DNA of 63,071 nucleotides, the filler included, from Reticulomyxa filosa (taxonomy: Eukaryota > Protista > Foraminifera): NCBI GenBank assembly GCA_000512085.1. It is 19 parts of 19 records of this genome, joined end to end, with 100 filler letters (N's around TTAATTAATTAA, not from the genome) between each part and the next. Parts side by side here need not be neighbours in the genome. Positions count along the whole stretch, not along the records: positions 34,551 to 50,929 come from ASPP01000523.1; 18 more parts are not named here. The stretch is one strand, 5' to 3'. Under the pieces are notes generated by a model. That model ran no database searches. It saw only the letters and a program-made list of their open reading frames with translations, and had not been told where the DNA came from. Position 1 is the first letter of the stretch; each line of letters begins with the position of its first letter. The position numbers and the translations under genes were made by a program. Positions 1-63,071 of this stretch are shown here, piece after piece.

Positions 1-50
1 GGATTTCAAAAGATACACCAAAAACACACTTTTGTAGAACTTGGAAAACA

Positions 51-164
51 AAAAAAAAGCAAAGGAAGACAAAAGCAAAAAGAAAGAGTCAGCTCGGGCG
101 GCGCCTGAAGGCGCCGCCTGACCTGATTCTTTCTTTTTCGCTTTTCCCTTCCTTTGCTTTTTTT
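51..164. repeat. Long imperfect palindrome (about 55 bp stem), copy 1
   Basis: The left arm aaaaaagcaaaggaagacaaaagcaaaaagaaagagtcagctcgggcggcgcct pairs with aggcgccgcctgacctgattctttctttttcgcttttcccttcctttgctttttt. A related copy lies at 1741-1863. Confidence 0.85.
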
Positions 165-1271
165 TAAAATTTGTTTTTATGCACGTTTCTCAGACAAACA
201 CAAGGAAAGGTAGACAGCTTCAATGTATTAATTGCACATTGTAAGACTTGCAAATATAACTCTACTAAATGTGGAAAACGTGTGTGTGTTGTTTTGCGAT
301 CTGATTTTTCATTATTTTAACTATCACTCGTGTTCATATCAGACTTGAAAGTTAGTCAACATACCTGCAGATACGGACAAATTGCAAGCGTATTTTTTAC
401 AAAAATTTTATTTCAAAAGCATTAAAATAGTAATACATTATTTTGAATAATGAATAATTTGTATGTAAACAACAAGCGAGCAACGTTAGCGAGAAGAATT
501 TTGTTTGTCAGACGAAGCAAATTTCGACTAATAAGTTCCATCAATTCATAGGAGGGAAAAGATCTAATGAGGCCATTTGCAACAGTTTGTTAAAATTACA
601 GCTGATGGCCTTTTTTTTCTTGTCTGCAAAGCAAAAACATACCTCCAAAGAAAATAGTTGCAATATCCAACAAGTGTATTGTTTGTCAAATTAATTTTTC
701 AAAGTTTGTACAACAATTTGCAATCCAAATGCAATCACTTAAGTGAAAATGTTGATATAATATTTGAAGACACGATATGTCATTTACAACAATTTGGATT
801 GAAATAAAAGGTGACAATATTTGGTATTACCCAAATCGGAACTCATATAACACGAAACAATGAATTACGAAAGTAAATTTAATCTGATACCTAAGAAGCT
901 ACGACAAAAAAATAAAAAAATTAAACAAATTGAAGATATTGTATCATAATAATATTCATAAACATACATATCCACATCAATCACATCAAATTCGTGAAAT
1001 TTCATTGCGTGGCAAATCATGTAATAGTCAATTCAGTTGTGATCAAATTGCATTTAAACATTTCAACCAAATCATTTTTTGCAAAGCGCTATCAAAACAC
1101 TTCACTTCCATAAAGAAAAAAAAATAAAATTATCAAAAATTGAAAGGAGTAAAATTTAAAAATATTGAAAACAATCAAATCAAAATTTTTTAGTCATGTA
1201 AAAAATATTTCCAAAAAAAAAATCATTTTCTTAATGTTATCATTCAGATTTTTAATGAAAAAAAAGTTATC

Positions 1272-1348
1272 TGGCCGAAACGCAAGCCTGCCCCACCGTC
1301 TTAAGGTCAGCCATACCGTTAAGTATAACCAGACAAGCCCCGGTAAGT
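1272..1348 (-). ncRNA. Candidate structured RNA (GC-rich island, unassigned family)
   Basis: The minus strand folds into nested stems with many G-U pairs (CCGGGG/TTTCGG, GGCTTGT/GCAGGCT, GGTTATAC/GTATGGCT, CCTTA/TGGGG). I recognise no family motif. Confidence 0.25.
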
Positions 1349-1740
1349 TCCAAATAACACTTTAGTTGTATCTACCTTGAGGTAGTACTGAAGTCTATTA
1401 ATTCACTGCTCCCTTACCTTATACAAATTTTCATGTATCACACTTTTTTAAATTTTTTTAACACAAAAGAAACTCATCAATTTTGTTTAATTTCGTCTAA
1501 TTACATCTAATTTTGTCTTCTTTTTTTTTTCCAAAATATATTTCCAAGCATTTTTTTCTTAAATCTTCTTTTTATACTATATAAAGATCATTCAAAAGAT
1601 CTAAAAAAAGTTATGTAAATCTTCAAAAGAAAACAGAAACAACATATCCAACAACAAGAAAACAATACAATACAACAAAACAACAAAACAATTAAACAAG
1701 AAAAGAAAAAAACAAAACAACAAAAGAATAACAAGCACTT

Positions 1741-1863
1741 AAAAAAAACAAAGGAAGACAAAAGCAAAAAGAAAATGTTAAATTTGGCGGCACCACGATG
1801 TTCCTGAAGGCGCCACCTTATTTAACTTTTTCTTTTTCGCTTTTTCCTTCCTTTGCTTTTTTT
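1741..1863. repeat. Long imperfect palindrome, copy 2
   Basis: Outer arms are the same as in 51-164 (caaaggaagacaaaagcaaaaagaaa ... tttctttttcgctttttccttcctttgc). The inner stem differs (gttaaat/atttaac). Confidence 0.8.
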
Positions 1864-3920
1864 AAAATTTGCTTTGATAAACATTTTTTTTTTAATATGT
1901 CATTAACTCCTACAAATTTTACATTTATTTTTATGTTTTAACTTCGTTTAATATCTTTTTAAAAATTTGCTTATTGCATAAATTGTGTTATTTTTGAATC
2001 ATTTTTTTTTATGAACTTTTCCATTTGTGAACTTCCTCCTATTGTCGAAAAAACTTTATTCGTATTTTTTTTAATTTTATCCATTATCACATACTATTCT
2101 ACTTTTCAAAATTTTTACAGTATGATTGCAGCATATGCTTAGTACTAGCTATCTCCTTTTTTTTTATTAATACATTTATTATGTCCATTTTAAGTCAAAT
2201 CTTCATCCAATCAAATGTACGCATGTGTTGTCTTCACTCAACACTGTCGCATATTTCAAAATTTTATCTATTATAGCATTTCGAACATTTCTCATCTGTT
2301 TTCACGAATGTAATACTTCAATATGATCCTGTGGACATATTTTTCACGATCAATCCATTCAATTATCATCTGCTTTACTTGATATACTTCTTCGTTCTGG
2401 ATAAAAAAAAGTCTAAAGCAAAGAGTTCTGCTGAAGTCTGAGTAAAAAAGCGTGTGCAATTCAATTATTTATTCTCTTTTGTATCTATTGAAGATTTCAC
2501 GACTGAATTGCTCTGCTGACAATAATTGTTTATTCCTGCAGTTTTGTTAAAAACAATTGAAAAAGAAAGATTGAATCACTTGAAAGAACAATCAACAAGC
2601 TATTCAAATCTTGGCTTCAATAAATTAACCTGTTTACAAAGTACCCTCTTAAAAAAATGAAAATAATAAAGTGACAACGAATTTAAAATAGACATTTACA
2701 AAGAATACTTGTATTCAAGGGATAGCTGCAATAGAAATATGACACCTTAAACACGAAATCAATGTAATTTGAAGATCCACAAACATTAACAAAGTATTGT
2801 AAAATGGAGATTGAATTTTTGCTATTGTTTCATTTGCCTTTGTCAAAAATAAAAAATAAATAAACAAAGCTGTCCAATAATTTTAACCACTTTATAAAAA
2901 TAGAGTTTCGTATTATCCATTTTTAACAAAATTTTTTTTTGCATTTAGATTTCCAAATTTATTTCATATACTGTATTTGATAATAATTTGATCAAAATCA
3001 TCGATCCATCCTAATTTTATCTTTACATTTCGAACAAAATATTGAATAATAATTTGTATTTCTTTTTTTGACTNNNNNNNNNNNNNNNNNNNNNNNNNNN
3101 NNNNNNNNNNNNNNNNNTTAATTAATTAANNNNNNNNNNNNNNNNNNNNNNNNNNNNNNNNNNNNNNNNNNNNTAATTGAAACAGTTTCTGCTGTGAGAC
3201 ACCTTACTTTTACTCTTATACGAATCTTTTGACTAAACAAATTGAGAAACAAAAAAACAAAAATTGAACGGTTAACTTAGCATTGTATGCAAAGATTTTT
3301 GAATAACCACTTTTTAGTGGGCTTTATGTTTCTAAAATGAAGCACTTCTTTCAGTTCTCTTTTAAAGTTTGTACGCTACACCACCCTGTCGAACTTGGGG
3401 TAGTGCTTGGACGTTAGTTTTGCCAATAAGCCTCGTGTCGACACGTGTTTTTGTGAGCTGTGAACAAAAGCAAGAAAGTTTCTTGTTTTGCTTTTGCGAA
3501 CTGAATTAAACAAGTTTGCTTCAAAAGGAAAGGTCCACAGCTGAGGTCGCCAAACGCACGAGGAAGTTCTTAGACTTTAAGGCTTTCAAACAAAGTAACT
3601 ACTTGTTCATTATGTCTGGAGCTCAATGCGATTGTTAGCCTAACAAGGGCGTTTTTCTCATGTTGCATTTTGCTTGCAAATTTAACCATATTCTCCTTTT
3701 GCAATAAAAATGGTTCGTCAAGCACTTCTCAGCATTTAGTTTTGGTTTTACGCGAACTACAAAAGAAAAAAGGATGAAAACTGGCAAACACTGATTGAGT
3801 ATTGTGGGCGTTGTTTGTGCTGGAACTAGCCAAAAGAAACAACAAAACTACGAAAAAACCACCAAAAAAATACTGATAAAATATTTAGGTGTAGTGTATA
3901 AACAATGCACCTAATACATT

Positions 3921-4070
3921 TTCAAGAAAAGTTCGCAAAAAGCCGCATATAGTCGAGCCACGGTGAGAGATCCCATCATTTACTCTCCCGACCAAATGGA
4001 TAGTTGTACTCCCACCCCCTTCAAGATACTCGGCTAATGCGCCTTTTGCGAACCTTTCTTTTTTCTTGAA
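3921..4070. repeat. Imperfect inverted repeat enclosing an internal hairpin, upstream of the NAC beta gene
   Basis: ttcaagaaaa/ttttcttgaa, gttcgcaaaa/ttttgcgaac and cgcat-a-tagtcgag/ctcggcta-atgcg pair. An inner hairpin is formed by cgg-t-gagag/ctctc-ccg. Confidence 0.6.
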
Positions 4071-4303
4071 TTACGATTTTGACAAAATTGAAAATGTTTT
4101 TGTGTTTGTTTCTTAAGACGATTTCAATTGCTTGGTTTATTTTTTCAAAAAAGATTGAAATAATTTGCACAATTTTTGTTAGTCTTTTAAAGCTTAAGAA
4201 GAACCAAGGTCTCCCCCTCTAAAAAAAAACAAAAACAAAAATCTATTATTCAATTTGGAAACCTACCCTTGAAATTGTTGTAATCGTAGCAAATTAACGA
4301 AGC

Positions 4304-5348
4304 ATGCCGTTGACTCAAACTGAAATCCAAGAGCGTTTACGACAAAAATTTGGAGAGCGTTCAGCCCGAACAGGTGGAAAGGGCGCAGCTCGTCGCAAAT
4401 ATAAAGCGGTGTCAAAAACAGCAACACAAGACGATAAACGTTTAAACTCGCAATTAAAAAGATTAAACGTGTCACAAATCCCAGCTATTGAAGAAGTGAA
4501 CTTGTTCAAAGACGATGGCACTGTTGTTCATTTCTCAAAGCCGAAAGGTTTCTTGTTCACTTAAAAAAAAAATTTCTTTTTTTGTTCTCAGACGCAACAT
4601 CGCAAAAAAAAAAAAAATCAAAATAATGATAATTTTCCCTCTTTTTCTTGAACTTTATTACTCTCCCTTTTTTAAAAAAAAAAGTTACCCCCTTTTTCTT
4701 GGTTCCAAAAAAAAAAACGTTCCCATTAAAAAAAAGTTTTTTTCCAAATGTTTGTTTTTTTTTTTTGTAATTAAAAAAAAAATAGTCCAAGCAGAAATAG
4801 GATCAAATACCTATATAATCCAAGGTCCTCATGCCACCAAAAATTTGCAGGAAATGTTTCCGGATATCTTGCCACATTTGGGCGGAGAGTCAATTGAAAA
4901 ACTTAAAGTTTAAAAAAAAAAAAAAGATGAACAATGGCAATAAATAAATAAAAAGAATAAAGAAAAAAAGAAAGTATTGTTTATTTGTTTTGTTATTGTT
5001 ATTATTATGAGTAAAATGATTTGGTCGATAGTTTGAGTTGTTGTGAATATTGTGTGTAGAACTTGGCCCAAGTGTTGAAGCAAGCCAACTTTGGCGGAGA
5101 CGATGTCCCCAAATTGGTGAATGAAAACTTTGAGGAAGTGGCGAAAAGTGACGAAAAAACAGAAGCCCCTGCTCAAGAGAAGACACAAGAAAACAAAGAC
5201 GCTAATGCTGCTGCCCCATCTGTCGACGCAAATGCTGCTGCTGCTCCATCTGCCGACGCAAATGCCAGTGCCACTACTACCACCTCTACTGCCACCACTG
5301 CTCCTTCTAGCACTGACGCCAACACAACCACCACTGCGGCTGCAACAG
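4304..5348 (+). CDS. BTF3: Nascent polypeptide-associated complex subunit beta (BTF3/EGD1), 3' partial; exons 4304-4547, 4786-4907, 5060-5348
   Basis: Hallmark motifs [63 protein letters not shown] and [19 protein letters not shown] introns keep the frame. Confidence 0.93.
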
Positions 5349-5627
5349 GTTTCTCTTTTTATCTTTTGTCATACATATATATGTATATATATGTATATAT
5401 ATNNNNNNNNNNNNNNNNNNNNNNNNNNNNNNNNNNNNNNNNNNNNTTAATTAATTAANNNNNNNNNNNNNNNNNNNNNNNNNNNNNNNNNNNNNNNNNN
5501 NNTATGCTTTTTAACATTTCAAATTTCTCCTCCCTTTTTTTTTTTTTTTTTTTTTTTTTTGGGGCAAAAAAAAAAAAAAAAAAAAAAAAAAGGTGTTATT
5601 TACATGTATATATGTACATATATAAAG

Positions 5628-6568
5628 GTAACTTTGAAAGAAGAATTCAGTATCCGATGTCCAAACATTGGGGGTTGAATGTATTAAACTCGATTTGGAT
5701 TGTCAATTTGGACCTGTTTGTCTTTCAATATGTTATTCCGGTGTACTCTATGAAAGCTGCACGTTTGTTGGCAAGGTTAAAATAATAACCTTTTTTTTTT
5801 ACACCACACGCATATACGCACAACGAGTTACCAATTGTACATTGACAATGTGAAAGAGGAAAGCAAATAATTGGTTTAATTTATGTACATATGCATGTGT
5901 TTTAATGTTTGTGGGGCTTGAACTATGGACAAACAAATGGGTGGGTTGCAAATACAATGACGACGATTAGCATACTCACGTACAAACGCGATTTTTTGAG
6001 TGTTGCTAAGATATTGATATACCCCTGCGGCTTCATGTCGTTGATCGCACTGTTCTACTCGTTCACGGAAGACTTTCGTGTACATACTTTGATTTTATCA
6101 ATTTGGGGATTCTATCAAACGTTCTTATTGTGGCAAGCCATTCGTCAAAATTGTACTCGTATGCTACCTTTATTCCAATTACTGCAAGGAGGACTGCGTG
6201 CTGAAGCGCACAGGCGCCGCCACTCTTCGCACATCCGTGATATGACCAAAACTTTGGGACCCCCCCAGGACAAGGTGGAATCCAATGCAAAAATAAGTGA
6301 TAACAATACCGCCAATACCGATACCAATACTAATAATATCAATAGCAATGACACAAATGCTAGCGATAATAATAACAACAATAACAGTGATAATGCCAAT
6401 AGCAAAACTAGTGATAATCCGAATGAAAATGGTGTGTCTGTCAATGTTAACGATAATGCAATAGAACTGCAGCCCTCGACACATGACGTTAACCACGTCC
6501 AGCAGAGTAATGAGAATACCAATCAGAATGGCGCTGATGAAATTATTCTCTCTGAGACTCCATTGTGA
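5628..6568 (+). CDS. Hypothetical multi-pass membrane protein with Asn-rich C-terminal tail, 5' partial
   Basis: Hydrophobic segments in ORFs 5504-5785 and 5909-6568 and a poly-N tail. Splice structure around 5776-5990 is unresolved. Confidence 0.45.
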
Positions 6569-7176
6569 CATTTTATTTTGCTGAAAATTTTTCTTTTTTT
6601 TTCCTTTGTAATTGAGAAAGGACATATTTTTGTGTATTTGAAGAGCTACCGAAGTTGGTTGTGGCAATAGTTTGTTTGTAAGATATCCAACTATAAAAAT
6701 ATTTCGTGCCTTCATGTAAATTCAGCATAATTCAGCATAAAAAGAACCTTTTAACTCCAAAAAAAAAAAAGAACCGAGTGTTCAGTATTTAAGTGTTTTT
6801 AATTGCTTTATAACAAAAATATTGATACAATGTGATTAAATGACATCTATTCATCGTTCGAATGTTCTGAAACTGTACAACACAAACGATAGAAATTTTT
6901 GTACGAAAATTTAAAAGAAAAACGGGGAGGGAAGGGAAACAAAGCAAATTTTGATGAGGTTTGGAAAAAGCACTTCTCAAAAACAATTCACCACCCAAAC
7001 TTCCACTCCAAAGAAAATAAAAGATAAAACAAAGAGGGACAAGAAAACACTTACAAGATTTCAGACTTGTCGTGAACACATAGAAAAAAAGACTCATCAA
7101 GGGCACGTTAAGACTGAAATTATTTTTTTGTTGTCTGTGTTTTTTCGTGCCAATTGTTACTGAATTCAAAGGACGA

Positions 7177-10100
7177 CTATTTCGTGCTGTCATCCAACAA
7201 CAAAAGAGTAATTTCTTTACATTTGTCATTTTGAAGTAAACCATTGATTATACGACTATTCACACATACACAGCATTATATTTATAAATGAAAAGTTTTA
7301 ATTTATCTTATCAGGTTTTTGTTTTGTTGAAATGTGATAACTTTAAACGGTTGATTTCATTGCTTGTACATTGAATTAAGTGCACCTTTGAAACGATGGT
7401 TTGATTTAATTGGTCTTTCAGCTCATTTACGCGTGTAAGTATTTGGTCTATTTCTTTTTTATTACTTTCCAACAATAGATTCTTTTCTTTTTGAAGTTTT
7501 TCTTCAAATTTTTTTTCCAATTGCTGCCCCAATTTTTGTTGTGATTGTTGGGCTTCTTGTTTGTTTTCTTGTAATTGTTTTTCTATATCTTTCTTTTGTT
7601 GTTCGATTGCATTCCTTTGCTGCTCAATTGCATTCTTTTGATTCTCAATTGCATTCTTTTGGTGTTCGATTGTGTTCTTTTGCTGCTCAATTTCACTTTT
7701 TTGTTGTTCTGCTATTCTCTTTTGTTGTTCCACTTCTCTCTTTTGTTTTTCCGCTTCCTTCTTTTCTTCGTCCAATTTTGTCAATTTTTCTTTTAAAATT
7801 TTCAATTCCTCTTCTGCTGCCTATTGTTTCATTACCCACGCTGACTTGTTCAAAGCCACTATTGACAAAAAAAACAAAGCAATGCGTTTGGCTCAACTGC
7901 AAGAAGAACCGCATGATCTTTGGCTGGCAAGTTCGTTGCGGGCATTGATGATTCACGACGGTCTTGTGTAATCTGTTTAATATAAAACAGCCATTCCCCC
8001 GTCAAACGAAGTTAACGTTTCGAAAGTGCGTTTCACGCATTTGGAATGAATTATAAGCAATCATATGTACATATATGTACAAATATATATTTATATATAC
8101 ATATATATAAAAGATTGATTTTTTTTTTTTTTAAATTAAATCGAAACAGTAAAATCTACTCACTTCAGTTTGTTCAGGGATAGCTGACTCTTTACCTTTC
8201 TGAATACTGGTTCTGTCCACCTGCCCGCAAGTAGAAATAAAAGCGTTAGGACAATGGAGGGGGGGGAGGGGAAAGAGAGAAACTGAAACAAACAAACAAA
8301 AAATAACTTTTCTACGGGCTTCATAGTCGTATTCGACATGTTGTGTTTTTTCAGTATCTTCATCAGACAGGTGTCCCTTATCACCAACCGCTTTCATCAA
8401 CGATTGCTTTCGTTGATGTTTTCTGCGTTGTTTGCGACTTTCGTCATCTTCACTGTCGTCCTCGTGCTCGGCTTTCAAAAAGGCCTTTGGCACAGCGACT
8501 GACTCTTTTCGAGCTTTCTTCGCTCTCTCCTCGCGAATGCGTTTGGCTTCCCCCGTGTTGGCACCATCGTGTTCAAACAGATTGGGTACCGCCCCTGACT
8601 CTTGCCGGCCGTGTTCCTTCTGGGCACGTTCTTGGCGTTTGGCCTTTGCCTCTTCTGTTTCGCTCGGGTCCTCATCAAATTGTTGGGATCCTCGGTGTTT
8701 GGCAGGCTTTAATATATAAGAGACATCACACATATCATCCCCATTACAAAAAAAAAAAAAGGAGGGAATTATTTCAATCAATCCATTTCAAAAAAAAGAT
8801 ATAAAAAAAAAAAAAAAAAAATACCTTTTCGTTATTGTCATTGGCTTGGTCGTCTTGAGCGGTAGCATTATCTCCAGTGTACCCATCATCAAAAAAGTTG
8901 AGAGGCACAACAGGGGTAATTTTTTTTGTGTGGGCTTGTTGTTGCCTTTCTTCACGTTTTTTCTTTGCATTTTCGTCCATAAATGTCTCTTCGTCCTCTT
9001 CCTCTTCAAAGTCCTCGTCCGCATGCTCTTCATCTTGGCCAAACATCTGTTGTGTCGTCATCATGCCGTTGGCGTTGCCTTGTTGCTCAAAGTTGCCATT
9101 CGCTTCGTCTTGCTCTTCCTCCTCTTCTTCTTCTTCTGCGTCTTCGCTCGTGAAAAAGTCTTTGGGTTTCGCCACTGATGATTGTCGTCGACGTTGTTGT
9201 CGTTCTTCTCTGTCCTCTCTTTTGCGTTGGGCCTGACCCATAAATATTGTATTTGTATACATTTATACTCAGATTTATGGTATATATAATTTATGTCAAA
9301 TAGTTGTGTCATATGATATGTATAGTGTACTAATATTATTATAAGTAAAGTATTTAAAAAGCCATCAACTTCAGCTGTCAAGGCCTCCGGATGGACACCG
9401 CTGTTCATCATAGGCGCCGCGTTGGCAGCTACTCCTTGTGCCGTCAGTTGGTTGATTGGTTGTGCAGCTATATTTTTCGATATTTTGCTGATATGCAATG
9501 CTTGGCGATTGATTTTGTCTTGCTGTTGTATGTTTTGTATTTTTTTTTTTTTTTAAAAAAATAATAAAAAAGACACTTTTCAATCACAAATATCTATTGC
9601 GTTCATTTTACTTTGCAATTTTCACATAAGTTACATAGAAAAGTGCGACAAAGAGTCTTTTCTCACACTCAATGCTCATACCAAATCATAGATTTCATTC
9701 CGCAATTGGAAATTTTCATCTCGAAGTTCATTCACCAATTCCTATTTGTTTATTTTATTGGACACGAGTCATTTGTCGTGTATGGACATATCACTGTCTT
9801 CTCGGACAGTTAAATAAAACAAGCTTTTTTTCTTCCTCCCCCCCCCCCTTTTCCTCAATGTTGATGGTGTTTATTCACCGTAGGTACATTAATAAAAGTA
9901 ATGTTTTTGTAATCTAAGCAAGCAAGTAAAATTATACAAACAAGACAATAATAACACAAACAAACAAAGTGAAAAGCAAAACTCTCAATTCGAAATTTTC
10001 CAAAATGGTTCTTTGCGCCAGAGCTTCTGCCTTTCGGCGCATTTCCTTGTCTTCAAGTTTGTCAGAAGGGATATTATCGCCAACTGACGTATCTTGTGGC

Positions 10101-10843
10101 AATATCTGCAGGTCAAAACGCATTACCAAGTTCTCTATTATGCTTTCCTTGTCTTGCATTAACGCTCGCATCCCATTCAAATGATCTTGCAAATACTTTA
10201 CCTGTTTTTTTTTTTTTTGTGATATATTCATATGTATGTATGTAGACACTGGTATATGTCATTCCTCCTTTTTTTTCCTTTTCCTTCTTTTACATCTTCT
10301 TTCTTTCTCTCTCTCTCTTTTACACAATTCAATGCATTTGGATCAATTGTGACATAGTTGTTTGCTTCAAACCATTCCATTAACAAAAAAAAAAAATAAT
10401 AAAGTACGTATACGTTGTTGATTTAAAAAACCCGAAATTTCAACACTTTCCTTTTTTTTTTTTTTGTTGCCCCTTCCCCCCCAATAATTTGCAGTAAAAC
10501 TAAAGAAGTTGAAAAAAAAAAAGATACTTCTTTGCAAAGCGTATACGTTAATAGAAGTGTGTCTTCTTTTTTTTTCTTTTCTCCCTCTTTTTCTGTTTTG
10601 TGGGTCTCTTACTTGCTCTCGATAAATTTCATTGGCTCTCTCCGCCAATTGTAATTTTCGTTCCACTGACATTTCTTGTTGGTTCATTGCACTACCATCG
10701 TCAGTGACCATGTCGTCCCCTGGGGTATTTCCATACTGTTCGCATTTTTGAGTGCACACACAACTTATGAAGCACTCTCAAAAAAAAGCAAAGCAAAAAA
10801 CACTAACTGGAGCATCTTCGTCTTCACCAAATGGATAATCCAT
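7177..10843 (-). CDS. Multi-exon coiled-coil, charged low-complexity protein
   Basis: ATG at 10843 (MDYPFGEDEDAP then a GT donor). Spliceable exons run through ORFs 10367-10759, 9932-10249, 9061-9498, 8774-9262, 8131-8781 and 7311-7805. C-terminal heptad repeats (IEQQKNA). The 3' end is tentative. Confidence 0.7.
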
Positions 10844-11463
10844 GTCTCACAAGAAAGATTTGTTCACAAAGACGAAAATTTACCAATGTTTATAGCAAAT
10901 CTTTTCCTTTACTATTCACCACTGGCTATTATTGTAATATAGCGTCAGTTTTACAAAACAAAACTCCAACCAAAACCCCCAACCCAAAGTGAAGAAGATC
11001 AAACGAAAATAAAGATAACAATGAATTCTCTTGTTATGGTTGGCAGGAAATACATGAGTATTGTTGAAATATCACAAAATCATTTTTTAAAAATTTCTTC
11101 TTACATAACATAAACAATCAAATAAATGAAATATTTAATTATGAATTCTTTATTTTCAAGTTATTTCATAGCTTGATCCAGTTTCATCTGGTTCTGTATT
11201 TGACAAAAATAAAAATTTTAAATTTTTGATATTGTAACTATTTCTTTTTCTACTCTTTTAAAAAATCAAAACTTATAAAAATAATTTGAATATCCTGGAC
11301 GAAGTTATTAACAAATTTCTTTTGTATCATTTAGTTATCGTCTAACTCACATAAATGAAAGTTCAAAGAACCACTTTGCATTTTGTCGCAATCGTTAAAT
11401 TTTCATACAAACATTGTTCAAGTAATATATCAGATTCTAGTTCCAACAAGCTGTTTTTATTTA

Positions 11464-12943
11464 CAGTAGCGTCCAAAAAAAAAGTGAACACAACTGAAAA
11501 ATCAGATTATTTAAAAAGTTATTTTTTCTTGGTCTACTTAAGTTACAAATATGTAATTTTACATTCATATTGCCTAAAATTTCTTTTATATAAAATATGT
11601 AGGAATATTGAGGAGACTAAGTGTAATACGAAAGGAAACTTAGTTCCGAAAAGTAATTGGAAAAAGAAAGTAAATTAACGAAAATAATTACAACACAATG
11701 AAAGGAAACAACTAAAGAACTAGACAAAGTGAGTTGTGTTGTTAAGAATGTTTAACCCACAGGGTCCTACAGCTCATTTATTTGAACTTGTATAATATGG
11801 TTTACCCTACAAATAAAAGTTTAAAATGCAAAAATATGTCCTTTTTTTCACAAAACACTTTATCGTAAAGTGTAAAGTTTATCAGAAATGACCTTTTTTT
11901 ACAAGTGAAGATTTTTTTGATGAGTTTGTCAAACAATAATATAATATCGAAGCTGATTTGTGTGAAAAACTAATTAGTTCTATGCTAAATAGAATACATG
12001 CTTTGATCCAAGTTAAAGGTGATTCCACCAAATGGTGATTGATATTGTTTTTTATGATTTTTATAATCAATATACAATATGTTCTCAATATGATTTAGAT
12101 CAGTACTGTTCGCAGGTAATTCAATCAGATTTATTTCACTTTCTTCAAATAATCTTTGTGTAAATATAGATTTATTGTATAACTCGTTATCACGATGAAA
12201 ATACAATTATATGTGTCGCATACGCGAGATTCCACACTATCAAGCATTTCACCGCCAAGTATCTACTGATATAATGAAGAGTCAAGCTATCAATTAACTC
12301 CGCATAACAAGCCAACTAATCGAAATACAATATAAGACCAAATCATAATGTACAACAACAGAATCTTCTAGATACAATCATTGTTCTAACATCAAAATAG
12401 TTTCCGGCCTTTTCCAAAATATCAAACACAGTCACTGCCATGTAGTTTCACCTTGGTCTAGTCATAGGACATTACATTTCTACAATCTGATGTTGTCCAC
12501 CATTTGTGCACTCTTTCAAGTTATAATCGCAGTTCTTTATTGTCTTCCAATAAGTACTTCACTGTCAACATTTTTCTCAACATCTACTATTGAGTTATAA
12601 GTTTTTTTCCATTTATGAACTGTACCAACGCTAACCTTAAAGCTTTTGCGGTCTCGACAGCTATGCTATTGTCAAATTTAGTGATATGCTTTCAAATTAC
12701 ATAAATTTACGTCAGCAATAAACGTGTAAAAACTAAATTAATTTTCTCAAAAAAGATTTTTTGTTGAAATGAAATCAATAAATGTAAAAGTTTTGAACTT
12801 ACGTAAGTTCAAAAAGTGAACTTTTTTGTTAACTACAAAAAATTTAATAATTTTAATTATATCTTCTAAACTAACAAAGATATAACTATCAAATTTTAGG
12901 CAATTGAACAACAGTATAGGTTCAATATATATGTAAAATTACA
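11464..12943 (-). mobile_element. Degraded Tc1/mariner (IS630-Tc1-mariner DDE) transposon with long TIRs, cut by the contig end
   Basis: Terminus TA|CAGTAGCGTCCAAAAAAAAAGTGAACA at 11462-11490. The minus-strand remnant FHRDN...LPANSTDLNHIENI matches the Tc1 motifs FQQDN and WPxNSPDLNPIEN. The far end is the reverse complement of the TIR seen in the copy at about 31915-32170. Confidence 0.8.
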
Positions 12944-13043
12944 NNNNNNNNNNNNNNNNNNNNNNNNNNNNNNNNNNNNNNNNNNNNTTAATTAATTAAN
13001 NNNNNNNNNNNNNNNNNNNNNNNNNNNNNNNNNNNNNNNNNNN

Positions 13044-13082
13044 TATGTTTTAGGCGTTCAGTTTTCTTTGCAACCTACTGTA
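13044..13082. mobile_element. Terminal inverted repeat end of an abundant TA-targeting Tc1/mariner-type element or MITE
   Basis: ttcagttttctttgcaacctactg|TA (reverse complement TA|CAGTAGGTTGCAAAGAAAACTGAA). The same motif opens the contigs at 20116, 28693 and 34551. Confidence 0.7.
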
Positions 13083-13434
13083 TTTTAATTGTTTGTTTTC
13101 AATTGTTCAATTTATTAAACATGCGTTGGTTCATTACCATAAGATCCAATCCAACATTGATTTTCACAATATTTTGTGAATTTAAATGTTTAAATTCAAA
13201 ATGAGAGAAAATATTTTTTTAACGTCGTCTTTTTTAAAAAGCATTGCTTATACAACTAGGAAAAATATTTCGACTAGTTTGATATTCGATTGAAAAAATC
13301 TACAATTTGTAAACTAAAAATTTAAAATATTAATGAACCAAATATTTTAGGAAATGTGTTTGATTAATTTTTTAAATGTCAACTGTCGAAACGAGCGAAG
13401 GAGAAGCTAAAAAAGAAATATAGGAACCGAGGGC

Positions 13435-14713
13435 ATGATAGAAATCAATACATATAATTTCATTGGGCTATTTGCTTTTTGCATTTTCGTTGCTTTTGTC
13501 GCAGCATTGGTAATTTTATTTCAGAGGAACAACTCCCTATACTACATGCGTGCACATCGCACCGAGAAAAAGTACGTAGAAGCAAGGAACAGCATTGAAA
13601 CAAACATAAACAAACAAAAAAAAAACATGAATAGATTGAGACATTACAAAAAGGGAACAAGCCGGCAATCCAAAATGCAAATGTACATCAAGCAGTAAAA
13701 TCAGCAACAACAGCAAGTAAGACAAAGCCCAAGGGACTGTCCTCCTCCTTTTCACAAATCGCGGATACGTACCCAAGCCAAATAAGGTCAGATGAAGACA
13801 AAAACCAGTTCCCTCGCGAAGGTTCCTTAAGCAATGGCAACAAACCGCACATAGAAGACGAGGCTTTCCAACAAGTAAAACACGAGACATTCCAACTCAA
13901 CAAGAGTATCGTAAAAGCCGTTTTCGACTCGCCCGAGCATGAAAATGGCCATATTCCTATTTACAATTATTCTAATAATAATAATAATAATAATAATAAT
14001 GATAATAATAATAACAATGAAAATAATAATACTATTCGTCACGATCATCATAGCTATGGACATAGTAGACACGGGATAAATCCAAATGAATCGGATCCAA
14101 CAAGACACGACAGTGATGACAGGGAAAAAAAAACGCACCCGGTATTTCGCACTTCTCGGCAGTTGACAATGTCCTCATGGGAAAAAAAGCGCCAAGAGAT
14201 ATTTGACGAGCTGTACACGCAATTCACGGCAAACGTGCAAACCTCTGTCGCCACAGTAATGAATCAGTCAGCAGCAGCAGCAGCAGCAATAACAATGTCA
14301 TCAGCATTGACCCCAACATCAACAATGCTGTTATCATCGTCAGCGAATAATAGCAACAACAATAATGATAATGATGAGGAGCAACGGGAGTCGCAATTGC
14401 AACGACAGAAACAACAGCAACAAGAGTTGCAAATTCGGGAGCAGCTGCGCATCAAGGACGAGCAAATCCAATTGCAGCTCCAGCAGCAGCAGCAGCGCTT
14501 CGAAGAGCAGCAAAAGAAGGAGCGCGAAGCCATGGAACGAAAGCAGAGAGAAATCGAGCAGGAAAAGGAGCGCGAGCGAGAAAGATTGCGACAAGTGGAG
14601 AGACAGAAGGAAATGGAACGACAAAAGGAAATAGAAAAACAAAAACAAAAGGAAATGGAGCGACAAAAAGAAATGGAGCGACAAAAGGAAATAGAGCGAC
14701 AAAAAGAAATGGA
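13435..14713 (+). CDS. Single-pass (signal-anchor) protein with poly-N/poly-Q tracts and ERQKE(M/I) repeats, 3' partial
   Basis: N-terminal TM FIGLFAFCIFVAFVAALVILF and an intron at about 13576-13634. The frame is open from 13635 to the contig end, with 18-nt tandem repeats at 14600-14713. Confidence 0.65.
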
Positions 14714-16589
14714 NNNNNNNNNNNNNNNNNNNNNNNNNNNNNNNNNNNNNNNNNNNNTTAATTAATTAANNNNNNNNNNNNNNNNNNNNNNNNNNNNNNN
14801 NNNNNNNNNNNNNGTTACATTCCTCGCAAGACATGTATATGTCCACTGGAGTCAGTATTACTGGGTCTTACGTTGAACATTCTGATTGTTTCGGTATCAA
14901 AAAGTATACGAGGCTACGCCAAACAATGACATCAATACTTTCTTAAAATTTGCATAACATGAGAAACTGTGCTAAATCAAAAAGCCTTCGTTTTTTTAGT
15001 CGTTCCACAATATTATGTCCTGTTGTTTGCCAGCTTTTCTCTGTCATTGTCGTTTTTTTTCGGCAGAAACGCTTGAAAAAAACATAGAAAATTATATATG
15101 AACATTTTTCTTCAACATTACAAATATTTCATATATCGTCAATTTGTTATAAAACCCCAAAAAAATTCACTTTGTCTGGTTTTTTTTGATAAAATTCTAT
15201 TTGAAGAGTAATTTTAAAGTAAAATTCCGTTTTAAAAAATAATGTTATCACTTAGATTAGAAAGTTGTATCACAACGAATCGCAAATGCACTATATCTTC
15301 TGCTCAAAATTAACGACTTTATTTGTAGTAATAATCCATTTGCAATCATTTTGAGTATTCCCATCGCAAACAGAAATTCTAAACTAAGCTTTTTAATAAA
15401 CAAAAAAAACTCTTGCTGACTCCAAAAAAAATGTTTTTAGAAAGTTTTTTTTAGAGAAAAAAACTTTAACTACTTTGAGAAACAAAGTACTGTTAATTGA
15501 CATGGAAGGAAAAAAACCGTTGGCAACAAAAAAAAGATGCTTTTCTTTTTAAAAATGTGCCATAAAATGGATCATGTATAATTCCTTTATTACAATATCC
15601 AAAGTTTCATTAAATCATAAAAATTCTCAACGTTTTCGTCAATTTTAGTATGTTTTTGGCTTATCAGAGAAATGGAATGTTGATTACTCCATGCAATGTG
15701 CATGAAAATTTGTGAAAAATTGTTTTATAGTATCAATTAATCACAAGATAAAGTAACATTTGTTCAAAATGAATGATATGAAAAACGAACACCTACATTC
15801 CAAAAACTTGGTTGCATCAATCCAAATTAAAAATGGATTCCATTGAAACTAAAACAGTTTTACAATACAAATGCATTTCTTTACCAAAAAAATTTGATAA
15901 TCACGTATGTGATTTATTTCTTCTCCAAAAAAAACAACTCTACATTAATTGGAGTGACCGCAAGAAACTCTACATTAATNNNNNNNNNNNNNNNNNNNNN
16001 NNNNNNNNNNNNNNNNNNNNNNNTTAATTAATTAANNNNNNNNNNNNNNNNNNNNNNNNNNNNNNNNNNNNNNNNNNNNTGATTGCAAACATATTTTTTT
16101 GAAAAAAAATTTGTATACAAAGTATTTCCATATCGAAGTTTAAGAAAGGAACAGTTTTATCCATGACTTTTTTTTTACTGTTTTTGTTGTTTCAATTTTA
16201 AAACCGTGGCGGTCTTGTTTTATGTGTTTGTCGAAGTTGTGATACTTGGACTCAATGAAAGGGAGAGAATATTGCAGCAAGCATTCTTTAGTCTGCTCAA
16301 AAATTTTGCGTTTAATATTTATTTGAATGCATTTGCCTGAGAAATTTGAAACCTTCTCTAATAAATTATTTTTTTTAATTAAAAAGGCACGCAATAAAAA
16401 TATAAAAAAATATAAAAATATATACCTTTATATTGTGAAGAATGATGTTTCATCTTCACCTTTTCTTCTTTTTTAAATTTTTCATAATATTTGCCAAGTT
16501 CAGCTTTGGTCCCTACTGAACAAAAAAATCATCATCAATTTAATGTTCATGTCTAATAAAAGATGATTACAATAAACATTACTAAATTT

Positions 16590-17868
16590 GCTGCGACCCT
16601 TTTCTTCATATTGATCTCTTTCTTCATCGAACAATTCTCTTTCTTCATGATCTGTTCGACAATGTTCGGCTTGTTAGTCTTGGCTGGTTGTTCCTGTCGT
16701 CTTTACGTTGAACCGGACGATTTGGTAGACTTTTGAACTTTGGTGGCGACGCTATCTTTAGTTGTTCTTCCAATAACGTCTTTGATAATAGCGACGTTCT
16801 CTTCGCTGGCGGCGGTGTCCTTGGTGGAGTCGACATAGCTGGAGATATACATCGTCTTTGTTCGACTAGGTAATCAATCATTGACAGTGGTTGATCATCT
16901 ATATATTTGGTATGTTGATTTTCTATTTATATGTTGTTTTTTTAATTATAATATAACATTATTATGAAACATGGAGTGATACCATTCATTGTGCATGTGT
17001 ATCAAAGAAAGTATCTTTGACATGTTCAGTATATGATTGATCTATTTGTATGCATATTTTTTGTTGATATTATTATAAACAAAAAAAAAACAACAATATA
17101 TCAAAATAAATAACTTCTTCTATGTTGACGCTTTGTGTCAACTTGCATATGTGTTGGTGGCGATGCGTCAATTTCCATATATTTTGGCGATGCACTATGT
17201 ATTTCCATAGATCTTGATGGTGGATAATCAATTTCCATAAATCTTAATGATGGAGTTTGCAATACATTATCTTCGTCAATGTATGTATCTCCATTATTTG
17301 TCACACTAGTATCTATGTCTATTCACATTATTATTATGTTATTATATATACATATATATGTATATATATGTACATATATGTCAACGAATAAACAAATTAA
17401 ATTTACTTTCTGTTGACTGGTGACTACATTCTACAGAAAATTGATCCATCAAGTCACCATTCGTTTGTTCAGTCAAGTCATTATTCGTTTGTTCCATCAA
17501 GTCATCATTCGCTTTCTCCATCAAATAATCAATCGTTTGTTCCATCAAATTATCCGTCGTTTTTTCCGTCGCTTGATTATGTTTTGTATCAATTTCATCA
17601 GCAAAGGGTGTAAGCGTTCTTCGTGATTTGCGATGATATGTTGATAATTTTTCATCGTCGCATCCATCAAACTTGTCCAGCAAATTAATTGATAAATTGT
17701 GATCCTGATTTAGCTTATTTAGCGATGAGCTAGACTAATGAGACGACAAAGAGTCTGTTGATATAGAATCTCAGTCTTTTGGGATCTATTGGATGAAGAA
17801 TAATATAATGTCATCGTTCGATCCGATCATTGTGGTGATAGTGTATTTTGTGGGCTATTACTACTCAT
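16590..17868 (-). pseudogene. Disrupted low-complexity gene with 24-nt (DxLMEQTx) and 30-nt (MEIDxxPP) repeats
   Basis: ORF pieces 17381-17683, 17101-17304 and 16645-16881 are flanked by intron-like TA-rich gaps. An in-frame TGA follows soon after the ATG at 17868 (MSSNSPQNTLSPQ*). Confidence 0.4.
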
Positions 17869-19225
17869 TTTTTTTTTGTTGGTTGGTGGTGACTATTATT
17901 ATCCAATTGAAAAAAGTGATTAAAGATTAAAAAAAATTTATGACGCACAAGATTAGTTTAAGCTACGTCAATTATTACTTTTTACGAAATTATATGAAAT
18001 TTTTTTTTTTTTATAGTAAAGTTTATCCCGAAACAGAAACGATAAGCGATCATTATTCCTGATTGAATTGGTCTGTTTTTTTTAGTTATGCTGGCAATTC
18101 CGTTCGCGACGGAATGATAATACAGCTATATTATGGTAATAACGATTGGACACCACACCAAACACTTAAAAGCGAAAATAGTTCAACAACAACAAAAAGA
18201 CCATTCAAATATTACTAGTTTCGACTTTATTTGATGTTTGATGTTTTAACAATGTGATAGATAGTAGAGGAAAAAAATGAAATAATGAATTAACCGAATC
18301 TTTAAGTAACTAACTATCAATCACAACAACGACAATAGGAAAAAAAAAAAGATTACACGTGCATCGGAATTTTGCAAAGGAAGACAAAGATATGACGAGA
18401 TAGGCGAAGAAACTTATGCTGATATGGATAAAAAAGTACGACAAGAACAAAAACAACATAAAAAAAAAACAGAGCCAGCAAAAAGAAAAAGCAACTAACA
18501 CAAGACGGCAATAATAATGACAATTGCAATGACAATTATTATGGATGAATATCGCAAGAAAAGATACTCAAACATATCATAGTCCTGTAATCTTGAAGGA
18601 AGTGAAATGAATATAATGCTAATTGATTGCCTTGTGATACAAAAACATTTACAAATATTTATTATTTCTCCATAGCTCAACAGTTTTCAAAACAAGTCAT
18701 TGCCTTCTTTTGATTGTCGAGAAAGAAAATGAAAGCACAAGTCACAACAAAAGCCAAGTGTATGAAATATTGGTGTAAATATCAGAGTTATTCCTATACG
18801 CAAAAAAAGTAATCTCTCCTAAAAAAGTATCGTCTCAAAAAAAAATTGATAGAAATTTAGTTCATTTTTTCAAAATTAAAAAAAATTCAAATGTCGTAGA
18901 ACACTAAATTCAAATGGATTTTTTTGTGTCTGTTCTTTGATGCAACAATAATCTTGAAGACGAAAAAGGGGTTTAAAAAACTGAAGTAGAACAGAGAACT
19001 TTTTTCATTTAACTATGTATTCCTTGAAGAAAAGCTGCCTTGAGCTGATATTTGCTTCTCCCAACGCAAAAAGATTGAACAAAAATCTGTTAAATACAAT
19101 TAACGCTATCAACACTGTAACGAGAAAACAAGGAATTTTACGTCATACTTTAAAATGGCTGGCAGCATGGCCAATCGTCAGCAATTAAAAAATGCATTTA
19201 TTCATTCCAAAAAAAATCATCTAAC

Positions 19226-20015
19226 ATGTCTACTCAAGTCAACAACTATTTTCAAACTTTGCTTGAATTACCTAAACCATTCACAGAAGCACAATATATT
19301 TTGTTTAAGGAGGAACTCCTTATCTGTAGTGGTCAACAAACTAACGACTGTTACTCGTATCATACTCTGAAAAAACAATACAAATACATCTGTTCTCATC
19401 CCAATGATATCCAATTAAGTGGACATTGTGTCGTTCAATTGAATAATTCACAAACCAGACGAAAATATAATAAAACAAACATTTTCAATGAAATATAAAA
19501 GTGGTTGGGAAATTGATGATCATAATAATAATAATGGTCAGAGTGGCTCCAATCTGAAAATCAATCTTTCAATACTTGGATACGATATAATCAAGATACC
19601 AACATTAGAAAATTGAAAGTAATTTAGAAGGAGTGCATGGATTGATTGGTGAAAAAAATAATAATTTATTGTTCATCACACAACTTTCACAAAATATTGA
19701 AGTGATTGACTTGAAGACAATGAAATCATTGAATGGAATAAAAAATGACATAATACCAAAAAAAAAAATATGATTTGGAATTCAATATCATTGTTTTGTT
19801 ATAACACAGGAGTATTAATAAAATTGATGACATTTAATTATGAAAAATTACCAGTTTGTCATTCTTTGGAGGATTTTAACGTGTATTCATTTGTATACAT
19901 TTACGATTATATATTTTTATTTGGAGGAGATAGTGAATATGAATAACAAATAGTGTGTATAAGTATTAAATGAAAAATAAAACATGGAATGAATGTAAAA
20001 TCACATTACCAATGA
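19226..20015 (+). pseudogene. Kelch-repeat protein family remnant
   Basis: FQTLLELPKPF...ELLICSG...CYSYHTLKKQYKYIC...GHCVV, then YIFLFGG and VYKY...W blades, broken by stops and frameshifts. Confidence 0.75.
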
Positions 20016-20115
20016 NNNNNNNNNNNNNNNNNNNNNNNNNNNNNNNNNNNNNNNNNNNNTTAATTAATTAANNNNNNNNNNNNNNNNNNNNNNNNNNNNN
20101 NNNNNNNNNNNNNNN

Positions 20116-20154
20116 GCCATTTAGGTATGGCAGTTTTTTTTGCAATCTACTGTA
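20116..20154. mobile_element. TIR end of the CAGTAG(G/A)TTGCAAA family
   Basis: cagttttttttgcaatctactg|TA at the contig start. Confidence 0.6.
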
Positions 20155-22849
20155 TAACACATCCGCAATTATTTGTATTACATTGACGTCGATATTTTTT
20201 GGCTTAATACTGTTAGTTGCTCAACTAACAAGTTAATTATATATATATTTTTTCATTTCAATATTTTATTTTGTGTATGTTGTTTTTTTTTTAGGAAGGA
20301 CCGTTTTGGTCCTTGAACACCTGGTTGGCAATTCCAACTATTCCAACCCTTCATACTATTCCGACTATTCCAACTATTCTAATTTTTCCAACTCTTTGAA
20401 CAACACTGAAAACCACTTTTAGACTTTAATAAGTTTTCGAGATTTATAAACTAGACGTAAAAAAAGCTTTTTATTTTGTTTTGCTTTGGTTGTTCGACTT
20501 TTTTTTCATCTTCCTTTTTGCTATTCATAAAATATCTTACTCCAGTCTACTTATATCTTGTTTCTTTTTCCACTCTGGTTCTGTTGACGCTCAGACAAAG
20601 TGTGGAGCCTATATTGTCTTAATTTTTTTCTTTTTTGTGCGTCGACGTAACAAAAGGTTTTTTTTAAAAGGTTGTGATGTTCCGTCAGTGAGAAATGTCT
20701 GACGAAAAGGCATCAGACACAAAGATCAAAGGGGTTCACTATCATCATGGGCACTTATTATCTCTTTCATATTCTCATTTAAGTCAGGCGAAATGTGACT
20801 CTGACTGCCAATTAAAAAGATAAAAAAAATGTTGTTTTTTTTGGGTAATAGCTTGTGCCATAAAGATGCGTTGTGCACGCAAATGTATGATCCTACCGTG
20901 CAATGCCCTCCAAACAGTCAATATAATTGCACCTTATGCTTCGGTCAAGAAACATGTGATGTCACTAGCGCTTACGATTGCCGGTTTAGTACTCTTCTCA
21001 TTTTGCTCTTTCCACAAAACTGGCAGCGATATTTGATTTCTTTGATAATTTCAAATTTTTGTAATATGTTTTCTTGGGAGAAGCACCATAACAGGTATCA
21101 TATTTATCATAAATGGCAACTTTTTTTTGTTCTACAAGCCTGTTTACCGATGTTTGTTTAAAAACGTTAATATCTTGCACACAAGAAAACATATCCCTGC
21201 CAAAGAGCATTTTTTTTATTTATTTTACAATGATCAAAACTTAGAAACCCACTATTTCATAAGCAATGGCAATAAATGTTTGAACCAGATTTATTTAGAG
21301 TTTTTCCAAGTTTTCTAGAACCCTTTGCAACACCCGTTGCTAGTAGCTCGAGCTGTAAGGTATACAAAGGAAGGAGATTAACATAATTTAAAAGGAAAAA
21401 TAATTGGAGCGATTTGAGTCACAAAATCGGTGCTACACGTTTGTCAAACAAATACTAAATGGAAAGACGAAGATTTATTGATTGGAATATTACAAAAAAA
21501 AGGTACAAAAAATACGAAAGTAATTTTATCAATCGGGATCTAAACAAGTGTAGTGTTGCTTTTTTTTTTCTTAGGTTTGATTTTAAATTTGACAAGACTC
21601 GAAAGGTGTTTTTACAATACGCCCAGAAAAAAAAAGAAAAACAAAACAGATGAAAAAAGGGGAACAAATAATATAAAATGCAATGGGGAGGGTTTGGAGC
21701 GCTATCAAAATTCCAAGAAGAGACCCACAATCCCTCCAGATAATATGGAAAAAGAGGGCAGATGACGAAGAAAAAGGGAAAGAAAAAAAATATATAAAAA
21801 AGAGAATAGTTGACACCTACACTTGTATAATGTACACATCGGCACCAGAAAAAGAAAAGAAAAACGCTCTTTTTTTATTTTTTTTGTGTGCATAGAAAAG
21901 AGGGGGGGGGGGAAAGAAAAAAAAAAAGGTTTAAAATGGTGAAATTAAAAAAAAGAAATAAAAAATAAAAATTTTTAAAAAATATAAATAAAAATTAAAA
22001 AATAAAAAAAAGATATATTTTTTGATTTTGTTGGAACCGAAAGGGTTTGAATTCCGGGTTTTTAAAAACCCGGAATNNNNNNNNNNNNNNNNNNNNNNNN
22101 NNNNNNNNNNNNNNNNNNNNTTAATTAATTAANNNNNNNNNNNNNNNNNNNNNNNNNNNNNNNNNNNNNNNNNNNNCGTCATTAGGGTGATTGCACCCTC
22201 TTCCACTGGTATCTCTTTTTGTTTTTGTTTTTTTAATTTTTCAACTTAAAAGTGGTTTGCTTTTCAACAGCCGTCCACTTTTTTTAAAAAAAATGGCTTT
22301 TATATTCGGATGCTGTGCATCTTGCAACAAAAGAAAAAAGAAATGGGGTAAGGCCCCCCGTCTCCACAAGGAGAAATCATGGTTTGTTTTATCTATTTTT
22401 TAAAATTTTTTTTGACATAATCAATTTTATGTGTTTTTTTCATCATAGCCGCAGCCCTATGTCCAAAAATAAAATAAAAAAATTATACGTGTCCACCCTC
22501 CAAAAAAACGTAGGGGTTGAAGCCATCCCCATGTTTAAAAAAAATAAAAAGGTTATTTATTTTTAATTTTTAATTTTTAATTTTTTTAATAACGTATACT
22601 TGTGTTTGTGAATAGGCATGCACCCATCCAAAAAAAATAACAAATGTTTGCCTCCCTCCCTCAATGTGCAAAGAAAAAAAATTGTAGTAAATTGGAATGA
22701 GAGCTTTGAGCTCGAAGTCAAAGTATGTTGTTTTTTTTTTAAAAAAATGAAAAAATTTACTTTATGAGAAAATGTAAAAAAAAAAAGATAAAAAAAGATA
22801 AAGAGTGAAAAGGGAAAAGGGGTGAAAATGAAAAGAAGAAGATCGGCTC

Positions 22850-24269
22850 AATTTAGTGGAGGAGTTGTGGCGAAACTCAGTCAAGACACCAGCCAGCAAG
22901 AAGAAGACTAGGAGGATGGACAAAGAAAATCCAAAGTTAATCACTTTGGATTTTTTTTATAGAAAAAACAACTGTCTGCCTGCTTTCTGAGTTTTGTTAT
23001 AGAATTTATCCTTCTCTCAGAAACGCGCAAAGTCGCCACTCGCAGGCGTGGGCTAACTCAACATATAGCGTGCTCCAGTGAAAGATGAAGAGCTAGTGTT
23101 ACAATGTATATCGTTGGCAACCCGAAGCATTTGGAGAAGTTTTTCTCACTATCAACATCAGTATGCAAGTCTCTGCAAATAATTATTGACTTGCAAATTG
23201 CCAAAGAGTGCGCCCAACTGCGATCTGCAGGCGCCAAAAAACAAGTCATCATCAATTGTTATAGAAATGGCGCTAATTTTATGAGCGAAAAAAAAAAGAA
23301 ATTTGTCGTATGCGTGCGCACATTCGCATCTTTGACGTTTGGATCGTGCATATGCAGATAATATCAATGAATACGCCCAAGAATGGAAAAAAATAAATAA
23401 GAATGGTACTATATCAATCGTCAGATCGTCAATTGAAACTTTGTGTACTGGAAATACTAGCACAAACAATGTATCTCGTTAAAATGGCGATGATGTTTTT
23501 CAAGTATGAAGCAATCAGTTCTCGTGGATCAAATTTTCCTAGATCAATCCCGGACAATCGATGTCTTGATGTCACCAGACGAAAGCAAGCTCATTAAGTA
23601 GAAAAAAAAGAAAAAAGTTGTGAATGCGCAAAGTAGAAAAGATGGTGTCGCAATGGTGCAGAGAAGAAGTGGAAGGCGATGAAGAAAGGAAGTGGAAATC
23701 AAGGAATTTGTCAAAAAATGCACAATCAGAGCGATCGAGAAAATCACCACATCGGAAGAATTGTTCATGTGATATTGGTTCATTCAGTGGAGGAGTTGTG
23801 CAAAACTTCGTCAACACAGCAGCAAGCAGAAGAAAAAGGTTGTGATGATGAGGAGGATGAAGAGCAGAACAAAAATGGTAAGTACGTATCTCTTTGAATT
23901 TGTTTAAAAAAAAAAAAAACCAGTTTGATGGCTTTGTTGAGTTTTGTTATAGAATTGTTGTTCATACCTAGAAACGCGCAAAATCGCCACTCGCGGGCGT
24001 GGACCAACTTCTCATATCGTACCCCAATGAAAAACTCTAAACAATTGGCAATTTCAAGCAGTGACAGTTCGAAGCATTGTAAAGGGCGTTTGCTATCAAC
24101 ACAGGCGCACAAAAGTTTCTACTGATAATGGTTGAACGCGGCACAGCGCCAAAAAAGGTGTCGAACTTCGATCTATCGGCGCCAATGAACAGTAAACACT
24201 TGGCCGTTATGAAAATCGCGCTACTTATGTTAACGAATAGATTGACCACTCATGCCAAAACTTGTCGTG
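22850..24269 (+). repeat. Diverged tandem duplication (period about 940 nt) of a decayed coding-like unit
   Basis: agtggaggagttgtg occurs at about 22855 and 23785. tgagttttgttatagaatt...agaaacgcgcaaa.tcgccactcgc.ggcgtgg occurs at about 22988 and 23938. Similarity continues to about 23290 and 24240. Neither copy has an intact frame. Confidence 0.7.
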
Positions 24270-26019
24270 NNNNNNNNNNNNNNNNNNNNNNNNNNNNNNN
24301 NNNNNNNNNNNNNTTAATTAATTAANNNNNNNNNNNNNNNNNNNNNNNNNNNNNNNNNNNNNNNNNNNNAAACACTACAAAAAAAAATTTATTTTGTTTA
24401 TTGATGAGGGGGGAGGAAGAAAAAAAAAAATAAATATATAATATCTCTCGATAGGGGGAATTCCTATGTTCACAAAAACACAACCACATTATTTAATAAA
24501 AGAAAAAAATATATACAAATTAAATATAACAAACCTTTAATTTTTTTTTTGTATACGGGGTTGGCCTTCGACCCCATACATATATTTTTGTATGTGTGTT
24601 GATGGGATGGGCGAACAAATTAACAATTTTGACTGCTGATGGGGACTCCTGTATTACAACACACACAATATGTTGGTATAATTTTTTTTGAAAGAAGATA
24701 ATACAAACCGTTTTCACTCCTTTCGGAGACGGGGTTGGATTCTACCCCTTATTTTTTTTCATCACAACTGTCGCCTGTTTTAAAAACACACAAACAATTG
24801 ACTATGTATGTAAAAAAAAATAAATAAAACAAATGTTACCTTAGCTTTGTTATTTTGGCACCAATCACACCTTTGCGCTGTCGCTTGTTGTTGTCATTTG
24901 CCTATTTTTTTACAAAACACGTACAACACATAAAGTATACGTAAACATTGTAGTGCTAAACTTTTTTGTGGGTTAAAAAAAAAATTTTAACAAAAAAAAA
25001 GATTATGCACATTTATTTATTTATACGTTTTATAATAATAGATAAGATGTTTAAAAAAAAAAGGATCATTTGTACCTTATGTATATTTGTCGCGCCGAAA
25101 TTTTTTTGGCTCGATCGTTTGCTTATTGTACGCAAGGCGCAATCACTGTTGTGATTTATTCGCCCTGTGTCTTCCTCCACTTGCGAGCTATTGCAGAGGA
25201 CAATACACCAATATTCCACACTGAATGATCACATACGCCAACGCCACTTTTCCAAACCGTGTTGCTAGTGGCTTCATAGATGGACATTGCGTCATGTTGG
25301 TACGTCCAACAATATTGTTGTCTATTGTTGTTTTTTTTAATATGTGTGATATTGAAATGCATTATTTTATTATTGTAATCAAAGCCCTTCTTACATACTT
25401 ATATATTCCTTTTTTTTATTTGTTTTTTTAATTAAAAGAAATGAATATTGAAAGCAACTGAAATGACCACACATAATATCGAATGATGCAATAATATATC
25501 ATGTTTGCCAAGCCAGTCGTTTGATGCACGATTTGGATGGCTGAGTTGATATGTTGTAATGATGATTGTTGTTGTGATTGGATTGGTGGTGTGACGTGAT
25601 CAATGTGATGATAGTTTGTGTTGAGTTGATAGTGGTACGCTGGCTGTGGGTCTTGTAATATGAGTTGTGGAGTGGTGATGTCCAAATTTGGGCTAATAAC
25701 TTGTGCGTCATTTGGGAGAGTGACTTGAAAAGAGTACTCATATCTGTAACGACAGCCCGTAAACTCCAAACCTCAGCCAGAAAAGGGAAAAAGTGTNNNN
25801 NNNNNNNNNNNNNNNNNNNNNNNNNNNNNNNNNNNNNNNNTTAATTAATTAANNNNNNNNNNNNNNNNNNNNNNNNNNNNNNNNNNNNNNNNNNNNCTTT
25901 GTTTAATTTATATATATACATACATATATTATGTAATATATAATCTATGTACATATATAGTGTCCCTCCAAAAAAAAAAAAAAAACAAAAACTATATACA
26001 TGAACACAAAACGGAAAAG

Positions 26020-26828
26020 AATTTTCGTCGGAGAACTTGCTATGTTACTTGGAGATGTGCCAGTTCCGACTGGAGATGAAGAAGCGCACATTGACGAAGA
26101 TGTCGTCGTCGGGGTCGGGGTCCGGGTCCGGGTCCGGATCGGGGTCGTCATCGGACAAATACGAAGACAAGTTTGTGGTGAGCGATTTGATGCCGAAGTC
26201 GTTCATCGTGTACAGCAGCGGACTGGACGAAAAAGAGCAGATCGTGGCGTTGTTAAAAAAGTACATAGTACCCGGATCGAGGTTCGAAATCAACATCCCG
26301 TATGGCATGCGTCTCGGAATGGTGCACTTACTGCAAAACACGTCAAACGAGTCGAGCAAATTTTTGCCGCGACTGGCGTCGAGGAATAGCAGCAATCAGC
26401 CCTATGCGCTGAAGACGGGTGGCGATGCCATTGCAATCACCGCCATGAGCACGAGAGGAGACGAGCGTGTGGTCGAGATTGGGCTGAAGAGTCCGAGTGT
26501 CACTCCTCTCACGCCGAGCAGAGAGGACGTAGATGTGGACTTGAAATTGGACCATCGAAGCGATAGCGAGTTGCAACAGGCGCCGACGATTTTCCCAAAG
26601 CAATCCATTAACAGCACCACGAGTGAGCTGGATGATCCCACTCTGGAACCGCAGAGGACATATCAAGACATGTCCATCGACGATCTCACTATCACTGACA
26701 TGACCTTCTTGTTTGACAAAATCTTAAAGGAATTGCTGGGCTTAATGAGGGACTCGTACTTTCGCTTCTCTTCTACTGATGCTTATACCAAATGGACACA
26801 GATGCATGACCAGACCGTCCAACAATAA
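26020..26828 (+). CDS. RGS (regulator of G-protein signalling) domain protein, terminal exon, 5' partial
   Basis: EFSSENLLCYLEMCQF...KKYIVPGSRFEINIP...LFDKILKELLGLMRDSYFRF are the RGS motifs EN, EINI and DSY/FxRF, split by insertions. AG acceptor at 26018-26019. Confidence 0.85.
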
Positions 26829-27451
26829 ACAAATAAAACAATATCCGCATTCATTGCCACTTTTTTTTTTTCCTTTTTTTGTTTTTTTGATCTTTCTTTT
26901 TTTTAGTCAATAAAAAATAAAAATAAAAAACCACCAACAGAACCTTTTTAGACCTATTTTTCGTGTTGAATGTTTTATTGTTTTCATTATTCATAATTTT
27001 TTTAAAATAAGTGTGGAACTTGTTATAAATGCTGTAAAATTATTCCCAAGACGATAATAATATATTTCCTTTTTTTGTGGTTCAATCTTTTGATATCACT
27101 TTTTGCAAATAAGTGCAATTCAGGTAGCTATGTAAAGAGATTGCTTGGGGGTCTGTGTTCGAAATAGTTTTGTATATTTTTTTTCATTCTTTTTTTTTTT
27201 GCAACACAAGTATTATCCATCGTTTCTTCTTTCATACAGTCATCCTAATCGTGACGTTCGGAGAAATCTAGTCCAACATACAAAAAACAAAACATATTCT
27301 TTCAAATTCGTAGAAAGATTTAATTTACCAATCCATAATTACCACAATTGCAGAAACTTTTTTTTATCCTATCAAAAGTTTAGAACACATGTAAACTTTT
27401 CCCCTTTTTTTTTTAAAAAAAAGAGGGGTTGGAAACGTTCCATTTGAAACA

Positions 27452-28434
27452 ATGCAGATTTGCAACTCCTTCAAATGGAAGAAGCTCTGGCAACCAGGTA
27501 CAATAATCATTTTTATGATATTCTTCCAGACGATCATTGGTTTTGCATTATGGAACTATACACAGCAGTTTGTGAACGGTTGGGAGGGATTAACAAACAC
27601 GAGCACGAGCACGAATCGGCGCAAGACGCTCGTGAAAGACACTTTTTATGTGATCCCCAATTATCGAGCATCACTTTATCTTCCATCCGAAACGTGACTT
27701 CGTACGGCGAAATAAACGGCAATACATTGCGTGGTGTGTTATCGTTGCCTCGAGACCAGCATCGGAATATAACGAAAGAGATGGCCGTGCGCATGTGCAA
27801 GAGCATGCGCATGTGCGTCGGTTTCAGCATGCATCCAACTGCAGGCGTCTTCTTGCACACCAAAGAGTGTTATCCGTTGCAGCACGTCCGGGACTGGACA
27901 TTTTTCATAAAAGATAGAGTGAGAGAAAAGATGGAGCCAAAAGAAAAAACGGAGCCAGAGACACTTATAGTAGTAGACAAGCAGTCGTGGCTTTATCCGA
28001 ATTACACCTCTAGCAACGTGTTGCAAGAGTTTCCAAATGCAAATGTGTCCAAATATTATCTATCAAAGTTGCCAATGAAAGTGCCAATGATCCCTCGCAA
28101 ATACATATCGTTTGAATGGAATTATGGTCGAACGAATAATCAAATCATGTCGTTCGAAGCCATGTTGCAATATTGCGTGATTTACCAACGAGCCATCATT
28201 TTGCCCTTTGGCAGTCACTTCAATCACTTCCAAGGCGTTTTTGCTGATGGCTTATGGGACATGCTCAAGTTATCGCAGCTCTGTGACTTTGTCTACGAAT
28301 TCGAATTCCAACCGCCTTCCAACGATCAGCTTGTCAACGTCAAAGTCCATCATTTGTGGTTTCGCGAATTTACTCAAACCAAAATTTTCGACCAAATGAT
28401 CCCTTGTTTCGCTTATCTTTATATATGTATATAA
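27452..28434 (+). CDS. Type II membrane O-fucosyltransferase-like (GT-B) protein, frameshifted near 27660-27700, 3' partial
   Basis: The signal anchor is in the frame of ORF 27452-27697. The motif YISFEWNYGRTNNQIMSFEAML...RAIILP (GxxNQ...RxLxLP of O-FucT families) is in the frame of ORF 27460-28434. Confidence 0.55.
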
Positions 28435-28692
28435 GAAGGGAGTGGGCATTGACAGTATACGTATGGAAGTGTATGTATACGTATACATACATGCACATGC
28501 ATATAATAGCGTACATGCGTGCGTACGTATACATACATAAGTTGTTGTTTTTTTTTAAAGTTTATACGTAGCCATTCCTATGTGTATACGTANNNNNNNN
28601 NNNNNNNNNNNNNNNNNNNNNNNNNNNNNNNNNNNNTTAATTAATTAANNNNNNNNNNNNNNNNNNNNNNNNNNNNNNNNNNNNNNNNNNNN

Positions 28693-28718
28693 TTCAGTTT
28701 TCTTTGCAACATACTGTA
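28693..28718. mobile_element. TIR end of the CAGTA(G/T)GTTGCAAAGAAAACTG family
   Basis: ttcagttttctttgcaacatactg|TA at the contig start. Confidence 0.6.
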
Positions 28719-28982
28719 TTTGATTTTTTGATAAACACAACTTTGTCTTTTAAAACTTCATAATACCTCAGAAGATCATTGAGTTTTCACAGCATTGTCA
28801 GTATTACCATCTGACAAAAAAAATCTTTTGTAATATAATAAAACCTACAGTAGAAGTATAATTAGAAAATTAAAAACAGTATTTGTCATTTTTAACAAAT
28901 GCTTCAAAATTATTTTTCGAGTATTTACTATATGAATGTATATTTTTCGACCATATTTTATGTTACTTAATGTACTCTCATG

Positions 28983-29336
28983 TTATGTGATAACAATCAA
29001 TTGTTTGATAGTTTCAACGTCCCGTATACGAATGGCATTATCAACTGATCCAGAACAAATTGTATATCCACTACCACCAATCACACTAATGCTATTACTT
29101 TTATTATCATTGTTATTGCTTTGCAATGGTGAAAAATTCACACAGCAAATAGGCCATGTATGATTGAAAACGTGCAATACTTTAGATGTTGCAATATCCC
29201 ATAAACGAATCGTTTTGTCAAACGATCCTGAACACAAATATCGACCACTATTAAATGGTGAGAATTCAATACCGCAAACAGCAGAATTATGTTTATTAAA
29301 TTTTTGAAATTCTTCGGTACATTTGATATGTTTCAC
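28983..29336 (-). pseudogene. WD40-repeat protein remnant
   Basis: FNKHNSAVCGIEFSPFNSGRYLCSGSFDKTIRLWDI...CSGSVDNAIRIRDVET; truncated, with decayed flanks. Confidence 0.8.
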
Positions 29337-30041
29337 TGATCATATGTAAATGAATTGATTATAAAGCGTTTTTTCGTTTTGAATTTTCATTATTTTTTGT
29401 GAACACCATGAACCAAACTCAAGTTTTCACAAATTTTGCATCTGTTAATTTTATTTTAATCAATAATCGCAATTGACGAAACAAGCTAATTTTGTGTTTC
29501 ATCAAAAAAATATGTTTAAAAATTAGCTTTAAGAAATATATCTCAATTATTCACTGTCTGTTGTTTCGTTGTTAAGTAGTTCTTTGCAGGTCAAAAGCAA
29601 GTCACACAGAGCCCGAAGTGAATATTGTTTTCAATATAATTTAATAAAAGGCTGGTCTGGATATTCGTTGAAAAAGATGCTCATTCGAAGAAGTTTTTGG
29701 ACACAAGCAACTAACTTCATTGAGCTTATTTTGTGAAATAAGAGATTACACAGAACAATATCTGTTTATTATAGAGTCTTACGAATTTGGAAATATTGAA
29801 TTTATTGACAATCATTTGATTGTTCCATTTTATTTGAAATTTAAAAATTTTAATCATTTTTTTATCAACAAATAGAAGCCTTTTTTCTTTTTTTGTGGCT
29901 CCAGGTCCAGTACACTTGCGAACTTTTTTTTGGAGTCTTTCACTCCTATTCTCTGTTTGTTTCTTCAATATCTGAAAAAATTCAAGAGTATTGGTGGATT
30001 TTGAATCTTTGATTGTGTTTAAAATAAGTAGTTTATACCAA

Positions 30042-30987
30042 ATGGATATTGAGTCACAGTCAAGAAAACCTCGAAAAAGTGGGTCAAAAATAATCAAGCT
30101 ATTGATAGTGATTAAGATGATAAGTGGACTAGTGGAAAATATTGCCGCTATATATTATCAAAGTAAGGATGATCACAGTATTTTCTGGATTATGTACGGT
30201 TTCGACGTAGCGATGGGAATAGCTGGATCATTGTCAATGCTTTGTTGCTGTATGGAATTTTTTGCCGTTGCTTTTCTTGAAACTGCACAAGCGATTCTAT
30301 TCATGTGGACATCGGATTGGCACATTCACTCTATTATTTTTTTTGGAGTAATTAACGGTGTTCAAATTAGTTTAAATTTTGTTGTGCATTTTTTTATACG
30401 TAATGTGTGTACTTTCAAGTATGTACAAACAAAAAATATATATTTACGGGGGGTGAATTGATTGATTTATAGTATTGCAATGGATAGAAACATTGCATGA
30501 AAATTTGAATGAAGAAGAAACAGAGAAAAATGACCTTGAAAAACTAGTATTTTGTCACTATATGCTTATGAAATGCTTTTTACCAATAATGCTGGGGTTG
30601 AATACGTTACCGTATTTGTACTTCAATAAAGATTCATACTTTCGAACAAATTGGTTTAGCGCATGTCTTGCAGTGACCTTATGGACGACCAGTCTTCTAT
30701 TCGAATACTTTGAAAAATTTATGAGAAAAATGTCACAGCCGAGGGAACCAAAATGGCCTTGGTCTCTTACCATTGCTTATATCCTTAACTTTATTTGGCT
30801 GATTAGCTTTTGGGTGCTGACATACGTTTTATGTATTTTATTCGTTAAAAATCATAGTTGGACCAATCTTTATGAGAAAATCGTTACCATTTATGTTGTT
30901 GCCGCAGGTAGTTGGTGCTGTTGTATTTGTTGCTGCCAGATTTTCACTGGTGGCATTTGTGTAATAATTAATAGAAATGTATTCTAA
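30042..30987 (+). CDS. Hypothetical multi-pass membrane protein; exons 30042-30399, 30473-30987
   Basis: A GT-AG intron at 30400-30472 joins two hydrophobic ORFs in frame. About 7-8 TM-like segments and a Cys cluster (WCCCICCC) near the C-terminus. Confidence 0.7.
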
Positions 30988-31914
30988 AATAATTTGACAA
31001 CAAACTTTTTTTTTGGTCCATTTTATTAATTGGTTGATATATCACTTTTGTGTCTTGGTATTGCACTATACAACGACCACTGATTATGAAAGAGTTTGGA
31101 TGTTTCAGGTCGTGGCATTGAATTTTTGGATAGTGATTGATACCTCGAATGTTCTTTTGTTTGTTTTTTTAACATTTAATCTAAGGTTTGTTCAAGTATT
31201 CATTTAATTGAATTTCTTATTTGCGAGTGGAAAGGTTAATAAGACAGTTTTTGAGAAAATATTTTCTATTTTTAATAAAATGAGCTGAACAAAGGATTTG
31301 CTCTGTAAGCACTAACAAGCTCGTTACTGAATGCCAATATTTGGTGTAGTATCATAGTATATGCGTTCTTTGGTGCTAAAACATTGGATATACTTGTAAA
31401 ATGAAGAAAGCATTAATTACACAATTTATAAAGAAATATTATCTGATGAAATACTAAAAGTACTACATATTGCTTATACAATAATAGAAACTAGTGATTA
31501 TTACAAGATAATGCAAAGTGCAACAAATGCAAGTAGCAAATAAATGAATTGAATAAAACAAAATGAACGTAATTGAGTTCACTTCAATTCGTATGGTCTA
31601 GACAATAATCAAAGCAAATCTTTACAAAGGCGAGATTAAATAAAAACACAAATCAACTATTTAAAAAAACGGAAAAAGAAATACATATGCAAAAGCTTAA
31701 TTGTTGTTTTTCATGGAGAAAATCAATTATCTTCATAAAGTAGCATTTTATGTTTACCATTTTTTTGCAAACTACTATAATATACATAATATATTATATT
31801 TTAAATAATTCTGAGCAAAAAAGTTCAAGAGATAATACAATTCATTCGATCAAACAAGGAAGAATTGTACATGATCAAATTATATAATGTATTCTATTAA
31901 ATTAATATAATATT

Positions 31915-32730
31915 GTTCAAAAAAAAAAAGTGAACATAACTGAAAAATCAGATTATTTGAAAAGTTATTATTTTTTTTTAGTCTACTTAAGTTATAAGTC
32001 TGTAATTTTATATACATATTGAACTATACTGTTATTCAATTGACTAAAATTTGATAGTTATATTTTTGTTAGTGAAGATATAATTAAAATTATTAAATTT
32101 TCTGTAGTGAATAAAAAAGCTAACTTTTTGAACTTGAGGAAGTTCAAGCTTTTACATTCATTGAGCTCATTCTAAAAAAAAAATCTTTTTTTGAGAAAAC
32201 AAATTTACATCAGTAATAAACGTGTAAAGGCTAAATTAGTATAATGTGAAAGCATATCACTCAATTTGACAAGGTCATATCTGTTGAGATGACAAGAAGT
32301 TGACGCAGTATTCGTAAGTTTGCAAAATGATTCAAGGTTAGCGTTAGTGCAGTTCATAAATGGAAAAACTATAACGCAATATGAAATATTGAAAGAAAAC
32401 TTAGATCAGTACGAAGATATAATCTTTTATCTATAATCAAACGATGTATCGTCAGATGGCTTGCTGCAGATAAATGTGAAACTGCATCAGACATTAAGAG
32501 TCTGTTACAAAATGAAGATAACTTTGTTGTTTTCAGACAAACAGTAAGCGTGCTTAAAACTATTGTGATAGATCAAGGTACAAATACATTGACCGATATG
32601 TTTGGAAAATGCATGAAGACCTTTCTAATTGAAGAACAATGCTTAGATCTAGAAGATGTATTGGAGAATTCATTATGATTTGATATTGTAAGTCCAAAAA
32701 GTGAGCTTTTTATTAACTACAAAAATAAAA
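31915..32730 (+). mobile_element. Second, internally deleted copy of the Tc1-like element
   Basis: 31925-32020 matches 11478-11570 directly. 32000-32370 matches the reverse complement of parts of 12600-12943. 32693-32727 repeats the inner TIR sequence in inverted orientation. Confidence 0.75.
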
Positions 32731-33423
32731 AGTTTTTTGAGTAGTTTGATTTTTTTTAATTGAATTAAACGAAGTAATATTCTTTTTAATTAGCATATAT
32801 ATTTCAAGCATTCTATTGTAGAATAAAACGGCACTTTATAAAAATGATTAGTTTTCTCAACGAAAAGAAAAATAAATTTTTGTTATATTTCTAATCATGA
32901 ATGACACAATTCATGTTCCATTACATAGACTAATACAACAACCACTTTTCTTTCTTATTGTAAAAATTTAAAGACAACATATCACATTGTATAAATCTTT
33001 TTCATTGATTACAAGCAAATTTATTCTTATCTTTGACAAATTAAATTAAAGATCATATGTCGTGTGATTAGTGTAAAATATGGATCAAATGCATTAATAA
33101 ATACAATATTATCGGATCAAATGATAAAATTGTTCGTTGGAATTCTATTTAATCAAAGAAGATAATGAAAAAGAGAAAGGATATTATGTCTTAAATTCTT
33201 ACAATTAAAAATTGGTACACAAAAATCACAACAATACAACTTTTTTTCGCAGATTCTCCCGCACAAAGAATTATGTCTTGATAACATTAAATTAAGTGAA
33301 TGCGTAATCAACAACATAACTTCCATTAGAAGAGATAAAATCTAAGATAAACTCAAGACAACACCAGAAAAATAAAGTGATTAATCTCTCAAAAGTGACA
33401 ATTAACAGGCATATTCGACTCCT

Positions 33424-34450
33424 CTACATATAATTTGTAGCATATTCATTGATGCTTATGTTATAATTGCTCCTACTGAACACAAAACTCTTACATTCTT
33501 GATCACGAAACCATCGATATAAGGCATCACCTAAACGAATTCGATATCCAACATTGTGACTTCTCAAATAACAGTTGTTTGCATCAGTTTGAACTGGACG
33601 ATAAGGCCATTTTTTCACAATTGATGGCAAAGTCCCTTCACGCGGAGTATTACATGATAATTTTTTTTTGCTGCAATACAGATACTTCATACTCTTTGTA
33701 ATTGCATCTCTGATATAATCCTCAACCATTTCTTGTTTTTATTGATACTCGGACCAGAACAAGGGAAATATGCAACCAAATATGATTGAATTAATCCATG
33801 TTCATTCTTGGGATGAGGAGTATTGGATGGAACGGTTTCCATCCATCGATTATCAACTCTCACCAAAATTGATTTGGATGTTTTGCACAAATTTAAATAC
33901 ATACAATGATTTTTATGACAAACCACCAAACTTATTTCACGACATCTATTTGATGATATCGATTTCAAATTCATCAAACGGTCCACTACATTACAACTCC
34001 AATCATCAATTAACTCTGAACATTTCTCCTCTTCAAATGTTTCAATTGTGAGATAATCCCAATATGTTGTCAATTGTACTTGCAATTCTCTCACTCCTTT
34101 TTCATATACTTGTTTAAATGTTGTGTCCCTTGGTAATTCAGAGTGAATTCTTCCATCTCGTTTTAATCGAACACATATTTCAAACAACAAAAATATTCGA
34201 AGAGCAAGGAATGTAATTGAATGCCATCCTTTATCAAATCTTTGCTTTTTGCAATTTTCAGGTTTAATAAATACAACATTTCGACTGGCTCCCCAATACA
34301 ATAAATTATTATTAACTAAGATATCTTTTAATCCTTTTTGATTCTCTCCTAACAAAAATGTTGCACCTTCAAGTAATAATATCTCATAAGTTGTATTATC
34401 AATTACTTTACTTACACCATCTTTGTCAATTAACTTATCTTTCACATAAT
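33424..34450 (-). pseudogene. Intronless hypothetical protein, 5' partial, 1-nt frameshift near 33720; possible cysteine-protease-like fold
   Basis: ORFs 33687-34445 and 33424-33729 overlap and join with one missing base (KWL.DYIRDA). Motif order is H (KNHCMY), D/N (RVDNRW), Q..C (PVQTDANNCYL). Confidence 0.5.
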
Positions 34451-34550
34451 NNNNNNNNNNNNNNNNNNNNNNNNNNNNNNNNNNNNNNNNNNNNTTAATT
34501 AATTAANNNNNNNNNNNNNNNNNNNNNNNNNNNNNNNNNNNNNNNNNNNN

Positions 34551-34572
34551 GTTTTCTTTTCAACCTACTGTA
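34551..34572. mobile_element. TIR end of the CAGTAGGTTG family
   Basis: gttttcttttcaacctactg|TA at the contig start. Confidence 0.55.
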
Positions 34573-34839
34573 GAAGCTAGTTATCAGATGATGTTGCAAA
34601 TATTGCAAGATTCCAAGTATAATTCAATCAACCTGAATTGTTCATAAAACCAGATAACTCAGAGCTATTCCTGAATCTCCATATATTAAATCTATTTTTC
34701 ACAGAAGAATGGCATCGACATTGGGCAAATGAAGTATATAAATGGACTCACACAAATATCCCAAACGATATTTACTTAATCTGATTGCAGCTAAATAATT
34801 CGAAAAAATTGTTTTTCATCTATTTGAGTTGCATGAATG

Positions 34840-35146
34840 CATATATTTGTTTGGTCATTACATGTAAAGTGAGCTTTAATTATTTACTGTACAAATTAAA
34901 ATATTGGATTTGCCAGACCGCAAATAGTGTGAATATGAAAAAGAAACTTTGGAACATTTCTTAATTGAATATCAACATTATCAAGAAATTAGAAAATCAT
35001 GGCCAATGACAATTTATGAAATTTCTATGGCAATAATCCTTTGTGAAGCGTTCAAAAGTAGTCAATTTTGTTTGAAAGTATCCATAACTGATAAATTTTA
35101 TTTTGGAGATAAGCATGCATTGAATATAAATGTGTTCAAAAAGTAG
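34840..35146 (+). mobile_element. Non-LTR retrotransposon (LINE) 3' remnant
   Basis: Decayed C-terminal zinc-knuckle motif *CEYEKETLEHFLIEYQHYQEIRK (CxxC...ETxxHFLxxCxxY) with upstream GH and multiple stops. Confidence 0.55.
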
Positions 35147-35449
35147 AAGTAAAAATAGTAAAAGTTGTTATGCAAATATCGGCTGCCTTTAAAAATCGTG
35201 TTTTTTCCAAGCCGAACAGAGAAAAAAGCTTTACTTATGTTATAACTTTGATTTTCAGAAGACACATCTTGATGCAAAAATTATTTGCAATTTGACAGTG
35301 CAAATGACTTAGTTCTTGTCAAGTCAAAATGTGTTGTATTCAACAGGATCGGTCATAAAGGAATTTCAAAAAAATAATTCACACTACAAAAGAACACAAA
35401 GCTTCCACGAAACAATGATTCCACAAAGTATTTTTCTGTAATGATATCA

Positions 35450-36200
35450 TTAAACCATACGGGAAGTAAGTTTTCTTTTGGAGAAAACACGGAAGTGTCG
35501 TCGTGTAGGAGCACGTGGAACTTTGAATGGATTTTTGAAACGTAATTCGGGTTCCTGTTTTTCAAATATTGGATGAATAATTACTACATAAAAAAAATAT
35601 ATATATTGTTTTTTACATACCAAAAACTGTCTCACACGAGGTCTTTTCACTTGATGGTCACTGATTTCACGGCAATCAATGATGTGAATGTTATCAGGTT
35701 TTGCCTTGTGTCGTCCAGCCATATCATCGTATAATTTTTGTGCTGCGGAGTCAACTGTTACATCTCTGTACTCTCGATACATGTTGTGGATCCCCATACG
35801 AGAGCGATATTTCAACCAAAAACCAAAGTTTTTCACTCGTGTGGGGTCCCGATCCAAAATACGGTGCACTGCCAATATCTGCAATTATTTGTTATTTCGT
35901 CAAATCTTGTATTTCAAAAGTCCGGAAAATCGCAGAAACCACTATTTTTTTCTCTTTAAAAAAAATAACTAAACTTGGCCCTGTGTTTTCTTGACACGGT
36001 CAAAGTTGGCCATGTGTTTCCAGAATAAAGATTTCGCTTTGACATCATTTCTGCAAAAAACTTTCAATTTGTAGATTTTTGGGTTTTTGTTTGTTTCTGT
36101 TGGCTTTGCGCGTCCAACAACTACGAAATATCGTAACTATTAAGAAAAAAATTTCTTGTAGGAAAAAAGACAAATAAAATACAAACATTCTTACTGGCAT
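35450..36200 (-). CDS. RPL18A: 60S ribosomal protein L18a (eL20); exons 36200-36195, 36136-35975, 35878-35621, 35554-35450
   Basis: MPLRYFVVVGRAKPTE...KIYKLKVF..NDVKAKSLFW...VKNFGFWLKYRSRMGIHNMYREYRD...RPRVRQF. Three GT-AG introns keep the frame. Confidence 0.95.
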
Positions 36201-36610
36201 TGAGCTGGTAGTTTGTATGGGACGATTTGATAGCTATGTCCTCAATAACAAAATAAATCTTGTCAGCCACTTTTTGTCGCTCCGTCAAGTTTGGAAATCA
36301 CAAAACGTAGTAAATAAGTTGTTATTAAATTAATTCATTGTATATGTAGCACATATTGTGTGAAATTTTTGTTTGACAACTTGTTTATGCTATTTTAAAA
36401 AAAAAGTTAATATAAAAAGCAACTAAAATATAACATTGAAAACAACGGCTCTTCGTACGAACCAACAAGAATTAAAATTCTGCAGTATTATCATAGTTAA
36501 TAAATTATTCAGTGACAATGCGCTGAACACGTTCTAGAAAATCAAGATGCTTAAGATACATAATGTTTGTGCACTAAGTTTTCCTTTTTTTAAAGAACCT
36601 CTGTCACCAA

Positions 36611-37164
36611 ATGGAGATTATGCTTATGTTTTTGTTATGCCTTACTCCGAGTATTTTTATATTAAGCCAACTTGGCCTAATTAAAACCATTGGCACTATC
36701 CTAAAGCAACTTATTGTGCTTTTATTAATGACAACTTGCACAATGATTTGGTGGATTCTTGTTTTCAGTCACTGGGAAGGAGTTGACAAATCCTCCTTAG
36801 AACAAGGTAGCATTTCTAATTACATTTTTTTATGTCAAGAACAACGTAAAGGATCCACTGTGGCTTTGTGACTCCAGCAATGAACGATTGGACAGAGTCA
36901 GAAAAGTATATCAAAAACCATCAATTAGTCTATCCATTAAGTGAGATCGTGATCATTACAGGACTGACATTATTGGTCTTGGGGATATTGTATCGGCAAT
37001 TGCCAATCAATATAATTTCAAACGCTTTTCCCTGTACTGGGGAACACGACTATCCATTTGCAGATTTGGCGGTGTTACTCGGTGTGTTTCTGGCGATGGC
37101 AGGATTTTATTTTCAAGCTGTGTATGTTACCGCACCCAACTCAGTTACTTTATTTCTGTACTAA
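36611..37164 (+). pseudogene. Hydrophobic membrane-protein-like sequence, apparently frameshifted
   Basis: Overlapping hydrophobic ORFs 36611-36871 and 36868-37164; no family recognised. Confidence 0.3.
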
Positions 37165-37855
37165 AAAATTAAATAAATGGGGTTGCAAATAACAGTTTTT
37201 TTCCACGAAATTTGGAGCAAGTGCATAAATTTGTTCCATCCTCGTCTATTATTTTTAAATACCTTTTTTCGGGGTTATTGGATTTTTGTTCGGTGAGAAA
37301 AAATCGCTGAGTCAAAAATGCCACAACAAGTGTTTATGTCTCATACGTTGTTGAAATGATAATATAACATATCTTTTTATGCGTTGTGCCATTCACAGAG
37401 CAAAACAATTATTCAGTCGATCAAGTGGTGTTTATCAGGTTTCGAAAAATTTAAATATAGCCAAAATCAATGGGAGTTTTGTGCTACATCTATTCAATGG
37501 CTGTTGCTCCACACTAAACGTTTGGTAATAAGTTCTTTGCAAATCATTTACAAAGAAATGATTAGAAAAATTTGATACAAAAAATTAATTGTAGCATTTT
37601 ATTCGAACAAGTCTTTTTTTTAAATTATTTAACTTGCAATCTTGTATTCGACAATTGCCAAAAGGCTTCCGATTTTTAAGAATGTACATTCTTTTCTGTG
37701 AGGGGAAAATATAATAAATTATATAGAAAAAAAGGTTTACATATGATCCACAAACGATAATTTCGGAAAAAAAATCCCATTTCCCTCTTGTCTGTTCTCA
37801 ATAAAGTGTTATAATATTAATATAACGTAATATAAATTATACAATGAAATATTTT

Positions 37856-40800
37856 TCAAAAGTTTTCTTTGTGCAGAATGAACGTGGTATTGGTACTGAA
37901 ATCAGTGAAATTGCCACATTGTTTCTATGTTTATATTTATTACATATGTGAGAAAAAGTTCCATGAAAAATTTGAAAAGAAAACAAAGCTAAACCCAAAG
38001 GACTAGAACACTGAACTTTTAGATCGCTGGCAACAACGTCTGGGCCACAGAACATAACGCCAATTGTTTCTCCACAATGCTGTTGTTGAATGGATGAAAA
38101 TAATTCAGGCCATTTAGGACGGCCATTATGGATGATAATGTCTCCAAGAGAGACTGGTTCTGGTTCTGGACAACATAAAGCCCGGTAGATGTCAATCTCT
38201 GAGAAAGGAGCTTTTTCTCTTGCAACAGTACGACTTTTGTCGTGTAGCGTATCATCATAATGTGGTCCCCATATTGCCAAATCGGTTTGTTTATCGCCAC
38301 CACTGTCCAATTCGCTAGGATCAAATGTTGGATTCTTTGGTGCACTTGTGACGAAAATGTGCATTTGCAGCACTTTGGATTTCATTTGTTCCGGATTTTT
38401 TCGTCGCATATCGTACAGTTCATCTTCGGCTTCTTTCAAAGTTCTCACCATAAATCGATAGGCAGCAAGTTGTTCCCAATTAACAATCCACGCACAATAG
38501 GCATGATCGGGAAACGAGTGTCCGACCCCACGTTTGAATCGATAGTACACAATGGATTGCAAAGTTGCACGTACCGGGGTCACTCCAATGCCCGCACCGA
38601 CAATCATCGCAGTCCCATATGCACCCAAGTGCTGTGTAGGAGCTGCCATGGGGCCATCAATACATAATAAGCTACGCCCATCCGGTCCAATTGTCTTGGG
38701 CATTTTGTTCACACCGTCCCAATGAAAAAATTCAGCATACGCTTTTTTTGGTGACATGGCCTGCAAAAATGTCTGTAATCGTCCGGTCCATGTACCTTCT
38801 CCCTGTTGTGTATACGTAGACAAATGTATTATCAACTGATTGGTTTTGCAGTTTGTATTTTTTGTGTTGTCTTGTGTCCGCTTTTGTTTTCTTTTCCCTC
38901 TTCTTCTCCTTTTTGTCTCTTGCATTGAAAAGCAAGTATGCATACCATGTTACGTATGTGCAATGTTAAAGTCCTTTGCTCTGGAGGTGATGAAATAGTG
39001 AAAGGATGCCATTGGAACTTGGTGATCATAGGACAATTTAAAAAGATATATTGACCTTCTTGATGACGACGAATGGGCCCCGTTTTTTCCAATTCCAAAC
39101 AAAAGACCTTTGCGTATTTATTGTTCATGTGCGTTGCGCTAATCAAACCAACAGGCTTGGATGCTTTTACTTCCCTGGTGATGCGCTCAATAAAGTACAA
39201 TGTACCAGGTACCAAGAACCATTTCCAATAGTTTGGATTCCACGAATTGCGGCCGTGAAACAACAAGGCCAGGAAAAAAAGGACAAACAAATGATGCGTA
39301 TACCAAAACATTTCAAACTCACCACGACGAACTGCTTCAAAGGACGTGCTGTACAGCAGCTGCATCGCCACGATGATGATGACACCACTAATCCAAACTG
39401 TTGGGCCATACACCGCCTGGTACGTTGCTGGAACTTGGGCGTAGTGGTTGTAGTGTGCCCATGTATGCACCAATCCTCCAAACGCTGATAAGAAGGCACA
39501 CACTTTGTGAAATTGAATGGCTTTGTCCAACGGCATAAAGCTCAAACAAAATCGGGCTGCTCGCGATACTGCCCTTTGGTCGGTCGATACATTGTACAAA
39601 TACGCGATAAATGACCTATCGTTTTTTTTTCCTTTTAATGTGGTGAACTCCTTGGATTTGACTTGTTTTTCGAAGTTGCAAAAACGCACCCCTTAAAAAA
39701 TTTTGTTGAAAATTTAACCTGCACACTGGCAAAACAATAAAAGCACAGTTAATGTCGCACAAATTTCCAAACATTTTGGCAACAGTGAACCAACTCCCAT
39801 AAAGACGTCCCCCATTTTTGTCATAGAGCTGTGCCAATACTTTTTGGTTCGCAGTTAATGAATTCACCGTAGCGCTGTTTTTACTTTGTAACATACTGCT
39901 ATACTTGGCACCAGCAGTATTACCACTTGAAACCACACTTTGATAATACGCACACCGTTCACCCACGTAAATTATGTTAAACAGCAAATACGCGGCCAAA
40001 AATGTGTATTTTCGCACTTTCGATTGTTGACGAAGTTGCTTGCACCATCCATACATCCAAGCCAACCAACCCATGCAAAGCAAATATTTCGTGATTTTAC
40101 TTTTGGTGCTTTGCGATGATTCTTTTTTATTTTCCTCGGGCTCGTATTCTTCTTTGTTCTTTGTTTTTGTGGATTGTGTGCTTTTCTTTTAGAACAATCA
40201 AATTCCAAAATAAGGTTTCTGAAAAAATCATTAAAAAAAGGGGATTGTTTTTTAAGAATGGACATGAGAATCTCTTAACACTCCATGCCAACAAGTCAAA
40301 AATGGCAGTAACCGTCCACATCCCACCCGATAATGCAGTGACGAGAGTAAAATAGGGAATTACACCAATTATCAAATAAAATAATCCACGCAATGGCAAT
40401 CCTCCTTTCGAACGTTTATGTCCATATCTGTAATGAAAAGCTAACGTCACGGGTGCTGTCAATCGTTCAAAAACACGCAAAAGAAAAATGCACTTTGCCA
40501 TAGAAAGAAATTAGCTCATTTTTTGTATTGATAAGGAAAATGAAGTTAAATAAAAACAAACCAAGAGCCAAGCAGTAAATCCCACATATTGTAGACAATG
40601 TTTTGTTCGCATGTAATGCCGGACTAGCAGTTCGATGTCCCCATGTTAATGCACTCAAGCCTAAAAAGAGGCTTACCAGGGCAGTACACAATGCCATATA
40701 ATTCGCCACAATCCCTTTTATTTTTTTTAACAAAAAAAGGATTTGCGAATGGCGTGTTAAAAATTCTTAAAAAAAAAATAGACAGATCACGTATTCGTGT

Positions 40801-41312
40801 ATTGGCTAATGAGTAACAAAAACACCGGCAAAGAAAAAAGTTATCAGCTTTTTCATTTAAATAACTGATTGAAATTTTGTTTTTTTTATATATGGTCAAC
40901 ACTTACCAAAGCGAGTTTTAGCATTGGGATTAAATTTTAGATTTAAAACATCAACCGAATAATAGATTTCTGCATTTGGATCTGCTGATTGTTCTTGTTC
41001 CGTAAATTCAATGTGCTTGTTGGCTGGATTACTTTCTTCTTTTTTTCTTTCAGGGATTGGTGGATGAGCACGCAAGGCAATTTGCACTTGAGGGGGTACT
41101 GGGGGCATTCGAAAAGTCTTTGGTATGCTTGTTTTTTCGTATCGCTTCACGTACGTATTTGGAAAATATCCGCGCTCACCATTCCTTATTCCTACCCACC
41201 AACCACTCTCGTCTTCTTCATACACGTCAATAATATCCCCGACTTGAAACGATATTTGTCCATCATCTTCTGCGTTGTACGTGTACTCTGCAATCACTTG
41301 AAATAAAGCCAT
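37856..41312 (-). CDS. NADPH oxidase fusion protein: SH3 + Pro-rich linker + p22phox-like domain + NOX (gp91phox-like) core, 899 aa; exons 41312-40907, 40714-40562, 40455-40280, 40158-39719, 39615-38946, 38802-38017, 37924-37856
   Basis: Six GT-AG introns give one 2700-nt frame. SH3: AEYTYNAEDDGQISFQVGDII...GWWVG...GYFPNTYV. NOX: LPVCR, heme His pairs FHKVCAFLSAFGGLVHTWAH and FWYTHHLFVLFFLALLFHG, FAD motif QWHPFTISS, NADPH motifs GAGIGVTP and FCGP, C-terminal HKENF. Confidence 0.92.
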
Positions 41313-41895
41313 CTGTATTTATCGTTTCGTTTTCTAATGTTTGTGATTGCCGCCGAACCAAAGAATATACAATTCTACCGGAAGCACCACCCACAAGTGA
41401 AGAAAATATAGTACTTTTTGGAACAAGAAACCCGAAAAAGGTTTCTTCTAACTGGCCAAGGTTAAAAATTAAGTACCAATGTTATCTTAATTACAAATTT
41501 TAAAATGCAAATACCCACTTTTCAAATTATTACTTTTTAGATTCTACAAACATAAGAGACAGAAAAATAAATATCACTTTTTAAACTGTTTTATTTTGTT
41601 TAAAGATTTTTTTTTAGTTATCTCATACTCATTTAAAAACTAAAAGGGCAGTTTTTTTCGGATGAAATAATAAAATGCGGATATGCAATAGAAATGCATA
41701 ACCTAAACAAAAATATCAATCCTTAACAATTCAAATCCTGTAAATAAAAATATACAAGAGAGCTCAGGATTTTTAGATAATTGAGTCACTATAGCTTATT
41801 AGTGCCCCAAGCACAAGTAAATGTCAATTGTGTTGTTGAAAAAATAATTTATATTGTTAGCCAGTTTTAAAAAAACGAGACATTCCTAGAAAATA

Positions 41896-42273
41896 ATGTT
41901 TCTTCCAAGATCTCAACTTCAAACATTACCAAACAAAATTAGTTGTTTCACTCAGCAATCACAAAGGACTTTTCAGAGCCGCATTTTCAACTCGCGGAAC
42001 AAATTACTGAAGTACGACGCAACACAAAAGGTTTGGAAAAGGTATAAGTCTCGATCACCAATACAACGAAAAGCCCCTGACGGAAGACATGCTGGTGAAG
42101 GAGAGTGGCTTCTGGACTTTATCCCAACATTTCCTGTTCCTGAAACATTGGAATTGCCTGTATTGTTATTATTTGGGGCAGGTTGTTGTGCCAGCATAAG
42201 TTTTTTACTCAAGATGGTTCATCTTCCTGGTCAAGAAGCTTTGAAAAACTATAATCCAGAAAATCCTGAATAG
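41896..42273 (+). CDS. Small single-pass membrane protein with mitochondrial presequence-like N-terminus (125 aa)
   Basis: Intact ATG-TAG ORF. The N-terminus is rich in R/S/Q and lacks acidic residues; one hydrophobic segment LPVLLLFGAGCCASISFLL. Confidence 0.6.
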   Translation: MFLPRSQLQTLPNKISCFTQQSQRTFQSRIFNSRNKLLKYDATQKVWKRYKSRSPIQRKAPDGRHAGEGEWLLDFIPTFPVPETLELPVLLLFGAGCCASISFLLKMVHLPGQEALKNYNPENPE

Positions 42274-42826
42274 TCTTGGAATGTAGGAAATTTGTCTTAC
42301 TTTGACTGATTGCTTATTCATTCAGGTTATTTTGCTTTGGAATCGAAAAAACCTGTAAACTTTAGGTTGCCCACGCAAAAAAAAATCATTTCATCAGCCA
42401 TGCTGATTTGATTGAAGGTTTGTAAGGCAAAAAGGAGTAGTATCAAGAAAACACACCCATCTACTAATATTTATGTTGGGCTCTTATAACATTAAGCATT
42501 CATCATCTTTGAATCGTTTTTTAAGCTCTTCAAACGAAAAAGAAAGCATATCAAAAGTAAATAACTTGAAATATACAAAAATTGAATAACTAAATCTTGA
42601 TCAATTTCGAAATTTCATAGACACAGGAAAAAAAAGCAATATTTTTGCGAAATGTCAAATATAATAAAATACAACTTTTGACAAAAGAGTGTGGTCTAGC
42701 TGATTTCATATTAATTTGAACGTATTTAGATTCCCACATTTTTTTAAAGAGCAAAGAACTGCTATACAAGCAAAAAAACCAATGCTTATCATTTCAAAAA
42801 GATATCAACAACACGAGTAATTGAAA

Positions 42827-45636
42827 TTAATTGGAGTCAGTGACCAAGTAATAGGTAATAGTTCTTGGTTGCATGGATACATCCAAAGATAGCAAATACG
42901 CGTGGCTTAAGGTAACTGGGACATAAGGTCCATCTTCGTGACTCAAATAAGCTTTGTCGGACAGCCCAGTATAATACAAAGAAATTTCAAGCGTAGTGTT
43001 GACAGTAGAGCTCAAAGGATTGAAAACCGCAATAAAACCTTTCTCTGACAAGGAAGGATTGGCATGCATAATGCAATCAATGAATTGATTGTCAGGTCTT
43101 CGAACGTGAATTATATCACTTATCAAAATATCACGATGTTTTTTATAAATGGTTGTCCATTTGATAACAACATTTTTGGTATCCTCTTTTCTCGTACAAA
43201 CATACACATATCGTCAATGCGAAACAAAGAGAAGAAAAAAGTGCAACGAACAAAAAAGAAAAGGAAAGGACATAGTTACCATTATCATACAACTCATATC
43301 CACGAATGGTAGGTGCAACTGAGTACAAGAAGTACATTCCCAGAGCCCAATCATAATCTGCAATATTTTGTGACAAAGGTTCAAAAGTAGAATCTGGCGG
43401 GCCATCGTGATAAGGGATCATAGGCATAAACATCCAACCGCTTGTCGGTACTCGTGTGTAGCTTGTATCGTACATGAGTTGTCGTGCAATTGTCTAATCA
43501 TCGCAAAGCAAGCGAAGTAGTTATTGACATTTTCCAAGGCGATAAACAAGCAAACAAATCAAACAGACCATTTCCTCCCAAAGAGGCAAAGTGTAGGTAT
43601 ATTCAGCATAAGGAAATTTGTTTCGATTTCCACCGACGTAATAATAATTATCGGGAGTATGAACATATACATTTTGGGCTTTCATTTGAATGTAAAATTG
43701 GTTTTGCAAATACTGTTGTCGAAATACACTGTCATTTAAATTGTCATGATATTTGTGAGTCAAAGACGCACATGAAAAGCCCGGATAAGGACCATCCGTT
43801 ATCACCATGCCCATGCCTATTTCGATATAATTTTCAAAATATCCAAGTATAACATCTGACCAACCAGACGCATAGCATTCGCCTGTGTCATGTACGTTGG
43901 GATTGGTGTCTATGCGTCTTTTTTTTTTTTTTTTTTTTAACAACACATAACAATAGTAACAATAAAAAAAAAGCAAAAATGAAATAACAGCAATAAATAA
44001 TACGTTCCTCCCCCCTCTTCTCATTTCTTTTCCAAACAAAACATATATTCAGTGACGTTTCTAGCCATATCAATCAAGTCATATCCTCCCACGATGACAT
44101 TCTTCGACGTTGCATATTCAATAAGCGTTTGATAATGATCTAAATTTGCTTGACTCGTATTTTCCATGTTGAAGCCACAGCCAAAAGAAAAAGCCATCAG
44201 CTCGAATCCTATTGTCGACAGATCAAAACTCGTAATGAAAAAAATATGTACTGATTATTACACATACCGGTTTCATTGCATTGGTCAATCATTCGATAAA
44301 CCATTTCGTCACTTAGATTTGTGGTTTGTGTGTAAATAGGATTTTCCATGATACACGGCGTCAAATATTTCATAAGTCGTCTCTGGCCCATTCCAAACCT
44401 CTCCATATCGGCAATACTTTTGGAATCGGACATTAACTCCAAAACTCGAAAGGATTGAAAGGTGCCATTTTCAGTTCCAGGCAGTTCCGGTGCCAATCGA
44501 ACCGCCCAAACACTTTGTTCGGACTGTGGTGCATAAAATACACGGACACAAGGCTGATACGAGCCTGGTGATTGACTTTGCCCTGGTTGTGTGTACCATT
44601 GAATTTCACTGCTGTGAGCCTTAACAACAATACGTACACACATACGCACAATGCGTCATATTTACATAGCAAGCCAAATTATATCAATACAAGCGCAAGT
44701 CACATAAGAATCATCAAACAAGCAATTAATTGTTTCATACAATGTCCGTGTCAAGGAACAGCAGGCCTTGTTGATAACCTCCCCAAGAACCGCTGGAAAA
44801 AGGCGGGTTTACACACAACAGCTCTGGTTCCACATACGTTATCCACACGTTGTCAGTTTCAGTTGCATTCACTGACGTTATGCGAAGCATTTTTGTCATT
44901 ATTGGCATTCCTTGTAACATTTCATATCTCACGATCACACGAATATTCTGGATGTTTTTATTTTTTATTTTTTTAGTTTTATGTTGATCACACATGCAAG
45001 AAATAACCTGGATTTGCGCAGGTGCATTCGCTGGCGGTGCAAAAGTTGCTTCAAGTGCCAGTCCCAAAGGGGGCCATGGAATGTCTTTTGGAGAGTGTCG
45101 TGTGCCCGGTATCCATCTTTTTTTTTTTTTTTGAAGAAAGAGAATGTAAAAAAACAGCAGTGGAAACAATATATGAAAATAGTACATGCACTTAACTCAT
45201 ATGGCTTGTACAAATCGGTAGATGCTTCGTAAGACACAAATTGAAAAGAGTAGGACGTGTTAGTTTGAACGTTGTCCGGATTGATCCAACTGAGGTTCAG
45301 ATATGAATGAGTGACATTGGATTTAAATTCAATACCACCTATTCCATACATTCGACCATTCAGGCCTATCTGAGCTTCTGGTACCATTGCTCGGATTGCT
45401 GCGTTGTAAGGCTCTTGCAAGTGTGTGTTATACTCGATTGTGGCAAAATTGGGAGAGAGTAGAAATTTTCGAGATATTAATTCATTCGATAGCTCCAAAC
45501 ATGCCAAACCGTTTATTTTACATTTTGTTAACGTCACGTTTGAAAAAGAATAAATATCATTTATTAGCCAATCTTTCACTCCTTGCACAATTTGTCCGAT
45601 ACAAAACAATAATAATAAGGAATTTACTCGAAGCAT
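42827..45636 (-). CDS. Secreted alpha-galactosidase-like glycoside hydrolase (GH36/GH27 clan-like), multi-exon
   Basis: Signal peptide MLRVNSLLLLFCIGQIVQG. Motifs DWLI, LSNELISRKF..PNFAT, FQSFRVLELMSDS, ENPI, DQCNETGFELMAFSFGCGF, GGYDL, DGPYPGFSCAS and GWMFMP...YH are spread over spliceable exons. The family call is from recall of these motifs. Confidence 0.7.
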
Positions 45637-46218
45637 TATTATTTTTTTGAGAGATTGCAATTAAAAATAGGAATTTTTTTACTTCTTTCTTCTTCAGTTT
45701 TTGATATTTCACACTATTGAGCTCAAACAGTATGGATATCATTTGCGTAACTTTAAGTTTGAAAAAATTTGTTTTTCACTTCATCATTTTTTTTATTAAA
45801 GATGAATTTGAAATACAAAAAATTTTATTTTTTTTAAACATAACTTTGTTTAATGCTAACAAAACAAGACAATTTTGAATTTATACTTGCAAACAAGAAA
45901 TTAAAGAATCGTTTCCACATGATTCATTTTTATTATTTGATCATCCCAAGAAATTTCTGAGATTTTTGTGAACCTTCTGTAAATTTATGAAAAGTTGTTC
46001 TACGTGCAAGTTGTTCAAAAATTGAAATACGTGCCCACAAAGAAAATAGGATAAGTCGTCACATGCAATCAAAAATTAAGATTTAATTTTGATTCTGCAA
46101 AAAGAAATGATTTGAATCGTTCAGTAGACCTAGAAACACTGATTTAAAGGAGCACGGCAAATCCAGGAAAAAAACTAATAGTTTCCCCTCAAATTGAAGG
46201 CCAACACTTGTAAGTCAA

Positions 46219-47424
46219 ATGTTCCCCTTACAATCTTTTTCAACAATTGGTCTAAAGAAATATAAACTTGAATTGAGCACTGATATTCAAAATACGTTGG
46301 ACTTTAAGAAACATTGGAACGACAATTGGAAAAGAGCAAATGCGGAAGCAGCAAAAATAATTCAACAAAAATTGAACAAAAATAAAGAAGGATTGATTGT
46401 TGTCGCCAAAAATGTATCCGAATGGCCAAATAAACCAAATCAGAATTTAAACAAAAATGGTGATCTTTTGTTTTCATTTATTTCGTCGGTGAGCAGTGGC
46501 AAAACTAAAACAAAACAATTTGGAGAATATTGGTTATATGTGCTGAAAAAAAAGTTGGTGATATTGGAAGATATGGTGATTGATGGAAATGTGTATGCTG
46601 TGAACTGCGAAATCCAATGCCAAGGGAAAGTGAACATTACAACACAGCTTTTTGTTTCAGATAATGCTATTATCGATTCGAACTTGAAACAGGAAATTTT
46701 GCCAATTGAATGGAACACTCGATTGCATCATGACATCCCGGTATATTTGCAAGATCTCCAAGACAATGCAGAAGAATGCTTAGAAAATGAAGTCTTTGAT
46801 GACGCTATTCTGAATTTGCAGAAATGTTTGCAGATTTCTGTCGAGACATTTGGATGCAACCACGCATATATTGCTGATTCATACCACAAAATAGGTAATG
46901 CCAACCTTGAAAAGAAATTGTATGATAATGCAATTGAATTTTATAAAAAATCATTGGAACTGAGATTGGAACTTTTTGGGATCTATCATCCTCTTGTTGC
47001 CGATTCATACAACAATTTAGGGCTTTCCTTTCATGACAAAGGACAATATGACAAAGCTGTTGAATATTATGAAAAGTCTATCAGCATTGGAGTGGCGGTC
47101 TATGGAAATTATCACAAAGACATTGCCGACTCGTACTACAATTTGGGGGTTACCTATGATTCCAAAGAGCAGTACGATGCGGCAATTGAATGCTATGAGA
47201 AGGCATTGAACATAAGCAAAGAAATATTTCAAAAGGTGAATATAGACGTTGGTGATGTGAAATGGAATTTGGGAGCAGCGTTTGAAAGAAAAGGAGAGAC
47301 CGAAATTGCATGTAATTATTATGGGGAAGCATGGAAGATATTTAGCACGGTAGTTGGAGATTGGCATGAAGACACTGTGGAGATTAAAAAAATAATGCAA
47401 CGGTCAGCCGGAAAAACAATTTGA
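46219..47424 (+). CDS. TPR-repeat protein (kinesin-light-chain-type 42-aa TPRs)
   Basis: A 401-aa ORF with repeated H..(I/V)ADSY.NLG..Y...G.YD.AIEYYEK.L.I units. Confidence 0.85.
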   Translation: MFPLQSFSTIGLKKYKLELSTDIQNTLDFKKHWNDNWKRANAEAAKIIQQKLNKNKEGLIVVAKNVSEWPNKPNQNLNKNGDLLFSFISSVSSGKTKTKQFGEYWLYVLKKKLVILEDMVIDGNVYAVNCEIQCQGKVNITTQLFVSDNAIIDSNLKQEILPIEWNTRLHHDIPVYLQDLQDNAEECLENEVFDDAILNLQKCLQISVETFGCNHAYIADSYHKIGNANLEKKLYDNAIEFYKKSLELRLELFGIYHPLVADSYNNLGLSFHDKGQYDKAVEYYEKSISIGVAVYGNYHKDIADSYYNLGVTYDSKEQYDAAIECYEKALNISKEIFQKVNIDVGDVKWNLGAAFERKGETEIACNYYGEAWKIFSTVVGDWHEDTVEIKKIMQRSAGKTI

Positions 47425-47879
47425 GAAAAAATACTGTTATATTTATTTGTAATACCAACTAGATTTAAAATACTTTGCAATTAAAGGACAGAGAAGGAAA
47501 TCCTCTTTTCGGTTTTGTGTGTCAGAATTCTTTGAAAATTGATGTCTCTTGTCCTCAATTCAATTTTTTCGTGTTTCGATTCTTTTTCTTGATTTGAACA
47601 CTCTTTCTACAACGTATTACCGCACCCATGTATACTCTTTTTTCAAAGCGTAATCAAAGAGTGTGAACATATTCTTTATTTTTCATTTTTTCTTATTTCT
47701 ATTGTAAGCAAGCCGATCATAAACCATAACGATTTATTATCAATACTAAATGGCACAAATACTATTAAGTTTGTGAAAAATTGCAAATAGACGAATCCTT
47801 TGCTGCCTTCTTTTTTTCGTGTACGAAGACAAAAGGAAAAGTTTTTGTTGTTTGCTTTATTCCTGTTAAAAAAAAAGAG

Positions 47880-48955
47880 ATGTGGTTCACGTCTTGTTGT
47901 TTATTTATAACCTTGATGTTGTTAAGCGTGAGTTTCAGCAGTCATGTTCTTCTTTCAGTGAATGGATTTGCGCACCGCCTGGCCGACGACATCACTACAG
48001 ATGTAGAGTACGGGTAAGCAAAACTTAACAAATTCTTTTAATATTTGTTTTTTAAAAACAGACACAAAATAAAATAAACAAAAAGTCATACAGTAATTCA
48101 GATGAAAGCGACTTATCAATGGGAAGGAAACATATTGGTAAATAAAACTACAACAGTGAGTTACAATGACGCTTACCAAGACCTATGTACTGAAAAAAAC
48201 GGGACAAATAAAAATGCGAATACCACCAATTGCGACGCATTAAAAATATTGGACGCAAAAGGATATTTGTGTTACCTTCTCAATGTGCTTGCAATTGTTT
48301 TCAATGTGATCGCTTGCTGCATTGCCATTCTCACAACGATCACACGAGGTGTTTGCAAGCGAACAGGTTCTTTTGTTATTGTTAATATGCATATTATAAT
48401 ATGCACAGTTTCGTTTTTTTGTAAAAAGTAAAATTTAGCGTCCATTGCGTGGTTCTATTAATGTTAATATCCATGGCAGAATGTGTAGCGACTGTATTCA
48501 TATATTTAGACGTCTTCAAACATAAGGCGGTTAAGTGAATTTGATTAGATTTTCTCAAAAGAAATCTACACAAAAAGCACTGCGAATTAATGACCCTTTT
48601 TGAATGGGGCATACACATAAATCTGAACATAAATTAGGACCAAGTGCTGGATGCTGTGTTTACGTATTATTATCCAATTACCCAAATCGAGTGGAATGAT
48701 TCCAAAGCTGGGCCGTTCATTATTTTTTTATACGTTGCCATCGGCTTTGGCTTCTTCTCAATTTTCTCCGCTTTGTTTTTGGAAAAAAACCGCTGCATTG
48801 GGTACAGTATCTGTCAACGAAGACATCCTGGTGAACGTAACTCTCCTGCTTTACTGGAGATCGAAGGACAGTCCAATGCTCACATGGAGAGTTCCACCAC
48901 TGGCAGTTATCCTGAAACTGGAATGGGTGCTGCAGCAGCTTCATATCGTGTTTAA
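47880..48955 (+). CDS. Four-TM (claudin/amastin-like topology) membrane protein, about 4 exons
   Basis: Hydrophobic exons near 47880-48014, 48102-48366, 48439-48530 and 48638-48955. The first loop has paired Cys and N-glycosylation sequons. Confidence 0.5.
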
Positions 48956-49738
48956 ATTACTTCGTCAGATGTGCTTTACATACGTTTTGATTTCTTTTTT
49001 TTTGGTGGGAGACTGTTTTTCGATGATCTCATATGAACAAAAATATATTCATTCATATTAATAAACACTTTAATATTTGGGTGGTGAGAAGAATACATAA
49101 TAAAGAAAGATATATCTTAATGTTTTCCCTAATGAATCAATTTAGTCATTTTGCAACTACAAAATTTGTTCATTTGCTTTTTTTCAATTTTTAATTTCGT
49201 CTTCCACGTTGTACATCGATTATGTCAATCGAGTTAAAAGCAAATTAACATAAATATAGAACAGTTGAAAGCTGTTCTGTTATAATGCCAATTGAATTTT
49301 TATTAAATCAATTCCTATCTTTGATAGTCTATAAAAATCAGTCCACATTATCTTTTCATTAGTTTTTTTATTTTGTAAGATTTGATTTTTGATAATGCAT
49401 TTTTCGAAATTTATTATTAGTTTGACTGTTTTAATATATTTCATATCAAGTTATGTTTTTAATTTTTATTGGTACAATACAGCAAAACATAAAATGTTAT
49501 CAGAAAAGCAAAAAGGATGAAAAGTTTGTGATCGATTTTTAAAAAAAAAGAACAGGACTAAGATAAATTAATTTTTGTTTGTAAATATAATATTTTAGTT
49601 GTCAGCTGTTTGTAATGTATTTAGTATATAAAATATGCTTTTGATGACAAAAACAGTGGAATTAGTAAACAAACAAAAGGAATACGGTTACTTGCTGCAG
49701 TTCATTGGAAAAAAAAAATCTGCACTTCTGATTTGGTT

Positions 49739-50929
49739 ATGTTAATTTTTTTCGTTTGGTCTTTCTTTTTCGCCAAGTGCAATGCAGCTTCTTGTGGTTG
49801 TGTGTTGGTGGCAGGTACTAATTTTTTTGCTTTCTTTTTTTCCTTTCTCGCCAATAGTGATCTTTTTTTTTTACGGTGATGGATACGAAAAGCTGGAACT
49901 ACAATCTATGGAATTGATTTTCCAACTGGAGAGCAACATACTTTACGCTCTATAAGCGTTGCTGTGGCTGATATGACTCAAGACCCAACGACTCAGAAGG
50001 CGTGGTTACTCGACTCAGGCTCAAAGTTGAGTGTAATGAATATATGTGAATCTGAGTTGCTAAGCTCAATTGGTACAGTTGGCATCTCTTCCTATGCACT
50101 TGCTTACGATTATGCAAGAGATTGGCTGTTTCTTTTCAGTGGTAATACCCCGAACGGTAAACTTTACAATGGTATGTATAAATCTTGGTTTTGTTATAAA
50201 CGAGAAGCAAAGAAAAAAATATATGTATACATTATACATATGTACATATTTCTTCAAAAGTAAGTCTTCCAAGACTTGCAGTCACACAGCTCGAGACAGT
50301 GGCATATGCTAAGCCCAGAGCAGCAGTTTATAGTAATGGTACACTGTTTTATTCAAGCAATAATTATGTTGCCACACATACGTATGGTACTTCGTCGTCG
50401 TCCGTTTTGACCACTAATGGAAATAACTACAATGGAATGGATGTTTTAAGGTTTGCTTGTTTTTAAAACATGCGAATATGCACCAAAAAAAAACAACTCT
50501 TCTGTGCAAATACAGATGCAATAACACAGCTGACCCAACGAAATTAGTGATGATGACCAGAACCAATAGTATCGATGTACTTGATATAAACACAAAAGAG
50601 ATTACCACATATACGGTTTCTGTTTCTACAATCGAAACTGTTGGGGGTCTTGTCACACTTGGCGTTCCTTGCTGTAATATTTGTCAAGATCCATCCAACC
50701 TGCTTTATCAATGTTTGGTTTAGTTGTTGTTGTTGCTTTTTTTATAGTTTGAATATTTAAATGCACATCTACTATGAATTGATAGAGAAATATCAAACTG
50801 GATCAACCCAAAAAAAAAATGCGCAGGTCCTACTTCATATCCAACGAAATCACCCACAAAGAGACCAACCAAAATCTCTTCGGCACCACCCTCGAAACAA
50901 CCATCGAAACAACCATCGAAACAACCATC
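49739..50929 (+). CDS. Secreted or surface protein with a PT/PS mucin-like stalk, 3' partial
   Basis: Signal peptide MLIFFVWSFFFAKCNA and several GT-AG introns. The last visible exon reads PTSYPTKSPTKRPT...PSKQPSKQPSKQ (12-nt repeats) to the contig end. Confidence 0.55.
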
Positions 50930-52199
50930 NNNNNNNNNNNNNNNNNNNNNNNNNNNNNNNNNNNNNNNNNNNNTTAATTAATTAANNNNNNNNNNNNNNN
51001 NNNNNNNNNNNNNNNNNNNNNNNNNNNNNCAAGTACAACAAATCCAAAAACTCCAAAGAGATATTGACTCTCTAGCGAAGATTGTAATCAAGGAACATAA
51101 GATAGTACATAATGAAGATAGCACTGAAAAAAAATCCAATGTTATTTCCGCATCATGGCAGTGGCAACGGATATTATGGACATTTTCAAGGCAGTCATTT
51201 TCAAACCTTGACAAACAATTTACTTGGAATGTCACCAAAGGATGGAAATAATTAAATTATATTTTTATATTTTTTTTATTTAACGTTTCGTTTTGCTTGA
51301 ACAATTCTGATTATTTTTTTACAACAGCTATATTTCGAGGATTTGCAAATACCAGTGCCAATGCCATCAATGCAAATAGAGATTATTTGAAAAAGGAAAA
51401 GAATTTTTTTTTTGTTCTTACCACAGCGAAAATAAATAATAAAAAAAAGTGGAAAAAAAAGTCTTCCATATAATCATTACGTATTGACATCACAATGTCT
51501 TGATTAATAATTTGTTGCGTATATTTTCTTTGTTCGAATACAGCTTTTTTAGGGCAAATATATCATATCAAATGTCAATTGAATATCTTTAAACCAAGAG
51601 CGATCTACCAAAAAATTCCCATTTCAATTTTTGTAACATTTTGATTTGGATCATTTTCAATTTGTTCCATTTTTGCAATTGCTCAATGGGATATAATGAT
51701 TGACTTGGTTTGTCATTTGGATTTGGCAGTTCAATCAGCCCAATCACATCTCTTGCTTTGATAAATACTACTCTGTAAATAAGTCAAACGAATGATAGAA
51801 GAAACACTTGTTGGCAATTGTTGCAATTCCAATTGTTTGGAAAGCAGTATTGCACCAAGTTCTTTCACAAATGCGTGAAAAGGCAATATACTTGATTTCA
51901 ATACATGTGCTTGCTGAATATTAGTGCTGTAATGTTTACTCACGTAATTAAGCATGATTTGAGCAAATGAGGTGCATTCACCTTCAGGAAGATACATTTC
52001 ATCTTTTTTTCAATATTCGGTGCATTTTTCCGCAAAGATTGAACCGATGTGGAAACATGAATTGAATAGCAATCGAAGGACATGTTTGCAAGTATTGTTN
52101 NNNNNNNNNNNNNNNNNNNNNNNNNNNNNNNNNNNNNNNNNNNTTAATTAATTAANNNNNNNNNNNNNNNNNNNNNNNNNNNNNNNNNNNNNNNNNNNN

Positions 52200-52232
<33 letters not shown>

Positions 52233-53409
52233 GACAATAAAAACAAACAAACAACAAAAAAAGACGGCAACACCAGTGGCGAAGGCATTAGAGTACAGCA
52301 ATGCTCGCACACAACCGGTATCATATTTGGAGAATCCAACGGAAGTGAGCCAGAGTGGGACGTGGCAAGACCACCCAGTCGATTCCAGTCTCAGGGATGC
52401 TGGGAAAACTGAGTTGGGCGTTGCGGGTCATGTGGAAATGCCCGGAGTGTCTCCATCTCCAAGAATGCAATAATGATCAAATATAGCACTTACTCGTCGA
52501 AGGTTATATACATATATATGTATTTTTAGCGAGTTTACGAATGATTAAAATCGTACTTGGAACATAAATAAATAAAGCCAAGCAGGAAGATACCAACAAG
52601 AAAAAGAAGAAAATATGAAAAGAAAAATTAAAACGCGTCCACTGCTACGAGAAAAAAACTTTTTAGCGGATGCTTTCGTGTGTGGATACGAAAGATTTCT
52701 GGTTTTTCTTCTTTTTTTTTGTGTTATGACTTGATTTCACTTGCTATCTTTATGTTTTATTCCTTTGGCATGGTTGTTCGTCTCTTCTAAGTATTTTATT
52801 CTTTTTATTTTTTTTGCACTATCTCGTTGTCTGCACATTTTGCAATTTTAAAACTACTTTTGATATTTTTTATTTTCGCGTAGGAGTGATAATTCATTTT
52901 GAACCAATCTGTCATATCCATTTCTGCAAACACATTTTTCACACATGTCGTGCAATATAATTATTCGAAATTGATATTTTGAATTTTTGCAAAAAATTTA
53001 AAATCTTTCATTTTACATTTTTTTTTTTTTATTATTTTCAAAAAATGTAAATATTGGATCATGAGCAAATATTGAAAGTAAATGAATTTGTTTGAATAAT
53101 CTTTATGTTGAAATGTGATGAATAATGTCAAAAGTAGTTCAAAATTGAAAAATTTGCAATAAACAAAAAATATTTATGTTATGTCATAATATCAAAAGTT
53201 TTTTTTTGAACTATGAAAAATCTTCTTGACAAAATTGAAACGTAAAAAAAATAAACATTTGAATGTCTTTGAAAGTAATAAGATGTAAAATATTTTTATT
53301 ATTTTATGTNNNNNNNNNNNNNNNNNNNNNNNNNNNNNNNNNNNNNNNNNNNNTTAATTAATTAANNNNNNNNNNNNNNNNNNNNNNNNNNNNNNNNNNN
53401 NNNNNNNNN

Positions 53410-53815
53410 TGTTCAACTGATGAAATAATAAAATTATGTGATTGTAAATACTATGAATATGAATGTTGACTGATAATTCAGATCGCATAAAAAGTGTTCA
53501 ATTTTCGCCAGATAGTCAAATGATTGTATCAACATCTGTGAATACAATCAGTTTTTGTTTCATCTTCATTAGATAACATAATTCGAATATGAGATATCGA
53601 ATTAAGAAAAGAATTGAAACAATTAGAAGGACATTCAGGTGTTGTTAATAATGTGAAATATTTTCCAGATGGTTAAACTATTTTGCTCAAGTGATAAAAC
53701 TATTCTTCTGTGATATAAAACCAGGTAATCAAAAACAAAAAATAGATATTTTATCAGATTGAAGTCAATTTGTGTCAGATTCTTCTAACAGCAGGATTCA
53801 AATTTGGGGATGTGA
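53410..53815 (+). pseudogene. WD40-repeat protein remnant
   Basis: IKSVQFSPDSQMIVS, IRI*DIE..KELKQLEGHSGVVNNVKYFPDG*, SDKTILL*D, with in-frame stops. Confidence 0.8.
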
Positions 53816-55311
53816 CTAAAGCTATTTTTTAAGTTTTTATGCAAGATAACAATGAAAGTATTATTTGTTGTTTCACTTAGGCGATTGATTAATTATCATT
53901 TTTATTTGTCTTTTCTTAAACATATATTTTTTGCTTTTTTATATCACCAGTGAAAGGACATACATTTTTGATCATTTTCTCTGCCAAAATGCATTTCGGT
54001 AAAAAACGTCCATTTTTTTTTAACGCACGCAAACACAAGGTAACATCTGTGACTCTAGACATACTGAAGAAGGTGATATAAATGTAAGCGCACAAAAAGA
54101 ATTCAAGAAGATGATAAAAGGAGAAAAGAGAAATACATAATTTGTACATTTGCGTGTCTCTTTTTTTCTTCCTAAAAAAACTATTTAAATTCATATGCAT
54201 GATGATAAATATTTTTTTGGAGAAACGACAATGCCATCAAAGTTTAAATAAAATTACATTTTCTCTTCAGCGCCTTTTTTTTTGAACTAACATATTTTGA
54301 AAACTGAACATATAATTTAATTAGACTAAAGATGTAATGCAACGAACATGTTAAAGTGTAGGAGGTATGCAAAGTGAATCAGAATAAGTAAAATGCAAAA
54401 CAGAAATGAAGGCGTTGATAAAATTATATGATGACGTAACGAAAGAAGAAATATTTATCAAAACAATTGCTTCAATTAGTTTGCAAAAAAATATTTTTGA
54501 ATAATTTAATAGTATATTCCAGTGACTAAATTGTTTTGTATAAAGTGGTTAAACTTTTATTCTGACTTGATTTGATTGAACTATCATTTTTTAATTTATT
54601 TTCATCATTTGTTTTATCTAATTTTGATAAAAAGGCCCAATTTATGTTCGGGATGAAAATATGTGAATAAAGCTTTTTGATTTATCTTTTTTTTTCCTTC
54701 ATTAAGAATATCGTTTTGTTTTTTTTTGACGAAATAGATAATACATTTTGCTGTGGCAATTAAATAAAATATGCTACAAACAAAAAAAACTACCCTGAAA
54801 CAAAAGTTACACTGACACTGCGGCAATTGACAAGGATCACTTACATAATTTTCATTTAGCAGTAACAATTCTTTAATATCGTATTGCATAAATTCTATCA
54901 AAGTATTTTTACAGTTAATTGATAATTATTAAATGTATATTACAAGAAATCAATAATACTGACACTTCCATCAACTTCCAAAGTAATACAATAATTTCAA
55001 AGCAATTAATTGACATGACGTTTTACTAACATACAAAAAAAAATCCCCTAAAATGAATTGACGCAAAAAATTACAATAAAATTTATTTAAAAAAACTTTT
55101 CAAACTTTTGCTTAAATGAAATATATACATTATTGTGAGTTCAAAAATATTTTTTATTTTTAATAAAAGTGAATACAATTAGAAAAAAATACTTTTTTTA
55201 AAAAAAAAAAANNNNNNNNNNNNNNNNNNNNNNNNNNNNNNNNNNNNNNNNNNNNTTAATTAATTAANNNNNNNNNNNNNNNNNNNNNNNNNNNNNNNNN
55301 NNNNNNNNNNN

Positions 55312-57077
55312 ACAACAACAACAACAACTACGAATACAAACACGACTACAAGTACATGTATAAATAATAGCTCAAATGCAAATACAAATACAAGTACCAA
55401 TAATTGTATGTATTCGAACACAAATACACTTGGGAACTCAAATGGATCAAAGTATTTCAAACGCAATCCCAATCGTCACAACAATCGTCATGCGGCAATC
55501 CATCACAGCAACAGCTCGCAATACCTGAGCAGCTACCAAAACGCTGAGACGTTGTCGACGACAGAAGCGTCCGTTTCACGACAAAGAGCGGAAGAGCCTT
55601 CGCAGTCTTTTCGTGGTGTGCCTTCGATGATGGCTAGTCACAGCTATTCTTATTCTTCGTCCTTCACCCATCCCGTTGTCCAGTCGTCATCTCAAACCAA
55701 TCCAAAGCAACAACACATGTCCATATCTTCACAGCAACAATCCCATCAACCATCCCAAAGCCATGATTTTGGTGTTCAAAACATCACTTTCATCTCCAAG
55801 ACCAATACTAATGCCAATACCAATACCAATACCAACTTCGATGCCAATACTGACACTGCCACTAGTTCACATAAGCAACATCGAAATGCACAGATACCCA
55901 ATGGCCGATTACACTTTCCATCCATCGAATTAGGAAACAAGTACGAATACTTGAGATACATTGGCCATGGCAGGTTCGCGTGACCCTTTCATTTCAAACA
56001 AAATTAGGATCTTTTTTCTTTCCCCCTTTTTTTTTTTTTTTTTATATACGTTTTTGTTGTTGTTGCCACTGAAACAGCTACGGACACGTTTGCCAAGCTT
56101 ATCGTATGAGTGACAGCGCAAAAGTGGCGATAAAAAAAGTTCCATACGTATTTCGGAATGTACTGGACGCAAAGCGATTGCTGCGAGAACTAAGAATTTC
56201 ACGTGTATTAAGAAATTCGGAGAACATTGTTGGACTGTTGGATGTTTTGGTCCCTGAAAATCTCAACGATTTCAATTCCTTGTTTTGCATTCTTTTTTTT
56301 TTTTTTTCTCTCCTATTAAACATCAAGTACAGTTGACAACTCATTTCAACCAATAGATACATCGTGTTTGAAAGTATGGATACCGACTTGGCGTGGCTAC
56401 TCAAATCGAAGCAGTTTTTTCAGTTGCAATAATGTTGCTTCGTCGTTTCCATTCATTGAATAATACTTATATAAATATATATTTATTTATTTATATTGAT
56501 GTGTGTATATATGTATACATATTTTTTTTTTTTTATTAATTGCAAACACAAAATATTTGGAAAGGGCTATTGGTGGTTGTGTTGTTGAATGTGGTGGAAC
56601 AGAGAATTGCACATTCAATACATCACTTATCATATACTCCTTGGCTTAAAGGCCATGCATTCCTTAAACATTGTGCACAGAGATTTAAAGCCGGCCAATA
56701 TTCTCGTCAATGAAAATGTGTCATGTAAAGTTAAATGAAGTTTTTTTTTTTTAGGTTATCCTTCATCTTAAAAAAAAAAAAAAAAAACATAGTCAAACAA
56801 AGTACAACTTTTTCTCCCTTTCAATCATTTTTTTTTTTGAAAAGAAAATAATAATAAAAAAAAAGATATGTGATTTTGGCTTGGCTCGAAGTATAACGGA
56901 AAACGACGATATACCTCGGCCAAAGTCACGTGATATGTTATTTATCACCTCATCTCATGTGAAGAATCCCAAAACTATTCAAAAATCGAATTTTCCAGAT
57001 TCCTTGTTTCGTCTATTTTTGTTTTGGCCATTATTTTTTTTTTTTTTTTTTTTTTTTTCCCCCTTTTTTTTTTTTTT
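55312..57077 (+). CDS. Mitogen-activated protein kinase (CMGC), partial at both ends; exons <55312-55973, 56078-56281, 56357-56422, ~56603-56729, 56866->
   Basis: [29 protein letters not shown] (MAPK signature), [34 protein letters not shown]. Long Thr/Asn/Ser/Gln-rich N-terminus. Confidence 0.92.
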
Positions 57078-57177
57078 NNNNNNNNNNNNNNNNNNNNNNN
57101 NNNNNNNNNNNNNNNNNNNNNTTAATTAATTAANNNNNNNNNNNNNNNNNNNNNNNNNNNNNNNNNNNNNNNNNNNN

Positions 57178-57527
57178 AAAAAAAAAATAATAATAAAAAT
57201 AAAAAAGGAAAGTTTTTGTGAGTTTTATTTTTATTGCAAGCAGTACCAATGATATCTTTCTCCCGATTAACCTCGGGCCAATGTTTGATAATGAGTTGTT
57301 GGAATTGGACAAACTCGATAAAGCCTTTGAGTGTGTGGTTATTGAACGCTGGCTTAAAGACATGTTTGTATTTTTGCGCCAGTATGCCAGCAAAGAGTAT
57401 TGCATAAATGTATGTGTGCACACACATTCAACACCAAACTGAAAAGACACTCTGTCGCAAACTGTCTTGACATAAACTCTAAAGTATCCAACACAACACA
57501 CATACACGTATACATACATATATACAC

Positions 57528-57558
<31 letters not shown>

Positions 57559-58906
57559 TATATGCAACATCGGCAGTGTATTAAGAAATGCATCGCGCAA
57601 TGATAATGTACACTTGCATGTGCGTATACGTGTGTGTATGTGTGTATGTGTATATATGTGTGCTTTAACAAAATGAATAGTGGATAAAAGTGTAAGACCC
57701 ATGAAAAGATCAAATCCATTGGCTCTGCGCAGAATGTCCAACAACTGGTGTTCGGACGAAGACATGAGTTTGCTGGGCGAAACGTCGGGCGGGGTCCCGC
57801 TCTTCTCGCGACTATTATTAATGCTATTATGTTGCGAATTCGTCTTTGCATTCGCGCTGCCATCTTTGTGTTCCTTGGCTTTCTTTTTCTGCATTTTCGA
57901 TTGTATCTTGTCGGCCATGGTCTGGTAATACACGCTGCTCTGTTCATCCATCACGCCGGTGTTGCCCAGCGAATGCACTATTTTTTTCGCACTTCCGTAG
58001 AATTGCACTTCAGGCTGGTTATCGGATTTCAGTTCCATCATCCCAATTCCCATTTCAATTCCAGGAAAGCCAAGCTCTTCCATGGTCGGTATTACATGAG
58101 TGTCTTCCGATACTTTCGGCGAGTTTTGTCCGTTGCTGTTTGCATGCAGATCTGTTGATCCGTGCATTTGTATCGTGGTGTTAAGAGAGTTGGCAATAAC
58201 CGCAGTTGCAGTTGCAGTTGCAGTTGTAGTTGCAGCTGTAGTTGCAATTGTAGCTGCATTTGTCGTAACAGTGGTATTGATATTGGTATTGGTATTGGTA
58301 TTTATATTTGTATTTGTATTTATATTTGTATTTATATTTATATTTGTATTTGTTGTCTCGTGCTTGTCATCGATCAACAATACCAACGGGGTTTGCAAAT
58401 GGCTTTGGTCTTTGCTCTTCTCCGTAATGGAGTGGTCCACAACAGCGCCGGTCATAGTGGAATGCATTCCCATTGACGGATTACTTTGTGTCGTCATCGT
58501 CATCGTCATCGTCACTTGGTCGTCGTCGTTGTCGTTCACGTGATGGATATGGGATGCAAAGTAAATGCTCATCTTTCTTTCTACGTATACCGAATGGACC
58601 AATATCACCACGGTCATATGGCCCGACAAGCACAAGTACATTAGGCACGCCAAAATGGGTAAATCGCGGTGTCTGTACGATCCCTTATCTCGCACCGCAC
58701 ACACGTACAGTGCACCGACAAACAACGAATACATCACACTATAGCTAGTCATCGTTTTCATTATGTACCGCAGCTCATTCCGCACAAACAGCATGTCCAG
58801 AAATCGTGGTGTTCGCACGTAGATCGTTACCAGAACCACAAATAATGGCGCAAAAAACGTTACCAAAAATATCGATATCACCGGCACGGCAGTTCCAGAA
58901 GCATAC
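57178..58906 (-). CDS. Membrane-anchored RGS protein (7TM-RGS-like), partial at both ends
   Basis: Three TM helices are visible (with RNELR between TMs), followed by a long low-complexity linker. The RGS start LLDILRRANGFDLFM / EFMSRQFATECLFSLV spans an intron. Confidence 0.65.
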
Positions 58907-60589
58907 CTATATACAAACATATACATACATATACATACATATATAATATATATATACATATATATACATACATATACATATATANNNNNNNNNNNNNNNN
59001 NNNNNNNNNNNNNNNNNNNNNNNNNNNNTTAATTAATTAANNNNNNNNNNNNNNNNNNNNNNNNNNNNNNNNNNNNNNNNNNNNAAGTGTCGGATGGGGG
59101 GATGTGGTTCAAGTTTTTTATTTTTTATATTTGTAATGTTTGCGTTTTGTAGCAAACAACAAAGATTTCACTGCTGCTTAACTGTAGAGCTGAAGTGGAG
59201 ATTGATGTCGTGCGGCCCTGACTTTTTCAAAAAGATAATCGACGACTTGTCCTTTGAAATATCATATCGTTAATTCCAATCAAATGTTATGAAAGATCGT
59301 AATGAAAAGCATTGACAAACATGTCAGCATTTTCGTTATAACATTTTCTCCTTGGAATGCAATCATGGAAATGGAGAATCATGGCCATGGAACAAACTCA
59401 GAAAGAAAAATGCAGCATCAATGGCTGCTTCAAGATCTCAACCAATTCCAAGTCCAGCATGAGGTTATGGCTCCGGTCCGCAACATTTCACATGCCCTCA
59501 ACCTTCATCTTTCCCTTTGGTATTCATTTATATGTACAATAAACTAAATATAATGTAATGTATATTCTCTTTGATATATATACCCAATTGTTCAATTTCA
59601 GGAGAAAAAAAAAAACAAAAACTAGAAAGGACCATTCGGTGAACCAGTGGAAGAAATATCGAAACTGATGTCGGCATTGGAATCACGGCAACACCCAACA
59701 AGGAAAAAAAAAAATCGTGCAAAGATTGGGAAAAAGAGTGAAAAACAAAATTTCAAATGAAAATACACGATTCACGTAATGACAAAGTGTGGAATGGAAA
59801 CGGCAACGATGGTATGAAGATTTGCTGACGGTGCAATCCAAGATAGAGAAATTGAAAAACGAAAGAAACGGGTTGGAAGTAAGAAATAGGGGAATTAAAG
59901 GGACAGTTGCAAGCAGAGTTGGAAAACGCAAAGCTAGTCAGTGGAGGAAAAAAGGGAGCAATCGAGCAACTGCGTGTAAAGAATGAGTCATTTTATGTGG
60001 AATTGAATCAACAGTTCACAAATGAATGCAATGTCTGAAGCTGTGCCACACGAACCAGGGCCAGAACCAGATATTGAGGAGAAGCAGAAGCCGATGTTAA
60101 TACTGATGCAGATGCTAATGCAGAGGCAAATACAGATGACGAAATACAACAAGCCATAAAATTGATAAAAGAAGAATCCCAAGTCCAAGCTCAAGCTCAA
60201 GCTCAAGCTCAAGCTCAGACTTAAGTGAAAAGTCCAAATGAATTATACAAGTCTCAATCGCAACAACCTCCTGTGGACAATGCCGTCAATGACTCTAACA
60301 GACTGAGCAAAAAGAGCAAAAAAGAAGAAATAGAGCAGAAAGACGAAAAAGAAGAGAGTTGCGGACACAGTCAGAGATACAGCCACAAGCACAAACACAA
60401 GAACAAGTGCCATCAGGCTTACAGGGACTCAAAGCGACAAAGACAAAGTTTTTGGAAGAGCTAAAAAGCAAGGTGCCTCAAGTGGAAAAATCAAAAGAAG
60501 CGATAGTGGAAGAGAAAAAGGAGGCTCGAACGCCTATTTTATTGCAATACCAAAAAAGATAAAAGAGGAGATGGAAAAGCAAAAAGGTA

Positions 60590-60901
60590 TTGACATTGTC
60601 GGATCAAACAGCAAAACAATCGCCTCGCAAACGATTGAAAGCAGAAGAGAAATATGCATCCAGAGCCCCTCCATTTGACCAAGAGAAACAAAAAGAAAGT
60701 ACGGAAAAGGTAGTGCCGATCCAAAGACCTCGACCGTTGTTGAGCGAAAAGGTGACGGTGGGCGCAAAGAATATGGTGCGATTAGTGAAAGACCGCATGG
60801 ATATATCAAAGACGGAGCGAAGATGGAATTTGGAGTGCGTCAGTGGATTCGCCACAGCCGTGTGCAACTACGGAGTGTGCGGTGGACGATGGTACTACGA
60901 G
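60590..60901 (+). pseudogene. SPRY-domain start (Ash2/RanBP-like), in a disrupted charged low-complexity gene
   Basis: GFATAVCNYGVCGGRWYYE resembles the SPRY motif GVxxGxWYYE. The similarity stops abruptly, and upstream frames (59780-60560) are broken. Confidence 0.4.
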
Positions 60902-61699
60902 TCCAGCCGTAGAAAGTCTGACGCCTGCTGCGGAAGACAATTCAAATCATTCTATTGCATCTCAACGTCATTACACGGTAATGACTAATACCCGTAATTA
61001 AAAGGTATAAACAAAGAAAAAACATGTTCGGCTGTTTGGTTATGCCGATCGTACAACTAAAAACTAATCAATTGTGTCAATTTCTTAAAATGTTTCAAGA
61101 AAATGTGATACAATAGCACTTTTTTTTNNNNNNNNNNNNNNNNNNNNNNNNNNNNNNNNNNNNNNNNNNNNTTAATTAATTAANNNNNNNNNNNNNNNNN
61201 NNNNNNNNNNNNNNNNNNNNNNNNNNNCTTCCCTCCATTGTCCTGGTTTTGTGCTCGAATAAGATATTTGTATAAAGGTACAGACGCATTTACATCATTG
61301 CAACTCCGAATAAATTTATTTCTTGTTGTTATTTTAAATTGTATGTATGATATGGATTGATTTGTAAATTTGCCACGAAGTGATTCAATATTGAGATGTA
61401 ATTGCGATGTGTATCAAGAGAAAGCCAAGTTGGATAATCACATGGTTACGCTGCATTCTGTTGAAAGACATTAATTAACACTGTCTTCTTTACCTTCGAT
61501 GTGGCTGGCGATGTAATTGACTTGTTGTCTTACTGTTCAAATATACAGTCAAACAATAGCACATTAATGATAGACAGCTATTAGGGGGGGGGAGGGTAGT
61601 AAAGTTGAAAAAAGATGAAGACATCACTCAGGTGAAATGCTTATCCCATCATTCACTTGAACTGGCATATAAACATGCTTGGTCTTTCCGTACATGCGA

Positions 61700-63071
61700 A
61701 CAATAACAGCGATCACCTCAATTGTGTCATATGCGATTTTGTGAGTTGCGTTGTCATTGCACATGACCCACTATTGGTTCGAATGAATCAGCCGAGCGCA
61801 TCCCATTGTATTAAATAAAAAATAGACTACCACTGCCATCATCATTCCAGACTTATTTGCAATAGATTAAAAAAAAAAAAAAGTGTGTCCAGGACATCTC
61901 TTTTTTTGATAACGACATTGACTTTGTATCATCGTGTGGAGGATTATTTGTTTGGAATGGAATTAATTTGTTTCAAATATATGATAAAGATTGCCCCATT
62001 TAAATCTGGTACGGCGCATTGGAGGCAACGTTCAAATGTGTAAACACATCTCAGAGACTGCGACAATTCAAATACTGGATTACAAATATCGATGGATGCA
62101 TTTGTTTAATGGATGACCTTCGAGAATAGGCAAAGCCAAACTTTTGCACAATGTTGATAGCTTATACTCTCAATGCGTTTGTACGTGATAGAACTGTAAT
62201 TTGCATAAGCGTTGCTATCGGTAAAAAAGTGGAGCGGGAATGGGATATTGTTGATTGCACTACAGTCATCAAAGCTCGTGAGTCATCCATTTCTTTCCGA
62301 CAATCCATTTGAAATACCTTCAGTACCTCGAATCGAATAAATACCAATGTTTTTACAAGAAGGATCCGCATTGAAACGGGAGATTGCTGTGATCAAATTT
62401 TTCGATACGAGAAAATTTGCAGCAAATCCAACACTTTACTCACTATCATATTCAAGTCTTCTTGCCACATGACATTTGCTTGGCTGTTTGGTATCTGGAC
62501 ATTGCATCGTTTCGTGTCTGCAACCAAATAATTGGTAGCTTCCATCCGAGTAATGCACTGATCAAATTTCCACATCTTTTGATACATTTCACTACATTTG
62601 TTCCATTTGATGTAAATACTGACAAAGAACAACACACACACACACACACTCGCAGTTGAGAGGGAAAAAAAATAACTCTTGATGGACAAGGAATTTGCGC
62701 ATCTACGCATTGGTTATAAAAATCTTCATCGCCCTTTTCGCTTGATAGTTTGTCACTATCTTCCGGCACAATTTATCTGCAATAGCTATGCTTCACAACG
62801 TTACGGATATTCGCATTATAATTATTGTTGCAAAACTCAGTAACGTATATTAGCGATACGTCCAGATACGTACACAATTCAATTCGCAATTGCGCTATCT
62901 TTGATACTCTTGCTGTAGCCTAGGATCTTTGTTGTCATCGAATTTAGCATTTAAAGGCAATTGTACGACATTGAGGGCAAATTCAACACTTTGTTTCACC
63001 ATGATATTCAAGTCCACTCGCCCCACACGACAGACATTGCGTCTTTCCATGTCTGCAAACAAATAATTGGC
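61700..63071 (-). pseudogene. Heavily decayed gene, possibly lipase class 3-like, with an internal duplication
   Basis: Fragments IGIYSIRGT (near 62320) and IVGH (near 61770). The NYLxAD..RxNV...DLNxxV segment occurs twice (near 62450-62535 and 63000-63071). Many stops. Confidence 0.25.

Follow-up and report, generated by a model that had tools for sequence, protein, structure and literature searches.

A predicted single-chain NADPH oxidase gene of Reticulomyxa filosa joining an SH3 domain, a p22phox-like membrane domain and a NOX core

The small membrane protein p22phox is an obligate partner of the NADPH oxidases NOX1-4, but a separate one. According to the 2022 cryo-EM paper on the human complex, no paralogues of p22phox have been reported (PMC9568551), and a 2022 evolutionary study found p22phox, p47phox and p67phox to be limited to opisthokonts (PMC9421330); a p22phox candidate from Dictyostelium is disputed (PMC2121648). 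The fungal oxidases NoxA and NoxB, which work with NoxD (a p22phox homologue), Pls1, NoxR and Bem1, are independent of calcium and need both a small membrane partner and SH3 scaffolds (PMC9421330). DUOX1 carries an extra helix, M0, in cis on the surface where p22 binds NOX2 (PMC9568551), and the NOX of Naegleria gruberi has an SH3 domain inside its NADPH-binding domain (Zhang et al. 2013, PMC3591440).

The minus strand of the window (the whole stretch of 63,071 nucleotides, filler included, that was analysed) from the foraminiferan Reticulomyxa filosa carries at 41312-37856 what is, with a probability of roughly 0.8, one gene of seven exons and six introns for a single-chain, ten-helix flavocytochrome composed of an SH3 domain, linkers, a p22-like domain and a NOX core. 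No published report of this fused SH3-p22-NOX architecture was found in the literature searched. Human cytochrome b558 (NOX2/CYBB with p22phox/CYBA; PDB 7U8G, 8GZ3, 8KEI) has in common with it the six-helix di-heme core with FAD and NADPH domains, the four-helix p22 fold with helices 1 and 4 at NOX helices 3-5 (predicted here, observed in the human complex; PMC9568551), the SH3-polyproline logic at the cytosolic face and the lack of EF-hands. However, cytochrome b558 consists of two polypeptides and the window protein of one; helices 2 and 3 are joined in human p22phox by a loop about 22 aa longer than in the family of blocks described below; and human p22phox has a proline-rich tail after helix 4, whereas helix 4 of the fused protein runs into NOX. 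Unlike cytochrome b558, the fused oxidase itself bears an N-terminal SH3 domain and a proline-rich linker.

The fungal NoxA/NoxB system, compared here by its published description, is likewise calcium-independent, but its parts are separate gene products. DUOX1 M0 is similarly a membrane element within the oxidase chain at the p22 surface, but it is a single helix unrelated to p22phox, and a peroxidase-like domain, EF-hands and a DUOXA partner are further features of DUOX. The Naegleria gruberi enzyme is a protist oxidase with an SH3 domain in the catalytic chain; there the SH3 is inserted in the C-terminal domain, whereas here it is N-terminal, and no p22-like domain has been reported in that enzyme.

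The predicted exons total 2700 nt, equal to 899 codons plus TGA, and their spliced translation is a single frame; the ATG at 41312 is preceded, three codons upstream, by an in-frame TAA. All six introns are of the GT..AG type, 92-192 nt long, with a GC content of 0.26-0.35. Matches to homologous proteins follow one another exon by exon in order, with junction coordinates that abut exactly. Exon 1 (40907..41312) holds the start codon, the SH3 domain, the proline-rich linker and the first p22-like residues, T-R-F-G; it ends at a phase-1 donor after R-F-G, the position of which is identical in a related R. filosa copy. Exon 2 (40562..40714) encodes p22-like helix 1, the outer loop and the first half of helix 2, and exon 3 (40280..40455) the second half of helix 2, a short cytosolic loop and helices 3 and 4. 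Exon 4 (39719..40158) is one open frame through the end of the p22-like domain (N-K-E-E-Y), a cytosolic linker of about 45 aa and NOX helices 1-2. Exon 5 (38946..39615) encodes NOX helices 3-6, which bear the heme histidines, and then the beginning of the FAD domain (H-P-F-T), exon 6 (38017..38802) the remaining FAD domain and the NADPH-binding domain (G-A-G-I-G-V-T-P, C-G-P), and exon 7 (37856..37924) the C-terminal 22 aa followed by the TGA stop; all seven lie on the minus strand. The 899-aa frame with six GT-AG introns that an earlier note on this DNA had proposed is borne out by splicing and translation, and its start at 41312, its stop at 37856 and its junctions 40907/40714, 40562/40455 and 40280/40158 stand as first claimed. 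The exon 6 donor at 38017 is backed by homologues, and the junction 38017/37924 gives a C-terminus, ending HKENF, that is collinear with theirs (P0003, P0004, P0010 and others). An alternative intron 6 (38011-37896, junction 38012/37895) was rejected, as it gives 891 aa and a gap of 7-8 residues against the homologues.

The fusion is independent of any one splice because the conserved end of the p22-like domain shares the open frame of exon 4 with NOX helices 1-2. This bears on a second reading of the locus, in which two adjacent genes, one for an SH3 plus p22-like protein (exons 1-3) and one for a separate NOX, would supply an ordinary two-subunit cytochrome b558. In detail, the first gene would read through intron 3 to a stop at 40127, and the second would start at a Met in exon 4 (M-G-W, aa 274). 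Read-through of intron 3 does meet that stop after 50 further codons (ORF 40127-40501), and M-G-W resembles M-G-N-W, with which NOX1-4 proteins start; however, the stop and the internal Met are only about 35 nt apart, and N-K-E-E-Y, in frame with the NOX helices, includes the invariant Glu that the family has at the end of the p22-like domain. The GenBank annotation at the related R. filosa copy has two genes, an SH3 gene adjoining a NADPH oxidase gene, as this reading would have it. Yet the two p22 exons of that copy are left unannotated and its NOX model, which starts precisely with the counterpart of exon 4, gives the impression of an automatic prediction cut short. Further against two genes, relatives have SH3, block and NOX in uninterrupted ORFs, running from the SH3 to K-E-N-F, on mRNA-sized contigs of 2.7-2.8 kb. 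A pair of genes is thus very unlikely, and a single gene, the whole of which would be transcribed as one mRNA, is preferred. The claim that SH3, p22-like domain and NOX are fused in one gene is upheld by the single frame, the Pfam domains, the family profile and these ORFs of relatives.

The catalytic part is a complete NOX core. In a Pfam scan of exons 5 and 6, exon 5 matched Ferric_reduct (PF01794, E 2.6e-16) and FAD_binding_8 (PF08022, E 1.6e-11), and exon 6 matched NAD_binding_6 (PF08030, E 1.2e-12). The heme histidines H428/H442 and H499/H512 have spacings of 14 and 13, the same as in NOX2, and their columns are invariant or nearly so in alignment A3. The FAD and NADPH motifs H-P-F-T, G-x-G-x-x-P and C-G-P and the C-terminal aromatic residue are present. 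Among PDB sequences, exon 6 matched NOX dehydrogenase domains, and exon 5 matched NOX5 (4e-30) and NOX2 (8e-28); because these two score about equally, the PDB scores are uninformative for NOX subfamily, and a placement based on them was dropped. Electrons would pass from NADPH to FAD, across the two hemes and on to O2, as in every NOX.

The SH3 domain (aa 7-56; 41145..41294, minus strand) is well recognised in exon 1 by three Pfam models, namely SH3_9 (E 5.4e-14, 52.2 bits, cut-off 30), SH3_2 (E 2.3e-13, 50.0 bits, cut-off 21.8) and SH3_1 (E 1e-12, 47.9 bits, cut-off 22.9). The usual ligand-binding positions can be read from the sequence: the aromatic pair of A-E-Y-T-Y, an acidic RT loop, G-W-W and F-P-x-x-Y. 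It is followed by a proline-rich linker (aa 68-91; 41040..41111, minus strand) in which R-M-P-P-V-P-P in the translation fits the class I consensus and P-P-I-P-E-R the class II consensus. A strict match to either consensus lies upstream of the block in about 22 of 54 relatives, fewer than half, and alignment A2 shows one column of nearly invariant proline behind the SH3. The SH3 domains of p47phox and NOXO1 also link an oxidase to proline-rich partners, a likeness by analogy only, but those proteins have a PX domain, tandem SH3 domains and an autoinhibitory region. In the window protein the SH3 is single and no exon has a Pfam match to a PX domain; for this reason the SH3 is not a p47phox homologue. 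Of the "organiser-type SH3" described in the earlier note, the SH3 itself is present, and an organiser-type role is a suggestion. The lack of EF-hands, also claimed there, holds in the Pfam scan, with no match in exons 1-4 at E up to 10; NOX5, DUOX and Rboh, in contrast, have N-terminal EF-hands and are regulated by calcium. Among the homologue matches, NOX proteins with EF-hands are confined to the more distant ones.

Between the SH3 region and the NOX core lies the p22phox-like four-helix membrane domain (aa about 133-250; 40144..40916, minus strand). Its coding sequence, which introns 1-3 interrupt, runs from the end of exon 1 through exons 2 and 3 and takes in the first five codons of exon 4. 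Hydropathy has four peaks, at aa 137-155, 175-193, 210-228 and 224-242. Profile A1, which was built in this analysis from 54 blocks of the family and on which the homology of the block to p22phox rests, aligns with exon 2 over profile positions 6-49 (30.7 bits) and with exon 3 over positions 53-108 (49.4 bits), without an indel at the junction of the two exons. Four alignments to p22phox that had been made by eye share the register of the profile alignment. Searched singly, exons 2 and 3 of the window gene gave no Pfam match, including PF05038 (Cytochrom_B558a), and against PDB sequences no p22phox, only a chance match to eIF4E (E 1.1); an ESM Atlas feature search with them had a single weak match, Cg6151-P (0.78). 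Downstream of helix 4, aa 251-295 run into NOX helix 1 and are without PxxP; the PxxP motifs precede the domain, at aa 68-89.

The relationship to p22phox emerges at the level of the family. Among the 150 closest NOX proteins, 58 have a four-helix block of about 115 aa ahead of the NOX core, and against the PDB profile A1 matches human p22phox over all four helices (8kei_A, E 5.4e-12; profile positions 2-114 against p22 residues 5-131; 7u8g_B/8gz3_A, E 3e-11), the next-best match after p22phox having an E of 0.23. An AlphaFold2 model made on the block of a homologue, P0010, has four helices and a pLDDT of 94.9. With this model as query, Foldseek ranks p22phox chains 1-3 in the PDB (TM 0.71-0.75, probability 1.00), with all others at about 0.56 or below, and the top match in the ESM Atlas is the cytochrome b-245 light chain cluster (TM 0.77). 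These findings, in sequence profile and modelled fold alike, support the block as a p22phox homologue at the family level, and they supply the profile and structural similarity to p22phox that the earlier note had expected of it. In the comparison with Pfam Cytochrom_B558a that the note proposed, neither the window exons nor the relatives, scanned singly, reached the gathering cut-off. Five of the 54 family blocks matched PF05038 at E up to 1 (best E 0.0066), none significantly, and full-length P0015 scored 17.1 bits, below the cut-off of 25.

This Pfam result is what a generic four-helix bundle would give, one that resembles p22phox by convergence or composition and serves some other role such as targeting. 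Such bundles are common, several Atlas rows have TM values of 0.6-0.7, and single members weakly match other small membrane families, e.g. COPI_assoc and Cg6151-P. Against this, the end-to-end profile match to p22phox is ten orders of magnitude better than that to any other PDB membrane protein, p22phox comes first in two fold libraries, Trp9, Glu53 and Arg90 in the core of p22phox fall at conserved positions of the block, the block is in all cases joined to a NOX, and the interface predicted for it matches the known one. A chance resemblance is accordingly most improbable, and homology to p22phox is retained. A search of proteins with the block profile found one 105-aa protein and no free p22phox; it is uninformative on free p22phox in protists, because distant relatives are probably lost to its word filter and length window.

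The window copy departs from the family at one conserved site. The Glu equivalent to human Glu53, a site of CGD mutation in p22phox (PMC9568551), is kept in at least 90% of the family; exon 3 of the window gene has His there, and the block also has Tyr at the position of human His94. The Arg matching human Arg90, kept in the family consensus, is kept in the window as well. The His in place of a near-invariant core residue raises the question of whether the window copy is a decaying or silent paralogue, non-functional within a family in which the architecture is real. Paralogy is possible because a related R. filosa copy exists, with 43-81% amino-acid identity per exon (exon 2, 52%; exon 3, 67%, the counterpart keeping the Glu; exon 4, 56% over 147 aa of ETO25896.1). 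On its R. filosa contig, that copy keeps the order of the exons, and its introns 1-3 match those of the window gene in position. However, nucleotide similarity between the two is restricted to exons, as purifying selection predicts, and the window gene keeps 899 codons in seven exons without a stop, with the cofactor motifs and all four heme histidines intact. Decay of the window copy is therefore very unlikely, and it is treated here as an intact member of the family.

A complex prediction suggests how the block may contact the oxidase. When the block of P0010 was paired with the NOX membrane domain of that protein, the score was 0.63, the best of three controls scoring 0.00. The mark for this score is one that 51 of 78 solved complexes attain, as do 2 of 108 mismatched pairs, although the predictor may have passed this pair because it had memorised the solved NOX2-p22phox structure. 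Between runs at least 89% of the contacts agree, and the pLDDT of the partner is at least 74. In the predicted interface, block helices 1 and 4 contact NOX helix 3, helix 4 and the start of helix 5, and the same helices form the contact in the cryo-EM structure of NOX2-p22 (PMC9568551). In the four-helix membrane fold, both ends of the p22-like domain are predicted to be cytosolic. In the cell, the domain would fold back in cis, with helices 1 and 4 packed on NOX helices 3-5. It would then occupy the p22phox site of NOX2 and stabilise the heme domain, which would need no separate subunit for this; the enzyme could to that extent be called self-assembling, as the earlier note had it. Regulation would be independent of calcium, since EF-hands are absent. 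The SH3 may assume the part in docking that falls in animals to the proline-rich C-terminal tail of p22phox, with polarity reversed: the oxidase would carry the SH3, and the PxxP ligand would lie on a partner or on the enzyme's own linker.

If this reading is correct, the protein is a natural single-chain cytochrome b558 in which an SH3 and proline-rich N-terminus replaces the interaction of p22 tail and organiser, with polarity reversed. A conserved family with a p22phox homologue covalently joined to the oxidase would alter the picture of a separate, opisthokont-only subunit, and it would be independent evolutionary evidence for an ancient p22 site on NOX helices 3-5. The contribution of p22phox to the catalytic subunit would become testable by deletion or by splitting of the chain, and a single-chain form could ease heterologous expression and structural work on subunit-dependent NOX enzymes. 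Current annotation overlooks the p22-like domain, with Pfam matches below threshold and an R. filosa record that splits the locus.

A search for the domain architecture beyond the window gene found that the fused design recurs in dozens of other protists. Named members of the family come from foraminifera, Acantharea, cercozoans, a chlorarachniophyte, Picozoa and Rhodelphis, and an SH3 is present in 36 of the 50 N-termini of relatives that were tested. It is possible, though doubtful, that the partnership of NOX and p22 is far older and wider than opisthokonts, a p22-type domain having been linked to a calcium-independent NOX before the divergence of Rhizaria, Picozoa and Rhodelphis, and perhaps even before the split of Diaphoretickes and Amorphea. 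Were this true, free p22phox/NoxD and the fused form would be related via one ancient gene fusion or fission. A rough, unrooted FastTree of 77 NOX cores, from which rows with incomplete cores were left out, has the block in 49 of 60 rows on one side, the other 11 all having N-termini too short for it. On the other side is a clade of 17 rows (support 100) without the block, the sampled members of which have an EF-hand, a PAS domain or no extra domains.

The architecture of the NADPH oxidase gene on the minus strand of the Reticulomyxa filosa window (41312-37856), in which an SH3 domain, a p22phox-like block of four helices and a NOX core are encoded together, is confirmed at the level of sequence; its reading as a one-gene fusion is supported and its function is putative. 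The minus strand was read from 37700 to 41500 and the spliced model rebuilt by script, which reproduced the 899-aa model with six GT-AG introns proposed in an earlier note. Exons 1 to 5 (41312-40907, 40714-40562, 40455-40280, 40158-39719 and 39615-38946) agree with that note, and the last intron (38016-37925, minus strand, GT..AG, 92 nt; junction 38017/37924) gives a spliced coding length of 2700 nt, equal to 899 aa, and a C-terminus, HKENF, that is collinear with those of relatives. An alternative last intron (38011-37896) yields 891 aa with a gap of 7-8 residues against homologues and was dropped. All six introns are GT-AG, measure 92-192 nt and exceed the exons in AT content; a TAA stands three codons 5' of the ATG.

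The joined protein served to check frame, length and hydropathy. Database searches used the window exons one by one or homologue sequences, and folding and docking used homologues (P0010 for docking). Pfam places an SH3 domain in exon 1 (SH3_9 5.4e-14, SH3_2 2.3e-13, SH3_1 1e-12, all above cut-off), Ferric_reduct and the start of FAD_binding_8 in exon 5 (2.6e-16 and 1.6e-11) and NAD_binding_6 in exon 6 (1.2e-12), all on the minus strand. The same scan gave no match in exons 2 and 3, nothing significant in exon 4 and, as the earlier note had held, no EF-hand in any exon. In the translation, the heme histidines (H428/H442 and H499/H512) lie at NOX2 spacings, and the motifs H-P-F-T, G-x-G-x-x-P and C-G-P are present together with a terminal K-E-N-F. 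Against PDB sequences, exon 5 matches NOX5 (4e-30) and NOX2 (8e-28) about equally. Hydropathy reveals four peaks (aa 137-242) ahead of the six NOX helices.

Searched singly by Pfam, PDB sequences and ESM Atlas features, exons 2 and 3 gave no p22phox match. A search with exon 5 against 1.84 billion representative proteins, from which the best 150 matches were listed, returned among its top matches many proteins of 800-950 aa whose NOX alignment begins near residue 350-430. Of the first ten scanned, eight have an N-terminal SH3 at E <= 0.1 (two of them weakly) and one has a sub-threshold match to PF05038, the p22phox family Cytochrom_B558a. In 58 of the best 150 matches an iterated local HMM located a block of about 115 aa preceding the NOX core, and window exons 2 and 3 align collinearly with the family blocks. 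When the profile of 54 blocks (A1) was compared with all PDB sequences, human p22phox was recovered (8kei_A, E 5.4e-12; 7u8g_B/8gz3_A, 3e-11), and the next-best match was rhodopsin (E 0.23). The alignment runs end to end, profile positions 2-114 on p22 residues 5-131, with a sole gap of 22 residues in the loop that joins helix 2 to helix 3. PF05038 matches only 5 of the 54 single blocks at E <= 1 (best E 0.0066), and because single blocks barely match it the domain escaped annotation. AlphaFold2 on A1 predicted four helices (pLDDT 94.9, pTM 0.85); Foldseek against 350,542 PDB chains ranked three p22phox chains on top (TM 0.71-0.75, prob 1.00), above copper-storage and other bundles (TM about 0.56 or less), and in an ESM Atlas shape search the top rank (TM 0.77) went to the cytochrome b-245 light chain cluster. 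The claim that the hydrophobic block is related to p22phox is upheld by profile and structure searches alike.

Within the window itself, exon 2 aligns with A1 positions 6-49 (30.7 bits) and exon 3 with positions 53-108 (49.4 bits). Positions 50-52 are exactly filled by the last exon-2 residue, the split codon and the first exon-3 residue, so there is no indel at this splice junction. The four by-eye alignments to p22phox made earlier have the identical register. T-R-F-G, closing exon 1, suits the start of the profile, and the invariant Glu of the family end motif is part of N-K-E-E-Y, encoded by the first codons of exon 4. Exon 4 continues in one uninterrupted reading frame from this p22-like end through NOX helices 1 and 2, so the connection between the p22-like domain and NOX is independent of splice predictions. 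The window protein retains the Arg equivalent to human Arg90. At the position of Glu53 in human p22phox it has His (40390-40392, in F-H-Y-R-Y-G of exon 3), whereas Glu is present in the R. filosa copy on contig ASPP01008223.1 and in at least 90% of family members. According to the cryo-EM study (PMC9568551), both human residues are CGD sites and are predicted to stabilise the p22 core.

Some relatives carry the three parts in one ORF. P0010 and P0006 are uninterrupted ORFs of 2490 and 2667 nt, spanning SH3 to the NOX C-terminus, on run-assembly contigs of 2738 and 2840 nt whose size and layout are mRNA-like; several further members occur on contigs of 2.8-3.4 kb. P0001 (L003:1863-4659, a TARA metagenome scaffold) is the closest among the matches listed (66% identity over exon 5), and its block lies in an intron-free ORF, with no SH3 visible, immediately upstream of the NOX ORF on the same strand; the gap of about 55 nt is probably an intron. 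On ASPP01008223.1, segments resembling exons 1 to 5 follow the window's order and strand (43-81% aa identity), with introns 1-3 at exactly matching codon positions, intron 4 missing and nucleotide similarity in exons only. GenBank annotates two genes here (8681-11021), one for a 185-aa SH3 protein and one for a truncated 'NADPH oxidase' (ETO25896.1, 288 aa) that begins at the exon-4 equivalent. No annotation covers the two p22-like exons (about 9399-9548 and 9706-9876), and the NOX core is cut short by the end of the contig.

The order of segments is consistent with the compatible topology proposed earlier, in which a cytosolic SH3 would be followed by four helices, a cytosolic linker and a NOX helix 1 that enters the membrane from the cytosolic side. 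Docking of the P0010 block against its own NOX membrane domain scored 0.63 versus 0.00 for the best of three controls, passing a mark that 51 of 78 solved complexes attained, as did 2 of 108 mismatched pairs; runs had at least 89% of contacts in common and partner pLDDT of at least 74. Predicted contacts connect helices 1 and 4 of the block (residues 1-35 and 86-98) with a NOX surface that comprises loop A, helix 3 in its outer half, helix 4 over its full length and the first part of helix 5. This resembles the human cryo-EM interface of NOX2 TM3-TM4-TM5 with p22 TM1 and TM4, a place occupied in DUOX1 by the M0 helix (PMC9568551). Because the NOX2-p22 complex is already solved, the prediction model may have learned it, and the pass indicates likeness and not binding. 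By eye, the SH3 shows the residues usual for ligand binding, and the linker C-terminal to it holds one class I and one class II PxxP consensus; a strict consensus precedes the block in about 22 of 54 relatives. As no proline-rich tail follows helix 4, SH3 and linker may be read as a module for regulatory docking, which would act by autoinhibition or by recruitment of a proline-rich activator.

Named members or cluster mates include R. filosa, Cercozoa sp. M6MM, Phyllostaurus siculus, Paulinella micropora, Amorphochlora amoebiformis, Picozoa sp. and Rhodelphis marinus, and SH3 was found in 36 of 50 N-termini scanned. In a rough FastTree of 77 NOX cores, a 17-row clade (support 100) is without the block; on the other side it is present in 49 of 60 rows, the remaining 11 all having N-termini too short for it. 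The fused oxidase is a variant of the NOX-p22phox system, and its conservation extends over several protist lineages. Full-text searches of papers outside subscription-only access found no natural p22phox-NOX fusion described. A Naegleria NOX has an SH3 inside its NADPH domain and no p22 domain listed (Zhang et al. 2013, PMC3591440), p22phox, p47phox and p67phox are stated to be restricted to opisthokonts (Massari et al. 2022, PMC9421330), and a Dictyostelium p22phox candidate has been doubted (Kawahara and Lambeth 2007, PMC2121648).

Other domain combinations were observed among the matches. The N-terminal region of one member (alignment A2) contains a WW domain (E 1.6e-05), like SH3 a proline-binding module. 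P0089 (797 aa), with an N-terminal PAS domain (PF00989, 1.5e-10) on a NOX core and neither SH3/p22 nor EF-hands, is a further regulatory variant. In P0038, a predicted protein of 2323 aa, Pfam recognises Ferric_reduct and FAD_binding_8 three times each and NAD_binding_6 twice; it would be a tandem multi-NOX polypeptide or else a product of the merging of neighbouring genes. Elsewhere in the window, a row of same-strand ORFs of 110-231 aa (42827-45660, minus strand) looks like a multi-exon gene; none of five scanned matched Pfam. A minus-strand ORF at 35453-35884 matches ribosomal protein eL20 (Ribosomal_L18A, E 1.6e-14) and probably represents an exon of a spliced gene, and a single 401-aa ORF on the plus strand (46219-47424) is rich in TPR_12/TPR_10 repeats (E 1.5e-45) of kinesin-light-chain/NPHP3 type.
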